From contig CAWHOY010000008.1 in assembly GCA_963831155.1 (NCBI GenBank), positions 252,281 to 316,280 on the forward strand: a stretch of DNA of 64,000 nt. The letters run 5' to 3'. Made by a program: the position numbers and the translations under genes. The DNA comes from an uncultured Acidimicrobiaceae bacterium (GTDB lineage Bacteria; Actinomycetota; Acidimicrobiia; Acidimicrobiales; Bog-793). This document shows, piece by piece, positions 1 to 64,000 of this stretch (position 1 is its first letter; every line of letters starts with the position of its first letter). The notes beneath the pieces are model-generated. The model was not told the DNA's origin. It searched no databases and saw only the letters and a program-made list of their open reading frames with translations.

Positions 1-1
1 G

Positions 2-1278
2 GGTGGTGGAACCGAGGTGTGCACGGCAACCTTGGATGCCAATTTCACGGCGAGCTGCGACGTCGCGACTGCTCCCCTCGGAACCGACCAGGCGATCGCC
101 GCGAGTTACGGGGGCGACTCGAACTTCAACGTTTCGTCAGGCACTGACAGCAGCCAGACGCTGACAGTGACTGAGGCCCCGCAGACGATCGCGTTTGTCG
201 CTGCCGACTTCGGCCACGGTGGGCGGCTCTGCGTCACTCTCGGCAACCGGCGGGGGATCTGGCAATCCGGTGATGTTCTCTGTCGACCCGGCGAGCGGTC
301 CCGAGGTGTGCGGCGTATCCGGGCCAAACGGGACGATGGTGCGATTCTCCTCTGAGGGCACGTGCATCATCGACGCCAACCAGGCAGGGAACACCGACTA
401 CCTGGCCGCCCAGCCGGTCTCCCAGGCCATCTCGGTCACCGTGCCGAGCACCGGGGGTGGCGTGGTGGCTCGGCCCCGTCGCTCGTCATCCTGCCGAACG
501 CGGACCCGCCGGCGGGGCTTTCGTCAGTCGATTTCGGAACTCCGATCTCTTGGGTGATTGGAAGCAGCGCAGCGACCACAATCGAGGTTCCAATCGGCGC
601 TGCAAAGGTCACGGTGACGATCCCGACGGGAGCGCTTCCGACCAACACGACCGTCAGCCTCTACCCCGTCGAAAGCACGAGCCCCATCGCGAGCTCGTTG
701 CCGGCGGGCAAGTCCTACCTCTTCTCGTTCGCGCTTTCCTGGCAAGAACCGGACGGCTCGGTGCCAGCCGCGTCCGAGCCGGTTTCGGTCACGATCGTGG
801 ATCCCGGCATCGTCTGCTGGCGACGTCGTCTATCAGGTGACCTCGGCCGGGCTCCGTCCTCTTGGAAGCAGCGGACAAAGACGGCACGTTGACCGTGGAG
901 TTCACCGACGACCCCGCAGTATTCATCGCTTCGAATCCGCGGATAACGGTTGTGGGTTCACGATTCGTCGTCACGAAAGGGACGTTGCGCCTCACCCTCG
1001 GTTGCTCCAACGTTGGTTGCTCAGGGAAGGCGGCGATTGACGAGCAGGTCCTCGTGCCGTCCAAATCCGAGTCGCGGACGAAGGTAACCAAAGAGGAAGT
1101 CCTGCTCGGACGGGGTTCATACAAGTTCGGAAAGCTGAAAAGACTGACGTTTCACCTGTCGCTCGGCGCGCTCGGCCAGAGTCTGCTCGCTCGAGCGAAG
1201 AGCCATCCGGTCGTCGCCGTGCTGAAGATCACCGTCAACGGCGGCCGCAGCATCACCAGGACCGTCTCGATCCTTTGA
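2..1278 (+). pseudogene. Ig-like-repeat surface/secreted protein, 5'-truncated by the window edge and broken by at least 4 frameshifts
   Basis: Protein-like translation hops frames. Frame 2 reads ..ASYGGDSNFNVSSGTDSSQTLTVTEAPQTIAF. Frame 0 takes over near 197 (SLPTSATVGGSASLSATGGGSGNPVMFSVDPASG..). Frame 2 resumes near 460 in a G-run (GGSAPSLVILPNADPP..TIEVPIGAAKVTVTIP). Frame 0 resumes at about 815 (AGDVVYQVTSAGLRPL). Frame 1 takes over near 860 (EAADKDGTLTVEFTDDPAVFIASNP..) and runs to the stop at 1276-1278. Confidence 0.6.
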
Positions 1279-1340
1279 TCGCGGACCTCGATCGAGGGGC
1301 CGAGATCGCCGGTTCGCAAACCTGGCGTCTCGTCCGCCAG

Positions 1341-2393
1341 GTGCAGCGACACGTGAAGGTGCCGGTGCCGACGGCGTTTGCCGTCGTCGCCCTGCTCTTT
1401 TCGCTGTCCGTCGGCGTACACCCGGCGTCGGCTGTCGCCGCCAAGGCACGCGATGCTCCGCCCCGTCACCTGTCGGCCGTCGGCGGGCTCGAGGAATTTT
1501 CGGCGGCAGTGGCGAGCCGGACGCGGTGCTCATGGGATTCGGTTCCGAGCATCGTGGGATTTGCAAAATCCCTGCCCTGCGGCCCAGGCATCGTCTCTCG
1601 TTCCAACCGCTTCGAGATGAATGATTCGCCCAATGCGGAGTCCTGGCTCGTCACCTTGACCGTTTTCGGCGCGCACACGCGTGTCATCCACTGGACGGTC
1701 AGCGAGGCTGCTCCGGATATCACGTACTCGGCGAGTGTCGGTCCCAGCGTGACGCAAAGCCCGGTCAATCCGTTCGAGGCGACCTACTCCTATTCCGCCG
1801 ATGCGATCGCAACCGCCGACCAGACATCCGTCGATCTCGACGCGATCGGCAAGCTGCCAGACGGAGTCCTGCAGCTCCTCAGCGGTGGCTCGCCCGCCTG
1901 TTCGACTGACGTCGGCGACACCGTGACGAGCGGCGAGTGCACGATCGACTACATGACCCTCGGCCAGCACTCCGTCACCGCTCGTTACGAGCCAGACGCC
2001 CCGACGGCCAATGATCCGTTCGAGACCTCGGAGGCAACGATCAACTCTTACTCGACGTCGACATCGGAGAACATCACAAACGGCGGGTCGACGTACGGGC
2101 TCGATAACGGCACCTACACTCTCTACTCCGCCACGTACACCGTGACTGCGAATACGGTCGATCAGTACGGTTACTCGGTCGCGTCCGTTTTCGGGTCCTG
2201 GTCGTTTCAGCTCTCAGGTGTCGCCGCCGACGGCAACACCTTCGAGACGACGATCACGCCTCCACCCGGCCAGACCAGCTGCATGATCACCATCTCCGCG
2301 ACGCTTTATGACGACTATTCATCCCAGTCGTCGAGCGTGTCGTCATCGGATTGTTCCGGTGGACTCAACACCGGCGATGCCGAAGCACCCTGA
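1341..2393 (+). CDS. hypothetical secreted protein (Ser/Thr/Tyr-rich, no recognisable catalytic motif)
   Basis: ORF 1275-2393. GTG starts at 1341 or 1353 precede a signal-peptide-like VKVPVPTAFAVVALLFSLSVGVHPASA. Composition is coding-like throughout. Confidence 0.55.
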   Translation: MQRHVKVPVPTAFAVVALLFSLSVGVHPASAVAAKARDAPPRHLSAVGGLEEFSAAVASRTRCSWDSVPSIVGFAKSLPCGPGIVSRSNRFEMNDSPNAESWLVTLTVFGAHTRVIHWTVSEAAPDITYSASVGPSVTQSPVNPFEATYSYSADAIATADQTSVDLDAIGKLPDGVLQLLSGGSPACSTDVGDTVTSGECTIDYMTLGQHSVTARYEPDAPTANDPFETSEATINSYSTSTSENITNGGSTYGLDNGTYTLYSATYTVTANTVDQYGYSVASVFGSWSFQLSGVAADGNTFETTITPPPGQTSCMITISATLYDDYSSQSSSVSSSDCSGGLNTGDAEAP

Positions 2394-2611
2394 GTCCGGG
2401 GAACAACGTGTCGGGATGGTTCGTGACGACCGTATTCGGTTCGACCTCAGCCGGATTTTCCGGTTCGTCGAGCGGCAGGCAGGACATCGTCTGCGAGGAG
2501 CCGGGCGACTAGCCAGGAACGGGCTTCGAAGACTCGGCTGAAACCTGACCCAAATTCGAATATCGGTCGGTTCACGTGCCTTCTGTCTTCCCCAGCCGCC
2601 CGGATCGATCG

Positions 2612-3785
2612 TTACGGGCGTACTCGGTACAAGGTCGCGGACAAACTCTGGCCCCCGATGAGCAGGTACAGCGCACCCTCGAACACGACACTTGCCTGAA
2701 CGGTTCCTCTCGCCGTGCTGCAGGGAAGCGATCTTCGATTCCGTGCCCTTCGACGGATTGAACTCAAAGATCTGCACCTTGGTGACATTCGAAGTGCTGG
2801 ACCCGTGTGTATTCCGTCGTGATGAAGAACAGGCTGCGGTTGGTGTCGACAAGGACCGGCTGTCCGTCGAATGGTTCTTGTCCGGTCTCGATCGGCATAA
2901 TCGTCTTCGACCCGACGGTGACAACGTGAGGCTTGGCGGTGGGCCCGTTGAAGGAATCGGTGACCTCGGTGCCAGAGTTGTTCGTACCGACGAGCGTTCG
3001 CCCACGCGCTGATGCCCGGCGGCAGCGAGCCAAGTTACATAGTCGCCGTTTTTGACCACAACCTTCGGGTATCTCGATCGGGTACCGACGAAGTAAAGCA
3101 GTGCCGGCGGCTTCGAACCCGACCAAGAGGTGTCTTCACTCCGGGCCATCCAGAGCCCATCCGCATCCGCCGCGAGCTCGACTAGCGGAAGTGACGGGAC
3201 GGTGATCGTCGCGGATACCTGACCCGTCGATTCGTCGATCCGCAGCACCTCCGGTGACCGACGGATCGACGCCACGCCCGTCGACAGCGCCGTGTCGTAC
3301 AGCCAGAGGTACCCGCCTCCGTAGGTCCATTCCGGCAGCGAGGCGGAATCGTTCTCATAACGCATCACGACCGGACCTAAGTGAACAGCCCCGGCGACTC
3401 GAGTCGTTGTCGCGATCCGCACGAGCCCGATAGTCGATTTCGGGGCGACAGATTCGACAGGCATGATGCTCTGCCCGTCGAGCGCCGGATTCGTGCAGGA
3501 CGTTTCGCGGTTCGAGATGACGCGCCATGAGATTGGATTGACGATGGCGATCTGGCACACCGTTCTCGAGGTCAGATCCCCTACGACGATCTCTCCGTCA
3601 GCAATACCGAGGCTGCCGGTATAGAAGGCCGACGAGAGGACCGGCACCTGAATGTGCGCGACCTGGGCGGCGGGTTGGGACGAATGGATGCCGACCGACA
3701 CAGGCGAACGCGGTATCGGTGCGATCAATCCGCCCGCCGCGAGCGTCGCAGCAACGAGTGCCCAGTGTCCGATTCGAAGCGTCAC
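2612..3785 (-). pseudogene. secreted protein (signal peptide plus beta-rich body) disrupted by about 3 frameshifts
   Basis: The N-terminus is MTLRIGHWALVAATLAAGGLIAP... The sensible translation leaves the 3785 frame near 3008-3020 (..DYVTWLAAAG then ASARGRTLVGTNNSGTEVTDSF..). It returns near 2802-2808 (..FFITTEYT then GSSTSNVTKVQIFEFNPSKGTESKIASLQHGE). It shifts again near 2700-2715 (GTVQASVVFEGALYLLIGGQSLSATLYRVRP, stop TAA at 2612-2614). The uninterrupted 480-aa ORF tail is Arg/Pro-rich nonsense. Confidence 0.55.
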
Positions 3786-4038
3786 TTCGAGATGATCGCG
3801 CGATTCGAGGCGGTGATTCTGGCGCCCATCCCCAAATCACCAGCGTGAGGCGCTGAATTTACAGGGACAACGCGCCGTAATTACAGGCAGGAAGACAACT
3901 GCGAGCCGGTAACGCGCACGGACGTTGAGTTGGATCTGAGATTGCCCGGAGTGAAGCCGCGATTGAGCCGGCGACACAGCAGGCGACATCTCGGTTCCGC
4001 CGTGATCGAGGTTCGGCTCCGAGGACCGACGGATACCG

Positions 4039-4890
4039 ATGAACACGAAAACCAGGCGAGTGCGGAGAGCTCCGCCGTCAGAACGAGCCAGGAGCGAGCT
4101 CGCTCACCTGCTGTCGGCTGGTGCCGGAAGAAATGAGAACCTCGTTTCGCAATTCGCGAAGGCCGCGACCCGTGCCGTCGTTCAGCAGCTCTTGGAAGCC
4201 GAGCAAGCTGAATTCCTAGGCGATCGCGGCCGTTATGCACGGCGCGCCGACACGCGAGGATCTCGAAACGGCTACGAGCCCCTCCGTCTTCGCACAGAAG
4301 AAGGCGAGATAAAGATTTCGGTGCCCCAGGTGCGCAACCTCGGCAAGCCCTATCGTTCGCGATTCGTGCGACACATCGCTGACGACTCTGACGCCCTCGA
4401 GCGAACCCTCTTGGATGCGTATGAGTGGTCGCTGTCGCCGCAGGATGCAGGGCGCGCCTTCAAGGACGCGAAGGGCGTCGCCCTCATCTCAGCTTCTGCT
4501 GCTTCCGAAGTGATCGGGCAGATTTCCTCTGACCTGAAGTCGTTCTTCGATCGCGATCTCTCAGAGGTGGCAATCGAGCACGTCTTCTGCGACGTCGTGC
4601 TCGAGTCCTCAAAACGACAAGGGGACAATCGCGCCCTCCTCGTCGTCTGGGCGATCGACGGCATTGGGAAAAAGCATCTGTTGCACTTGACCGTTGGCGA
4701 CAAGACGTCCGAGGCCGCCTGGGAGACGCTGCTCCGCGACGTGATCGACCGGAACTCTCGAACGCCGAAAACTGTGACGACGAATGGGGCGGCCGGAACG
4801 ATTGAGGCTGTCGAGACCGTGTTCCCGAAGTCCGTCCGCCTCCGCCATTGGTTCGATCGGCCGACCGAACGCACCAAGGGAATCGAGTAG
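4039..4890 (+). mobile_element. IS256-family (Mutator-type) transposase gene, C-terminally truncated or degenerate remnant
   Basis: The N-terminal two-thirds look like IS256 transposases (..LLEAEQAEFLGDRGRYARRADTRGSRNGYEPLRLRTEEGEIKISVPQVRN..LLVVWAIDGIGKKHLLHL..). The ORF stops at 283 aa, where full-length relatives continue for more than 100 aa. Downstream frames are only weakly protein-like. Confidence 0.7.
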
Positions 4891-5437
4891 TCCTTCCAGA
4901 GCCACGCGACGAGGATGAGCCACGGTCCCGTTCTCCGAACAAGCGATGCACGGACGGTCCTCCCTATGGCGGTTCGGCCAAGAGCGGTGCCACCCGCCCG
5001 ACTCGACGAGCGCTGTGCGCATGACCAGCAGCGAGGCGTGTGTGAACGAGCGCTTTCCCGCCACGCGCAGCCTGAGTCGCTGGAGTCGACGTCATTCGAC
5101 GGGTGCGCGTGCCTGCCCGATTCGCGCGTAACGCGATTTACAGATGACTCATTCGAAGCGACTAGCGCGTGAACGGTTAGTTACAGGACTGTTTGCACTA
5201 TTGACGTGGGATTTTGCCAAATTTTCTAGCTCAAATGCAGTCGGCGCTGTGATAAAAACAGGTCACAGGTGAGTGGGTGAAAAACCGGTCGTCGTCACAG
5301 GCGTGGCCGGGCTTCGGCGCTGGGGGTCTGGGGGGTCGGCGGTGCGCTTGTCGGACGTCGTGAAGACGTGCGAAGTCGCGCCCCCGATCGCTTCAAGGAT
5401 TCCGCAGACGTCGCTTTGACCGGACCCGGACGGGAAT

Positions 5438-5707
5438 GTGAAGGGTATGAGCGTCATGAGCTTGGAGGCCTTCGAGAAACTGAGTCCGCGCGAGCAACGC
5501 GTGCTGATGAAACTGATGCGCGGCACAACCGCTCGGCAGATCTGCAAAGAGGATTGCGTCTCTCTGCCCACGGTGAGAAGCCAAATCCACGCCATCATTT
5601 CGAAGCTTGGCGTCAGAACGCAGCTTGCCGCTGTCGTTCTTGCCTATCAGTCGGGGTGGCCTCCCGCCGATGATGACTGGCACGAGGAGCGGTCCGCGGT
5701 CGTCTAG
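5438..5707 (+). CDS. LuxR/GerE-type helix-turn-helix protein with no receiver domain (solo)
   Basis: 89 aa. LSPREQRVLMKLMRGTTARQICKEDCVSLPTVRSQIHAIISKLGV matches the GerE HTH pattern. The start is uncertain (GTG 5438, ATG 5447 or ATG 5456). Confidence 0.7.
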   Translation: MKGMSVMSLEAFEKLSPREQRVLMKLMRGTTARQICKEDCVSLPTVRSQIHAIISKLGVRTQLAAVVLAYQSGWPPADDDWHEERSAVV

Positions 5708-5743
5708 GCGTTGAGCCGCGTCGCTGTGAATAAGTCCGACACC

Positions 5744-7435
5744 TCAGCGGGACAGCAGCGCCCCGACTGCGATTCGCAGCGATTCGAGTTCCTCGTTGGC
5801 GTGACGATGCGTGAGATCGAGGTCGCCTAGTCCAACCGGTGCCGACTTCACCTCGAGGTAGGCCTTCAGCTTGCGTTCGGTCCCGCTCGGGCGAACGACG
5901 ATCCGTGCGTCGTCGTCGGTGAAGAAAGCCAGCACGTCTGAGGGGGGCAAACCGCGCCCGCCCCGCAGGTAGTCGACAACGACTGCCACTTTGCGGCCCG
6001 CGATCGCTGTCGGAGGAGTCTTGCGCAGGTCCGCCATCGTCTCTTCGATCTCGGCAATTCCTTCGGGTCCTTCGCGGCGCAGCGCAAGCTGGGCGGTCGC
6101 GTGGACCCCGAAGCGTCGCTCGAGATCGTCGAGCGAGTCGAGGAGTGTGCGGCGGCGCGCCTTTTCGTGTGCCGCGAGCCCCGCCACGACGAGCGCGGCG
6201 GTGATCCCGTCCTTGTCGGCGACCGCGTCCGACACTGCAAAGCCCAGCGCCTCTTCGTATCCGAACAGCAATCGATGGCCGGGCCGCTTTCGGTGCGCGC
6301 GGGCGATCCATTTGAATCCCGTGAGCGTTTCCTCGAACGCCACGCCGGCATCTTCGGCAATCGCACCGAGCATCCGCGAGGAAACGATCGTCGTCGCGAC
6401 GAGCCGGTCCGCACCCGCGTTCGTCGCGATGAGGTGGCCGCCGAGGATCGAACCGAGCTCGTTTCCTGAAAGGACGCGATAACGGCCCGGTGCTTCGCGC
6501 ACGGCGATCGCGAGGCGGTCTGCATCGGGGTCGTTCGCGATGAGGAGGTCGACGTCGTGCTTGATCGCCTCCGCGAGGGCGAGGTCGAGCGCGCCGGGTT
6601 CTTCGGGGTTCGGGAACGCGACGGTAGAGAAGTCAGGATCGGGCTCGATCTGTGCGGGCACCGGAATGAGCGGCGCGAATCCTGCCCGAACGAAGAGATC
6701 TGGCACGACCGCGCCGCCGACTCCGTGCATCGGCGTGTACACGCACGAGAGTTCGCGCTCCGGGGTCGGCGCGAGCAGCGCGATCGCCAACTTCGCGTAG
6801 GCGTCCAAAAGCGCGTGCTCGTCGACGCTCACGATGCGCGCCGACGCGTCTGGCGAAAGAGGTTCGACCGGCGGCGCGCCGAGATGTGCGCTCAATTCGG
6901 CGATGCGCTCGTCGTCGGGCGGGATGATCTGCGCGCCATCGGACGCGTAGACCTTGTAGCCGTTGTCCGCCGGGGGGTTGTGGCTCGCTGTAACCATCAC
7001 ACCGGCCGCCGTCTGAAGGTGGCGAACTGCGAAGGCGATGATCGGTGTCGGCAAATGATGCGCGAAGCGGTGAACGTGCACGCCCGCCGAGGCCGCGACC
7101 TCGACGGTGTCGTTGGAGAATGACTCAGAGCCATGCCTTGCGTCGCGGCCGACGACGATCCCGGCACGCAACGCGTCGGCGCCGCGTTCGCGGATCCATG
7201 CCGCGACGCCGGCTGTCGTCTGGCGCACGACGACGCGATTCATGCGGGCCGGCCCGGGTCCGAGTGCCCCGCGTAAGCCTGCGGTGCCGAAAACGAGTGG
7301 CTCGTTGAAGCGCTCTTCGATCGCCGCGAGATCTCCCGCCGCGAGGAGTCGCTCGAGCTCCGCGCGGGTCTCGGGATCGGGATCCGCGTCTGCCCAGGCG
7401 CGGGCGCGAGACCCGAGGTCACCGTCGGGTCGCAT
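5744..7435 (-). CDS. phospho-sugar mutase (phosphoglucomutase/phosphomannomutase family; phosphopentomutase-like context)
   Basis: 563 aa with the active-site loop TASHNPPADNGYKVY. It sits 3 nt upstream of the purine nucleoside phosphorylase gene. Confidence 0.9.
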   Translation of the reverse strand: MRPDGDLGSRARAWADADPDPETRAELERLLAAGDLAAIEERFNEPLVFGTAGLRGALGPGPARMNRVVVRQTTAGVAAWIRERGADALRAGIVVGRDARHGSESFSNDTVEVAASAGVHVHRFAHHLPTPIIAFAVRHLQTAAGVMVTASHNPPADNGYKVYASDGAQIIPPDDERIAELSAHLGAPPVEPLSPDASARIVSVDEHALLDAYAKLAIALLAPTPERELSCVYTPMHGVGGAVVPDLFVRAGFAPLIPVPAQIEPDPDFSTVAFPNPEEPGALDLALAEAIKHDVDLLIANDPDADRLAIAVREAPGRYRVLSGNELGSILGGHLIATNAGADRLVATTIVSSRMLGAIAEDAGVAFEETLTGFKWIARAHRKRPGHRLLFGYEEALGFAVSDAVADKDGITAALVVAGLAAHEKARRRTLLDSLDDLERRFGVHATAQLALRREGPEGIAEIEETMADLRKTPPTAIAGRKVAVVVDYLRGGRGLPPSDVLAFFTDDDARIVVRPSGTERKLKAYLEVKSAPVGLGDLDLTHRHANEELESLRIAVGALLSR

Positions 7436-7438
7436 GGG

Positions 7439-8260
7439 TCAAAGCCTCTCGACTACGCCCGCCACGAGACGGGTGAGTGCCGGGGAGGCGGCGGCTCCGG
7501 CGGCGAGCACCTCGGCGTGGTCGAGCGGGGTGCGGGACACCCCCGCCGCGAGGTTCGAGACGAGCGAGATGCCGAGGACTTCGGCTCCCAAGTGCCGGGC
7601 CGCGATCGCTTCGAGCGTTGTCGACATGCCAACGAGATCCGCGCCGAGCGCGCGCAACATCGCGACTTCGGCCGGCGTTTCGTAGCTCGGGCCGAGCACG
7701 CCGGCGTAGACACCCTCAGCGAGTGACGGGTCGACCTCGCGGGCGAGGCGACGCAGACGCTCCGGGTACAAAGTGGTCAGGTCGATAAAGCGCGGGCCAA
7801 GCTCTTCGGGCGGCGGCGGGCCTGTGAGCGGGTTCCGGCCGGTGAGGTTGAGCTGGTCGCGGAGCAGTACCGGCTGGCCGGGGCGCATTTGCGGGTCGAT
7901 ACCGCCCGCCGCGTTCGTGAGGATCACGACGGGGACGCCGGCGAGCACGGCGACGCGGACAGGGTGGACGACTTCGGCCTCGCTTCGCCCCTCATAAAGA
8001 TGATTGCGGCCGAGCAGTACGAGCACCCGGCGGTCGCCGACCTCGACGGAACGGAGCTCGCCGTGGTGGCCGGCCACGGTCGGGGCGGCAAACCCGGGCA
8101 ACTCTGAGGTCGACACCGAAGCGAGCGTCTTGCCGAGCGCGTCGGCGGCGGGCAGCCAGCCGGAACCGAGGACGACCGCCGCGACGTGTCCGCCACCGCC
8201 AGTCCGTTCCGAAAGCTTCGCTGCGGCCGTTGCGGCGAGCGCATATGGATCGTCGGCCAT
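7439..8260 (-). CDS. punA: purine nucleoside phosphorylase
   Basis: [76 protein letters not shown]. The start is taken at ATG 8260; the ORF is open to 8371. Confidence 0.88.
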
Positions 8261-8408
8261 CGCCGCCGAAGCTAGCTTTTCGGCTCGCCGCGGTCCCCGC
8301 TGACAGGGACGTTTCGCGCCCTTCGTCTTGCTCGTTGCCCCTCGCCGAGGGAAGCTGACCACGGTATTCACCCGCCGGAGGGTTGGACGAGGGAGGAGCT
8401 GGAGAGCG

Positions 8409-9251
8409 ATGCCAGAGATCGTGAACGTCGGCCTCGTGCAACACCACTGGACGGGAGATAAGGCCTCGATGATCGAGGCGAACGTCGCGATGGCCCGGGA
8501 CGCCGCCGCGCAGGGTGCTCAGGTCTTGTGCTTCCAGGAGCTCTTCTACGGGCCGTACTTCTGTCAGGTGCAAGAGACCGAGTACTTCTCGTTCGCGGAG
8601 CGCGTCCCCGACGGACCGACGACGAAGCTGATGACCGATCTCGCTCGCGAGCGGAAGATGGTCCTCGTCGTTCCGGTCTACGAGGAGGAAATGCCGGGAG
8701 TGCTCTACAACACGGCCTTTGTGATCGACGCCGACGGGAGCTATCTCGGCAAATACCGCAAGCACCACATCCCGCAGGTAAAGGGTTTCTGGGAAAAGTT
8801 CTATTTCCGCCCGGGCAACCTCGGGTACCCCGTGTTTGACACAGCGGTCGGGCCGGTCGGCGTCTACATCTGTTACGACCGCCATTTCCCCGAAGGTTGG
8901 CGCGCCCTCGGCCTTGGCGGCGCACGGATCGTCTTCAATCCGTCGGCGACGAGCCGCAGCCTCTCGCAATACCTCTGGCAGCTCGAACAGCCGGCCGCCG
9001 CCGTGGCGAACCAGTACTTCGTCGCGGCGATCAATCGCGTCGGTCAGGAGCCGCTCGGCGACGACGACTTCTACGGCACGTCCTACATTGTCAACCCCCG
9101 CGGCCAGCTCGTCGGCGACGCGGCGTCCGACGTGAAAGACGAAGTCATCGTCCGCGGCTGTGACATGTCGATGCTCGAGGACGTCCGCGGCGTGTGGGCC
9201 TTTTACCGCGATCGCCGGCCCGATTCCTACGGATCGCTCTGTCAGGCCTGA
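8409..9251 (+). CDS. carbon-nitrogen hydrolase (nitrilase superfamily), probable beta-ureidopropionase / N-carbamoyl amidohydrolase
   Basis: The Glu-Lys-Cys triad contexts are CFQELF, YRKHHIP and [14 protein letters not shown] 8409 ([11 protein letters not shown]). It lies directly upstream of dihydropyrimidinase. Confidence 0.8.
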
Positions 9252-9260
9252 GGAGCGATC

Positions 9261-10664
9261 GTGCGGACCCACATCGCGAACGGGACGGTCGTCAGCGCCA
9301 CGGGGACGGCGCAGTTGGACGTGCTCATCGAAGACGAACATGTCGCCGCCCTGGCGGGACCGGGATCAGAGATCTCCGTCGCCTTTGCCGACCGCGCCGA
9401 CCGGCGGATCGACGCGAGCGGAAAGCTCGTCATACCCGGTGGGATCGACGTGCACACCCACTTCGACATGCCTTTTGGCGGCACGATGTCGAATGACACC
9501 TTCGAATCGGGAACGACGGCCGCGGCGTTCGGGGGGACGACGGCGATCATCGACTTCGCGATCCAAAGCAAAGGACACAGCCTGCGCGAGGGTTTGGACA
9601 CCTGGACCAAGAAGGCGTCGGGCAACTGCGCGATCGACTACGGCTTCCACGTGATCGTCAGCCAAGTCGACGAGCAGTCCTTGAAGGAGATGGACCTGCT
9701 CGTCGACGAGGGCATCACGAGCTTCAAGCTCTTCATGGCCTACCCCGGCGTCTTGTACTCGACCGACGGCGAGATCTTCCAGGCGATGCAGAAGGCGGCG
9801 TCGAACGGTGCGACGATCATGATGCACGCCGAGAACGGGATCGCGATCGACGTCCTGGTCGCGCAAGCTTTGGCGCGCGGCGAGACCGATCCGAAGTACC
9901 ACGGCATGACGCGGCCCCCCGAGTTCGAGGGCGAAGCCGCCTTCCGCGCGATCCAGCTCGCCCGTGTCGCCGGTTCGCCCCTCTACATCGTCCACCTCAC
10001 GGCGATGCAGGCACTTGCCGCCGTCACCCAAGCCCGCGACGAAGGCTTGAACGTCTTCGCCGAGACCTGCCCGCAGTACCTTTTCCTCTCGGACGCGGAT
10101 ATGGCGAAGCCGGGCTTCGAAGGCGCGAAGTACGTCTGCTCGCCACCGCTCCGATCCGCAGAACACCACGCCGCGTTGTGGCGGGGACTGCGGACGAACG
10201 ACCTGTCAGTTATCTCGACCGACCACTGCCCGTTCTGCTTCAAGGGGCAGAAAGATCTCGGGCGGGGCGACTTCACGAAGATCCCGAACGGCCTCCCGGT
10301 GGTCGAGAACCGCATGGAGCTCATCTACCAGGGGGTCGTGCGCGGCGAGATCACGACGCCGCGCTGGGTGGAGATCTGCGCGACGACGCCGGCACGCATG
10401 TTCGGCCTCTATCCGAAAAAAGGGGTCATCCAGCCCGGATCCGATGCCGACATCGTCGTCTACGACCCGGATGCGACCCACGTCATCTCGGCGGCGACGC
10501 ATCACATGCGCGTCGACTATTCGTTGTTCGAAGGACTCGAGGTGACGGGCCAAGTCGAGACGGTGCTCTCGCGGGGCGAGGTCGTGATCGACAAGGGAAC
10601 GTTCACCGGGCGCACGGGCCGCGGCCGTTTCCTCGAGCGGGGGACGAACCAGTACCTGGTATGA
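9261..10664 (+). CDS. dihydropyrimidinase / D-hydantoinase (cyclic amidohydrolase)
   Basis: 467 aa with GGIDVHTHFDMPFGG, SFKLFMAY (carboxylated-Lys context) and MMHAENG. Confidence 0.9.
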   Translation: MRTHIANGTVVSATGTAQLDVLIEDEHVAALAGPGSEISVAFADRADRRIDASGKLVIPGGIDVHTHFDMPFGGTMSNDTFESGTTAAAFGGTTAIIDFAIQSKGHSLREGLDTWTKKASGNCAIDYGFHVIVSQVDEQSLKEMDLLVDEGITSFKLFMAYPGVLYSTDGEIFQAMQKAASNGATIMMHAENGIAIDVLVAQALARGETDPKYHGMTRPPEFEGEAAFRAIQLARVAGSPLYIVHLTAMQALAAVTQARDEGLNVFAETCPQYLFLSDADMAKPGFEGAKYVCSPPLRSAEHHAALWRGLRTNDLSVISTDHCPFCFKGQKDLGRGDFTKIPNGLPVVENRMELIYQGVVRGEITTPRWVEICATTPARMFGLYPKKGVIQPGSDADIVVYDPDATHVISAATHHMRVDYSLFEGLEVTGQVETVLSRGEVVIDKGTFTGRTGRGRFLERGTNQYLV

Positions 10665-10715
10665 GGTGTTCAGGCGCCCGGCGTGCGAGACAGGCGGCGG
10701 GCTGAGGAGGACCAA

Positions 10716-11714
10716 GTGGAGCTGGGGCTTGTCTTGCAGACCGACCCTCCGGCGAGTCGCCTCGTCGAGCTCGCTCGCCGCGCCGAGGATGCGGGGTTCA
10801 CCCACCTTTGGACTTTCGACTCGCACATCTTGTGGCAGGAGCCGTTCGTCATCTATTCGCGCATTCTGGCGGCGACGGAGTCGATCATCGTCGGCCCGAT
10901 GGTGACGAACCCGTTGACGCGGGACTCGACGGTGACTGCGTCGCTTTTCGCGACTTTGAACGACATGTACGGCAACCGGACGGTGTGCGGGATCGGCCGC
11001 GGCGACTCGGCGGTGCGCGTTCGCGGTGGCACGCCTGCGACCCTCGGCACCCTCGAGGCCGCCATCGAGACCATCCGCGCGCTCGCGAACGGCGACGAGG
11101 TCGAACTTCGCGGCACTCCGGTCCGGATGCCGTGGGTGAAGGACGGCTCTCTCGAGGTGTGGATGGCCGCCTATGGCCCGAAGGCCCTCGACCTCGCCGG
11201 ACGAGTCGCGGACGGGCTCATCCTGCAACTCGCCGACCCCTACCTCGTCGAATGGTCGGTCCGCCATGCCCTCGAGGCGCACGACAACTCAGCACGCGCC
11301 GACCTGCCGTTCACAATCTGCGCCGCCGCTCCGGCGTACGTCGGTGATGACCTCGCCCACCAGCGCGACCAGGTGCGCTGGTTCGGTGGGATGGTCGGCA
11401 ACCACGTCGCCGATCTTGTCCGCCGCTACGGGGAGCGCTCGGGCGCGGTTCCCGAAGAACTCACCGCATACGTCAAGGCCCGGCCCGACTATGACTACGC
11501 CCACCACGGCAGGGCGGGGAATCCCTCGACCGACTTCGTGCCCGACAACATCGTCGACCGCTTCTGTCTATTGGGCGGCTCCAGCGCGCACATCGCGAAG
11601 CTGGAGCAGCTCTCCTCGCTCGGTGTTGATCATTTCGCGCTCTACCTGATGCACGACGCGGAGGACTCCACGTTGGAGGCGTATGCAAGCGACGTGATCC
11701 CGCACTTCGCGTGA
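10716..11714 (+). CDS. luciferase-like monooxygenase (LLM) class flavin/F420-dependent oxidoreductase
   Basis: [48 protein letters not shown] is typical of the LLM TIM-barrel N-terminus. GTG 10716 follows GAGGAGG. Confidence 0.8.
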
Positions 11715-11736
11715 GAGCGGGCCTCGGAGGGCGTTG

Positions 11737-13233
11737 ATGATCGAACACGAAGTACGCGTCCACCAGAGCGCCGAGGGTTTCCCGCGCGAAGAGGAGCTCG
11801 CCTGGAAGCTCGCTTTGGTCGCGGCCGATTTCGTTCCCGTGGATGCCGACGTCGCAGAGATGATCGTCAACCGGGTGATCGACAACGCCGGCGTTGCCGC
11901 CGCGGCATTGGATCGCCACCCCGTGGCGAGCGCGCGCTCACAGGCGCTCGGGCATCCGTACGCGCCGGGTTCGACGATCTTTGGCCTCGCGCTCTCCCGG
12001 CGGGTCTCGCCGGAGTGGGCGGCGTGGGCGAACGGTGTCGCGGTGCGAGAGCTCGACTTCCACGACACCTTCCTCGCAAGGGAGTACTCGCACCCCGGAG
12101 ACAACATCTCGCCGCTCGTCGCCGTCGCGCAGCACCGGGGGCTCGCCGGTGCGGAGCTCGTCGCGGCGATCGCCACCGCTTATGAGGTGCAGGTCGACCT
12201 GTCGAAGGCGATCTCTTTGCACGAGCACACGATCGATCACGTCGCGCACCTGGGACCGTCGGTGGCGGCCGGGCTCGGCACCTTGCTCCACTTGCCGACC
12301 GAGGTCACCTATCAGGCGATCAATCAGTCCTTGCATGTGACGACGGCCACCCGCCAGTCGCGCAAGGGCCAGATCTCGACCTGGAAGGCGTACGCGCCGG
12401 CGTTTGCGGCGAAGGTGGCCATCGAGGCCGTCGACCGGGCGATGCGCGGCGAGAGCTCGCCGGCGCCGATATATGAAGGTGAGGACGCGGTGATCGCGTC
12501 GCTCCTCGACGGCCCGCAGGCGAGCTATCGGGTGCCGCTGCCCGGTCCGGGCGAGCCGAAGCGGGCGATCCTCGAGACGTACACGAAGGCCCATTCGGCC
12601 GAGTACCAGGCCCAGGCGCTCATCGACCTGGCGTTCAGAATCCGCGAGCGCATCCCGGATCTTTCAAAGGTCGAAAGCATCGTCATCGAGACGAGCCACC
12701 ACACCGACAAGGTGATCGGCTCGGGCGCGAACGACCCGCAGAAATACGACCCCTCGGCGTCGCGTGAAACCCTCGACCACTCGATCATGTACATCTTCGC
12801 CGTCGCAATAGAAGACGGGACCTTCCACTACGAATCGTCGTACACGCCGGCGCGCGCCCGGCGTGCCTCAACAGTCGAGCTGTGGCGGAAGATCTCGACG
12901 GTGGAAGACCCGCGCTGGACCGAGCGGTACCACGCCGCTGATCCGGCACAAAAGGCCTTCGGTGGACGCGTCATCGTCCGCTTGCTCGACGGCACGGAGC
13001 TCAGCGACGAGATCGCCGTAGCCGACGCGCACCCTCTCGGCGCGCACCCCTTCCGCCGGTCCGACTATGTCGAGAAGTTCCGCACGCTCGCAGAGGGCGT
13101 CGTCGCCGACGCCGAACAGGACCGGTTCCTGGCGGTCGCCGCGTCGCTCCCGACGGCCTCACCAGAATCCGTCGCCGGGCTCTCTTTTGTCGCTCCCGGG
13201 TGTGACGAAGGGCGCAGGAGCGGCATCTTCTGA
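11737..13233 (+). CDS. prpD: 2-methylcitrate dehydratase (MmgE/PrpD family)
   Basis: About 498 aa with PrpD-like sequence throughout. First gene of a prpD-prpB-prpC arrangement. Confidence 0.88.
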
Positions 13234-14141
13234 TGCTCGAACATTCCCTGTCCGCGACCGAACGCCGACGGTCGTTTCGGGCCGCGCTCTCGTCGGGTCG
13301 ATTGCTCGGCTTCCCTGGCGCGTTCAACGCCCTCGTCGCGCGCACGATCGAAGCCCACGGCTTCGACGGCATCTACGTCTCCGGCGCGGTCGTTTCGGCG
13401 TCGTATGCGCTGCCGGACATCGGCCTCACGAATCAGTCCGAAGTCGTCGACGCCAGCCGCTCGATCACCCGCTCGGTCGAGCTCCCCGTCCTCGTTGACG
13501 CCGATACGGGTTTCGGCGAGCCGACGAACGTCGCGCGGACCATCCAGCTGCTCGAAGACGCCGAGGCGGCGGGCTGTCATATCGAGGACCAGGTGAACCC
13601 GAAGCGGTGCGGCCACCTCGACAACAAGGACGTCGTCAGCCGAGAAGAGATGGTGCGGAGGATCGCCGCCGCCGTGCAGGCGCGGCGCGACGAGTCCTTT
13701 GTGGTGTGCGCACGCACCGACGCCGCGGCAACAGAAGGCGTTGACGGTGCGATGGACCGGGCGCGCGCCTATGTCGACGCGGGCGCGGACATGATCTTTC
13801 CCGAAGCGCTCGCCGACGAATCAGAGTTCGAGCGCTTCCGCAAGGCGATTGACGTCCCGTTGCTCGCGAACATGACGGAGTTCGGAAAGTCGAAGCTTTT
13901 GTCGCGCAAAGCTCTCGAGGATCTCGGCATGAACGTAGTCATCTACCCCGTGACGCTGTTGCGGATCGCGATGGGGGCCGTCGAACGCGCGTTGAGCGCG
14001 ATCCAAAAAGACGGCACTCAAGCAGGGATCGTCGACGAGATGCAAACGAGGGCGCGCCTGTACGAGATCATCGACTATGAGGGCTACGTGGCCTTTGACG
14101 AATCGGTCTTCAATTTCAACGTCGAGACGAAAGGGAACTGA
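13233..14141 (+). CDS. prpB: methylisocitrate lyase
   Basis: GAFNALVARTIEAHGFDGIYVSG, DADTGFGE and HIEDQVNPKRCGH. The ATG overlaps the prpD stop (TGATG). Confidence 0.9.
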   Translation: MLEHSLSATERRRSFRAALSSGRLLGFPGAFNALVARTIEAHGFDGIYVSGAVVSASYALPDIGLTNQSEVVDASRSITRSVELPVLVDADTGFGEPTNVARTIQLLEDAEAAGCHIEDQVNPKRCGHLDNKDVVSREEMVRRIAAAVQARRDESFVVCARTDAAATEGVDGAMDRARAYVDAGADMIFPEALADESEFERFRKAIDVPLLANMTEFGKSKLLSRKALEDLGMNVVIYPVTLLRIAMGAVERALSAIQKDGTQAGIVDEMQTRARLYEIIDYEGYVAFDESVFNFNVETKGN

Positions 14142-14142
14142 C

Positions 14143-15261
14143 GTGGCGGAGCAGGCAAGCGACATCAGGAGGGGTCTCGTCGGCGTCGTCGCCGACGAGA
14201 CGGCGATCTCGATGGTGAACGAGGAGACGAACTCGCTTCTTTATCGCGGATATCCGGTCCAAGACCTCGCCGCAGCATGCAACTTCGAGCAGGTCGCGTA
14301 CTTGATCTGGCATGGCGAGCTGGCGAAGCCCGAAGAGCTCGAGCGATTCACGAACGACGAGAAATCACGGCGCCAGGTGCCCCAGCGGGTCCTGGAGACG
14401 CTTTCGACGCTGCCGACGGATTGCCACCCGATGGACGTGATGCGCTCGGCGGTGAGCTTGTTCGGCGCGTTCGACACAGAGGAGGACGACCCCTCGGTTG
14501 AGGCGAACCTGCGCAAGTCGCTCTCGATGATGGCGAAGCTGCCGACGATCGTCGCCTTCGAACAGCGCCGACGCCGCGGCGAAAAGGCGATCCCGCCCGA
14601 CGAAGGTCTGTCGTACGCAGAGAACTTCTTCCATATGTGCTTCGGAGAGGTGCCGGACAAAGAGGTCGTTTCGGCGTTCGAGGTGTCGATGATCCTCTAC
14701 GCGGAGCATTCCTTCAATGCCTCGACGTTCACCGCCCGCATCATCACCTCGACGCTGTCCGACATCTACTCGGCCGTCACCGGCGCGATCGGCGCGTTGA
14801 AGGGACCACTGCACGGCGGCGCCAACGAAGCGGTGATGGTGATGCTCGAAGAGATCGGTGATCCCCAGAACGCCAATGCCTGGCTCCAAGACGCCCTCGC
14901 GAACAAGCGCAAGATCATGGGATTCGGCCACCGTGTCTACAAGCACGGCGACTCTCGCGTTCCGACGATGCGCGCGTCGCTCGAGCGGCTCGCGAAACTG
15001 AAGGGCGACAACGACCTGATGGCGCTGTACGTGAACCTCGAGCGGGCGATGATCGAGGAGAAGGCGATCCACCCGAACCTCGACTTCCCCTCTGGTCCCG
15101 CCTACAACCTGATGGGTTTCGACACTCCGATGTTCACGCCGATCTTCGTCATGAGCCGAATCACCGGCTGGACCGCCCACGTCATGGAACAGTTGGCGAA
15201 GAACGCGCTCATCCGGCCACTGTCGGCCTACGTCGGACCGCCCGAGCGACGTCTGAGCTGA
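14143..15261 (+). CDS. prpC: 2-methylcitrate synthase / citrate synthase family
   Basis: [19 protein letters not shown] and [13 protein letters not shown]. The GTG at 14143 is immediately after the prpB stop. Confidence 0.88.
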
Positions 15262-15272
15262 GGTCGACGCAG

Positions 15273-16946
15273 GTGGCAAACGCGCCCGTCCACATCGGTC
15301 CTCGTCTGGTGAGGGCTCCGCGGGGGACGAAACGTAGCTGTCGGGGCTGGCCGCAAGAAGCCGCGTTGCGGATGCTGATGAACAACCTCGATCCCGAGGT
15401 GGCCGAGCACCCCGACGCGCTCGTCGTCTACGGAGGCTCGGGACGTGCGGCGCGCTCGTGGGACGCCTTCGACGCGATCGTCGCCGAGCTTCGGCGCCTC
15501 GAGTCCGACGAGACGCTGCTCGTCCAGTCCGGAAAGCCGGTCGGCGTCCTGCGCACCCACGAATGGGCGCCGCGCGTGCTGATCGCGAACGCCAACCTGG
15601 TCCCGAAGTGGGCGACGCCCGAGGAGTTCCACCGCCTGGAGGCAGAAGGTCTCACGATGTTCGGCCAGATGACGGCGGGGTCGTGGATCTACATCGGCAC
15701 TCAGGGGATCCTGCAAGGAACGTACGAGACCTTCGCCGCCGCGGCACAGCACTTCGACGGGAGTTTGCGCGGCACGTTGACGCTCACCGCCGGTCTCGGG
15801 GGCATGGGTGGCGCGCAGCCGCTAGCGGTGACGATGAACGAGGGCGTTGTTCTGTGTATCGAATGCGACCCGAGTCGCGTCGCCAGGCGGCTCGAGACCC
15901 GCTATCTGGACGAGGCGGCCGATGACTTGCGCGACGCAGTGCGACGGGTCAGCGCCGCGAGGAGCGAAGGTCGCCCGCTGTCGGTCGGCGTCGTCGGGAA
16001 CGCCGCCGAAGCGCTGCCGGCGCTGTTGTCGATGGGCGTCGAGGCGGACCTCGTCACCGACCAGACCTCGGCGCACGATCCGCTGCAGTACTTGCCGATC
16101 GGGGTCGAGTTCGCCGAGATCGCCGCGCTGCGGGAGAAGGATCCCGAAGGTTTCACCGCCCGGGCGCGCGAGTCGATCGCCGCGCACGTCGAAGCGATGG
16201 TGGGGTATCTCGACAATGGCGCCGAAGTGTTCGATTATGGCAACTCGATCCGCGCCGAAGCCGAGCTCGGCGGTTTCGGGCGCGCCTTCGCGTTCGAAGG
16301 TTTCGTTCCGAAGTACATCCGGCCGCTGTTCTGCGAGGGCAAGGGGCCGTTTCGCTGGGCGGCGCTGTCGGGAGATCCGAGGGACATCGCCACGACCGAC
16401 GACGCGATCGTCGAGTTGTTCCCCGAAAACGAGGCACTCGCTCGCTGGATCCGTATGGCCCGCGAGAAAGTCGCTTTTCAGGGGCTGCCGGCGCGCATCT
16501 GCTGGCTGGGCTACGGCGAACGCGATCGCGCCGGACTCGAGTTCAACGCCCTCGTGCGCAATGGCGCCATCAAGGCGCCGATCGTGATCGGTCGTGACCA
16601 TCTCGATGCCGGCTCGGTCGCCTCGCCCTATCGCGAAACCGAAGCGATGGCCGATGGATCGGATGCGATCGCCGACTGGCCGCTTTTGAACGCGCTCGCC
16701 TCGACGTCTTCGGGAGCGGCGTGGGTTTCGATTCACTCCGGTGGGGGCGTCGGAGTCGGGCGGTCGATCCACGCCGGGCAGGTCACCGTGGCCGACGGCA
16801 CCGAGCTCGCGGCGGAGAAACTCGAGCGCGTGCTGTCGAACGATCCATTGTTGGGCGTGTTGCGACACGTCGACGCCGGCTACCCACGCGCCCGCGAGGT
16901 CGCGTCGGCGCGGGGAATCCGCATTCCGATGGACCGCGTCGAGTGA
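15273..16946 (+). CDS. hutU: urocanate hydratase
   Basis: 557 aa with [21 protein letters not shown] and [16 protein letters not shown]. Confidence 0.93.
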
Positions 16947-16956
16947 GTCGCGCGAG

Positions 16957-18303
16957 GTGACGATCTTCTGGTGCGAGCGAGCGCTCCTCGGCGAGCCGTC
17001 CGCCGGTCGCGTCGAGTCGGGTGTTCTCGTCGAGGAGACTGACCGGACGATCACGAGGATCGAGGTTTCGACCACGGCGCCGTCCGGGTCGCGACGGCTT
17101 TTCGGCTTCGTCGTTCCGGGGCTTTCGAACAGCCACTCGCACAGCTTCCAACGCGCACTGCGCGGTGCCGTCGAGCGAGACGGCGGTGACTTCTGGGCGT
17201 GGCGCGACGCGATGTACTCGCTCGCCGGCGTGCTCGAGCCGGATTCTTTCCGTGATCTCTGTGCGGCCACCTTCGCCGAGATGGTGCTCTCGGGCATAAC
17301 GACGGTCGGCGAGTTCCACTACCTGCACCACCGGCCCGGGGGCGAGCCGTACGTCGATCCGGACGCGATGACCGCAGCACTGATCGCCGCGGCGCAAACG
17401 GCGGGGATCCGAATGAGCGTCATCGACACCTGCTATCTGACCGGCGGGATCGGCCAACCGCTCGCCGGCACCCAGACACGTTTTGGGGACGGCAGTGTTG
17501 ACCGCTGGATCCAACGAGCCGAGCGACTGACGCCGAGCGAGCGGGTGCGGCTCTGTGCGGGTGTGCACAGCGTCCGCGCCCTCGTTCCCGAGGACATCGA
17601 AGCCGTCGCCACCTTTGCCCGGAAGCTCTCGATCCCTTTGCATTTCCACCTTTCCGAGCAGCAGCGCGAAAACGATCAGTGCTTCGCCGCCTACGGACGC
17701 ACACCGACCGAGCTTCTCGAAGATTGCGGCGCGTTGGACGCCGCGTCGGTCGCGGTACACGCGACCTTCGTCTCGGACGCCGACGTCGACCGACTCGGGT
17801 CGGCCGGCACCGCGGTCTGCCTGTGTCCTTCGACCGAGCAAGAGCTCGGTGACGGGATCGCTCCTGCGGACGCGCTACGCCGGGCGGGAAGTCCGCTCTG
17901 TGTCGGGTCGGACTCCAACGCGCAGATTGATCCCTTCTTCGAGGCGCGGGCGATCGAGCTCGGTGAGCGCCTTGCTCGCGGCCAGCGCGCCATCCACGGC
18001 CCGGAGTCGCTCCTCGCTGCGGCGACCTCGCACGGAGCACGGGCGCTCGGCTGGCCCGAGGTCGGCGAGATCGCCGTCGGCTCGCGTTGCGATCTTGTCG
18101 CAGTCGATGCGCGCTCGGTCCGTCTCGCCGGTGCGATGGAGGCGGACCCGGTCAGCGCGGTCGTCTTCGTCGCGAGCGCGGCCGATGTGACCGACGTGGT
18201 CATCGACGGTCGCACGATCGTCGAGGAGCGGCGTCACGTCGCGTACGGGGAACCCGGTGCCGCATTATCGAAGACGATCGATGCGTTGAGGCGCCGGGCA
18301 TGA
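16957..18303 (+). CDS. hutF: formimidoylglutamate deiminase
   Basis: Amidohydrolase with SNSHSHSFQRALRG..FWAWRDAMY. GTG 16957 lies after the hutU stop. The upstream part of the ORF overlaps hutU and is Arg-rich nonsense. Confidence 0.8.
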   Translation: MTIFWCERALLGEPSAGRVESGVLVEETDRTITRIEVSTTAPSGSRRLFGFVVPGLSNSHSHSFQRALRGAVERDGGDFWAWRDAMYSLAGVLEPDSFRDLCAATFAEMVLSGITTVGEFHYLHHRPGGEPYVDPDAMTAALIAAAQTAGIRMSVIDTCYLTGGIGQPLAGTQTRFGDGSVDRWIQRAERLTPSERVRLCAGVHSVRALVPEDIEAVATFARKLSIPLHFHLSEQQRENDQCFAAYGRTPTELLEDCGALDAASVAVHATFVSDADVDRLGSAGTAVCLCPSTEQELGDGIAPADALRRAGSPLCVGSDSNAQIDPFFEARAIELGERLARGQRAIHGPESLLAAATSHGARALGWPEVGEIAVGSRCDLVAVDARSVRLAGAMEADPVSAVVFVASAADVTDVVIDGRTIVEERRHVAYGEPGAALSKTIDALRRRA

Positions 18304-19520
18304 GTGGCTCCATCGCGATCTCGGGCATCGGCCAACTCGTGACTAACGATCCCGAGCTCGGCCAAGGATCCCTCGGGGTGATCTCCGACGCGTCGGTCGT
18401 CGTCGAAAACGGGGTGATCGCGTACGTCGGCGCATCGAGGACCGCGCCCGCCGCAGACGTCGAGATCCACGCGGGCGGGCGATGTGTCCTTCCCGGATTC
18501 GTCGACTCTCACACCCATCTCGTCTTCGCGGGGGACCGGTCTGATGAATTCGCTGCGCGCATGGCCGGACGGCCGTACGCGACGGGGGGGATCGCCCAGA
18601 CGGTCGAGACGACGCGCGCCGCGAGTGACTCGGTCCTGCTTGCCAATGCCCGTCGTTTGGTCGACGAAGCGGTCGCGCAAGGGACGACGACGATCGAAAC
18701 GAAATCGGGATACGGACTCACGACGAAAGACGAAGCGCGCTCGCTGCGGATAGCGGGACAGTGTGCAGAGGAGGTGACGTTCCTCGGAGCGCACGTCGTA
18801 CCCGATGAATATGCACGCGACCGTGGTTGTTACGTCGCGCTCGTTGCCGGTGAAATGCTCGATGAGTGCGCACCCTTCGCGAGGTGGTGCGACGTGTTCT
18901 GCGATGAGGGCGCATTCGACGGCGACGAGTCGGCACGCATCCTGGAGGCCGCCCGGGACAAGGGCCTCGGATTGCGCATCCACGCCAACCAGCTCGCCAA
19001 CGGACCGGGTGCGACGCTCGCCGCGCGCTTCGGCGCGGCATCGGCCGACCACCTGAACCACTTGCTGCCCGACGACGTCGCGGCGCTGAGGGACGGCAAC
19101 GTCGTGGCGACCCTGTGTCCGGGCGCCGACTTTTCGACAAAGTCGCGCTACGCGAACGGGCGGGCACTGCTCGACGCCGGCGTGACCGTCGCCCTCGCGA
19201 CCGACTGCAATCCGGGGACGAGCTTCACGACTTCGATGCCGTTCGTCATCGCGCTCGCCGTGCGCGAGTGCGGACTCAGTGCCGACGATGCCGTCGCGGC
19301 AGCCACCGTCGGAGGGGCTCGGGCTCTGCGCCGGGACGACGTCGGACGGATCGCGCCGGGGTGTCGCGGCGACGTCGTCGTCCTCGACGCGCCGAGCCAC
19401 ATCCACCTCGCCTACCGCCCGGGAGTGCGCCTCGTCGACGTCGTCGTGCGCAACGGTGAGGTCGCGTTCCCGGTCGCGCGCGGAGAGGATGGCCCAGCCG
19501 AGCCGGAGAGCCGTGGCTGA
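18300..19520 (+). CDS. hutI: imidazolonepropionase
   Basis: MSGSIAISGIGQLVTNDP..PGFVDSHTHLVFAG..TDCNPG. ATG 18300 overlaps the hutF stop (ATGA). Confidence 0.9.
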   Translation: MSGSIAISGIGQLVTNDPELGQGSLGVISDASVVVENGVIAYVGASRTAPAADVEIHAGGRCVLPGFVDSHTHLVFAGDRSDEFAARMAGRPYATGGIAQTVETTRAASDSVLLANARRLVDEAVAQGTTTIETKSGYGLTTKDEARSLRIAGQCAEEVTFLGAHVVPDEYARDRGCYVALVAGEMLDECAPFARWCDVFCDEGAFDGDESARILEAARDKGLGLRIHANQLANGPGATLAARFGAASADHLNHLLPDDVAALRDGNVVATLCPGADFSTKSRYANGRALLDAGVTVALATDCNPGTSFTTSMPFVIALAVRECGLSADDAVAAATVGGARALRRDDVGRIAPGCRGDVVVLDAPSHIHLAYRPGVRLVDVVVRNGEVAFPVARGEDGPAEPESRG

Positions 19521-21057
19521 TCGCGCCGTCGGCGTCGGCCCGCACGGCATCAAGCCAGAAGAGGTGATCGCCGTCGTGCGCGGGGGTTACGGCGTCGAGA
19601 TCACCCCGGCGGCGCGCCGTGCGATGGCGGCGTCGCGCGCGCACATCGAGGAGATCGCCGCGCGGCGCGATCCGGTCTACGGCGTCTCGACCGGTTTCGG
19701 AGCGCTGGCGACCCTCTACATTCCTCCGGAGCGCCGAGGCGAGATGCAGGCATCGCTGATCCGATCGCACGCAGCGGGGATCGGACCCCGCGTCGAGACC
19801 GAGGTCGTGCGGGCGACGATGCTCCTCCGGCTGCGGACGTTGTGCACCGGGATCACGGGCGTGCGCCCCGAGGTCGCCGATGCACTCTGCGCATTGTTGA
19901 ACGCCCACGTGACACCCGTGGTCTTCGAGTACGGGTCGCTCGGTTGCAGTGGTGATCTCGCGCCGCTCGCGCACATCGCTCTCGCACTGATGGGCGAGGG
20001 CAACGTCGAGACGAGGGGCCACCAGGCGGTCGCGGCGCGCGACGCGCTCGACGCGAACGGCATCGCACCGGTGGTGTTGGCGGAGAAAGAGGGGCTCGGG
20101 CTGATCAACGGCACAGATGGGATGCTCGCTGGCCTCCTTCTCTGTGCCCATGACTTTCGCTATCTGTGCAAGATCGCTGATGTCTCCGCCGCGATGAGCA
20201 CCGAGGCGCTCTTGGCGACAGACGTCGCCTTCCGTGCCGACTTGGTCGGACTGCGCCCGCAAGCCGGCCAGATCGCGAGCGCGCACAACCTCACGCGGCT
20301 GTTGAACGGCTCCGAGATCGTGGCGTCGCATCGCACGGGTGATCCGCGCGTCCAGGACGCCTACTCGATCCGCTGCGCGCCCCAAGTCGCCGGCGCGGCG
20401 CGTGAGACCCTCTCGCACGTCGACGCGGTGGTCGAAGCGGAATTGCAGGCACGAATCGACAATCCCGTCGTGCTGGAGGACGGCGAGGTCGTATCGAACG
20501 GCAACTTCCACGGCGCGCCGCTCGGTTATGCCGCGGATTACCTCGCCATCGCCGCCGCGGATCTCGCTTCAATCGCTGAGCGACGGACCGACCGGATGAT
20601 GGACCATTCGCGATCGATGGGATTGCCGTCGTTCCTCGCCGGTGAGCCCGGTGTCGACTCCGGGCTGATGATTGCCCATTACACGCAGGCGTCGATCGTT
20701 GCGGAGTTGAAGCGCCTCGCCGTTCCGGCGAGCGTCGACTCGATCCCGACCTCGGCGATGCAAGAGGACCACGTCTCGATGGGGTGGGCCGCGACGCGCA
20801 AACTCGCCCGGGCGATCGTGAACCTGCGCCGGGTGCTCGCGATCGAGATCACCGCCGCAGCCCGGGCGCTCGAGTTGCGGGCGCCTTTGGAACCGGCGCC
20901 GGCGACGGGCGCCGTCGCCGGGCTCGTCCGCCAGGCGGTCGGCCCTGCCGGCCAGCCTGACCGCTTTGTCGCCCCCGAGCTCGCGGCGGTCGAGGCGCTC
21001 GTGAAGGACGGAGTGCTGCTCGACGCCGCGCAATCCGCCGCCGGCCTTTTGGTCTAG
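19513..21057 (+). CDS. hutH: histidine ammonia-lyase
   Basis: GSLGCSGDLAPLAH (MIO region), NGTDGML and QEDHVSMG. The start is GTG 19513 or ATG 19489; both overlap the hutI end. Confidence 0.9.
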   Translation: MADRAVGVGPHGIKPEEVIAVVRGGYGVEITPAARRAMAASRAHIEEIAARRDPVYGVSTGFGALATLYIPPERRGEMQASLIRSHAAGIGPRVETEVVRATMLLRLRTLCTGITGVRPEVADALCALLNAHVTPVVFEYGSLGCSGDLAPLAHIALALMGEGNVETRGHQAVAARDALDANGIAPVVLAEKEGLGLINGTDGMLAGLLLCAHDFRYLCKIADVSAAMSTEALLATDVAFRADLVGLRPQAGQIASAHNLTRLLNGSEIVASHRTGDPRVQDAYSIRCAPQVAGAARETLSHVDAVVEAELQARIDNPVVLEDGEVVSNGNFHGAPLGYAADYLAIAAADLASIAERRTDRMMDHSRSMGLPSFLAGEPGVDSGLMIAHYTQASIVAELKRLAVPASVDSIPTSAMQEDHVSMGWAATRKLARAIVNLRRVLAIEITAAARALELRAPLEPAPATGAVAGLVRQAVGPAGQPDRFVAPELAAVEALVKDGVLLDAAQSAAGLLV

Positions 21058-21167
21058 CGCCGCTCTGCCGCTCGATAGATCGCGACCGGCTTCTCAGCGG
21101 GTTCCCAGCGGCTCATCAGCAACCCTGGGCCTCACCACGGGATCATGGTCGCCGCAAAGGAGGTCTC

Positions 21168-21863
21168 GTGGCAAAAGCCGAACATCTCGGGCGCGTGCTC
21201 GTCGTCGACGACGAGCCGTCGATCGTTGACTCGGTGTCGACGGTGCTGCGCTACGAAGGTTTCGATGTCGATGTCGCCCACACGGGACGCTCCGCGCTCG
21301 CGAAGTCCCAGGAGGGCCGCTACGACCTTGTCGTGCTCGACGTGATGCTGCCCGATCTCGACGGACTCGAGGTCACGCGGCGCCTCCGTCAAGACGGCGT
21401 CGACATCCCGGTGTTGTTCCTGACGGCGAAGGCCGACGTCGAAGACCGCGTCGCCGGATTGTCGATCGGTGGCGACGACTACGTCACGAAGCCGTTCTCC
21501 TTGATCGAGGTCGTCGCCCGCGCAAAGGCGATCCTCCGTCGTCGCAAAGCCGACGACGACGATCGGACGCTCTGTTTTTCCGATCTCGAGATGCACGAAG
21601 AGAGCCATCAGGTCTGGCGCGGAGGCAAGCCGCTGCACCTGACGGCGACCGAGTTCAACTTGCTGCGGCTCTTCCTGTTGAATCCGCGTCGCGTGCTCTC
21701 GAAGGATCAGATCATCGACCATGTCTGGCATTACGACTTCGGCGGAAATCAGAACATTGTCGAAACCTATGTGCGGTACCTGCGCAAGAAGCTCGACGCC
21801 CTCGGTCCGCCGCTCATCCACACGATCCGCCTCGTCGGATATGTGATGCGTGAGCAGGAGTGA
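21168..21863 (+). CDS. OmpR-family response regulator
   Basis: Receiver domain (VLVVDDEPSI..DLVVLDVMLPDLDG..LTAK) plus winged helix (LTATEFNLLRLFLLNPRRVLSKDQIIDHVW). Confidence 0.92.
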   Translation: MAKAEHLGRVLVVDDEPSIVDSVSTVLRYEGFDVDVAHTGRSALAKSQEGRYDLVVLDVMLPDLDGLEVTRRLRQDGVDIPVLFLTAKADVEDRVAGLSIGGDDYVTKPFSLIEVVARAKAILRRRKADDDDRTLCFSDLEMHEESHQVWRGGKPLHLTATEFNLLRLFLLNPRRVLSKDQIIDHVWHYDFGGNQNIVETYVRYLRKKLDALGPPLIHTIRLVGYVMREQE

Positions 21864-23401
21864 TCTCGCACTTTTCGCTGCGCGCCCGACTCACCTTTGT
21901 GGCCGTGGCGATCACCCTTGTCGCGCTCGTCGCCGCAGACTTCGTCGTCTACACCGAATTCCGTTCGTATCTGTTCGGGCACGTCGACGCGACACTCGAG
22001 AACGCGCACCCCGCGCTCGAAGGCGTCGCCGACGAGGCGAACAGAACGATGCCGGTCCACGGTCCCTCGGCTCCAAAGGACGATTCCTACGGAGGTGGTC
22101 CCGGTGGAGGGCCAGGCTTTGCTTCAGGTTTCTGCCAGCTCGGCTCCTCGGTCGCGCCGGGGATGTTCGTCGAGGTTCGAACGCCCAAAGGACGGGTCGT
22201 CGCTGGAGATGACGGCCGTGAATACTGCAAGGCGTTCGAGATCGGCGAGCAAAAGCTCTCGCAACCAGAGATCCCGACCAAGATCACGGGCTTGCACCCG
22301 AGCTCGGAAAACCGCGCCGAGCTCGTCAGCTACTTCTCCGCACGAGCGCAGTCGGGCAACGGACCGTCGTACCGCGTCCGGGTCTCAACCCTCGACAACG
22401 GCGACTACCTCGTGATCGCCGATCCCGTCGGGGACGTCGCGAGCTCGATCGCCCGTCTCGTCCGCTTGGAGATCCTCGTCACCGCGGTCGCGTTCTTGTC
22501 GGCGCTCGTCATCAGCCTGGTGCTGATCCGACTCGGCCTGCGCCCGCTACGCGACGTCGAGAGGACCGCGGATGCGATTACCGGTGGTGATCTCGTCCAC
22601 CGCGTGCCGAGCCAGAACCCGAACACCGAGGTCGGACACGTCGCGGCCGCGCTGAACGTCATGCTCGATCGGATCGAGATCGCCTTCGAGGACTTGAAGT
22701 CCTCAGAAGCGCGCCTTCGCCGCTTCGTCTCGGACGCCTCGCACGAGCTGCGCACGCCGATCGCAGCGGTCTCTGCCTACGCCGAGCTGTATCGCCGCGG
22801 CGCATGTGCCGAAGGCGACGATCTCGCGCGCGTGCTGTCCGGCATCGAGCGGGAGTCCGAGCGCATGGCGCGACTGGTCGAGGACCTCCTCACCTTGGCG
22901 CGGCTCGACGAGCACGCGTCACTCGCCCACGAGCCGGTCGAGCTCGTCGGTCTCGCCCACGAGGCGATAGAGACTGCCCGCACCGTCGGACCCGAGTGGC
23001 CCGTCGATCTCGAAGCCCGTGGTCCCGTCGAGATCTCGGGTGATCGCGACGCGCTGCGCCGGGTGATCGACAACTTGCTCTCGAATCTCCGTTCGCACAC
23101 CCCGCCACGAACCCACGCCACGCTGACGGTCCGGCGCGAGGGGAGTGAAGCGATCGTCGAGCTCGCGGACGAGGGCCCGGGGATCAGCGCAGCCGACGCG
23201 CGCACGATCTTCGAGCGTTTCGTGAGAGTCGATCCGTCGCGGACCCGGACGACCGGCGGTGCGGGGCTCGGTCTCGCGATCGTCTCCTCGGTGGCACGTG
23301 CGCACGGTGGCCGAGCGGAGGCCGGTCCGCGGCCCTGTGGAGGAGCGATCTTCCGTGTGATCTTTCCGAGCATCGATAGCGAGGTCGTCGAGACCGTCTA
23401 A
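21860..23401 (+). CDS. sensor histidine kinase (TM-HAMP-HisKA-HATPase)
   Basis: H-box SDASHELRTPI and G-box GGAGLGLAIVSSVARAHGG. GTGA overlap with the response regulator gene. Confidence 0.9.
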   Translation: MISHFSLRARLTFVAVAITLVALVAADFVVYTEFRSYLFGHVDATLENAHPALEGVADEANRTMPVHGPSAPKDDSYGGGPGGGPGFASGFCQLGSSVAPGMFVEVRTPKGRVVAGDDGREYCKAFEIGEQKLSQPEIPTKITGLHPSSENRAELVSYFSARAQSGNGPSYRVRVSTLDNGDYLVIADPVGDVASSIARLVRLEILVTAVAFLSALVISLVLIRLGLRPLRDVERTADAITGGDLVHRVPSQNPNTEVGHVAAALNVMLDRIEIAFEDLKSSEARLRRFVSDASHELRTPIAAVSAYAELYRRGACAEGDDLARVLSGIERESERMARLVEDLLTLARLDEHASLAHEPVELVGLAHEAIETARTVGPEWPVDLEARGPVEISGDRDALRRVIDNLLSNLRSHTPPRTHATLTVRREGSEAIVELADEGPGISAADARTIFERFVRVDPSRTRTTGGAGLGLAIVSSVARAHGGRAEAGPRPCGGAIFRVIFPSIDSEVVETV

Positions 23402-23504
23402 TACTTCGCGAACCTTGCGCGTATGTGCGCACGGATTGCACGTTGACCTCGCCCGTTGCAGCGCCCATGATGCGGTCAGCCCAGATGCAATTGGAGGGAG
23501 ATTT

Positions 23505-23819
23505 ATGCACTACGTGGTGCTCGGAATCCACAGTCCAGAGATCTGCCCGACGGCGAACGCCAAGACAAAGGAGCTGCTGCTGCAGACCGCGCCGCAGATC
23601 CCGAAGATCGCAGAATCAAACGGTGTGAAGCTCGTCGCTGGTCCATTCGTCAACCGTGAGCACATGACGGTCACCGTCGTCGAGGCCAAAAGCGGAGAAG
23701 ACCTCGATCGTTTCATCGTGGAGTCCCATCTCGCTCAGTGGAACACGGTCCGCATCATTCCGTCCGTGCCGATGGAGGAAGGGATGAAAGAGATCGCGGG
23801 AGAGACTCCCGTCTTCTAA
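23505..23819 (+). CDS. small conserved-looking cytosolic protein of unknown function (104 aa)
   Basis: ATG 23505 lies 6 nt after GGAGGGA. MHYVVLGIHSPEICPTANAKTKELLL.. has clean coding composition. The ORF upstream of this ATG is nonsense. Confidence 0.6.
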   Translation: MHYVVLGIHSPEICPTANAKTKELLLQTAPQIPKIAESNGVKLVAGPFVNREHMTVTVVEAKSGEDLDRFIVESHLAQWNTVRIIPSVPMEEGMKEIAGETPVF

Positions 23820-23834
23820 CGCGTTTCACCCGGC

Positions 23835-23878
23835 GATCGACGCGTGCCGGATTGATCGGCACGCGTCGATCCTTTCGT
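23835..23878 (+). terminator. strong stem-loop, likely intrinsic terminator
   Basis: Perfect 15-bp stem: GATCGACGCGTGCCG (23835-23849), loop GATTGAT, CGGCACGCGTCGATC (23857-23871), followed by CTTTCG. It begins 16 nt after the stop at 23819. Confidence 0.6.
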
Positions 23879-23953
23879 CGGACCGACGCGACGCGCCGAG
23901 CTGGGGACGTGAACTCGATGGACCCCACACGACGAGTCACGTAATCTGCGCCG

Positions 23954-24730
23954 ATGCCGGTCACTGCCGATGACGCTGTTGCCGCGCTGTTGATCACCTT
24001 GTCCCGTCTCGCCGATGCGCACCCCGCCGGATGGGTGCGGAGCGAGAGAGGCGTCGCTGCCTTGTACACCGGCGCGCCGGTTCCGATGTTCAATGGCGTG
24101 ATCACCGAGCGTGCCGACGCAGACGCCGACATCGCCGCAGAGATGCTCGACGAGATCGCCGCGACCGGGGTGCCGTACCACGTTGCCGTGCGGTCCGAGG
24201 ATCACGCCGACTTCGTTGAACTCGCGCGATCGCACGGGTTGACCTCAAAGGAAACGGTCCCGCTGATGGTCCTCGAGTCGCCGGCGCGCGTGGTCGGTCA
24301 AACGTTGTCCGAAGGGCTAACGATCCGTGAGCTCACACCCGAAGAATCCGACCAGCACGTCGAGCTTGCTGCGGCGTCCTTCGACATGCCCGTCGAGGTC
24401 GCGAGGCAGCTGATGGCGCCCGAGGTGTTCGCAATCGACGGTGTGCGTAGCTACCTCGGCGAAATCGACGGACGTCCCGTCGCGACCGCGCTCGGGATGA
24501 CGACCGGTGACGTCGTCGGGGTCTTCAACGTCGGAACGCTCGAGGACGCTCGCGGCCGAGGTTTCGGCGCTGCTTTGACCGTGCGCGCGATCGCCGACGG
24601 CGTTGCGAAGGGGGCGCAATGGTCGTACCTGCAGTCGAGCGCGATGGGCTTTCCCGTCTACCGCCGCCTCGGCTTCGAAACGGTCGAGGAATGGAGCCAA
24701 TACCTTCCCGCCGCGCCCGGCGCCTCGTGA
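23954..24730 (+). CDS. GNAT-family N-acetyltransferase
   Basis: 258 aa with the acetyl-CoA pocket motif RGRGFGAALT in the C-terminal half. Confidence 0.75.
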   Translation: MPVTADDAVAALLITLSRLADAHPAGWVRSERGVAALYTGAPVPMFNGVITERADADADIAAEMLDEIAATGVPYHVAVRSEDHADFVELARSHGLTSKETVPLMVLESPARVVGQTLSEGLTIRELTPEESDQHVELAAASFDMPVEVARQLMAPEVFAIDGVRSYLGEIDGRPVATALGMTTGDVVGVFNVGTLEDARGRGFGAALTVRAIADGVAKGAQWSYLQSSAMGFPVYRRLGFETVEEWSQYLPAAPGAS

Positions 24731-24764
24731 GGCACGCACCGGCTCGCGGGTAGCGCGGGGGTCG

Positions 24765-25382
24765 CTACGTCCCAAAGAGGCGGTCGCCGAAATCGCCGAG
24801 ACCGGGGACGATGTAGGCCTGGTCGTTGAGTCCGTCGTCGAGCGCCGCCGTGAAGACGTTGAGTGCCGGGTGCGCCTGTGCGAGGTGATGAACTCCCTCT
24901 GGCGCGGCGACGACCGATAGCAGCGACACCTGTGTGGCGCCGGCGTCGAAGAGCGCGCCTGCCGCCGCGGCGGCCGAACCTCCGGTCGCGAGCATCGGGT
25001 CGAGGAGCAGCACGGCCCGCCCTTCGATCGGCGGAAGCTTCGAGTAATACAGCGACGGCTCGAAGGTCGCGTGATCGCGCTCCAGTCCGATGTAGCCGAC
25101 GGGGATCTCGGGGAACAGCTCGGTCACCGCTTCGAGCATGCCGAGTCCGGCGCGCAGGATCGGCACGGCGACGAGTCCTTGCGCGATGCGCTCACCGGAC
25201 GCCGTGGCGATCGGCGTCTCGACCTCGACCGACTCCGTCGCCACCGACCGCGTCGCCTCGAGGCACAAGACGAGCGCGAGGCGCTTGGCAAGGACGCGGA
25301 AAAGGGGCGGCGGCGTTCTCTTGTCGCGCAACGCGGCGAGGAGCGTCTTCGCGAGCGGGTGGTCGACGACGGTGAGCGCCAC
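24765..25382 (-). CDS. upp: uracil phosphoribosyltransferase
   Basis: VVDHPLAKTLLAALRD, PILRAGLGM, LLDPMLATGGS and YIVPGLGDFGDRLFGT. Confidence 0.93.
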   Translation of the reverse strand: MALTVVDHPLAKTLLAALRDKRTPPPLFRVLAKRLALVLCLEATRSVATESVEVETPIATASGERIAQGLVAVPILRAGLGMLEAVTELFPEIPVGYIGLERDHATFEPSLYYSKLPPIEGRAVLLLDPMLATGGSAAAAAGALFDAGATQVSLLSVVAAPEGVHHLAQAHPALNVFTAALDDGLNDQAYIVPGLGDFGDRLFGT

Positions 25383-25410
25383 CAGTCCCCCTTGTCCTCA
25401 GTCAGCGTTC

Positions 25411-26279
25411 TCAGACGCCGATCGGGTGCCAGACGGTCTTCGTCTCGATGAAAGAGAGCATGCGCCGCGGATTCGGCGGCGCCATCCAGTCGACCTCGCC
25501 ACTTGGTGGACGGAGTACGCGCTTCACGTTCGTCGCCGCCTGTCGCTCGAGCTCCGCCGCGAGCTCGAGCGGCGCGCCGGCGAGGTCGAGCGCGTCGACG
25601 TCACGGTGCTGAGCGATCACCGGCGCCAGCTCGGCGACGTGCCCGGTGACGATGTTGACGACGCCGCCCGGCAGATCTGACGTCGCGAGCACCTCGGCGA
25701 GCGTCACCGCCGGCAGCGGACGGGCGTCACTCGCGACGACGACCGTCGTGTTTCCCGTCGTGATCACCGGGGCGATGGTGGAGATGAGTCCGAGGAACGA
25801 GGAGTCCTGTGGGGCCAAGACGCCGACGACACCCGTCGGTTCGGGGATCGAGAAATCGAAATACGGGCCGGCAACGGGATTGGACGAGCCGGCGATCTGG
25901 GCGACCTTGTCCGACCACCCCGCGTACCAAATGACACGGTCGATCGCCGCGTCGACGATCGATCGAGCATCTGCCTTGTCGAGGCCTTCGCTTTCGCGCG
26001 CCGCCGAGACGAACTGGGCGCGCCGGTCCTCGAGCATCTCGCCGACGCGGTAGAGGATCTGGCCGCGCAGGTACGCCGTCGCCGCCGACCAGCCGCCGAG
26101 CGCGCCGCGCGCCGCGACGACCGCGTCGCGGATGTCCTTTCGTGATCCCCAGGCGACATTGGCGAGGAAGCTGCCGTCGGCGGCGTTGACGATGTAGGAG
26201 CGGCCGGACTCAGAACGCGGAACGCGCCGCCGATGTAGAGCTTGTAGGTCTTGTTGACCGCGACACGAGTCTCAGACAT
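25411..26279 (-). pseudogene. aldehyde-dehydrogenase-fold paralog, frameshifted near its 5' end and lacking the catalytic domain
   Basis: ATG 26279 (MSETRVAVNKTYKLYIGGAF) overlaps the upstream ALDH stop (ATGTCTGA). The frame breaks at about 26218-26222 (TTCCG where TTCCCG would give ..GGAFPRSESGRSYIVNAADG..). The sequence then continues into ORF 25411-26037. It ends 38 aa after ..NVKRV, with no ELGGK or catalytic Cys segment. Confidence 0.6.
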
Positions 26280-27762
26280 CGAGGTAGGCCCCGAGACCGT
26301 GGCGGCCGCCCTCGCGCCCGAAGCCCGATTCGCGATAGCCACCAAAGGGGCTTGTCGGGTCGAAGCGGTTGTAGGTGTTCGCCCAGACGACCCCGGCACG
26401 CAGCTGGCTCGCCATCCAGAGAATCCGGCTGCCCTTTTCGGTCCACACCCCGGCCGAGAGCCCGTAGGTTGTGTTGTTCGCCTTCTTCACCGCTTCTTCG
26501 GGGGTGCGGAAGGTGAGCACCGAGAGCACCGGTCCGAAGATCTCCTCTCGGGCGATGCGGTGCGCCTGGGAGACGCCGGTGAAGACGGTCGGCGGGAACC
26601 AATAGCCCCGCTGGGGCAGCGTGCATGGCGGCGACCAGCGTTCGGCGCCCTCGGACTCGCCGATCGCCGACAGCTCGCGAATCTTTTGCAACTGCTCGGC
26701 TGAGTTGATCGCCCCGATGTCGGTGTTCTTGTCGAGCGGGTCGCCGAGCCGCAGCGTGCCAAGGCGCGTCCTCAACTGCTCGACGATGGCGTCGGCGACC
26801 GACTCTTGGACCAAAAGGCGCGACCCGGCGCAGCAGACGTGTCCCTGATTGAAAAAGATGCCGTTGACGATGCCTTCGATCGCCTGGGAGATTGGCGCGT
26901 CCTCGAAGACGACGTTCGCGGCCTTGCCGCCGAGCTCCAACGTGAGGCGTTTGTGCGTTCCGGCGACGGCGCGCTGGATCGCCTTTCCGACCTCGGTCGA
27001 ACCGGTGAAGGCCACCTTGTCGACGCCGCGGTGCGTGACGATGCCGGCACCGGTGTCGCCTGCCCCGGTGACGATGTTGACGACGCCCGGGGGGAGATCT
27101 GCTTGGTTGCAGATCTCGGCGAGCAAAAGCGCGCTGAGCGGCGTCGTCTCGGCCGGCTTCAGCACACAGGTGTTGCCGGCCGCGAGTGCTGGCGCGAGCT
27201 TCCACGCCGCCATCAACAACGGGAAGTTCCAGGGGATGACCTGGCCGGCAACCCCGATCGGCTTCGGGTTGGGACCGAACCCGGCGTACTCGAGCTTGTC
27301 GGCCCAGCCCGCGTAGTAAAAGAAGTGGGCCGCGGAGAGCGGCACGTCGACGTCGCGCGACTCCCGGATCGGCTTGCCGTTGTCGAGGCTCTCCAGGACG
27401 GCGAGCTCGCGTGAGCGCTCCTGGATGATGCGGGCGATGCGGTAGAGGTACTTCGCCCGGTCGGCCGGGCGCATCGACCCCCACACCTCCTCGTACGCGC
27501 GGCGCGCGGCGGCGACCGCGCGGTCGATGTCCTGCGGTCCGGCGGCGGAGACCTCGGCGAGGACTTCTTCAGAAGCCGGATTCACCGTTTTGAAGACGCC
27601 GCCGTCGATCGGCTCGACGAACTCGCCGTCGACGAAAAGCCCGTAGGAGCTCTGGATGTTGACGACGGCTCGCGACTCGGGGGCGGGTGCGTACTCGAAC
27701 TGCGGGCGGTCGACGACCTCGGCCGACGTGGGCACGGGGCGGTCACTCGATGCTGAAGTCAT
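26272..27762 (-). CDS. NAD(P)-dependent aldehyde dehydrogenase
   Basis: 496 aa with LTLELGGKAANVVF and FFNQGHVCCAGSRLLV (catalytic Cys). Confidence 0.92.
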   Translation of the reverse strand: MTSASSDRPVPTSAEVVDRPQFEYAPAPESRAVVNIQSSYGLFVDGEFVEPIDGGVFKTVNPASEEVLAEVSAAGPQDIDRAVAAARRAYEEVWGSMRPADRAKYLYRIARIIQERSRELAVLESLDNGKPIRESRDVDVPLSAAHFFYYAGWADKLEYAGFGPNPKPIGVAGQVIPWNFPLLMAAWKLAPALAAGNTCVLKPAETTPLSALLLAEICNQADLPPGVVNIVTGAGDTGAGIVTHRGVDKVAFTGSTEVGKAIQRAVAGTHKRLTLELGGKAANVVFEDAPISQAIEGIVNGIFFNQGHVCCAGSRLLVQESVADAIVEQLRTRLGTLRLGDPLDKNTDIGAINSAEQLQKIRELSAIGESEGAERWSPPCTLPQRGYWFPPTVFTGVSQAHRIAREEIFGPVLSVLTFRTPEEAVKKANNTTYGLSAGVWTEKGSRILWMASQLRAGVVWANTYNRFDPTSPFGGYRESGFGREGGRHGLGAYLDV

Positions 27763-28720
27763 CGGTCCCCGCGTACGCGCCTGTGAGCTGCTTGCGACGC
27801 TGCATCAAAAGATCGTTCAACAAGCTCGACGCGCCGATGCGGAAGTGCGCGGCGTCGAGCCAGTCCGAGCCCGCCGTCTCGTTGACGACGACGAGGTATC
27901 GGATCGCATCCTTCGCGGTGCGAATCCCACCGGCGACCTTCACGCCGACTTGGACGCCGGTCATCTGCGCGAAGTCGCGCACCGCCTCCAGCATGACGAG
28001 CGCGACCGGCAACGTCGCAGCCGGCGCCACCTTTCCCGTCGAGGTCTTGACGAAATCGGCGCCCCCCAACATCGCGATCCACGAGGCACGGCGCACGTTG
28101 TCGTAGGTGGCGAGCTCGCCGGTTTCGAGGATCACCTTCAAATGAATCAGTCCGCAGGTCTCCTTCACCGCGCGTACCTCCTCGAGGACCTGCGCGTAGC
28201 GACCGGTCAGAAAGGCGCCGCGATCGATGACCATGTCGACCTCGTCAGCGCCCGCTTCGATCGCGTCTGTCACGTCGGCGAGCTTCACGGCGAGCGACGC
28301 TCGCCCAGAGGGAAAGGCCGTCGCTACGGACGCCACCTTGACCTGCGAGCCGACGAGCGAGTGCTTCGCCCCTGCGACGAGGTCGGGATAGACGCAGACC
28401 GCGGCGACGGGTGGGACCGACGGGTCAGAGGGGTCGGGCTGGCGGGCCTTGTCGCACAGCGAGAGCACCTTGCCCGGAGTGTCAGCGCCTTCGAGGGTCG
28501 TCAGGTCGACCATCGAGATCGCCCGCTCGAGTGCCCAGATCTTCGAGCCCGCCTTTATCGAGCGGGTCGACAACGACGCGACGCGGGCTTCTGCACCGAC
28601 CTGGTCCACGCCGGGCAGCCCTTGCAGGTAGCGGCGGAGGGCCCCTTCCGAGCGGACGACGTCTGCGAGGCGGCTGTCGATGAGCGTCCGAGACGGGCGC
28701 GTTGTCATCGAAAGGTTCAT
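27743..28720 (-). CDS. deoC: deoxyribose-phosphate aldolase (long actinobacterial form)
   Basis: VAAVCVYP, KVASVATAFPSG, DEVDMVIDRG, LKVILETGEL and GADFVKTSTGK. The start is taken at ATG 28720; the ORF is open to 28795. Confidence 0.88.
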   Translation of the reverse strand: MNLSMTTRPSRTLIDSRLADVVRSEGALRRYLQGLPGVDQVGAEARVASLSTRSIKAGSKIWALERAISMVDLTTLEGADTPGKVLSLCDKARQPDPSDPSVPPVAAVCVYPDLVAGAKHSLVGSQVKVASVATAFPSGRASLAVKLADVTDAIEAGADEVDMVIDRGAFLTGRYAQVLEEVRAVKETCGLIHLKVILETGELATYDNVRRASWIAMLGGADFVKTSTGKVAPAATLPVALVMLEAVRDFAQMTGVQVGVKVAGGIRTAKDAIRYLVVVNETAGSDWLDAAHFRIGASSLLNDLLMQRRKQLTGAYAGTDDFSIE

Positions 28721-28880
28721 CTCGGACTCCCGCTCACCTGCGCGCTCGGCGGCGGGGGAGGTGCTCGTCACGGCGTGGCCGATTCCTCTCCGCATCGCCG
28801 CACCGGGCGTGCGGCGGCGTTCATCCTACTGAGGGTCAAAAATTGGCCTCCCGGTCACGGGCACCCGGTAAAAAGCGGGG

Positions 28881-29738
28881 GTGGCGAATCCGTGGCTCGA
28901 GCGTCGGGTGATCGCCTACGCCCACCAGGGCGGGGAGTCCGAGGCGCCGTCATCGACGCTCTACGCCGTCGACCGCGCCCTCGCCTTGGGCACGACCGGC
29001 ATCGAGCTCGACGTCCACGCGACGAGAGACGGTGAGCTCGTCGTCTGCCACGACGCAACCGTCGACCGGACGACGGACGGCGCCGGCGCGATCGCCACGA
29101 TGACGCTCGCCGAGCTCCGCCAGCTCGACAACGCCTACTGGTTTGTGCCCGGTGAAAAGGCTGTCCATGACCGTGCGGTGGTTGACTACCCCTTGCGCGG
29201 CCGTGCCCCGGCTGACCGCCGATTCGCGGTGCCAACGCTTTCGGAGGTGCTTGCGCTGACGGGAGCCTGCGCGCTCAACCTCGACATCAAACAAACGGCG
29301 CCGGCGGTCGCGCCCTACGAGGAAGCGCTCGCCGCGGCGCTGCGAGACTGCGCCCGGCCCGACCTCGTCATCGTCGCCTCGTTCCACGATGCGGCGACGG
29401 AGCGATTCAAAGCGCTCGCCCCCGAGATTGGGACGTCACCGGGACAGAACGAGGTGACGTCGTTCATCCAGTCGGTCGTCAGAGGAGAGGATCCGGATGC
29501 AGCGATCGCGAGGCACGTGGCGATCCAGGTTCCGCCGCGAGCCTTCGGCATCGAGCTCGTCACCGAGTCCTTCGTTTCGACCGCGCACGATTACGGCTTG
29601 GCGGTACATGTCTGGACGATCGACGATCCGGAAGAGATCAGGCAGCTTTGTCGACTCGGCGTCGACGCGGTGATGTCCGATCGCCCATCTGTGCTCGTGG
29701 AGACGCTCGCCGAGCTCGATTGTGCGTGGAGGCGATGA
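28881..29738 (+). CDS. glycerophosphodiester phosphodiesterase
   Basis: AYAHQGGESEAPSSTLYA..GIELDVHATRDGELVVCHD..VHVWTID. Confidence 0.88.
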   Translation: MANPWLERRVIAYAHQGGESEAPSSTLYAVDRALALGTTGIELDVHATRDGELVVCHDATVDRTTDGAGAIATMTLAELRQLDNAYWFVPGEKAVHDRAVVDYPLRGRAPADRRFAVPTLSEVLALTGACALNLDIKQTAPAVAPYEEALAAALRDCARPDLVIVASFHDAATERFKALAPEIGTSPGQNEVTSFIQSVVRGEDPDAAIARHVAIQVPPRAFGIELVTESFVSTAHDYGLAVHVWTIDDPEEIRQLCRLGVDAVMSDRPSVLVETLAELDCAWRR

Positions 29739-29746
29739 GCGAAGGG

Positions 29747-29830
29747 TCAGCCGCGACCGCAGTTCGGCTTCTTGCCATGATTGGCGTTCTTTTTCTTGCG
29801 CAGCTTGCGTTTGACGGTTCGCTTCGACAC
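29747..29830 (-). CDS. probable ribosomal protein bL37 (27-aa Lys/Arg-rich peptide)
   Basis: GTG 29830: VSKRTVKRKLRKKKNANHGKKPNCGRG, stop at 29747-29749. It resembles, from memory, the actinobacterial bL37 ..ANHGKRPN.. peptide. It is below the 60-aa ORF cutoff. Confidence 0.55.
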   Translation of the reverse strand: MSKRTVKRKLRKKKNANHGKKPNCGRG

Positions 29831-29872
29831 GGCGGCGAAGTGTACCTGGGAGCCAGGTAGCCTCGAACCGAG

Positions 29873-30949
29873 ATGGAGCGCGTCGGTCTTGTCGGTCTGC
29901 CGAACGCCGGCAAGTCGCTGTTGTTCAACGCGCTCACCGGTGGGAACGTCCCGGTGGCGACCCATCCGTTCACGACGACCGAGACCGCGGTCGGCGTAGC
30001 GCACGTTCCCGACCACCGGCTGTACGCGCTGGCGAAGATGAGTGCTAGTCGCAAGGTCGTCGAGGCGGCGGTCGAGGTCGTCGACATCGCGGGGCTCGTC
30101 GCCGGTGCAGAACGCGGCGAGGGACTCGGCAACCGCTTTCTTGCTGGGATCCGTGAAGTCGACGCACTCTGCCTCGTGTTGCGCAGCTTCGCCGATGACG
30201 AGGTGAGCGGCGAGCGCGACCCCCTGTCGGCGCTGTCGGTGCTCGAGCTCGAGCTCGTGCTCGCCGACGCGGCGTCGATCGAGGTGCAGATCGCGAAACA
30301 GCAGAAAGCTGCACGCGTGAACCCATCGCTCGCCGGCGCCGCCGACGCGATGAAAGCCGCGCAGGTGGTCCTGCAATCGGGGACTCCGCTCTACCGATCC
30401 GCGCTTTCAAAGGAGACGCGCGACGCGCTCGCGCCGCTCTTTTTGTTGACGAACAAGCCGGTCTTCTGTGTCGTGAACATCGACGAGGAAGAGATTGCCG
30501 AAGGCGACTCCGTCGTGAAGCCCGTCGCGCAGGAGCTCGGCGAACACACCGAAGTGCTCGCCGTGTGCGTCGCGCTCGAAGCAGAGGCGCGCCTTTTGGA
30601 CGCACAGGACCGTTCAGAGATGCTCGAGGGGCTCGGCCTCGGAGAGGGCGCGCTTCCGCGAGTGGCCCGCGCGCTCTACGAGACGGTCGGCCGGTGGACG
30701 TTCCTCACAACCGGTGAAAAGGAATCACGCGCCTGGACCTTTCGGCGCGGCGCGAAGGCTCCAGAGTGCGCCGGGGTGATCCACTCCGACTTGCAACGCG
30801 GCTTCATCCGGGCCGAAGTCATCGCTTGGGACGAGCTGCTGGCGCTCGGCTCCTGGCACTCGGCGAAGGTGGCCGGAAAGATCCGTCTCGAGGGCAAGGA
30901 CTACGAGGTGAAAGACGGCGATACCCTCGAGATTCGGTTCAACGTTTGA
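29873..30949 (+). CDS. ychF: redox-regulated ATPase YchF (Obg-family GTPase fold)
   Basis: VGLPNAGKSLLFNALT, with the C-terminal TGS-like end ..IRLEGKDYEVKDGDTLEIRFNV. Confidence 0.93.
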   Translation: MERVGLVGLPNAGKSLLFNALTGGNVPVATHPFTTTETAVGVAHVPDHRLYALAKMSASRKVVEAAVEVVDIAGLVAGAERGEGLGNRFLAGIREVDALCLVLRSFADDEVSGERDPLSALSVLELELVLADAASIEVQIAKQQKAARVNPSLAGAADAMKAAQVVLQSGTPLYRSALSKETRDALAPLFLLTNKPVFCVVNIDEEEIAEGDSVVKPVAQELGEHTEVLAVCVALEAEARLLDAQDRSEMLEGLGLGEGALPRVARALYETVGRWTFLTTGEKESRAWTFRRGAKAPECAGVIHSDLQRGFIRAEVIAWDELLALGSWHSAKVAGKIRLEGKDYEVKDGDTLEIRFNV

Positions 30950-31001
30950 GAGGGGAGTGGTCGCCGAGCGATCGGCGTCCACGACGATGAGGGAGAACTG
31001 A

Positions 31002-31331
31002 GTGGCCTGGCTCCTGCGCGGCGGTGAAGTGCTCGCGAGCCTCGACCTCGCGCGCTCGTGGAAGGACCGGGGAATCGGCCTCATCGGTCGGCGATCCTTC
31101 GAAGGTGCAATGCTGTTCGAACCCTGCCGAGCGGTGCACACAATCGGGATGCGCTTTCCTCTTGACGTGGCCTTCCTGGACGAACGTCGCGCCGTCATCG
31201 CGATGACGCGGATGGCTCCGCTGAGGATCGGTCTCCCGCGATTTGCCGCTCGCTCTGTCCTCGAAGCGCAAGGCGGTGCGTTCGAGCGGTGGAATCTTGC
31301 GCTCGGAGACACGCTCGAAATAAAGGAGTGA
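31002..31331 (+). CDS. DUF192-family protein
   Basis: 109 aa. ..RGIGLIGRRSFEGAMLFEPCRAVHTIGMRFPLDVAFLD.. has the DUF192 pattern. Confidence 0.7.
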   Translation: MAWLLRGGEVLASLDLARSWKDRGIGLIGRRSFEGAMLFEPCRAVHTIGMRFPLDVAFLDERRAVIAMTRMAPLRIGLPRFAARSVLEAQGGAFERWNLALGDTLEIKE

Positions 31332-32251
31332 CCACCGCCGATCGCGTTCGGGTCACGGAGCCGGACTCTGCTCGACTGGCAATCGTCTCCACCCCGATTG
31401 GCAACGTCGACGATCTGTCGCGACGCGCCCTCGACGTACTGTCCTCGGCGGACGTCATCTTCTGCGAGGACACCCGGCACACCGGTCTGCTACTCACGAG
31501 GGTAGGAATCGAGAAACGACACCTCGTTTCGCTCAACGCCCACAACGAAGCCGCGCGAATCGCGAAGGCGATCGACGCTTTGAGCCGCGGTGAAGACCTG
31601 GCGCTCGTGTCTGACGCCGGCACACCACTCGTTTCTGATCCCGGCGCCCGACTTTGCGCGGCCGTGATCGATGCCGGTTATCCAGTCGTGCCGGTACCAG
31701 GACCGTCGGCGGCGCTCGCCGCGCTCGTCGTCAGTGGCTTCGATACGAGCCGCTTCGAGTTCTTCGGTTTCCTCCCGAAATCGGGACGTCTTCGCGCGAA
31801 TCGCCTCCGGGCGATCGCCGAGTCGACGATCCCGTCGATCGTTTTCGAGTCGCCTCGACGTGTCACGGCGACCCTCGGGGACTTCGCGGCCATGACGGGA
31901 GCCGACCGGCGCGTCGTCGTCGCACGGGAACTGACAAAGCTCTTCGAAGAGGTATGGCGCGGCTCGATCGGAGACGCCGTCGAGCGCGCGCAGTCGGTCG
32001 AGCCGATCGGCGAGCACGTCTTGGTCATCGAAGGACGCGACGACGCTGGAATGGTCGACGAAGGCTCGATCCGCGCGGCGCTGGCGGCGCTCGTCGACGC
32101 CGGTCTTACGCCAACCGATGCCGTCCGCGCGGTCGAAATCCTCCTCGGCGTGCCGCACCGGGTTGCCTACGAACAGCGGCTCGCGCTCGAACCCGAGGCG
32201 GAAGCCCCAGGGAAAGCACCGCGTCGGGCACGGAAGGCGATTCGGGGCTGA
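31328..32251 (+). CDS. rsmI: 16S rRNA (cytidine1402-2'-O)-methyltransferase
   Basis: LAIVSTPIGNVDDLSRRALDVLSSADVIFCEDTRHTGLLL. GTG 31328 overlaps the preceding stop. Confidence 0.9.
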   Translation: MTTADRVRVTEPDSARLAIVSTPIGNVDDLSRRALDVLSSADVIFCEDTRHTGLLLTRVGIEKRHLVSLNAHNEAARIAKAIDALSRGEDLALVSDAGTPLVSDPGARLCAAVIDAGYPVVPVPGPSAALAALVVSGFDTSRFEFFGFLPKSGRLRANRLRAIAESTIPSIVFESPRRVTATLGDFAAMTGADRRVVVARELTKLFEEVWRGSIGDAVERAQSVEPIGEHVLVIEGRDDAGMVDEGSIRAALAALVDAGLTPTDAVRAVEILLGVPHRVAYEQRLALEPEAEAPGKAPRRARKAIRG

Positions 32252-32267
32252 ACACTACGCTGACCAG

Positions 32268-33803
32268 GTGCGCGGCACGTTCTACATCACGACGCCGATC
32301 TACTACGTCACGGACCGGCCACATCTCGGCACGTACTACACGATGGTCCTCGCCGATTCACTGGCGCGCTGGCACAGACTTGCTGGCGATGACGTTCGCT
32401 TCCTCACAGGGACCGATGAACACGGGCTGAAAGTTGTCCGCGCTGCAGAGGCGGCGGGGAAGACCCCGCAGTCCTGGGTCGACGAGACGAGTGCGTACTT
32501 CTCCGACGCCTGGAGTGCGCTCGACATCTCGAACGACGACTTCATCCGCACGACAGAGAAGCGTCACGAAGACGCCGTCGCGAAGTTCCTGCAAGCGATC
32601 TACGACAACGGCTACATATACAAGGGGATCTACGCCGGCTGGTACTGCGTCTCGTGCGAGGCGTACTACCACGAGGAGGAGCTCGAAGAGGGCCACCGTT
32701 GCCCGATCCACGGCACCCCGGCCGAGTGGCTCACCGAAGAGAATTACTTCTTCGCGCTCTCGCGCCTGTCCGAGCAGCTCACCGAGTGGTACGCCGCTGT
32801 ACCCGACGCAGTCGTGCCCGAGATCCGCAAGAACGAGGCGCTCGGGCTGATTCGCATGGGCCTCGAGGACGTTTCGATCTCGCGCACCGCGTTCGATTGG
32901 GGCGTACGCGTCCCGTGGGACAAAGAACACGTCGTCTATGTCTGGTTCGACGCGCTGATCAACTACGTCACCGCGGCCGGGTACGGCACCGACGAATCCG
33001 CGTTCGCGAAGTGGTGGCCACACGTCCATCACGTCATCGGCAAGGACATCGTTCGTTTCCACTGCGTGTGGTGGCCGGCGATGTGCATCGCGGCCGGTAT
33101 CCCACCTCCGCGCCAGGTACTGGCGCACGGATGGCTGCTCGTCGCGGGGGAGAAGATGTCGAAGTCGAAGGCGAACCAGATCGACCCCGTGGAGCTCGCC
33201 GGTGACGTCGGACTCGAACCGCTTCGCTATCACCTGCTGCGCGACATCGTCTTCGGCAACGACGGCGAGTTCAGCTATGAGGGATTGATCGACCGATACA
33301 ACGCCGACCTCGCGAACAACCTCGGCAATCTGTTACAACGCGTCTCGACCGTCGTCCACCAAAAGTCAGCCGGTGTCGGTCCGAGGCCGACGCCACCAGA
33401 AGCAGGTACGCGTCTTTCGGCGCTCGTCACCGACGCCACGCAGGCCGCCGCGGAATTCTGGGAGCGTTCGGATCCCAAGGGAGCGCTCGAAGAGACGTGG
33501 CGGTTGATTCGTGACGCGAACGCCGAGCTCGAGTCCAGCGAACCGTGGAAGCTGCCGCCTGGCGAAGCCGTCGACGCGATCTTGGGAGACGCCCTCGAGG
33601 TGTTGCGGATCATTGCCGTCCTCGTCGCGCCGGCGATGCCGAAGGCTGCGAAGGAAATCTGGCGGCGGCTCGGGATGCCCGGCGAGGTCGACGAACCCGG
33701 GATCGTCGCACGCGGCACCCTCGACTGGGGTGGGTATCCGGGCGGGATCGCCGTCGAAAAGGGAGCGCCGCTCTTCCCCCGCCGCCAGACCGCCGCGCCG
33801 TGA
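32268..33803 (+). CDS. metG: methionine--tRNA ligase
   Basis: FYITTPIYYVTDRPHLGTYYT (HIGH-type region) and GEKMSKSKAN (KMSKS). GTG 32268. Confidence 0.93.
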   Translation: MRGTFYITTPIYYVTDRPHLGTYYTMVLADSLARWHRLAGDDVRFLTGTDEHGLKVVRAAEAAGKTPQSWVDETSAYFSDAWSALDISNDDFIRTTEKRHEDAVAKFLQAIYDNGYIYKGIYAGWYCVSCEAYYHEEELEEGHRCPIHGTPAEWLTEENYFFALSRLSEQLTEWYAAVPDAVVPEIRKNEALGLIRMGLEDVSISRTAFDWGVRVPWDKEHVVYVWFDALINYVTAAGYGTDESAFAKWWPHVHHVIGKDIVRFHCVWWPAMCIAAGIPPPRQVLAHGWLLVAGEKMSKSKANQIDPVELAGDVGLEPLRYHLLRDIVFGNDGEFSYEGLIDRYNADLANNLGNLLQRVSTVVHQKSAGVGPRPTPPEAGTRLSALVTDATQAAAEFWERSDPKGALEETWRLIRDANAELESSEPWKLPPGEAVDAILGDALEVLRIIAVLVAPAMPKAAKEIWRRLGMPGEVDEPGIVARGTLDWGGYPGGIAVEKGAPLFPRRQTAAP

Positions 33804-34627
33804 GCGACGCGGTCGCCGACGACTGCTGGACCGATACGCACTGCCATGTCCAGGCGTCGTATCTGAAGGAGCCGTTAGGCGAGGATCAGGTCTTCTTGCG
33901 GGCGAGCGCGGCATCGGTCGGTCGCATCGTCTGCGTCGGTACCGACGTTGTCGCGTCGGCAGAAGCGATCGACCTCGCCCGATCGCGGAGCAACGCCGGA
34001 GCGACCCCGTCGACTTGGGCGACGGTCGGGCTCCATCCCCACGAGGCGGCGCATGGCCTCGGACCCGTGCGGCAACTGCTCGAGGACAAAGCCTCGGTGG
34101 ATCGCCGCCCCGGTTCTGTCGTCGCGGTCGGCGAGTGCGGGCTCGACTATTTCTACGAGCACTCTCCACGCGACGCTCAGCGCGCCGTGTTCGCCGAGCA
34201 GATCGCGCTCGCCAAGCGATTCGACCTCGCGCTCGTCGTCCATACCCGAGACGCCTGGGACGACACAGCCGACATCTTGACGGCCGAAGGCGTCCCGGAA
34301 CGCACGGTCATCCACTGCTTCACCGGAGGGTTGCCCGAAGCGCAGCGCATGCTTGACCTCGGCGCGTACCTCTCGTTCAGTGGGATCGTCACCTTCAAGA
34401 ACGCCGGTGAGGTCCGCGAGGCCGCGAGGCTTTGTCCGGCCGACCGGCTGCTCGTCGAGACAGACGCGCCGTTCCTCACCCCGGTTCCTCATCGCGGCCT
34501 CCCCAACGAACCTGCCTACGTCGCGATCGTCGGTACAGCCGTTGCCAATCTGCGCGGAGTCGACGGTCGCGAGTTGGCCGCATCGTCGAGTGCCAACGCG
34601 GCGAGGGTATTCAATTTCGAGCGGTGA
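33800..34627 (+). CDS. tatD: TatD-family metal-dependent hydrolase
   Basis: WTDTHCHV, VAVGECGLDY and VVHTRDA. GTG 33800 overlaps the metG stop (GTGA). Confidence 0.88.
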   Translation: MSDAVADDCWTDTHCHVQASYLKEPLGEDQVFLRASAASVGRIVCVGTDVVASAEAIDLARSRSNAGATPSTWATVGLHPHEAAHGLGPVRQLLEDKASVDRRPGSVVAVGECGLDYFYEHSPRDAQRAVFAEQIALAKRFDLALVVHTRDAWDDTADILTAEGVPERTVIHCFTGGLPEAQRMLDLGAYLSFSGIVTFKNAGEVREAARLCPADRLLVETDAPFLTPVPHRGLPNEPAYVAIVGTAVANLRGVDGRELAASSSANAARVFNFER

Positions 34628-35502
34628 AGAATTCCTTCGGCGCGCCGCCGCTCGGTCGGAACGCGATCCGCCGCCTTCTCGACGAAGCTGGAGTCGCTCC
34701 GAGCCGGCTGCGGGGCCAGAACTTCCTCGTCGATCCGAACACCGCCGACCGTATCGTGCGCCTTTCCGGAATCGCTCGAGGCGATCACGTCGTCGAGATC
34801 GGAGCCGGGCTCGGATCCCTGACGGTGGCGCTCGCATCGACGGGTGCCGAGGTCGTTGCGGTCGAGATCGATCGTCGGCTCGCGTCGTACCTTTCGGGGC
34901 ACATGCCCGCGAACGTCAGCGTCGTTCGGGCCGACGCGATGACGATCGACTGGAATGGGCTATTACGCACGCGCGGTGATCCTCAGCACGGCTGGTCGCT
35001 CGTTGCGAATTTGCCGTACAGCGTCGCGACGCCGCTGATCATCGATCTTTTGCGCGATGTCCGGCGCATCGAGCGGATGCTCGTGATGGTCCAATCCGAA
35101 GTCGCCGATCGGCTGGCGAGCGCTCCCGGAAGTCGTGTCTACGGCCCGGCGACCGTTCGACTCGAGTACTTCGCCACGGCGCGAATCGTCGGTCGGGTTG
35201 CCCCCGAAGTTTTCTATCCACGCCCGAAGGTCGAATCCGCGTTGCTTCGCATCGAGCGCCGGAGTGGGGTTGCGGTCAGCGAAGACGTTGCGACGTTCGA
35301 AGAGATCGACACGCTCGTCCGCGCCGGCTTCGGTTCGAGACGCAAGATGCTGCGTCGAGCCCTCGGTTCGATGGTGACGAGCGACGCCTTCGACTGCGCC
35401 GGCGTAGATCCGCAGAGTCGTGCAGAGCAACTCGATGTCGTCGCGTGGGGCAAGCTTGCAGGGTGCCGGAAGTCCACCGCGAACTCGCGCGCGCCAAGCT
35501 GA
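34624..35502 (+). CDS. rsmA: 16S rRNA (adenine1518/1519-N6)-dimethyltransferase
   Basis: RGQNFLVDPN, VVEIGAGLGSLT and ANLPYSVATP. GTG 34624 overlaps the tatD stop. Confidence 0.92.
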   Translation: MKNSFGAPPLGRNAIRRLLDEAGVAPSRLRGQNFLVDPNTADRIVRLSGIARGDHVVEIGAGLGSLTVALASTGAEVVAVEIDRRLASYLSGHMPANVSVVRADAMTIDWNGLLRTRGDPQHGWSLVANLPYSVATPLIIDLLRDVRRIERMLVMVQSEVADRLASAPGSRVYGPATVRLEYFATARIVGRVAPEVFYPRPKVESALLRIERRSGVAVSEDVATFEEIDTLVRAGFGSRRKMLRRALGSMVTSDAFDCAGVDPQSRAEQLDVVAWGKLAGCRKSTANSRAPS

Positions 35503-36260
35503 CCCGGTCTCTTCGTGTTCTTGGCCGTCGATCCGACGGCTACCACACGATTTCGTCGGAGATGGTCACCCTCGAATTAGCCGACGAACTCGAGTTCACG
35601 CCGGGCAACGATCTCGAACTCATCGATGCGATCGATTGGAGCGGCAGGACTCGAGGCGATCTGAGTGCGACGATTGGGCCCGGCCGTAACCTCGTCGAGA
35701 GCGCGCTCGCGCTCATGGGCCGGAAATCGCACATCCGACTCACGAAGCGCATTCCGCCGGGCGCTGGTCTCGGCGGTGGTTCTGCCGATGCCGCGGCCGT
35801 CCTGCGCTGGGCGGGCGAAGATGACATCGCGCAGGCAGCGCGCCTCGGCGCCGACGTGCCGTTCTGTCTTCGCGGCGGACACGCGCTCGTAGGCGGTGTC
35901 GGCGAGATCCTCGACCCGTTACCGATGGTTGATGCCTCGTACGTCCTTCTCATTCCCGCGATTGCCGTCTCTACGGCCTCCGTCTATGCAGCGTTCGATG
36001 AGCTTGACGGGATCCACGGCGGAGGGGGGGCTGCAAACGACCTCGAGAAAGCGGCGCTCGCGGTGCAACCGCGACTCGCCCGCTATCGAGACCTCTTGCG
36101 CGACGTGTCCGTCCGCGAGCCGCAGCTCGCGGGGAGCGGTGCGACGTGGTTCGTGGAGACGGCGGCGTCGGACGCGGCGCGGATAGGGCAGGAGGTCCGT
36201 TCGGCTGTCGTCGAGTCCGGCGCGGCGGCCGCGGTGCTCGCGACGCGAACCTGCTCATAG
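35463..36260 (+). CDS. ispE: 4-(cytidine 5'-diphospho)-2-C-methyl-D-erythritol kinase
   Basis: ARAKLTRSLRVLGRRSDGYHTISSEM and KRIPPGAGLGGGSADAAAVL. The start is GTG 35463 or GTG 35445. Confidence 0.88.
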   Translation: MPEVHRELARAKLTRSLRVLGRRSDGYHTISSEMVTLELADELEFTPGNDLELIDAIDWSGRTRGDLSATIGPGRNLVESALALMGRKSHIRLTKRIPPGAGLGGGSADAAAVLRWAGEDDIAQAARLGADVPFCLRGGHALVGGVGEILDPLPMVDASYVLLIPAIAVSTASVYAAFDELDGIHGGGGAANDLEKAALAVQPRLARYRDLLRDVSVREPQLAGSGATWFVETAASDAARIGQEVRSAVVESGAAAAVLATRTCS

Positions 36261-36319
36261 CGCGGATCGAACTCGATCAGGATCGCGAGCGGACCGAAGT
36301 CATGCGCTCCGAGGCGGAA

Positions 36320-36415
36320 TTACTTCGTGCGCCTCTGCCAGCGTGTGCGCTTCAGCATCTTCTTGTGTTTCTTTTTGCGCATGCGCTTGCGGCGCTTCTT
36401 GATAAGCGATCCCAT
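36320..36415 (-). CDS. ribosomal protein bS22 (31 aa)
   Basis: MGSLIKKRRKRMRKKKHKKMLKRTRWQRRTK matches the actinobacterial bS22 pattern MGSVIKKRRKRM.KKKH.K.L..TR (recalled, not searched). Confidence 0.75.
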   Translation of the reverse strand: MGSLIKKRRKRMRKKKHKKMLKRTRWQRRTK

Positions 36416-36560
36416 GGCCGGGGAGACGTTAGCGGATCGTCGACCAGGCCCGATACTCCGCGGACGCTCAGCGCGGAGATAGCGGGTAAGTCCTCGACGG
36501 CGTTCCACCGAACTCTTTGATGTCCGACAGGGTCCGTTCGCAACGATCGGATCCAAACGG

Positions 36561-37796
36561 TCAGTCGCCGGAGCGGACCGTCAACGTGTGGTTGGAAGCG
36601 ACCGCTGCAGCCGATTGGGCCGGCGTCGCGACCGGGTGACCGCTCTGGACCATCTGCCAGGTGTTGCCGCCGGTGAACGACGATCCGTCAGCCGTCGTCA
36701 TCGTCATGTTCGTGAAGGTGATCGGCGAGAAGCCGTCGACGAAGGGTTCCGTCGGTGCGCCGGGGTCTTCGACGATCCACTCGGCGGTCCCGGCAGGTCC
36801 GGAGTAATTGACCGGCTGCGTCGACTGGTACGAGGCGCCAGTCGTCTCATCCGTCACCGACCACATCCATCCGCCCCTCGTCTGCCAGACCGATGCCGAG
36901 ATCGTGTCGCCGCTGTTCACGGTTCCGAGGGCGTTCGCGGGTCCCGGGTACGACTCCCACCAGGCCTCGTTTTGTTGCTGACCGTCGATGCAGTACGAGT
37001 ACACGCCGTCCTGGAAAAGCAGGTTCGTGCCAGGTCCCGAGGACTCGGCACCGTCGACGCCGAGCCAGGCGCCGAGCCACGAGTTGCCAGTTCCACAGGT
37101 GACTGATGGCACCGTCCAGGTCGCGGACACCGCCTTCGCGGGGGAGTCGAGCGTCGAGACATATCCCGCCCAGCTCGCCGACTCCTGAGCATTCGTCGTC
37201 GGGGAGACGGAATTCGTCGAGGCGTCACTTGTCGGAGAGCCGGCCGACGAATCTGAGGCCGCCCGTGACGAAGCCTTCTTGGTCGAGTGGTGAACGTGCA
37301 GGTGGATGGTGAGGTCGTGGGAGACGGTGCCGCCGGAGCGATTCTTGGCGATTAGCCGCAGCTCTGCCAGGTGCGCAGACGTAGCGAGATTCGGACCGAA
37401 TCGAATTCGCTCGGTGAAACGCCCGTTCGCGCACGACCGCCAACGCCTCGAGAAGTGCGCCCTCACGGGGCCGCGAGGGGCGAGGATGAGACGACAACTC
37501 GTCGAGTTCTCGACATGTGCTCTCACCAAGACGCTCTCACCCCGCCACGAAAGACCAAGGGCGCGTGCGTGGACCGAGACGAACGCCGGCGGGACCTTCT
37601 CCCGACCGACGGCGCCAGCAGGAAGGACGAACGCGGCCCCGACTGCCGTCGCGAGTCCGATTCCGGCGATGAAGGTGATCAGGCGACGGTGCCGTGAACG
37701 CGCTGGCGCAATCGCGATCGCGAGGGCGCGTCCTGATTCTTCCCCGTCGGTACGCGCCGACTGGCACCGCTCCGTTCGCCCTACTTGAACACTCAT
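36561..37796 (-). CDS. membrane-anchored/secreted peptidase G1 (eqolisin, glutamic peptidase) with an N-terminal Ig-like/pro region
   Basis: The C-terminal ~210 aa align by eye to aspergillo/scytalido-glutamic peptidases: SWAGYV, WTVPSV, GAWLGVDG, LFQDGV (catalytic Gln), NEAWWESYP, AEWIVEDP (catalytic Glu) and SPITFTN. ATG 37796 is preferred over GTG 37817. Confidence 0.85.
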   Translation of the reverse strand: MSVQVGRTERCQSARTDGEESGRALAIAIAPARSRHRRLITFIAGIGLATAVGAAFVLPAGAVGREKVPPAFVSVHARALGLSWRGESVLVRAHVENSTSCRLILAPRGPVRAHFSRRWRSCANGRFTERIRFGPNLATSAHLAELRLIAKNRSGGTVSHDLTIHLHVHHSTKKASSRAASDSSAGSPTSDASTNSVSPTTNAQESASWAGYVSTLDSPAKAVSATWTVPSVTCGTGNSWLGAWLGVDGAESSGPGTNLLFQDGVYSYCIDGQQQNEAWWESYPGPANALGTVNSGDTISASVWQTRGGWMWSVTDETTGASYQSTQPVNYSGPAGTAEWIVEDPGAPTEPFVDGFSPITFTNMTMTTADGSSFTGGNTWQMVQSGHPVATPAQSAAAVASNHTLTVRSGD

Positions 37797-38064
37797 TGTC
37801 AGTGGTAGCCTTACCACTGAGAGTGGTTACTTCAACGCTAAAAGTACTCAAATCAGTACATGACGTGGTTTAGTCAGCTCTAATGCGGTTGTGTCAGAGC
37901 GCCTCTGGTACGAACCGGTTTTCCTGTCACCACTGACGGACGGTGTGTTTCAGCGAATGGCTGCGAAGAGACCTGGCCACACACGGTCTGCAAAGACGGC
38001 GGTATCTCAGCGTCGGTCTGGGGTCCTCCGCCCTTTTGGGCGTCGGCTGATTCGCGTCAAGGAG

Positions 38065-39213
38065 TTAGGCGCGGCGCGCCGACCGACGCATCCGGCGCCT
38101 AGCGCGCGCTCCAATCGCGATGAGTCCCGATCCGACTGCGAGGATCGCGATCTCGTAGGGCCGCGAACCTGCCCACGGTTCGCCGGTGTGTGGTTTCGTT
38201 GCCATCGGAACCGCTTTTGGCAGCCCAACCACCTTCACCGTGACCGTGTTCGTGTGACAGGGGGTCGCCGAAGTCCCGCAACTGGAGGCGCCTGTGCTCG
38301 AGTACAGAGCGGAGTTCGGGATCACCTCATTGTTCGAGTCGCTCTTGTTGACGGTGACTGAGAAAGTCACCGTCACCGTCCCTCCGGCATCGATCGTCAG
38401 CCCTGTCCAGGAGACGACGCCACCGGCTTCCGACGCCGTGCAGCCATGGGCGCTGTGGCAATCCGCCGATCCAGCCACGTAGGTCGCCCCCGTCGGAACG
38501 TGATCCGTGACGTGCACTCCGGTCGCCGCCGCGGTGCCAGAGTTCGTCAACTTGATGAGGTATTCGACCGTCGAGCCCAGTGCGACCGTCGAACCCGACG
38601 TCGGGACCGAGGACTTCGTTGCCGTCAACTTCGGCTTGCCCGACGGAGTGCTGGGCGGGCTGCTCGACGGCGTGCTCGACGACGTGCTCGATGAGGAGCC
38701 GGGAGGCGATGACGAGCCCGGTGGCGCCGGCGGCAAATTCACGGTGAACGGTTCGCAAGGGCTCGGACCACCGAATATGTAGTCGCTTGGCTCGCCGGAG
38801 TACGTCGCTTGGAAGCTGTAGCTACCGGCGGCGAGCGGGCCGGTCGCCTGGGAGTTCGGCACCGGGGGGTTCGGGACCGCGTTCAGCGTGACCGTTTGCG
38901 GCCATGTGTTGCCGTTCAGGCTCGTGACCGCACCGCTGCTCGCGCACGTGCTGTTTGTGAAGAGGGCGTAGCTCACGGTCGTCGTTGTCGTCGGAGTGGC
39001 GGCGATCGACACCGTCGCGGTGTCGTACGCGGACGCGCCGGCGACTTCTTTGTTGGTCCAGCCGGCGTTCGTCGACGCGTCGTAAACGACGGTCGAGATT
39101 GACGTGTCCGCTCCAGCTGGCGCCGCGAAAAGCGCGATCGGCGTGACGATGGTCGCCGCCAGCAAAGCAACGATTGCCGCCGGTCTCCACAACGTTCGGA
39201 CGAGATGCTTCAT
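38065..39213 (-). CDS. cell-surface protein: signal peptide, Ig-like domain, Ser/Pro linker, DUF11-type repeat, C-terminal sorting signal with KPHTG
   Basis: Signal peptide MKHLVRTLWRPAAIVALLAATIVTPIALFAAPAGA. DUF11 pattern GSTVEYLIKLTNSGTAAATGVHVTDHVPTGATYVAGS..VSWTGLTIDAGGTVTVTFSVTV. Tail LPKAVPMATKPHTGEPWAGSRPYEIAILAVGSGLIAIGARARRRMRRSARRA. The ORF is open upstream to 39279. Confidence 0.8.
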   Translation of the reverse strand: MKHLVRTLWRPAAIVALLAATIVTPIALFAAPAGADTSISTVVYDASTNAGWTNKEVAGASAYDTATVSIAATPTTTTTVSYALFTNSTCASSGAVTSLNGNTWPQTVTLNAVPNPPVPNSQATGPLAAGSYSFQATYSGEPSDYIFGGPSPCEPFTVNLPPAPPGSSSPPGSSSSTSSSTPSSSPPSTPSGKPKLTATKSSVPTSGSTVALGSTVEYLIKLTNSGTAAATGVHVTDHVPTGATYVAGSADCHSAHGCTASEAGGVVSWTGLTIDAGGTVTVTFSVTVNKSDSNNEVIPNSALYSSTGASSCGTSATPCHTNTVTVKVVGLPKAVPMATKPHTGEPWAGSRPYEIAILAVGSGLIAIGARARRRMRRSARRA

Positions 39214-39270
39214 GGCTTGACACGACCCCTTCGCACAATCGGTGGCAACAAAAAGCGTCGGTTTCGCCAT
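39214..39270 (-). other. upstream-ORF homolog fused in frame to the surface-protein gene (MAKPTLFVATDCAKGSCQA)
   Basis: ATG 39270 directly follows GGTGGAGGGA. This is the paralog of the 17-codon uORF at 43177-43230, but with CAA where the other copy has TAA. Confidence 0.4.
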
Positions 39271-39291
39271 TCCCTCCACCGCCCAACGTGG

Positions 39292-39305
39292 CGACCAAAT
39301 GGTCG
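39292..39305. promoter_or_regulatory. near-palindrome CGACCAAATGGTCG, candidate operator
   Basis: One central mismatch relative to the perfect palindrome at 43252-43265. Same position relative to the uORF. Confidence 0.35.
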
Positions 39306-39726
39306 AGCGGTTTCAACGGATCGCATGGCACTTCATAGGTCCACACGCCAGCCCCAGCGACGTATGAAAGAGACCCTCTTTCTCCTTGCTCGACTGGAAG
39401 CGCCCCCAGCGATGAGTTTTCTAACCAATCGCCTACTACGGGGCGAATCATAATCTTGGGGCAACGAATTCGAACCAGGCAAACTAGTCCGATTTGGGGG
39501 TTTCCGAGGACTGATCGTGAGCCGTCGAACGCGATTAGTAGTGGACCGTCTGTTTACAGGGTTCGGCGGGCGATCGGTTCCGACGGAACGCGGGCCTTCG
39601 GGAAGCGGCACGTCCGACCGAACGTGAGTTATTGGAGTCCGAGCGCTCGGCTGGCTTTCACACCGACAACTGTCACTGATGACCGCGTCAGCTCGTCACT
39701 TGAGCTCGTTTGGTCGGGCGGTCGAG

Positions 39727-40863
39727 TTAGACCCGGTTCATCGCCCAAGAAGATATGTAGAGCGAGTGGTCGCGGATCGTCTGGAGCACCGTGACCGAGT
39801 ACTCGCCTCCTCCGACACTGAGGGTGTCAGTGAGCAGCACCTTGGTCGCTGTCATCCCGTAAGCGGTCACCGTGACATTCAGTCCGCCGTTGTATCCGGG
39901 GTTCCCCGAGCCGACGAGCGGGGGAGGGGCTGAAACTCCCGGTGCGAGATCCCTCCACCAGTCGAGGCGGTTCTCGTTCAGCGCCCGGACAGCGGCGATG
40001 AACGAGTCAACTGCAGAGTCCTGGACGAGCAACGGGCTCGTTGTTTGCCCCCACGCCGGGTTCGGCTTGCCGTTCAGCGCGAAACTCCCCATCGGCACCG
40101 GGTAGGTGGCAAGCGTGATCCCCTGGGAGGAGAGCGCCGGGGGAGCGGGGACCGCCGGCGGCGGGGTCACCCCGGGATAAGTGGTGGGCGCCGAGCTCGT
40201 CGTACGCGTGCCGACGATGACCGCCGACAGCACGTAGCGATCCGGTGTGTACCACAGCGCGTTGGTTGGCCAGCAGGTGACGAGCGTGATCGAGGGATTC
40301 GGCGTGTTGTAGACCGGCGCGCCGGACGCGACGACGGAGTGGCTCTCGACGCGGAAGTAATAGGTCTTGCAAGGCGTGACGTAGAGCACCTCGTCGCCGA
40401 CCTTCAAGAGCTGGAGGTTCTCGAAGTAGCTGACATCGTGGGCGACGAGCACCGAAGTTCCGACCGACCCCGGCCACACCGAATAGGGGTCGTGGCCGAC
40501 GGCGACGTTCAGCTGCGCGTCGTTCTCGTTCTGTTCGACCGGCGCCAGGACACCGAGCTTGGGGATCTCCAGCAGCCCTTGGACGAGGTGCTGTTTCGAG
40601 GATGACAGCTTGCACGAGACGAGGACGCCGTTCGAGGGCTCCACCGAGTGCGACAGCGGCGCGGCGAGGTTGTTCTCTTTCAAGAACTCGCGCACGAGCG
40701 CGTGACCGACTCGATTTGATCGCGCCGTCCAGGCCCAGGCGTAGGCCTGCCAGGCGCCGACGCCCAAGATGAGCAACAGGCCGGCAGCGATGATCACCCG
40801 GTAGCGCCAGCGCTTTGGAAAACGGGCGGGGTGATCGCCGCGGCGCGGACGGAGGAGTGACAT
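39727..40863 (-). CDS. sortase (N-terminal TM anchor, catalytic domain) with Pro-rich linker and an extra ~150-aa C-terminal domain
   Basis: SVLVAHDVSYF (His), ITLVTCWP (TLxTC Cys) and PDRYVLSAV (Arg). TM segment RYRVIIAAGLLLILGVGAWQAYAW. After ..VIVGTRTTSSAPTTYPGVTPPPAVPAPPALSS comes a further domain ending ..SLYISSWAMNRV. ATG 40863 is preferred; the ORF is open to GTG 40962. Confidence 0.85.
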   Translation of the reverse strand: MSLLRPRRGDHPARFPKRWRYRVIIAAGLLLILGVGAWQAYAWAWTARSNRVGHALVREFLKENNLAAPLSHSVEPSNGVLVSCKLSSSKQHLVQGLLEIPKLGVLAPVEQNENDAQLNVAVGHDPYSVWPGSVGTSVLVAHDVSYFENLQLLKVGDEVLYVTPCKTYYFRVESHSVVASGAPVYNTPNPSITLVTCWPTNALWYTPDRYVLSAVIVGTRTTSSAPTTYPGVTPPPAVPAPPALSSQGITLATYPVPMGSFALNGKPNPAWGQTTSPLLVQDSAVDSFIAAVRALNENRLDWWRDLAPGVSAPPPLVGSGNPGYNGGLNVTVTAYGMTATKVLLTDTLSVGGGEYSVTVLQTIRDHSLYISSWAMNRV

Positions 40864-40916
40864 CTCGAGCGAGTCTTGCGCACCGGTGCCGGATAGCGTG
40901 AGCGCCGCGGGACGGG

Positions 40917-40946
40917 GGATCCCCGGTCTTATCGGACCGGGGATCC
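40917..40946 (-). promoter_or_regulatory. perfect 12-bp-stem intercistronic hairpin between the large substrate gene and the sortase gene
   Basis: GGATCCCCGGTC-CGATAA-GACCGGGGATCC (mRNA sense). No U-tract follows it. Confidence 0.6.
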
Positions 40947-40995
40947 TGTCACGTCGCTTCACGTGCGAATCACAGCTATCAGCGCGCCAACTCGG

Positions 40996-43173
40996 TCATG
41001 CACGGCGCGCCGCCCGACGAGCCCGGCGCCGGGAACACCCGCCGAGGGCGAGGAGTCCAGCTCCGAAGACGAAGATGGCGATCTCGTAGGAACGAGAGCC
41101 CGCGAACGGCTCACCAGTGTGCGGCTTGGTGGCTTGCGGGACCGCCTTTGGCAGCAAAACCTTTGCCTTGAAGCTGACCTTGGCCTGGACCGCGTTGGTT
41201 TCGCACGTCGTCGCCGAGCAGCTCGGCGTGCCCTTGTTCGAGAACACGGCGACATTTTGGATCACCTGGCGGTTGGCGTCGCTCTTGTTGATGGTCACGT
41301 TGAATGAAACCGTCGCCGACCCACCGGCGTTGATAGTCATCCCCGTCCAAGAAACGACGTTGCCGCTCTCTGATGCCGTGCAGCCCGTCGCGCCATGGCA
41401 GCTTTCCGATCCCGCAACATAGCTGGTTCCCGTCGGAACGTGGTCGGTCACGTTCACTCCGGTTGCTGCCGCGGTGCCGGAGTTCGTCAGCGTCACGAGG
41501 TACTCGACGCCCGAACCCAACTTGACAGTCGAGCCCGGCTTCGGCAACGACGTCTTTTTCGCCGTCAATTGCGGGGTGCCCTTCGGCGATGCTGGCGGCA
41601 GGGTCACGCTGAAGCATTCGCTCGAGGCCGTCGTGCCCGAGACGTTGTCGGATGAGCCGTTGTAGGTCGTGTCGCCGCTGTAGACCGCCGAGAAGCAGTA
41701 GCTCCCACCAGCCGCCGGCATGAACGCCGGTGATGTCGCGGTGTTCGTTTCTCCAGAGCCCGTTCCGAGCGTCACCGGGTTCGTGCCCGATACCAAGTCG
41801 ACGGAATTCGCCGCGCACGTACCGGATTGACCCGTTGCCGATGAGACCAGACAGACATAGAAGGAGACGGTCCCCGTCGGCGTCGGTAGCCCGGCACCCG
41901 GGGTCAGACTGCTGACCGTCGCTGTGTCGGTAACGGTGGTCCCGGAGCTGAGCGTGACGTTGCCCGTCGAAGCCGTCGTCGCCGTGGTCGCACCGGCGGG
42001 ACTCACGACGAGCGTTTCGTCACCGCACGTGCTGAGTGCCGACCTGCTGTTCAAATCGCCCGAGTAGGACGCCTGCCAGTAGTAGATACCCGCCTGGTCG
42101 AAGGCGACGGACGCCGAGTTTGGCACGACCCCTCGGGTCACAGTGACCACAGGCGGCTGTCCGCTGATCTGGGTCGTCGCCGCGGTCGAGCAGTTGCTGT
42201 TCGTGTAGACGGTGTAACTCAGCGTCCCGCTCGCGTTCGAGCTCGCCCCGATAAGGTTCGCCGTGTCCTTGTCAGAGCCCCCGATGGCGATTGGTGAACC
42301 GGGCGAGAGCGAGGTCGTGATCGAAGGCGTCGCCTCGTTCACGGCGAGCTGCTCAGTGGAACAGCCCGAGACCGCCGGTGCGTTGTTGCTGTCGCCGGAG
42401 TAGAAGGCCGCCCAGTAGTAAGTGCCGGCGGGGTTGAAAGTGACCGAGGCCGAGTTCGGGATCGTGCCGCCCGAGAGCGTCACCGACCCGACGTTCGTCC
42501 CGCCTGTCGGCGCGGTTCCGCCCACCAAGGCCGTCGCATCGGTCTGGCAGGCCGTCGAGCTCGAGTAGTAGCGGTAGTCGACGGTGCCCGTCGGGTTTGA
42601 TGCCCCGGTGAGACTCGCCGTGTCCTTGTCAGAGCCCCCGACGGCGATTGGTGAACCGGGCGCGAGTGAGGTCGTGATCGAAGGCGTCGCCTTGTTCACG
42701 ACGAGTTCCTCGTTGCAACAGTCCGAGACCGCCGGTGCGTTGTTGCTGTCGCCGGAGTAGAAGGCCGCCCAGTAGTAAGTGCCGGCGGAGTTGAAAGTGA
42801 CCGAGGGCGAGTTCGGGACCGTGCCGCCCGAGAGCGTCACCGACCCGACGTTCGTCCCGCCTGTCGGCGCTGTCCCTTTTTTGGAAAACGCGCTCACGTC
42901 GGTCTGGCAGGCCGTCGAGCTCGAGTAGTAGCGGTAGTCGACGGTGCCCGTCGGGTTTGATGCCCCGGTGAGGCTCGCCGTGTCGTGCACGAATGTTCCT
43001 GCGTGGATCGGAGAACTTGGCGAGAGCGAGGTCGTGATCGAAGGTGTCGCCTTCCCCCACGCGCCAGACGTCGGCGCGTTCACGGCCAGAAGCACGATCG
43101 GAACGAGCACGCCCGATGCCGACAACGTGACGATCGCAGCGGTTCTTCGGAACCTACGAACGAGATCCTTCAT
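40996..43173 (-). CDS. large cell-surface protein: signal peptide, 3-4 Ig-like repeats, DUF11-type repeat, C-terminal sorting signal with KPHTG
   Basis: 725 aa. Signal peptide MKDLVRRFRRTAAIVTLSASGVLVPIVLLAVNA. Repeats of ~119 aa (ATPSITTSL..GTVDYRYYSSSTACQTD..AGTYYWAAFYSGDSNNAPAVS). DUF11 pattern (GSGVEYLVTLTNSGTAAATGVNVTDHVPTGTSYVAGS). Tail LPKAVPQATKPHTGEPFAGSRSYEIAIFVFGAGLLALGGCSRRRARRAARRA. Confidence 0.85.
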   Translation of the reverse strand: MKDLVRRFRRTAAIVTLSASGVLVPIVLLAVNAPTSGAWGKATPSITTSLSPSSPIHAGTFVHDTASLTGASNPTGTVDYRYYSSSTACQTDVSAFSKKGTAPTGGTNVGSVTLSGGTVPNSPSVTFNSAGTYYWAAFYSGDSNNAPAVSDCCNEELVVNKATPSITTSLAPGSPIAVGGSDKDTASLTGASNPTGTVDYRYYSSSTACQTDATALVGGTAPTGGTNVGSVTLSGGTIPNSASVTFNPAGTYYWAAFYSGDSNNAPAVSGCSTEQLAVNEATPSITTSLSPGSPIAIGGSDKDTANLIGASSNASGTLSYTVYTNSNCSTAATTQISGQPPVVTVTRGVVPNSASVAFDQAGIYYWQASYSGDLNSRSALSTCGDETLVVSPAGATTATTASTGNVTLSSGTTVTDTATVSSLTPGAGLPTPTGTVSFYVCLVSSATGQSGTCAANSVDLVSGTNPVTLGTGSGETNTATSPAFMPAAGGSYCFSAVYSGDTTYNGSSDNVSGTTASSECFSVTLPPASPKGTPQLTAKKTSLPKPGSTVKLGSGVEYLVTLTNSGTAAATGVNVTDHVPTGTSYVAGSESCHGATGCTASESGNVVSWTGMTINAGGSATVSFNVTINKSDANRQVIQNVAVFSNKGTPSCSATTCETNAVQAKVSFKAKVLLPKAVPQATKPHTGEPFAGSRSYEIAIFVFGAGLLALGGCSRRRARRAARRA
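42001..43053 (-). repeat. intragenic tandem repeats (about 360, 357 and 336 bp) encoding Ig-like modules
   Basis: Units 1 and 2 are near-identical at the DNA level (for example the blocks starting at 42361 and 42718, offset 357 bp). Unit 3 is diverged. Confidence 0.8.
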
Positions 43174-43176
43174 GGC

Positions 43177-43230
43177 TTAACACGACCCTTTCGCACACTT
43201 GATGGATACGAAGAACGTCGGTTTCGCCAT
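43177..43230 (-). other. 17-codon upstream ORF MAKPTFFVSIKCAKGSC, stop TAA 3 nt before the main ATG
   Basis: ATG 43230 follows TTGAGGGA. The stop TAA at 43177-43179 is followed by GCC and then ATG 43173. It is conserved with 39214-39270, with several third-position-only differences. Confidence 0.45.
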
Positions 43231-43251
43231 TCCCTCAACCGCGCAACGTGG

Positions 43252-43265
43252 CGACCATATGGTCG
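43252..43265. promoter_or_regulatory. perfect 14-bp palindrome CGACCATATGGTCG, candidate operator
   Basis: Lies about 20 nt upstream of the uORF ATG, inside the most conserved leader block, preceded by TTGAAAC. Confidence 0.4.
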
Positions 43266-43649
43266 GGCGGTTTCAACGGGACGCCCAGCAACTGCTCGAT
43301 ACAACGCCGAATCGATTTCGGCGTTCGAATGGGAGACTTCTCTCCCCAGTTGCTCAACCGGAGACGCCTCCCGGCGTGTCGCGAGCGGTGAATCAACACT
43401 CGCTACGAAAAATCATGGATGAGGAGGCGTAACGTAACAAGGCATGAATGAATCAGATGCATCAGAATTGCGCGCTTTCCGAGGACTGTTCGTGAGGTAT
43501 CGAACACGATTAGTAGCGAAACGTGAACGGAGGCGAATTTGGTGCCGCGCTCGAAACGGGCATCGTGTATTGCATGACGCGCTCGACGCGTGGAGTAGCG
43601 GCGAGGCGCGAGCGGACGATCATGTCGCGTAAATGATTTCTCAACGCAA

Positions 43650-43722
43650 TGGCGGGTAGTTCAATCGGCAGAACGCCTGACTTTGGATCAGGAGGTTGGA
43701 GGTTCGAGCCCTCCCCCGCCAG
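43650..43722 (+). tRNA. tRNA-Gln (anticodon UUG)
   Basis: Cloverleaf drawn by hand. Acceptor TGGCGGG/CCCGCCA with U1:A72. D stem GTTC/GAAC with GG in the loop. Anticodon stem CCTGA/TCAGG with loop CTTTGGA. Variable loop AGGTT. T arm GGAGG-TTCGAGC-CCTCC. Discriminator G. No encoded CCA. Confidence 0.9.
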
Positions 43723-43925
43723 CAACTCGTTGTAAGACCAAGGCTGATCTGCGTCGTTTTGATAACACCTGATGTGGGACGCAGCACGGCTGATCCGATA
43801 ACGGGTGATGCTTGACACCGGCCCGCCTGTCATCCGCTCAGATGGCGCGAGGAGGTGCCGGTGTCGCTCCAATATGTTGTGAAGCGCGGCCTGCAGCACG
43901 TCGTGAGGGCAGGCGGAGGGTTCCT

Positions 43926-44906
43926 GTGAACATCGTCGAAAGATCGGACGGATCGACCGATATCGCCGTCTCGGTTCGCGATCTCATGAAGACGTACGAG
44001 GGCACACCGGCGGTGCGGGGCGTCGATTTCGACATATATAGGGGTGAGATCTTTGCGCTTCTCGGTCCGAATGGCGCTGGAAAGACGACGACGGTCGAGA
44101 TCCTTGAGGGCTACCGCAGTCGCGATGAGGGGGAGGTCTCCGTCTTGGGTTTCGACCCCGGAAAGCATGCGGAACAGATCCGCCCGCTGATCGGGATCGT
44201 TCTGCAGTCGACGGGGGTCGACCGCTACCTGACTGTCAAAGAGACGGTCGCGATGTACGCGAGCTTCTACCCCCACCCGCGACCGGTCGACGAGGTGATC
44301 TCACTCGTCGGACTGGACGAAAAACGCGACGCCCGCGTGCTCAAGCTGTCAGGGGGACAGCAGCGCCGTCTCGACGTCGCCATCGCTCTCGCCGGCGATC
44401 CGGACCTTTTGTTCCTCGATGAGCCGACGACGGGATTCGATCCCTCCGCGCGCCGCGAAGCGTGGGAGATCGTGAAGCACCTTTCGCAGCTCGGAAAAAC
44501 CGTGCTCCTGACGACCCACTACATGGATGAGGCGCAGTACCTCGCTGATCGGGTTGCGGTGATCGCGGCCGGGAAGATTGTCGCGACGGGGACGCCGCAG
44601 TCGATCGGCGGTCGTGACTCGAGCCGCCAGACACTGCGCTTCCGATTTGGCGACGACGCCGGACTTCCCGCTTCGTTCGGCGCACGACCCGTCGGCGACG
44701 GCATGCTCGAGATTGAACCGGTCGATTTCACGAAAACGATCCACGAAGTGACCGGCTGGGCTATCGACAACGGCGTCGCGCTCGAGGCGCTGGACATCGT
44801 GCGCCCGAGCCTCGAAGACATCTACCTTGAGCTCACCGGCGCGGCCGCGGCGACAGAAGCGCCGCCTTCGGGGCGCCGTTCGAGGCGAGGAAGGGGGAGA
44901 CGATGA
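43926..44906 (+). CDS. ABC transporter ATP-binding protein (DrrA/ABC-2 type)
   Basis: GPNGAGKTT, LSGGQQRRLDVA and LLFLDEPTTGFD. GTG 43926. Confidence 0.9.
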   Translation: MNIVERSDGSTDIAVSVRDLMKTYEGTPAVRGVDFDIYRGEIFALLGPNGAGKTTTVEILEGYRSRDEGEVSVLGFDPGKHAEQIRPLIGIVLQSTGVDRYLTVKETVAMYASFYPHPRPVDEVISLVGLDEKRDARVLKLSGGQQRRLDVAIALAGDPDLLFLDEPTTGFDPSARREAWEIVKHLSQLGKTVLLTTHYMDEAQYLADRVAVIAAGKIVATGTPQSIGGRDSSRQTLRFRFGDDAGLPASFGARPVGDGMLEIEPVDFTKTIHEVTGWAIDNGVALEALDIVRPSLEDIYLELTGAAAATEAPPSGRRSRRGRGRR

Positions 44907-45667
44907 AAGGGGTTCGCCTCTTCGTCTCGCAGGTCGGCTACATGAACAAGTCGTTCTGGCGAAACCCCGCCGCTGCGTTTTTCACCTTCGCGTTCCCGCT
45001 GATGTTCCTGGTCATCTTCACGGCGCTGTTGCACTACAAGGTGCACCTCGCCAACAAGACGGTGAGCGCCGGGACGTACTACGTCGCGGCGATGGCGGCG
45101 TTCGCCGTAATCACTGCTTGCTACACGAACATTGCGACGTACATGACCTTCCAGCGCGATCTCGGCGTTTTGAAACGGACGAGGGGCACGCCGTTGCCGA
45201 GCGGCTACTACCTCGGGGCGAAGGTCGTGCACGCGTTGGTGATCGCCATCTTGCTCGTTGTCATCACGGCTGCATTCGGTCGCGCCTTTTACCAAGCCGA
45301 TATCCCGACCGGGATGACGCTGTTGCGATTCCTCGTGATGCTCGTCGTCGGAGCGGCCGCGTTCTCGGCGCTCGGCCTCGCCATCACCTCGGTCGTTCCT
45401 AATGCGGACGCCGCGCCGGCAGTGATCAACGCGTCGATCCTCCCGCTGCTCTTTTTGTCCGGGATCTTCATCCCTCTCGGAAGCAACGCGCCCTCATGGA
45501 TCCATTGGGTAGCGAAGATCTTCCCCGTGTGGCACTTCGCCGGCGGAATGCAGGCCGGATTTTTGGGGACGTCATTCGACTGGAGCGACGTGCTGATCGT
45601 CGCCGCTTGGGGCTTCGCCGGGCTTGTCTTCGCGATTCGCCGCTTCACGTGGGAACCTCGTACTTGA
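44903..45667 (+). CDS. ABC-2 type transporter permease
   Basis: 254 aa with about 6 predicted TM segments. ATGA overlap with the ATPase gene. Confidence 0.85.
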   Translation: MKGVRLFVSQVGYMNKSFWRNPAAAFFTFAFPLMFLVIFTALLHYKVHLANKTVSAGTYYVAAMAAFAVITACYTNIATYMTFQRDLGVLKRTRGTPLPSGYYLGAKVVHALVIAILLVVITAAFGRAFYQADIPTGMTLLRFLVMLVVGAAAFSALGLAITSVVPNADAAPAVINASILPLLFLSGIFIPLGSNAPSWIHWVAKIFPVWHFAGGMQAGFLGTSFDWSDVLIVAAWGFAGLVFAIRRFTWEPRT

Positions 45668-45703
45668 ACTTCGGCTGCGACGTGCTGGCCACGGAAGGAC
45701 GCG

Positions 45704-46555
45704 ATGCGACTGTTGCGGGTTGGCCCCCCCGGAGGAGAACGGCTTTGCGGATTCGACGCCAGCGGCGACGTCCGCGACCTCTCGTCGCTTGGCCGCGACC
45801 TCGACGCGGCGTTCCTTACGGCTGACGGGTTCGACGCTGCGCGCGGCCTCCTCGCCGAGACGAGCTTGCCGAGGGTCTCGATCGACCGAGAACGGATCGG
45901 TCCGCCGATTGCTCGCCCGGGCAAGATCGTCTGTGTCGGAGTGAACTACCGCGCGGACGCGGAGGAGACCCGGGCGCGCGAGCCGAAGGAGCCGATCCTT
46001 TTCCTGAAGGCGTCGAACGCGATCATCGGTCCGAATGACGACATCATGATCCCGAGGCTCTCGAAAAAAACCGACTGGGAGGTCGAACTCGCGGTCGTGA
46101 TCGGCGCTCGGGCGCGCTATCTCGAATCGCCGGCGAAATCGGCATCGGTGATCGCCGGGTTCTCAATCTCCAACGACGTGTCCGAACGCGAGTTTCAAAT
46201 CGAGCGCGGTGGCCAGTGGACGAAGGGGAAGAGCTGTGAGACGTTCAATCCCTTCGGGCCCTTCCTCGTCACCAAGGAGGATGTGCCCGACCCCCAGTCG
46301 ATCCGCCTTCGACTGGCGGTGAACGGAATCGAGCGTCAGAACGCGTCGACCGCCGACATGATCTTTCCGGTCGATCACCTCATCTGGTACATCAGCCAGT
46401 TCATGGTGCTCGAGCCGGGCGACATCGTGAACACCGGAACGCCGTCAGGTGTCGCGCTCGGCAACCCCGAGAAGCCGTACCTGAGGGCGGGTGACATCGT
46501 CGAGCTCGAGGCGGAGGGCCTCGGCGGTCACCGCTGCCGCGTCGTTCAAGCCTGA
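45704..46555 (+). CDS. fumarylacetoacetate hydrolase (FAH) family protein
   Basis: KIVCVGVNYRADAEE..WEVELAVVIG..GTPSGV is the typical FAH-fold C-terminal domain. Confidence 0.85.
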   Translation: MRLLRVGPPGGERLCGFDASGDVRDLSSLGRDLDAAFLTADGFDAARGLLAETSLPRVSIDRERIGPPIARPGKIVCVGVNYRADAEETRAREPKEPILFLKASNAIIGPNDDIMIPRLSKKTDWEVELAVVIGARARYLESPAKSASVIAGFSISNDVSEREFQIERGGQWTKGKSCETFNPFGPFLVTKEDVPDPQSIRLRLAVNGIERQNASTADMIFPVDHLIWYISQFMVLEPGDIVNTGTPSGVALGNPEKPYLRAGDIVELEAEGLGGHRCRVVQA

Positions 46556-46634
46556 CCACAGACGCCGCGCGGCGCGCGGTGTCCCAACGCCGCAGCGAGC
46601 GGGTTGACGATGACCGGGATCGCGCCGGCGAGTC

Positions 46635-46739
46635 TCAGGACGACTTCGAAGCCTGCTTCGATTTCTTCGCGGCGCGTTTTTCTTTGAGCGAGCGCCCCGG
46701 TTTCTTCGTGTTTGTCTGTTTCGGCGACTTATCCCCCAT
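46635..46739 (-). CDS. small Lys-rich protein (34 aa), unannotated size class
   Basis: ATG 46739 lies 4 nt after GAGGGGGA. MGDKSPKQTNTKKPGRSLKEKRAAKKSKQASKSS, stop TGA at 46635-46637. Confidence 0.45.
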   Translation of the reverse strand: MGDKSPKQTNTKKPGRSLKEKRAAKKSKQASKSS

Positions 46740-46817
46740 CGATCCCCCTCGTGGTCAATCGCGACCCGGCGATTCTCGCGTACGCGGCAGCGGGCCGCGC
46801 GCTCGTTTGAGGCCCGA

Positions 46818-47024
46818 TCAGATCGCTCGTATGTAGACCAAAATGCCGAGCAGCAGGATGACGATTCCTGCGACCGGGGCAAGCGCCGCCCGCGTGGCGC
46901 GGGTCGCAAGCCGAATCCCGCCGACGATCGCAAGCAGCGCCCCGATGACGATGGCGACGATCCCTGCCACATGGTGCTTGTCGATGTGCGCCAGCACCAC
47001 GGCGAGCGATCGGGCTTCGAACAT
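46818..47024 (-). CDS. small two-TM membrane protein (68 aa)
   Basis: GGGAGG lies 4 nt before ATG 47024. Two hydrophobic helices (VAGIVAIVIGALLAIVGGI and VAGIVILLLGILVYI). Confidence 0.55.
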   Translation of the reverse strand: MFEARSLAVVLAHIDKHHVAGIVAIVIGALLAIVGGIRLATRATRAALAPVAGIVILLLGILVYIRAI

Positions 47025-47227
47025 GAGTCCTCCCTGTCATCGGGGTGGCCGTCACGACAGTAGCGAGTCGGCGCAGCCGTGATCTGAGTGCATCAGCCCG
47101 GTTTGACATTGGTGAGAAGAGCGACCGAGCGGAGGGTGTTCACTTCGCCAATGACGTCGCTCCGCCTACGATCCCCCCGGCCGATGGCGGCTCGATCTGG
47201 TGAATCCGGCCGAGCGAAGGGATCTCC

Positions 47228-48175
47228 GTGCACCACGCGATCTACCACATGAACTTCTTTCAAGCCGTGGTCATCGGGCTGATCCAGGGTCTCACCGAAC
47301 TGTTCCCGATTTCGAGCCTCGGTCACACAGTCTTGATCCCGACGTGGATCGGTGGAACCTGGGCGACGCTCGTCCGGCAGGAGTCCGAGGCCGAGAGCCC
47401 GTATCTCGCCTTCGTCGTCGGCCTTCACCTCGCGACGGCGATCGTCCTTCTGGGCTTTTACGTCCGCGAGTGGGGTCGTTTGATCGTCGGCTGGTTCCGT
47501 TCGCTCGGCCGGCGTCGCGTCATCTCGGACGAGGAGCGTCTCGCCTGGCTGATCGTTATCGCAACCGTTCCGGTCGGGGCGATCGGCATCGCCTTCGAGC
47601 ACCAGTTCCGGGTGCTCTTCGCGAAGCCGGTGGCCGCGGCCGCGTTCTTGATGGTGAACGGCGTCATCCTTTTTGCTGGCGATTGGCAGAGGCGACGCCG
47701 TGGTGTGGAGGGGGTTCCGACGATCTCTCCGGGCGGGGAACGGCTCGGCGACAGGCGAATTGTGCCGATGGACGCCGCCGCCGAACGCGAACTCTCGCGC
47801 ATCGGATTCGTCTCGGCCGCCGTGATCGGTGCGTCTCAGGCGCTTGCATTGCTCGCCGGAATCAGCCGAGAAGGCGTCGCGATGGTCGGCGGCCTGTTCC
47901 GCGGTCTCAACAACGAGAACGCGATGCGCTTCGCGTTCCTTTTGTCGACGCCGGTGATCTTTTCTGCGGGGATATTGAAAATCCCGGACCTGATGGGATC
48001 GCCCGGGGACGGGATCCGCTACCAGGTGCTCGCGGGTTCGGCCGCCGCCGCAGCGACGTCGCTCTTTGCCGTCATATTCCTGTCGCGCTATTTCAAGACG
48101 CGCACGCTCTTGCCGTTCGCCGTGTATTCATTGCTTTTCGGCTTCGCGTCGGTGATCCGATTCGGCGTGTTCTGA
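47228..48175 (+). CDS. uppP: undecaprenyl-diphosphate phosphatase
   Basis: VIGLIQGLTELFPISSLGH.., multi-TM. The start is GTG 47228 or ATG 47249. Confidence 0.9.
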   Translation: MHHAIYHMNFFQAVVIGLIQGLTELFPISSLGHTVLIPTWIGGTWATLVRQESEAESPYLAFVVGLHLATAIVLLGFYVREWGRLIVGWFRSLGRRRVISDEERLAWLIVIATVPVGAIGIAFEHQFRVLFAKPVAAAAFLMVNGVILFAGDWQRRRRGVEGVPTISPGGERLGDRRIVPMDAAAERELSRIGFVSAAVIGASQALALLAGISREGVAMVGGLFRGLNNENAMRFAFLLSTPVIFSAGILKIPDLMGSPGDGIRYQVLAGSAAAAATSLFAVIFLSRYFKTRTLLPFAVYSLLFGFASVIRFGVF

Positions 48176-48193
48176 CAAGGCGACCGTTTCTTG

Positions 48194-48559
48194 TCAGCGG
48201 TCGGTCGCGCTATGTTCCTCATTTTCCCGGTCGTCGGCGCGCAACGAGGCGAGATAGGCGTTGTACTGCGCAAGCGCGGCGTCGTCCGATTCGTCGTCCT
48301 CGTCATGGTGGTGGTGTCGCCGGATCCATGAAGGAGCGCGCCGAACGACCCCGAGGGCGGTCGAGTCGTCGTCGTGGATGAGCTGCCACCACACGAAGAC
48401 GGCGTATCCGGCGAAAAACGGCCATTCGAAGGTATAGGCCCAGCTCAAGGCGTTGCCCCCGAGGGCACGGTGCAGCTGCCACCAGCCGAGCGCGAGGAAG
48501 CCGGGGAACGTCACCGCGAGGGTGAAGTGGAGACCGATCGCTCGCTTCGTCCACCACAT
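48194..48559 (-). CDS. membrane protein with Trp-rich TM pair and His/Asp/Glu-rich tail
   Basis: MWWTKRAIGLHFTLAVTFPGFLALGWWQL..FFAGYAVFVWWQLIHDDD..RRHHHHDEDDESDD. The start is taken at ATG 48559. Confidence 0.6.
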   Translation of the reverse strand: MWWTKRAIGLHFTLAVTFPGFLALGWWQLHRALGGNALSWAYTFEWPFFAGYAVFVWWQLIHDDDSTALGVVRRAPSWIRRHHHHDEDDESDDAALAQYNAYLASLRADDRENEEHSATDR

Positions 48560-48593
48560 CGTCCGCGCGCGTCGGGCGCGGACGAGCGGGGTT

Positions 48594-49364
48594 TCAGCGG
48601 GAGATGACGACGCGGAAGGTCTCGGCAAGACGTCCATTATCGAGCCCCATCTGCTGCGCGTTCCGCTCCAGTCGAGAACGAACCATGCCGGCGAGGTCCT
48701 CGGTATGGCCGACTTGGCTCGCGTGGCATTTCAGCGCGGCAATCTTGCGATCGAACGCGTCGGTGACGTCGACCGCGACGTTCGGGTCTCGGTGGCCCAC
48801 GACCCACAATTCGCGCACCGTGAACGGCTCGAGTCCTTCGTCGAGTAGTTCGGGGTGGGCGAAGGCGTTGCGGGCGTCGGGATAAACGGCGCGGACCGCC
48901 GCTTCTCCGGTCGCGAGGTGGTCGGGGTGACTGGCGGCGAGAAAGTCCCATCGGCGTTCGGGGGACTGGGAGACGACTCGATCGGGCCGGAAGCGCCGGA
49001 TCGCTCGACTGATGTCCCGCCGGAGTTCGCGCGTCGTTTCGACCTGACCGTCGGGATAGCCGAGGAATTCGACGAGATCGACGCCGAGGGATTTCGCCGC
49101 CGCCGTCTGTTCCTCGCGGCGTGTCGCGGCCAACTCCCGGCGGTCGATATTCGGGTCTTGCGAGCCGGCATCCCCGTCGGTGACGACGAGGTAGGCGACT
49201 TCCAGGCCGGCGTCGGTCCATACCGAGACCGTCGCGCCCGCACCGAACTCGGCGTCGTCGGGGTGTGCCGCGACGAGGAGCACCCGCTCGACCCCGCGGG
49301 TGTGCTCCTCGAGCGCGATCGCTCCCTCCGGGGTGCTCATTGGCCTGATCCAATCGTTCGACAC
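48594..49364 (-). CDS. PIG-L/LmbE-family deacetylase (possibly mycothiol-pathway MshB/Mca-like)
   Basis: VLLVAAHPDDAEFGAGATV..VVTDGDAG..HPDH. The specific substrate cannot be assigned by eye. Confidence 0.8.
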   Translation of the reverse strand: MSNDWIRPMSTPEGAIALEEHTRGVERVLLVAAHPDDAEFGAGATVSVWTDAGLEVAYLVVTDGDAGSQDPNIDRRELAATRREEQTAAAKSLGVDLVEFLGYPDGQVETTRELRRDISRAIRRFRPDRVVSQSPERRWDFLAASHPDHLATGEAAVRAVYPDARNAFAHPELLDEGLEPFTVRELWVVGHRDPNVAVDVTDAFDRKIAALKCHASQVGHTEDLAGMVRSRLERNAQQMGLDNGRLAETFRVVISR

Positions 49365-49511
49365 GTACTCGAGCCCTTCTTATGTCGGCACAACGGCGCC
49401 GACATCGATGGCGGGGATCCGCGGATTCGCACTATGTCGTCGGTACGCTGCGCGTCGTGCACAGCTTCGATCGGGCGTCATTCGCGACGCCAATGAGATT
49501 TGGAGGTCGCG

Positions 49512-49751
49512 ATGGACGGGAATTTTGACGGGAGCCAGATCCGATCCCAGGCGATCGCCGATACCGACCACACGCTCGCCGAGGCGCACGCGCTCTTGGA
49601 GCGCGCCGAGGCCGAACTGCGCGAGATCGAGCTCGCGATCAGCCGCTTCGGATTGGGGGCCGAACCGCGATGCGAAGAGTGCGGCGCACCCCTCGAAGGG
49701 GACGAGGACGGGCCAGCACCGCGCTGCGCGGAGCACGCGTCGGCGACCTGA
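49512..49751 (+). CDS. small coiled-coil protein with a degenerate DksA/TraR-like zinc-ribbon end
   Basis: GGAGG lies 5 nt before ATG 49512. The C-terminus is ..RCEECGAPLEGDEDGPAPRCAEH. Confidence 0.45.
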   Translation: MDGNFDGSQIRSQAIADTDHTLAEAHALLERAEAELREIELAISRFGLGAEPRCEECGAPLEGDEDGPAPRCAEHASAT

Positions 49752-49783
49752 GCGCAGAGCGTCCCCTGTCGCGAGGTCGGTCC

Positions 49784-50203
49784 TCAGGCCTTTTTCGTCT
49801 CCTTGAAAATCCGGTCGATCTCAGCGATGCCGCTGAGCAGCTGGTCGGCGACCGCGGTGTCCGTCGTCTTCTTCGACTCGCCCGCCGCCTTCGTCGTCAT
49901 CCAGAACAGCTCGTGCAGCTCGGGGAACTTCTGGACGTGCTCCGGCTTGAAGTAGTCGGTCCACAGAACCCACAGGTGGTGCTTGACGAGCTCGGCGCGC
50001 TCTTCTTTGATCGTGATCGCGCGCTCTTTGAATTCGTGGTCGTCCGACGCGTTGTGCTTCTCCATGCAGGCTTTCACCGACTCGGCTTCGATGCGAGCCT
50101 GGGCGGGGTCGTAGACGCCGCAGGGCAAGTCGCAGTGCGCGTGTGCCGCACGGGGCGAAGAAGCCCGGTCGGCGAAGGCGAGCAGACGTGACGTGAGGGT
50201 CAT
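49784..50203 (-). CDS. sodN: nickel superoxide dismutase precursor
   Basis: Ni-hook HCDLPCGVYDP preceded by the 22-aa pro-peptide MTLTSRLLAFADRASSPRAAHA. GAAGGAG lies 7 nt before ATG 50203. Confidence 0.93.
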   Translation of the reverse strand: MTLTSRLLAFADRASSPRAAHAHCDLPCGVYDPAQARIEAESVKACMEKHNASDDHEFKERAITIKEERAELVKHHLWVLWTDYFKPEHVQKFPELHELFWMTTKAAGESKKTTDTAVADQLLSGIAEIDRIFKETKKA

Positions 50204-50366
50204 TGCACGGCTCCTTCGATCGCTCGATGTACGCGGCGCGCATTTCCAGCCCGAAACAGCTTCGGCGCGCAACCGATTCCACCTTAGCGAGCAGGTTGGA
50301 GAGTCCTCTATCCAGCGCAGTCCGATCGCTGCGCTCGCTCGTTGGCTGCGCGTCCCGGCGCGCGTC

Positions 50367-50660
50367 GTGATCTCGGGACCGAGCATGTTGCCCACGCTTG
50401 CACCGGGCGACCACTTGCTCGTCCGCCGGACCCGCCGTGCCCACGCCGACGACCTCGTCGTCTTTTTCGATCCCGGGGTTCCGAGCCGCCTCGTCGTAAA
50501 ACGCGTCGTCGCGGCGCACCGCGATGGTCTCGAGGTGGTCGGCGACAATCAAGGTGCGAGTCGGGACAGCAAGGACTTCGGCCTCGTGCCTTTCGAGCTC
50601 CTGCTCGGCGTGGCGTGGTACCGGTACGCGCCGGCGAGGGGCGCTGGCCGGATTCGCTGA
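50367..50660 (+). CDS. sodX: Ni-SOD maturation protease (S26 signal-peptidase family)
   Basis: GPSMLPTL (Ser) and VVKRVVA (Lys). The ORF is open from 50193, but that start would overlap the divergent sodN start. The only conventional internal start is GTG 50367. Confidence 0.75.
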   Translation: MISGPSMLPTLAPGDHLLVRRTRRAHADDLVVFFDPGVPSRLVVKRVVAAHRDGLEVVGDNQGASRDSKDFGLVPFELLLGVAWYRYAPARGAGRIR

Positions 50661-50707
50661 GCGGAAGCCGAGGCCAGGATGTTGTGCCGCCGATAGCCTC
50701 GGCGGAC

Positions 50708-51964
50708 ATGCCACGGCTCGCGGTGCTGTCGATGCACACCTCGCCGCTCGCTCAGCCCGGAACAGGCGACGGCGGGGGAATGAACGTCTACGTGCGCGAG
50801 CTCTCCTCGTCGCTCGCTCGTGCCGGCATCGCTTGTGACGTCTACACGCGCGCTGATTCGCAGGAGTTCGCACCGATCGTCGAGGTCGAGCCCGGACTGG
50901 TCGTTCACCAGGTCGAAGCGGGACCGCTCGAACCGGTCGAGAAAAGCGCCTTGTTTGAGTTCACAGGAACCTTCTCCGCTGCCGTCGCGGAGCGCATCGA
51001 CGCGATGGGTGCGATCGGAGTTCCGCGACCTGACGCGATCCATGCGAACTACTGGCTGTCCGGAATCGCCGGTCACACGCTCAAGCATGAGCTCGGCATC
51101 CCGCTCGTCTCGACGTTCCACACCCTCGATCGAGTGAAGGCAGAGGCGAGTCCCGAAGAGTTCGATCCGCTCGAACCGGAACGCCGCTCCCGTGCGGAGG
51201 CGCAGGTCATTGACTGTTCCGATGCGGTTCTCGCCTCGTGCGCGGTCGAGGTCGATCAGCTCGTCGATCTTTACGACGCCGATCCCTCTCGTGTCGAGAT
51301 CGTCGCGCCCGGTGTCGATCACGCGTTCTTCTCTCCCGGCGATCAGGCCCAGGCGCGGCGCGCGCTGGCACTGCCGATCGACGATCGGCTAGTGCTCTTT
51401 GTCGGGCGATTGCAGCCGCTGAAGGCGGCCGGTGTTGCGCTCGACCTCGTCGCGGCGATCGTCGGGCGCGGAGAAGTCGACGCGCGATTGGTGGTCGTCG
51501 GCGGACCGAGCGGTCCGCGGGGGGAAGAAGAGGTCTTCGGACTGCACAAACACGTCGCGGAACTCGGGATCGCGGACCGTGTCGCCTTCGTCCCGCCCCA
51601 ACCACATGAGCGGCTCTCGACCTTCTACCGGGCGGCCGACGTCTGCGCCGTCCCGAGCCGGTCGGAGTCGTTCGGACTCGTGGCATTGGAGGCTGCCGCG
51701 TGCGGGATTCCCGTCGTCGCCTCGGCTGTTGGTGGGCTGACGACGGTTGTCGAACATCAATCGACGGGGTTCCTCGTCGAGGGGCGCGACCCGGGGCGCT
51801 TCGCCCGCTACGTCGAACGCCTGCTCATCGACGCCGACCTGCGTCGCTGCTTCGGGGAGGCGGCGGCCAATCGTGCTCGCTCGTACACCTGGCCGATCGC
51901 CGCGGCGCGGCTTCGTCGCATCTACCAGGACCTCACCGCTCGATCACTCGTCGAGTGCCGCTAG
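50708..51964 (+). CDS. mshA: D-inositol-3-phosphate glycosyltransferase (mycothiol biosynthesis)
   Basis: MPRLAVLSMHTSPLAQPGTGDGGGMNVYVRELS.. and a GT4 C-terminus (..ESFGLVALEAAACGIPVVAS..). Confidence 0.88.
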   Translation: MPRLAVLSMHTSPLAQPGTGDGGGMNVYVRELSSSLARAGIACDVYTRADSQEFAPIVEVEPGLVVHQVEAGPLEPVEKSALFEFTGTFSAAVAERIDAMGAIGVPRPDAIHANYWLSGIAGHTLKHELGIPLVSTFHTLDRVKAEASPEEFDPLEPERRSRAEAQVIDCSDAVLASCAVEVDQLVDLYDADPSRVEIVAPGVDHAFFSPGDQAQARRALALPIDDRLVLFVGRLQPLKAAGVALDLVAAIVGRGEVDARLVVVGGPSGPRGEEEVFGLHKHVAELGIADRVAFVPPQPHERLSTFYRAADVCAVPSRSESFGLVALEAAACGIPVVASAVGGLTTVVEHQSTGFLVEGRDPGRFARYVERLLIDADLRRCFGEAAANRARSYTWPIAAARLRRIYQDLTARSLVECR

Positions 51965-52077
51965 CAAACGGCTTTGGCAGTGACCGTAATAGCCAAATCC
52001 TCGTCAACCACGACATCCCCACTTTTCACACGAACCACGCTGGCCTACAGTCGTGCCAGCGGAGAGGGGTGTGAGGC

Positions 52078-52272
52078 TTGGCCGTCCAATACACGAAGTC
52101 GCACTTCCTCACGGTCGGGGAGGTGGCGCAGATGTTGCGCGTCTCCAATATGACCGTGTACCGGCTAATCAACGCGGGTCAGCTGCCGGCCGTGCGGGTC
52201 GGCAAGTCCTACCGCGTTCGCGAGGAGGACCTCGACTCCTACCTCGCCGTCCGTTTCACCGAAGCCGGATAG
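52078..52272 (+). CDS. excisionase/MerR-like helix-turn-helix DNA-binding protein (64 aa)
   Basis: LTVGEVAQMLRVSNMTVYRLINAGQLPAVRVGKSYRVREEDL. TTG start. Confidence 0.7.
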   Translation: MAVQYTKSHFLTVGEVAQMLRVSNMTVYRLINAGQLPAVRVGKSYRVREEDLDSYLAVRFTEAG

Positions 52273-52371
52273 CGACTCCCGAGTTCCCGCCGGGGCCGGC
52301 ACGCTGCCGGGTTCCCGGCCACGTGCACACGCGCCAAAAGACCTTGTCACGGGTGGATTCCGCCGCATAGC

Positions 52372-53064
52372 GTGCGGCCGATGACTGTGACGAACGGGCG
52401 GGCAGACAGCGTCGTCCCGCGCCCGACGGTCTACCGCCTGCCGCGTTATCGCCTGGCGCTCGAAGTGATGGTCGAGCGCGGCGTCGGTCACGTCTCGTCC
52501 GCCGAGCTCGCCGACGTCGTCGGCGTGAATCCCGCCACCTTGCGGCGAGACCTTTCGCGTCTCGGCACCTACGGCACCCGCGGCGCTGGCTACGAGGTGG
52601 CGGTGCTCCTCGGCGAGGTCGACAAGGCGCTCGCCATCGACCGGGACTGGCCGGTCGCGATCGTCGGCGTCGGAAACCTCGGCCGGGCGCTTTCGGGCTC
52701 CGAGGGCTTCGGGTCGCGGGGCTTCCGGGTCGCCGCGCTCTTCGATGTCGACTCGCAGGTCATCGGCACGACGATCAGCGGCGTGAAGGTCGACCACCTG
52801 GAGGCGCTGGAGGAGACGTGCGAGCGAGAGCGGGTCGCGATCGGCGTGATCACGACCCCCGCGTCGGCGGCTCAGTCGGTCTGTGACCGGTTCGTCCACT
52901 CGGGCGTGCAATCGATCCTCAACTTCGCACCCGCGGTGCTCTCCGCGCCGGCGTCGGTCGTCATCCGCCAGGTCGATCTCGCCGCCGAGTTGCAGGTCCT
53001 CGCCTTCTACCGCTCTCGACGGTCTCGGGCGCGCCTGACGAGTACATCGCGCCCGACCCCGTAG
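52372..53064 (+). CDS. rex: redox-sensing transcriptional repressor Rex
   Basis: TVYRLPRYRLALE.. winged helix plus Rossmann VAIVGVGNLGRAL. Confidence 0.9.
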   Translation: MRPMTVTNGRADSVVPRPTVYRLPRYRLALEVMVERGVGHVSSAELADVVGVNPATLRRDLSRLGTYGTRGAGYEVAVLLGEVDKALAIDRDWPVAIVGVGNLGRALSGSEGFGSRGFRVAALFDVDSQVIGTTISGVKVDHLEALEETCERERVAIGVITTPASAAQSVCDRFVHSGVQSILNFAPAVLSAPASVVIRQVDLAAELQVLAFYRSRRSRARLTSTSRPTP

Positions 53065-53117
53065 CATTCGATGTCGGGCCGCCACCTCGCGGCGGCTCGG
53101 CGCCCAAGGAGGTCCGA

Positions 53118-54392
53118 GTGCCGATCGTCGTCGTCAGCTTGCACGAGCGGGACGCTCCGCTCGAGTTGCTCGACCGGCTGGCGATCCCAGACGACGAGGC
53201 GCCGAAGGCGCTGGCGCGTCTTGGCGATAGCCCGCACCTCTCCGAACGCGTCGTGCTGTCGACGTGCATGCGGACCGAGGTCTACGCGGTCGCCGAACGC
53301 TTCCATGACGGCCTCGCCGACATCCACCACTTCTTCGAGGAACGGCTCTCGGACTCGCCGTCGGATCTCCAGGCGCTCGGCGAGGCGCTGTTCGTCGAGT
53401 TCGACGAGCCGGCTGCGCGCCACCTTTTTGAGGTTTCCTCCGGCATCGATTCGCCCATTCTCGGAGAGGGCGAGGTGCTCCGCCAGGTGCGCGCCGCGCA
53501 CGAGCTCGCGCGGCGCGAGGGCGCCACCGGTCCGATTCTCGACGGGCTCTTTCGCCACGCCGCCGAAGTCGGAAAGCGCGCCCGCACAGAGACCGCCATC
53601 GCCCGCGGCACGACATCGCTTGCCCACGTAGCAGTCGAGCTGGCGGCCGAGCACCTCGGTGGCAGCTTCGACGACAAGCGTGTCGTCGTCGTCGGCGCCG
53701 GCGAGATGGGCGAGTCGCTCGTCTCTGCGCTCGCTCCGCTCGTGCAGCGTGCCACGGTCGCCGTCGCCAATCGCAGCCTGGACAAAGCGGTCGAGCTCGG
53801 AAAAAGCCTGCACGGTCGAGGTCTCTCACTCGACGCGCTGAGCTCTGAGCTCGCGGACGCCGACGTCGTCTTCAGCGCGACCGCGGCGACGGACGTGCTG
53901 GCGAGCGCAGACGATGTGCGGCGCGTGCGCACAGGTGGACACCGCCGCCCTCTGCTGATCGTCGACGCCGCTGTTCCGCGGGACTTCGACCCCGGCGTCG
54001 CGCAGCTCCCGGGCGTTTCGCTCCTCGACGTCGACGATCTGCGCGCCTTTGCCGAGCGAGAGATCGCGTCGCGCCGCTCCGAGATCGATCATGTCGTGGA
54101 GATCATCGACGATGAACTCGACCGCTACGCGCTCGACGCTCGCAGTCGCGATGCGGCACCACTCATCACCGCGCTGAGGTCGCGGGCCGAAGAGGTTCGC
54201 GCCGCTGAGCTCGCGCGCGTCGCCGACGCCATGTCGGAGATGACCGAGGTACAGCGCGCGGCCATGGAGCAGATGACGAAGCGGATCGTCGCGAAGCTCG
54301 TCCACGATCCGACCGTCGCGCTGAAACAGCAAGCTGGCACGCCGAAGGGGGAGCGGCTCGCCGAGGCGTTGCGGGCGCTGTTCAGCCTCTGA
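53118..54392 (+). CDS. hemA: glutamyl-tRNA reductase
   Basis: VLSTCMRTEVYA and VVVVGAGEMG. Confidence 0.92.
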   Translation: MPIVVVSLHERDAPLELLDRLAIPDDEAPKALARLGDSPHLSERVVLSTCMRTEVYAVAERFHDGLADIHHFFEERLSDSPSDLQALGEALFVEFDEPAARHLFEVSSGIDSPILGEGEVLRQVRAAHELARREGATGPILDGLFRHAAEVGKRARTETAIARGTTSLAHVAVELAAEHLGGSFDDKRVVVVGAGEMGESLVSALAPLVQRATVAVANRSLDKAVELGKSLHGRGLSLDALSSELADADVVFSATAATDVLASADDVRRVRTGGHRRPLLIVDAAVPRDFDPGVAQLPGVSLLDVDDLRAFAEREIASRRSEIDHVVEIIDDELDRYALDARSRDAAPLITALRSRAEEVRAAELARVADAMSEMTEVQRAAMEQMTKRIVAKLVHDPTVALKQQAGTPKGERLAEALRALFSL

Positions 54393-54427
54393 GTAGGGCC
54401 GCCTCACCCTCGGCGCACGCCGGCCGG

Positions 54428-55339
54428 GTGACGACTCTGCGTCTTGCGACACGCGGCAGTCCCTTAGCGCTCGAACAGGCGCGGCGTGTCGCGGAGCGGC
54501 TCGCACGCCTCGATCCGCCCGTTGGTGCCGAGATCGTCATCACCGAGACGCGGGGAGATCGGGACGCCGATCGGCCGATCCGCGAGCTCGGACGGGACGG
54601 CGTGTTTGCTGCGGAAGTCGAGCGCGCCGTGCTCGAGGGACGGGCGGACGTCGCCGTGCACTCGGCGAAGGACCTCCCGTCCGCGGCACCGCTCGCCGGA
54701 TTGACGCTCGCCGCGACGCCCGAGCGCGTCGACGTCCGCGACGCGCTAGTGGGCGGTGCTCTTGGCGAGCTGCCGCCCGGGGCGCTCATCGCGACGGGCT
54801 CCACGCGCCGACGCGCCCAACTCGCGTGGGCGCGGCCCGATCTCGGATTCATCGAGCTGCGCGGCAATATCGCGAGCCGGCTCTCCAAGGTCCCGAAGAA
54901 CGGCGCGGCGGTCGTTGCGTTCGCGGCGCTCCTACGGCTCGGTCTTGACGCGAAAGCGGACGAGGTGCTTTCGACCGAATTGCTCTTGCCGCAAGTCGGA
55001 CAGGGGGCGCTCGCGTTGCGCTGTCGCGCAGGCGATGCGGCCACCCTGGCGATCTGCGCGGCGATCGACGACACGCCCGTTCATCGTGCGGTCGACGCGG
55101 AACGCGCCTTTCTCGGCCGACTCGGCGGCGGTTGCGACGCGCCAGTCGGGGCGCTCGCGACCTGCCCGGGTTCCGACGCGCCGGTGCGTCTCGAGGCGTT
55201 CGTCGCCCGCGAAGACGGGCACGCGCTCGTGCGCGGGGCGCGCGAGGGAGACGATCCCGTTGTGCTCGGAGAGGCGCTCGCCGACGACCTCCTCGATCAC
55301 CGCGGCGGGCGGGCGCTCATCGAACCTTGGGCGTCATGA
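54428..55339 (+). CDS. hemC: hydroxymethylbilane synthase
   Basis: LRLATRGSPLALEQA and ..GGCDAPVGA.. Confidence 0.92.
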   Translation: MTTLRLATRGSPLALEQARRVAERLARLDPPVGAEIVITETRGDRDADRPIRELGRDGVFAAEVERAVLEGRADVAVHSAKDLPSAAPLAGLTLAATPERVDVRDALVGGALGELPPGALIATGSTRRRAQLAWARPDLGFIELRGNIASRLSKVPKNGAAVVAFAALLRLGLDAKADEVLSTELLLPQVGQGALALRCRAGDAATLAICAAIDDTPVHRAVDAERAFLGRLGGGCDAPVGALATCPGSDAPVRLEAFVAREDGHALVRGAREGDDPVVLGEALADDLLDHRGGRALIEPWAS

Positions 55340-56151
55340 GCGCGTCGGATCCCGCGGAAGTCCCGGGAACTCCCGAGTCGGCGCCGCTTGACGGTTGGTC
55401 GGTCGTCGTCACCCGTCAAGTCCAGCAGGCGGGCACGTTGATCGATGCTCTCGAACATCTCGGCGCGCGCGTGCTCGCGGTGCCGACGATCGCGATCGAG
55501 CAGCCGGACGACGGCGGGGTGCGCTTGCGCGAGGTGGCGAAATACGTGTCCGAATTCGACTGGATCGTCTTCACGTCGGAAAATGCCGTCGATCGGTTGT
55601 TGCACGCGATCGGTGGTACGTGCGACATGGGCGCGGCTCGCGTGGCGGCGATCGGCGAAGGGACCGCCGACGCGCTCTTGCGTCACGGAGTAGTCGCCGA
55701 TCTCGTTCCACAACGGTACGTCGCGGAGGCACTGGTCGACGCCTTCCCCCCGGGCCACCGGAACGGAAGGGTTCTCTTGCCTCGGGCCGCTGCGGCAAGG
55801 GACGTCGTGCCGGCGGGGCTCCGTCGCCTCGGGTGGGAAGTCGAAGTCGTGCAGGCGTACAAGACGATTCCCGTGCATATCGCCGCGGCGGTGCTCGAGC
55901 GCGTGCGATTGGCGGACGCGATCACTTTCACTTCGTCCTCAACCGTTCTTGGCTTTCTTGAACGAGCTGCCGTGTCGGACCTTCCGCCGATCGTCGCCTC
56001 GATCGGCCCGATCACGAGCGCAACGGCGCGGGGAGCGGGCATCGACGTATCGGTTGAATCCGAGGTACACACCGCCGCCGGCCTCGCCGAAGCCCTCGCC
56101 GAGTTCGCGCGCGACGGCCACCCCGCCCGAGCGGGCGAACCGCCGTCGTAG
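55336..56151 (+). CDS. hemD: uroporphyrinogen-III synthase (stand-alone)
   Basis: GWSVVVTRQVQQAGTLIDALEHLGARVLAVPTI.. ATG 55336 overlaps the hemC stop (ATGA). Confidence 0.8.
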   Translation: MSASDPAEVPGTPESAPLDGWSVVVTRQVQQAGTLIDALEHLGARVLAVPTIAIEQPDDGGVRLREVAKYVSEFDWIVFTSENAVDRLLHAIGGTCDMGAARVAAIGEGTADALLRHGVVADLVPQRYVAEALVDAFPPGHRNGRVLLPRAAAARDVVPAGLRRLGWEVEVVQAYKTIPVHIAAAVLERVRLADAITFTSSSTVLGFLERAAVSDLPPIVASIGPITSATARGAGIDVSVESEVHTAAGLAEALAEFARDGHPARAGEPPS

Positions 56152-56160
56152 TCTTTTGAA

Positions 56161-57165
56161 GTGACTTCGAGCACCCCCGGTGCATTCCCCGAACGCCGGA
56201 TGCGTCGACTGCGCCGCACGAAGACGATGCGCCGACTGGTCGCGGACACGACTGTCACCGTCGATGACCTCGTCGCCCCCGCCTTCGTGCGCGAGGGCAT
56301 CAGGGATCCCGCACCGATCGCGACGATGCCCGGCGTTGTCCAGCACACGCTGGACTCGCTCATTGTCGAGGCGAAGCACCTCGTTCAGCTCGGCATCCCG
56401 GCTCTCATGCTGTTCGGCGTCCCAGAGGCGAAGGACCCACAGGGCACCGGAGCGTCGGATCCCGACGGCATCGCACAGCGCGCGTTGCGCGCGGTGCGCG
56501 ACGCGGTCGGAGACGAACTTGTGGTCGTGGCGGACCTCTGCCTCGACGAATACACCGATCACGGTCACTGCGGGATCCTCGACGCGCGCGGTTCTGTCGA
56601 CAACGACGCGACGCTCGAGCGCTATGCCGAAGTCGCCCTCGCTCAGGCCGAGGCGGGCGCCGACATCATCGCACCGAGCGGGATGATGGACGGGCAGGTG
56701 CGGGCGATCCGCGCTGCGCTCGACGGTTCCGGATTCCCCGATGTTGCGCTGCTGGCCTATGCCGCGAAGTACGCCTCGGCGATGTACGGGCCGTTTCGGG
56801 ACGCGGTGAACGTCACGATCGCGGGCGGCGGGGATCGACGCAGCTACCAGGAGGATCCGGCACGCCGCGACGAAGGCGTGACCGAAGCACTCCTCGACGT
56901 CGCAGAAGGCGCGGACATCGTCATGGTGAAACCGGCGCTCCACTACCTCGATGTTCTTCTCCGAGTCGCGAACGCCGTCGACGTCCCTGTCGCCGCCTAC
57001 CACGTGAGCGGCGAGTACACGATGGTCGTGTCGGCGTCCCAGCTCGGCGCGATCGACCTCGACGCCGCGATCGAAGAGACGCTCGTCGCGGTCAAAAGGG
57101 CAGGCGCTGACTTCGTCCTCACATATTTTGCGCAAAGAGCGGCTGAGCTGTTCAGCGCCCGCTGA
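56161..57165 (+). CDS. hemB: porphobilinogen synthase
   Basis: FPERRMRRLR, APSGMMDG, MVKPA and AYHVSGEY. Confidence 0.92.
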   Translation: MTSSTPGAFPERRMRRLRRTKTMRRLVADTTVTVDDLVAPAFVREGIRDPAPIATMPGVVQHTLDSLIVEAKHLVQLGIPALMLFGVPEAKDPQGTGASDPDGIAQRALRAVRDAVGDELVVVADLCLDEYTDHGHCGILDARGSVDNDATLERYAEVALAQAEAGADIIAPSGMMDGQVRAIRAALDGSGFPDVALLAYAAKYASAMYGPFRDAVNVTIAGGGDRRSYQEDPARRDEGVTEALLDVAEGADIVMVKPALHYLDVLLRVANAVDVPVAAYHVSGEYTMVVSASQLGAIDLDAAIEETLVAVKRAGADFVLTYFAQRAAELFSAR

Positions 57166-57169
57166 ACAG

Positions 57170-58444
<1,275 letters not shown>

Positions 58445-58447
58445 CTC

Positions 58448-59734
58448 CTACGCCGCTTTCATCGCGATCTGCTCGATCGCGCGGTAGGCAAGCTCAGCGG
58501 GGGCGAATTCGTCGCTGCGCAGCGCGTTGGACATGATGCGTAGCAGCCACTCCATCAAGGAGCGCGAATGCATCCCGGTTGAGACGAGGACGCGCATTAC
58601 GTCGGGCTGGCCGAGAAAGCGCATCGACGCGCTCGCCGTCTTGTAGTAGAGGCCGTAGTTCTTCTGCAGCTTGTGCTCGTACGACTCGAGTGCGCGCAGA
58701 TCTCCGGTCGCGAGCGCTTCGCCGACGAAGGCGGCGGCGATCCGCCCCGTTTCGTACCCGTAGGAGATCCCTTCGCCGTTGAACGGGTTGATCGATCCCG
58801 ACGCGTCGCCGCATAGCAGGTAATCGGGTCCGTGACGGGGCCCGACGGAGAGCCCCATCGGCAGCCGTCCGCCCGTCGGTTCCGAGAGCGCAGTCGTTGC
58901 GTTGAGCCCCCACGACGCCGGCGCCATCGCGACGAAGGCGTCCATCAGTCGCGTCGTGTTCAATCCCTTCAGCCGCTTCTCGGTCGAGAGCACGCCCACG
59001 CCGACGTTCACCCGGCCGTCGCCGAGGGGGAAGATCCAGCCGTAGCCGGGGATCGACGCGCCGTCGGGATCGTGGAGGTCAAGGTGCGATTCGATCCAGT
59101 GCTCGGCATGTCGCGGTGAGGCGTAGTAGCCGCGCAGCGCCATTCCCTGCGGTACCGACTTGTCGCGCACGGCGCCGAGCGCGCGCCCAAAGCGCGAGTT
59201 CGCCCCGTCGGCGACGACGAGAACCTGCGCTGCGATCTCGCTCTTTTCGCCAGTCGCGCTGTCGCGCACGACAGCGCCAATCGCCGCTCCCCCCGCTTCG
59301 GCTTGGGGGCCGAGAGGCGCGAGCGCTTCGCAGCCCTGTACGACGAGAGCGCCCGCCTTCTCGGCGCGCGACGCCACGAGCGCGTCGAGGTCAAAGCGCG
59401 TGATGACGTAGCCGTAGCGACCGAATCCGGCGTGTTCGGGCCAGGCGAGATTGAGCTCCTTGCCATAGGCGAGCGCACGCAGGCCGTCGAAGCGGTGGTG
59501 GCCAGCGAGCACGTCGGCGAGTCCCATGTCCTCGAGCTGGCGGACGGCACGCGGTGTCAGCCCGTCGCCACAGGTCTTTTCGCGTGGAAAGTGCTTCTTT
59601 TCGACGACGACGACGTCGTAGCCGGCATCGGCGAGCCAGTAGGCGGCGGCAGATCCCGACGGTCCCGATCCGACGACAAGGACATCACAGCGGGCGGGGG
59701 GGCGCGGCGTGCTCTTTTCGAGAGCCGGGGACAT
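58448..59734 (-). CDS. geranylgeranyl reductase family FAD-dependent oxidoreductase
   Basis: VLVVGSGPSGSAAAYWLA..KTCGDGLTPRAV. Confidence 0.85.
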   Translation of the reverse strand: MSPALEKSTPRPPARCDVLVVGSGPSGSAAAYWLADAGYDVVVVEKKHFPREKTCGDGLTPRAVRQLEDMGLADVLAGHHRFDGLRALAYGKELNLAWPEHAGFGRYGYVITRFDLDALVASRAEKAGALVVQGCEALAPLGPQAEAGGAAIGAVVRDSATGEKSEIAAQVLVVADGANSRFGRALGAVRDKSVPQGMALRGYYASPRHAEHWIESHLDLHDPDGASIPGYGWIFPLGDGRVNVGVGVLSTEKRLKGLNTTRLMDAFVAMAPASWGLNATTALSEPTGGRLPMGLSVGPRHGPDYLLCGDASGSINPFNGEGISYGYETGRIAAAFVGEALATGDLRALESYEHKLQKNYGLYYKTASASMRFLGQPDVMRVLVSTGMHSRSLMEWLLRIMSNALRSDEFAPAELAYRAIEQIAMKAA

Positions 59735-59844
59735 TTTCGAAGGTTACTTGCCAGACGTCGCGGGACCTCGCTTCGCGACATTGCGAACCGCGCCCAACCG
59801 ATGTGAATGGATCGCGGGCGCCGTGGTAGAACCGGCGCGAGCCC

Positions 59845-60300
59845 ATGGGAAGCCTCGACAGCTACCTCCCGATCTTCGTCCTCTTCGTGCTTGCGCTGCT
59901 CTTTGCGGGGCTTTCACTCGCCGCGTCGAGGATCCTCTCGCCGTACCGGCCGAACGCCGCCAAGCAGTCGCCGTACGAATGCGGCATCGTGCCGACCTAT
60001 GAGCCGCCGCAGCGCTTCCCGGTCCGCTTCTACCTCGTGGCGATGGTCTTCATCATCTTCGACATCGAGATCATCTTCCTGTTCCCCTGGGCGGTCATCT
60101 ACAACCAGCTCGGCCGATTCGGCCTCGTGGAGATACTCGTCTTCGCCGGAGCCGTGATCTTCTCCTTTATCTATCTCGTTGCCGCCGGCGCGCTCGACTG
60201 GGGTCCCTTGAAGCGGGTGCGTCCGCTGCAGCCCTTCGGCGAGCGGACGACGGCCTCCACCGTCGAGCGCATCGGGCCGCGGCGCGACGAGGCGGCGTAG
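59845..60300 (+). CDS. nuoA: NADH-quinone oxidoreductase subunit A
   Basis: ..[18 protein letters not shown].. It has an unusually long C-terminal tail (151 aa in total). Confidence 0.9.
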
Positions 60301-60302
60301 CG

Positions 60303-60893
60303 ATGGAATACGAGTCCTGGCAGGGCCTCGAGTCGCTGAGCCACAACGTCCTCACCGGAGCGCTCGAGGAGTTCGTGAAGTGGGCACGGCGCAACTCGAT
60401 GTGGCCGGCGACCTTCGGTCTCGCCTGTTGCGCGATCGAGATGATGGCGGCCGGCGCCGCCGAATACGACCTCGCCCGCTTCGGCATGGAGGTGTTCCGA
60501 CCCTCGCCGCGCCAAGCGGACCTGATGATCGTCGCCGGGCGGGTCTCCCAGAAGATGGCCCCAGTGCTGCGCCAGATCTACGACCAGATGATGGAGCCGA
60601 AGTGGGTCATCTCGATGGGCGTTTGCGCGTCGACCGGCGGGATGTTCAACAACTACGCGATCGTCCAGGGCGTCGACGAGATCGTCCCGGTCGACGTTTA
60701 CGCGCCGGGATGCCCGCCGTCGCCGTCGATGCTCATCCACGCGATCTTGACCCTGCACGAAAAGGTGCGCACGGGTGAGATCACGCGCCGTCGCCAAAAG
60801 CGCGGCGGGGGAGCAGGACTCGATGTGGCGGCCGACGTGCCCGGTTGGACCCAGCCGCCCCGCAAGCCCGTTCGCCTCGGGACGCCGCGCTGA
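60303..60893 (+). CDS. nuoB: NADH-quinone oxidoreductase subunit B
   Basis: [20 protein letters not shown] and PGCPPSP. Confidence 0.94.
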
Positions 60894-61423
60894 TGAACGA
60901 GACCCCGACCTCCGAGGTCGCGCCGCGCCGCCGCGTCGCCGACGACGTCACGGCGCTGGCCAACGTTCCGTTTCTGGACTCGTTCGGCGACGAGGTCTAC
61001 TTTCCCTCACGCGCCGAGTACGTCGACGTCGCGACGGCGCTGCGTGACGCCGGCTTTGTTACGTGCACCGATCTGTGCGGCGTCGACTACCTGACCTTCC
61101 CGCGCCGGGAACTTCCAGAAGCGGTCGAACCGACGCGCTTCGAGCTCGTCGTCGTTCTGCGCTCGCTCGACCCGTCTCGTGTCGTTCGTCTGCGCGTGCT
61201 GCTCGCCGAGGACGACTTGACGTGTCCAACGCTTTTCGGCCTCTACCCGGGCAGCGAGAACATGGAGCGCGAGGCCTACGACATGTTCGGCATCCGCTTT
61301 TCGGGTCACCCCGATCCGACGAGGATCTTGATGCCCGAGGACTGGGAGGGCCACCCCTTGCGGCGCGATTACGGCGTCGGCCGGGTGCCGGTCCAGTTCA
61401 AGGGCGCGCCGGCACCGCGATGA
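60893..61423 (+). CDS. nuoC: NADH-quinone oxidoreductase subunit C
   Basis: EREAYDMFGIRFSGHPD..LRRDY. ATG 60893 overlaps the nuoB stop. Confidence 0.9.
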   Translation: MNETPTSEVAPRRRVADDVTALANVPFLDSFGDEVYFPSRAEYVDVATALRDAGFVTCTDLCGVDYLTFPRRELPEAVEPTRFELVVVLRSLDPSRVVRLRVLLAEDDLTCPTLFGLYPGSENMEREAYDMFGIRFSGHPDPTRILMPEDWEGHPLRRDYGVGRVPVQFKGAPAPR

Positions 61424-62802
61424 CAAAGGACACCGAAAAGACCCCCGTCGCGACGCCCGGCGCCCTCCGTTCCGCGGTCGCCGAGCGCTTGTCTGCCGAG
61501 ACCTCCGAGGGGCGCCAGGAGCTCCAGCCCGAGCTTTCGACGGGGGTCGTCGAGCGCGCCATCGAACACGGTGGCGTGCTCCGTCTGCCGGAATCCCAAA
61601 CCCTCGACCCGGGGTCGAACGACGTCGTCTTCGGTGACGACGAGACGATGATCCTCAACGTCGGGCCCCAGCACCCATCGACCCACGGGGTCTTGCGGAT
61701 GATGGTCGAGCTGCAAGGCGAGACAGTGCTCCGTTCGAAACCGGTGATCGGCTACCTCCACACCGGCATGGAGAAGACCGGCGAAGGCCTCACCTATGTC
61801 CAGGGCGCGACGAACGTCACGCGCATGGATTACCTCTCGCCGCTTTTCAACGAGCTCGTCTACTCGCTCGCCGTGGAAAAGCTCTTGGAGGTCGAGATCC
61901 CGCCGCGGGCGACCTGGATCCGCATGCTGATGACCGAGCTCAACCGCATTTCGAGCCACGTCATGTGGGCGGCGACGAACGGGCTGGATCTCGCCTCGAC
62001 GACGATGATGATCTTCGGCTTCCGCGAGCGCGACCTCGTGTTGCAGTTCTTCGAGAAAGTCACAGGTCTGCGGATGAACCACAACTACATCCGACCAGGC
62101 GGCGTCGCGGCCGAACTCCCCGATGGCTGGGAGGACGACGTCGAAGTCGTCATCGACACGGTCGGCGCGCGGCTTTCTGACTACGACGAGCTGCTCACCG
62201 GACAGCCGATCTTCCGCGAACGCACCGAGGGCGTCGGCATTATCAGCGCCGAGGCGCTCATCGCGCTCTCGGCCACGGGGCCAGTGCTGCGTGCCTCGGG
62301 AGTTGACTACGACGTCCGGCGCGCGCATCCCTATCTCGCCTACGACGAAGTCGACTTCGACGTCGTCGTCGGCACCGTCGGCGACGCCTTCGACCGCTAC
62401 GCAGTGCGCCTCAACGAGGTCCGCGAATCGATCAAGATCGTCCGCCAGATCCTCGAAAAGATGCCGTCCGGCGACTACCGCGTGCAGGACAAAAAAGTCA
62501 CCCCGCCGCCACGCGCCCGCATCGACGAGTCGATGGAAGCGCTCATCCACCACTTCAAGTTGTTTACCTCCGGCATCGAGCCGCCGGCGGGGGAGACCTA
62601 CGTCGCCGTGGAGTCGCCGCGCGGCGAGCTCGGCTGCTACCTCGTATCGGACGGAACGAACCACCCGATGCGGATGCACATCAGGGCGCCGAGCTTTGTG
62701 AACTTGCAGTCGGTTCCACCGATGCTCGCCGGTGGGCTGATCGCGGACATGATCGCGATCTTGTCGTCGGTCGATCCGATCCTTGGAGAGGTCGATCGCT
62801 GA
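61420..62802 (+). CDS. nuoD: NADH-quinone oxidoreductase subunit D
   Basis: LNVGPQHPSTHGVLR and ..VDPILGEVDR. ATG 61420 overlaps the nuoC stop. Confidence 0.94.
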   Translation: MTKDTEKTPVATPGALRSAVAERLSAETSEGRQELQPELSTGVVERAIEHGGVLRLPESQTLDPGSNDVVFGDDETMILNVGPQHPSTHGVLRMMVELQGETVLRSKPVIGYLHTGMEKTGEGLTYVQGATNVTRMDYLSPLFNELVYSLAVEKLLEVEIPPRATWIRMLMTELNRISSHVMWAATNGLDLASTTMMIFGFRERDLVLQFFEKVTGLRMNHNYIRPGGVAAELPDGWEDDVEVVIDTVGARLSDYDELLTGQPIFRERTEGVGIISAEALIALSATGPVLRASGVDYDVRRAHPYLAYDEVDFDVVVGTVGDAFDRYAVRLNEVRESIKIVRQILEKMPSGDYRVQDKKVTPPPRARIDESMEALIHHFKLFTSGIEPPAGETYVAVESPRGELGCYLVSDGTNHPMRMHIRAPSFVNLQSVPPMLAGGLIADMIAILSSVDPILGEVDR

Positions 62803-63380
62803 TGCGGCACTTCGACGCGCGCAACCGCGAACGGGCCGAGGCCACCGTCGCGTTGTACCCCCAGAAGCGTTCGGCGCTGATCCCGCTCTGCCACCTCGCG
62901 CAGGCCCAGGACGGGTACCTGACCCGCGAGGCGATGGAAGAGATCGGCCAGCTCTGCGGTGTGAGCCCGGCAGAGGTGTACGGCACGGCGACCTTCTACG
63001 ACATGCTCTTCACTGAACCGGTCGGTACCCACGTCATCGCGATCTGCACGAACATCGCCTGCCTGCTCGACGGCGCGTACGAGCTGCTGGAGCACGCGCA
63101 AGAAACGCTCGGCATCCACGTCGGACAGACGACCGGCGATGGTGAGTTCACCTTGGAAGAAGCCGAGTGCCTGGCCGGATGTGACCTCGCCCCGTGCGTG
63201 CAGGTGAACCACCGCTTCGTCGGGCCGCTCGACGCCGACGGATTCGACTCCTTGATCCACGATCTGCGCGATGGCCGACGCAACAATGAAATCCCGCGCC
63301 ACGGCGTGCTTTGTCGTGTCGAGCGCACGGTCGCGCTGCCGGGGACCGCAGAGTCACCCAAAAAGCGCCAGAGGCGATGA
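62802..63380 (+). CDS. nuoE: NADH-quinone oxidoreductase subunit E
   Basis: Cys pattern of the thioredoxin-like 2Fe-2S fold (ICTNIACLLDG..ECLAGCDLAPC). Confidence 0.92.
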   Translation: MRHFDARNRERAEATVALYPQKRSALIPLCHLAQAQDGYLTREAMEEIGQLCGVSPAEVYGTATFYDMLFTEPVGTHVIAICTNIACLLDGAYELLEHAQETLGIHVGQTTGDGEFTLEEAECLAGCDLAPCVQVNHRFVGPLDADGFDSLIHDLRDGRRNNEIPRHGVLCRVERTVALPGTAESPKKRQRR

Positions 63381-64000
63381 TTAGCTCCGCGCCGCGCATC
63401 GTGACAAAGCGAGTCGGCGATAAAGAGTCGTACACGCTCGACGGCTACTTGAGGACCGGTGGGTACGACGGGCTGAAGCGCGCGCTCGGGATGACGCGCG
63501 AGCAGGTGCACGACGAGGTGAACACGGCGAGCCTGCTCGGTCGCGGCGGCGCCGGCTTTCCCGCCGGACGGAAGTGGTCGATGGTGCGGCCGGCCGATGT
63601 GACGTACCTCGTCGTGAACGGCGACGAGTCCGAGCCGGCGACTTTCAAGGACCACCTGCTCATCGAGCACGATCCGCACCAGATCATCGAGGGCACGGCG
63701 ATCGCGGCGTATTCGCTCGGCGTCACGCGGGCCTTCATCTTCTGCCGCGGCGAGTTCGCGCTCGGGCTCGAACGTCTCCAACAAGCTTGCAACGAGGCCT
63801 ACGAGTACGGCGCTCTCGGAAAGAGCGTCTTCGGTTCTGATTTCTCGGTCGACATCGTCATCCACCCCGGGGCGGGCGCGTACATCTGCGGCGAGGAGAC
63901 GGCGCTTTTGGAGAGCCTCGAGGGAAAACGCGGCTTTCCGCGCATCAAGCCCCCCTATTTCCCGGCGGCGATCGGTCTTTACGGCGAGCCGACGGTCGTG
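63377..64000 (+). CDS. nuoF: NADH-quinone oxidoreductase subunit F (3' end beyond the window)
   Basis: ATG 63377 overlaps the nuoE stop. GLLGRGGAGFPAGRKWS, VVNGDESEPATFKD and ICGEETALLESLEG. Confidence 0.92.
   Translation, partial: MISSAPRIVTKRVGDKESYTLDGYLRTGGYDGLKRALGMTREQVHDEVNTASLLGRGGAGFPAGRKWSMVRPADVTYLVVNGDESEPATFKDHLLIEHDPHQIIEGTAIAAYSLGVTRAFIFCRGEFALGLERLQQACNEAYEYGALGKSVFGSDFSVDIVIHPGAGAYICGEETALLESLEGKRGFPRIKPPYFPAAIGLYGEPTVV

What the first reader, a model, noticed from the sequence alone, without database searches (positions are those of the whole stretch)
39214..39545. Paralogous ~330-nt leaders upstream of both sortase-substrate genes
Seen: the regions upstream of the two surface-protein ATGs (39214-39545 and 43174-43520, minus-strand genes) share three conserved blocks in the same order and at similar distances. 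Block 1 is 39214-39320 vs 43174-43280 and is almost identical over ..GTCGGTTTCGCCATTCCCTC.ACCGC.CAACGTGGCGACCA.ATGGTCG.GCGGTTTCAACGG. Block 2 is 39370-39407 vs 43332-43372. Block 3 is 39501-39541 vs 43476-43516 (TTTCCGAGGACTG.TCGTGAG....TCGAAC.CGATTAGTAG). The N-terminal coding regions downstream are much less similar. Any protein reading of block 3 falls in different frames in the two copies, so its conservation is at the nucleotide or RNA level. Copy B additionally carries a perfect 9-bp hairpin (AACGCCGAA-TCGAT-TTCGGCGTT, 43303-43325). Inference: a shared long 5' leader or promoter module, possibly a cis-regulatory RNA, that coordinates the two substrates.
Basis: seen in the sequence. Interest (0 to 1): 0.6.

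Follow-up and report, generated by a model that had tools for sequence, protein, structure and literature searches.

The report
Paired c-di-GMP-II riboswitches before surface-protein genes
The conserved stretch just upstream of both sortase-anchored surface-protein genes is a class II cyclic-di-GMP riboswitch, a known kind of RNA sensor that probably switches on translation of both adhesin-like proteins when the second messenger rises; the rest of the ~330-nt leader is conserved but its role is unresolved.

Summary
Block 1 is 92/106 identical between the two copies, against 64% for the first 106 coding bases. Block 3 is far above chance. Block 2 is marginal as sequence but is a hairpin in every copy.

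Block 1 is a c-di-GMP-II-clan riboswitch aptamer (39247-39332 and 43207-43292, minus strand). Rfam calls copy A at threshold. A model built from 64 unrelated aptamers of the same subtype scores both copies at 62 and 57 bits. The pseudoknot and the ligand-pocket AA are kept; the triplet that defines the Rfam 'GAG' variant is GAA here.

The 3' half of each aptamer can instead pair with the Shine-Dalgarno sequence and the AUG (-20 to -29 kcal/mol in five orthologues). This predicts a translational ON switch.

The whole unit from block 3 to the ATG is about 72% conserved in another species, while the DNA just upstream is unalignable. Block 3 probably marks the promoter or 5' end, but this is not shown.

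The closest precedent is the Clostridioides difficile class II riboswitches upstream of the sortase substrates CD2831 and CD3246. This is a new member of a known kind, of modest interest.

The parts
39247..39332 (-). Aptamer A: c-di-GMP-II-clan riboswitch aptamer (P1-P2-P3 plus pseudoknot); 'GAA' subtype
   Evidence: Rfam RF03169 scores 44.4 bits (cut-off 40) and RF01786 scores 44.0 bits (cut-off 53.5), both full length. The independent model R1 scores 61.9 bits, E 5e-20, at 39251-39328.
43207..43292 (-). Aptamer B: paralogous c-di-GMP-II-clan aptamer. It has a C-C mismatch in P3 and a U at the junction after P1.
   Evidence: RF01786 scores 34.9 bits, E 8e-6, below the cut-off. R1 scores 56.6 bits, E 5e-18, at 43211-43288.
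39212..39270 (-). Expression platform A: an alternative hairpin. The aptamer 3' strand AUGGCGAAACCGACGCUUUUUGU pairs with GCGAAGGGGUCGUGUCAAGCCAU, which covers the SD GAAGGGG (39226-39232) and the AU of the start codon (39211-39213).
   Evidence: The platform alone folds at -20.0 kcal/mol, with the same architecture in five orthologues. 95.8% of cells are paired, against 37-48% for slid controls. No terminator-like site was found.
43172..43230 (-). Expression platform B: the same sequestering hairpin; SD GAAAGGG at 43186-43192; start codon at 43171-43173.
   Evidence: -23.0 kcal/mol; pair counts; no terminator-like site.
39366..39382 (-). Block 2 hairpin A: GAAAGAG-GGU-CUCUUUC
   Evidence: MFE hairpin at -6.9 kcal/mol, z -1.5. 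A hairpin is kept at this place with different stem sequences in B, L148 and L152.
43331..43346 (-). Block 2 hairpin B: GGGAGA-GAAG-UCUCCC
   Evidence: -10.4 kcal/mol, z -1.9.
39401..39445 (-). Leader domain A, closed by the helix CGCCCC (39440-39445) / GGGGGCG (39401-39407).
   Evidence: The helix pairs in A, B and L148 with one compensatory change. The domain folds at -20 kcal/mol, z -2.2.
43364..43430 (-). Leader domain B, closed by the helix ACGCCUCC (43423-43430) / GGGAGGCGU (43364-43372).
   Evidence: -26.9 kcal/mol, z -3.0; pairing.
39488..39549 (-). Block 3 A: the 5' boundary module of the conserved leader (CTACTAATCGCGTTCGACGGCTCACGATCAGTCCTCGGAAA). It is a candidate promoter/5' end or operator.
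   Evidence: Significant similarity to copy B. Alignability to L148 stops at its 5' edge. It is 36/47 identical between B and L150. Its first part is 100% identical in the strain-level relative L157, where the preceding spacer varies.
43462..43524 (-). Block 3 B
39447..39452 (-). TATGAT, an alternative -10 candidate inside the 12-nt patch ATTATGATTCGC, which is conserved with L148. The equivalent in copy B is TACGTT at 43431-43436.
   Evidence: It is one of the few TANNNT hexamers in the leaders and is positionally conserved in A, B and L148. It conflicts with the adjacent RNA helix if the TSS lies downstream of it.
43303..43325 (-). Perfect 9-bp hairpin found only in copy B, between block 2 and the aptamer.
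   Evidence: Read directly. There is no T-run after it and no terminator call.
38065..39213 (-). Regulated gene A: surface protein, DUF11/DUF7927, with a C-terminal KPHTGEP + hydrophobic + Arg-rich sorting signal.
40996..43173 (-). Regulated gene B: surface protein with Big_3_5 repeats, DUF11/DUF7927 and the same sorting signal.
39727..40962 (-). Sortase gene between the two units, 33 nt after gene B.
   Evidence: PF04203, E 3e-18. Homologues are named class D sortase by NCBI.

Best explanation
Each surface-protein gene carries its own class II cyclic-di-GMP riboswitch.

Shown here: the 86 nt that end 33 nt before each ATG have the c-di-GMP-II fold (short P1, P2, k-turn-like UGA/GGAG, 8-bp P3). 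They also have the pseudoknot between the P3 loop GGUCGCCA and the 3' tail UGGCGA-AA-CC, with the two bulged adenines of the ligand pocket intact.

Inferred: without ligand, the 3' tail (AUGGCGAAACCGACGCUUUU) pairs instead with the Shine-Dalgarno sequence and the start codon (GAAGGGGUCGUGUCAAGCCAU), which blocks ribosome loading. When c-di-GMP binds, that tail is locked into the pseudoknot and P1. The SD and AUG are then free and the protein is translated, so this is an ON switch. Both sortase substrates would rise together with c-di-GMP, the usual signal for a sessile or adhesive state.

The ~200 nt upstream belong to the same conserved unit. They comprise block 3, a helix-closed domain and the block 2 hairpin. 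Most likely block 3 holds the promoter -10 and the 5' end of a long structured 5' UTR. That part is inference only.
For: Family identity:
- Rfam hits lie on the correct strand, are full length, and occur at the same offset in both copies.
- Model R1 was built from 64 aptamers of other genomes that share only the search pattern, and 13 of 17 of its pairs show compensatory changes. It scores the two copies 61.9 and 56.6 bits, and nothing else in the window scores above 13 bits.
- Relative to the RF01786 consensus, the pseudoknot keeps pairing through two double changes, G-C to U-A and A-U to G-C (alignment).
- The pocket residues A69, A70, C71, C72, G73 and A74 of structure 3Q3Z (list in PMC7288161) are all present.

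Platform:
- The same three-part sequestering hairpin is the MFE in A, B, L148, L150 and L152, at -20 to -28.6 kcal/mol.
- 95.8% of cells are paired, with 7 wobble-compatible one-sided changes.
- There are no terminator-like sites.
- GGGUCGUGU..AGCCAUG is conserved well beyond what an SD needs.

Physiology:
- Class II switches are ON switches, and in C. difficile they control the sortase substrates CD2831 and CD3246 (PMC6366702; PMC7583470).
- Aptamers of the same subtype elsewhere precede S8 peptidases, Ig-like and camelysin-like secreted proteins, a GT2 glycosyltransferase and a HAMP-GGDEF-EAL protein.

Leader unit:
- A vs L148 aligns as one block from 0 to 326 nt upstream of the ATG (245/340). 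B vs L148 aligns from 0 to 347 (254/360). Nothing upstream of that aligns.
- Third codon positions of the neighbouring sortase gene are only 63% identical.
Against: - Neither copy reaches the curated RF01786 cut-off (44.0 and 34.9 bits against 53.5). Copy B passes no Rfam cut-off.
- P1 is only about 3 bp. In L148 it is almost absent (my reading).
- Copy B has a C-C mismatch in P3 and a U where the family has a conserved junction A. That junction is part of the A13/A14 contact region.
- C68 of the pocket is A here, with its partner G39 changed to U. The effect on ligand choice is unknown.
- The platform hairpin shows no double compensatory change, and the structure was derived from these same sequences.
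- No GGDEF/EAL gene lies in the window.
- No consensus promoter was found anywhere in the leaders, so the transcript's 5' end is unknown.
Confidence: 0.8

Rival explanations
1. The aptamers belong to a specificity variant and sense a ligand other than c-di-GMP, as proposed for the GAG/GCG variant classes. The architecture is the same but the signal differs.
For: - Copy A's best Rfam hit at threshold is the GAG-variant model.
- The pseudoknot strands are identical to that variant's consensus except for one base.
- The pocket pair G39-C68 is U-A here.
- The junction A is U in copy B, L150 and L152, and G in L148.
Against: - The base that defines the variants (G in place of A69) is A in both copies, so both bulged adenines are canonical.
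- 4 of 18 other GAA aptamers pass the canonical RF01786 cut-off, so Rfam's label does not track the triplet.
- The downstream gene classes, including a GGDEF-EAL protein and adhesin-like proteins, fit c-di-GMP.
Confidence: 0.1
2. Block 3 is not RNA but an upstream DNA site (activator/repressor operator or UP-like element) about 50-105 bp ahead of a promoter whose -10 is TATGAT (A) or TACGTT (B). On this view the 5' UTR is only ~230 nt.
For: - TATGAT/TACGTT are the only positionally conserved TANNNT hexamers, and they sit in a 12/12 identical patch between A and L148.
- In L150 a TTGCTC-N18-CAGATT candidate (my reading) would place block 3 at a similar -100 to -55.
Against: - The helix CGCC(C/U)C / G(G/A)GGCG starts 2 nt after TATGAT. 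It pairs in A, B and L148 with a compensatory change, which needs that sequence to be transcribed.
- L150 has TTGACA-N17-TGC-TACTCA, with TACTCA being the first bases of block 3.
- No palindrome or second genomic copy typical of an operator was found.
Confidence: 0.3
3. The similarity of the two leaders is just the residue of a recent segmental duplication or gene conversion. On this view nothing beyond the aptamer has a function.
For: - A and B are paralogues: their C-terminal halves are 50-70% identical.
- Blocks 2 and 3 are missing or only weakly detectable in the more distant orthologues L150 and L152.
- Fold z-scores for blocks 2 and 3 are modest.
Against: - The whole 330-nt unit is ~72% identical to an orthologue whose sortase is only 74% identical in protein. 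The adjacent spacer is unalignable.
- Leader block 1 is more conserved than the adjoining coding sequence.
- The strain-level relative L157 varies in the spacer but not in block 3.
Confidence: 0.15

Closest known systems
[quoted passage not shown] 2015, cited there)
   Same: A class II aptamer in the 5' leader of sortase-dependent, adhesin-like surface proteins. Two substrates are co-regulated by the same messenger. The logic is an ON switch. A secreted protease gene lies nearby.
   Different: - The host here is an Acidimicrobiales-type actinobacterium with high G+C.
- The platform is predicted to act on translation (SD/AUG sequestration) rather than on transcription termination, which is what PMC6366702 describes for the C. 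difficile pilA1 class II switch Cdi-2-4.
- The pseudoknot sequence differs (GGUCGCC/GGCGA).
- There is an extra ~200-nt conserved leader upstream.
- The neighbouring peptidase A4 gene has no riboswitch. In C. difficile, ZmpI has a class I OFF switch.
Rfam RF03169 c-di-GMP-II-GAG variant aptamer (clan CL00127)
   Same: The helices and pseudoknot strands are the same (CGGuCGCC ... UGGCGA.ACCG). It occurs in the same high-G+C lineages. Copy A scores above its cut-off.
   Different: The defining triplet is GAA, not GAG, in both copies. In this subtype the first bulged adenine (A69) is retained, as in canonical c-di-GMP-II.
Tandem c-di-GMP-II riboswitches upstream of surface anchor proteins (COG4932) in Paraclostridium (PMC9481103)
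   Same: The c-di-GMP-II class is associated with cell-surface anchor proteins, and more than one aptamer serves one function.
   Different: Here there is a single aptamer on each of two separate paralogous genes that flank the sortase, not doublets or triplets on one mRNA.

Membership tests
c-di-GMP-II riboswitch (Rfam RF01786) | Score at or above the curated gathering cut-off (53.5 bits) | tested here: not met
   44.0 bits (A) and 34.9 bits (B), both full length, E 2e-8 and 8e-6. 4 of 18 other GAA-type aptamers do pass.
c-di-GMP-II riboswitch (Rfam RF01786) | P1-P2-P3 secondary structure with the UGA / GGAG internal loop | tested here: met
   Alignments to RF01786, RF03169 and R1 cover all model positions. 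P3 has 8 pairs (one C-C mismatch in B), P2 has 3 pairs and P1 only ~3 pairs. UGA and GGAG are present. The helices covary in the 64-sequence GAA alignment.
c-di-GMP-II riboswitch (Rfam RF01786) | Pseudoknot between the P3 loop and the 3' tail | tested here: met
   GGUCGCCA pairs with UGGCGA-AA-CC in both copies. Against the consensus GGGCAC / GUGC-AA-CC, two pairs changed on both sides and stayed paired (read from the alignment).
c-di-GMP-II riboswitch (Rfam RF01786) | Pocket nucleotides A69, A70, C71, C72, G73, A74 (3Q3Z numbering; PMC7288161) | tested here: met
   ...GGCG-A-AACCGA... in both copies.
c-di-GMP-II riboswitch (Rfam RF01786) | Pocket nucleotides G39-C68 and the junction adenines A13/A14 | tested here: inconclusive
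   G39-C68 is replaced by U-A, so the pair is kept. The junction base is A in copy A but U in copy B. It is A in 45 of 64 family members.
c-di-GMP-II riboswitch (Rfam RF01786) | Selective binding of c-di-GMP | not testable with these tools
   Needs in-line probing or ITC.
c-di-GMP-II riboswitch (Rfam RF01786) | Sense orientation in a 5' leader, with an expression platform that overlaps the aptamer's 3' strand | tested here: met
   The aptamer ends 33 nt before the ATG, and the alternative hairpin uses its 3' strand.
c-di-GMP-II-GAG variant (Rfam RF03169) | Score at or above the cut-off (40 bits) | tested here: inconclusive
   Copy A scores 44.4 bits. Copy B is not reported at gathering.
c-di-GMP-II-GAG variant (Rfam RF03169) | GAG at the variant-defining triplet (G in place of A69) | tested here: not met
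   UGGCGAAACCG in both copies. Not filed as a member.
Sortase-anchored surface protein (the regulated genes) | N-terminal signal peptide; C-terminal xPxTG-type motif, hydrophobic stretch and basic tail; sortase gene adjacent | tested here: met
   Both proteins have a signal-peptide-like N-terminus and end in KPHTGEP...hydrophobic...RRRxRRxARRA. A PF04203 sortase lies between them. The motif is KPHTG rather than LPXTG, and cleavage was not tested.

The most novel reading that the evidence does not exclude
The aptamers of this Acidimicrobiales clade deviate at three ligand-contact positions: U39-A68 instead of G39-C68, a junction U or G instead of A in copy B and the orthologues L148, L150 and L152, and a flipped P2 pair. 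They may therefore sense a related but different nucleotide signal rather than c-di-GMP. On this reading the conserved 200-nt upstream leader is a second functional RNA domain.
Probability: 0.1. Interest if true: 0.6.

Novelty: new member of a known kind. Interest (0 to 1): 0.3.

Why it matters
It gives a concrete, testable regulatory model for a sortase/adhesin locus in uncultured Acidimicrobiales: c-di-GMP turns on translation of two anchored surface proteins.

It extends the pairing of a class II c-di-GMP riboswitch with sortase substrates, known from Clostridioides difficile, to a distant high-G+C phylum.

It also exposes an annotation gap. Standard Rfam thresholds label copy A as the 'GAG' variant although it carries GAA, and they miss copy B entirely. 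Public gene calls on this contig miss gene A and place an ORF across its aptamer.

The unexplained 200-nt conserved upstream leader is a small open question.

Tried and rejected
- **Consensus promoters and terminators.** The strict sigma-70 and intrinsic-terminator scans of both leaders and of L068 found nothing. Manual searches for -35/-10, ECF-type GGAAC-N-GTT, sigma-28 and BldD-box (TNAC-N5-GTNA) patterns in block 3 gave no hit consistent across copies (my reading).
- **Leader peptide.** No frame stays open in A, B and L148, and the alignment gaps are not multiples of three.
- **A second known RNA.** Permissive Rfam scans of both leaders gave only noise outside the aptamer.
- **Block 3 elsewhere.** A fuzzy search of 120 riboswitch loci found it only in L068/L150, and the window holds no further copy.
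- **Long-range pairing of block 3.** RNAalifold proposed pairing with the region before the aptamer, but with many mismatches and a positive covariation term. I did not accept it.
- **Metagenome scan.** The pattern returned 27 loci, of which 25 were chance matches in unrelated sequence with no aptamer.
- **Distant sortase homologues.** Homologues at 57% identity or less are not syntenic and lack the aptamer.
- **Surface-protein homologue route.** It mainly recovered the window's own contig, L158.
- **Literature.** The Weinberg 2017 PNAS paper on variant classes and the Smith 2011 structure paper are not in the library. What I say about the variants' ligands therefore rests on memory.

Full report
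**Observation.**
On the minus strand the locus reads as follows. A divergent tRNA-Gln lies on the plus strand at 43650-43723. Then come leader B, surface protein B (43173..40996), a sortase (40962..39727), leader A, surface protein A (39213..38065), and a peptidase A4 gene.

Iterative local alignment of the two leaders gives three collinear blocks:
- Block 1, 39214-39319 vs 43174-43279: 92/106 identical, ungapped, abutting the ATG.
- Block 3, 39488-39549 vs 43462-43524: 50/63 identical, score 59 against 18.5 +/- 2.2 for shuffles.
- Block 2: a weak match, score 25, inside the shuffle range.

The first 106 coding bases are only 64% identical and the first 150 residues only 34%. No frame stays open across the leaders of A, B and an orthologue. 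Only block 2 is weak as a sequence match.

**What block 1 is.**
Rfam places a c-di-GMP-II-clan aptamer at 39247-39332 and at 43207-43292, both on the gene strand and both full length. Copy A passes the cut-off of the 'GAG' variant model (44.4 vs 40) but not that of the canonical model (44.0 vs 53.5). Copy B (34.9 bits, E 8e-6) passes neither.

To get evidence independent of these thresholds, I scanned one genome per species for the pseudoknot-plus-core pattern. They come mostly from Acidimicrobiia, other Actinomycetota and Chloroflexota, with a few from other phyla. Of the matches, 67 carry UGGCGAAACCG and 54 carry UGGCGAGACCG.

Sixty-four non-redundant GAA sequences, none from the window or its close relatives, give an alignment in which 13 of 17 predicted pairs show compensatory changes. 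A covariance model built from them scores the window copies at 61.9 and 56.6 bits (E about 1e-20 and 1e-18). Nothing else in the window scores above 13 bits.

**Which member of the clan.**
Three alignments can be lined up:
- canonical consensus: GGGCAC ... GUGC-AA-CCG
- GAG variant: GGuCGCC ... GGCGA-GA-CCG
- window copies: GGUCGCC ... GGCGA-AA-CCG

A review (PMC7288161) lists the ligand contacts in structure 3Q3Z as A13, A14, U37, G39, U60, A61 and C68-A74.

The window copies keep A69, A70, C71, C72, G73 and A74. They differ from the canonical form by a G39-C68 to U-A swap, plus a second compensated pseudoknot pair. They differ from the GAG variant at exactly the defining base.

I therefore file them in the clan as a 'GAA' subtype with a canonical adenine pair, not as the GAG variant. 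Rfam's own labels do not track this triplet. Of 18 other GAA aptamers, 4 are called canonical and 14 'GAG'.

There are several deviations:
- P1 is only about 3 bp.
- The middle pair of P2 is C-G, where all 64 family members have G-C or A-U.
- Copy B has a C-C mismatch in P3.
- Copy B has a U at the junction where 45 of 64 members have A.

**How it probably works.**
Only 33 nt separate each aptamer from its ATG, and no terminator-like site exists there.

In A, B and the three orthologues, the minimum-energy fold of the 3' part is the same three-part hairpin, at -20 to -28.6 kcal/mol:
- (A/G)UGGC pairs with GCCAU, which overlaps the AUG.
- CCGAC pairs with GUCG.
- The U-rich tract pairs with the purine-rich Shine-Dalgarno sequence.

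Its 5' strand is the aptamer's pseudoknot strand plus the P1 3' strand, so the ligand-bound fold and this hairpin exclude each other.

On a five-sequence alignment 95.8% of cells pair, against 37-48% when partners are slid. There are seven one-sided, wobble-compatible changes and no double change. The hairpin is thus supported by conservation and energy, not by covariation.

The inference is a translational ON switch. This matches the ON behaviour reported for class II switches (PMC6366702; PMC7583470).

Aptamers of the same subtype elsewhere precede S8 peptidases, Ig-like and camelysin-like secreted proteins, a family-2 glycosyltransferase and a HAMP-GGDEF-EAL protein. That fits c-di-GMP biology.

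**The rest of the leader.**
Sortase homologues led to syntenic loci.

In L148 the sortase is 74% identical and third codon positions are 63% identical. There, leader A's orthologue aligns to A as a single block from the ATG to 326 nt upstream (245/340). It aligns to B out to 347 nt (254/360). Nothing aligns beyond that point. The conserved unit therefore starts at the 5' edge of block 3.

A strain-level relative, L157, has about 17 substitutions and two indels in the 185-nt spacer after the sortase gene. It has none in the 46 nt that run into block 3.

More distant orthologues (L150, L152) keep only the aptamer and platform. L150 also has a 36/47 match to block 3, placed about 108 nt closer to the aptamer.

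Within the leader:
- Block 2 is a hairpin whose stem differs in every copy: GAAAGAG/CUCUUUC, GGGAGA/UCUCCC, GGAG/CUCC and GGAGA/UCUCC. Fold z-scores are modest, from -0.2 to -1.9.
- A helix CGCC(C/U)C / G(G/A)GGCG closes a 50-70-nt domain in A, B and L148, with one compensatory change.

**Block 3: promoter or operator?**
No consensus sigma-70 promoter is detected.

Two readings remain:
- (a) Block 3 holds the -10 and the transcript's 5' end. In L150 a perfect TTGACA lies 17 nt upstream of TGC-TACTCA, and TACTCA is the start of block 3. The conservation boundary sits there. The helix next to TATGAT needs that region to be transcribed.
- (b) The conserved TATGAT/TACGTT about 240-260 nt upstream of the ATG is the -10, and block 3 is an upstream protein-binding site.

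I favour (a) at roughly 45% against 30% for (b). The remainder goes to a TSS further upstream or to no function. Only TSS mapping can decide.

**Comparison and verdict.**
The closest known system is the pair of class II riboswitches that turn on the sortase substrates CD2831 and CD3246 in Clostridioides difficile. Class II aptamers are also known in tandem before surface anchor proteins (PMC9481103).

This locus is a new member of that known kind, in a different phylum. It has a predicted translational platform, a GAA pseudoknot subtype and an unexplained conserved upstream leader.

Confidence is high that these are c-di-GMP-II-clan riboswitches. It is good that the ligand is c-di-GMP. It is moderate for the ON-by-translation mechanism. 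It is low for any specific role of blocks 2 and 3.

Noticed in passing
window 38065-39213 (-); L158 9541-10170: L158 (ENA ERZ25039509 contig_32189, 769 kb) is the window's own contig or a near-identical copy: both of its ends match the window exactly, though the full sequence does not. The public gene calls there miss surface-protein gene A and instead call a 209-aa ORF across aptamer A. Protein A found no self-match among 5.8 billion proteins; its best hit was its paralogue B at 50%.
   Followed up: partly
L157 337-1087 vs window 41610-43649: In a relative at ~95% nucleotide identity, leader B (with its riboswitch) and most of gene B (its 5' part) are replaced by ~750 nt of unrelated DNA that carries an opposite-strand gene. 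Only a C-terminal remnant of gene B is left before the sortase gene.
   Followed up: partly
window 36561-37817 (-): A peptidase A4 gene follows the sortase/substrate cluster here and in the orthologous loci L149, L150 and L152. No aptamer precedes it. This recalls, but does not match, the ZmpI protease next to CD2831 in C. difficile.
   Followed up: partly
window 43650-43723 (+): A tRNA-Gln(UUG) gene lies divergent from leader B, 126 nt from the outer edge of block 3. This limits where gene B's promoter can lie.
   Followed up: no
window 42555-42571 and 42915-42931 (-): An identical 17-mer is spaced 360 nt apart inside gene B, reflecting near-identical tandem Ig-like (Big_3_5) repeats of about 120 aa.
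   Followed up: no
L001-L120 (genome scan): In the truncated scan, the GAA and GAG forms of the same pseudoknot type are about equally common (67 vs 54) in high-G+C lineages. Rfam thresholds call most GAA aptamers 'GAG variant' (14 of 18).
   Followed up: partly
L045 3685-4702; L095 3643-3729 and 5489-5574: Other genomes also carry several clan aptamers close together. L045 has three within 1 kb, including one called as the GCG variant. L095 has two, placed before two paralogous S8 peptidase genes, a parallel to the paired leaders here.
   Followed up: no
L152 370-3172: In the orthologous locus L152, a LuxR-type response regulator, a second receiver protein and a PAS histidine kinase lie just upstream of a 940-nt intergenic region that holds the riboswitch. 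No such regulators flank the window's copies.
   Followed up: no
window 39333-39611 (-): A 92-aa GTG-started ORF spans blocks 2 and 3 of leader A and stops right at the aptamer. It has no counterpart in B or L148 and is most likely spurious.
   Followed up: yes
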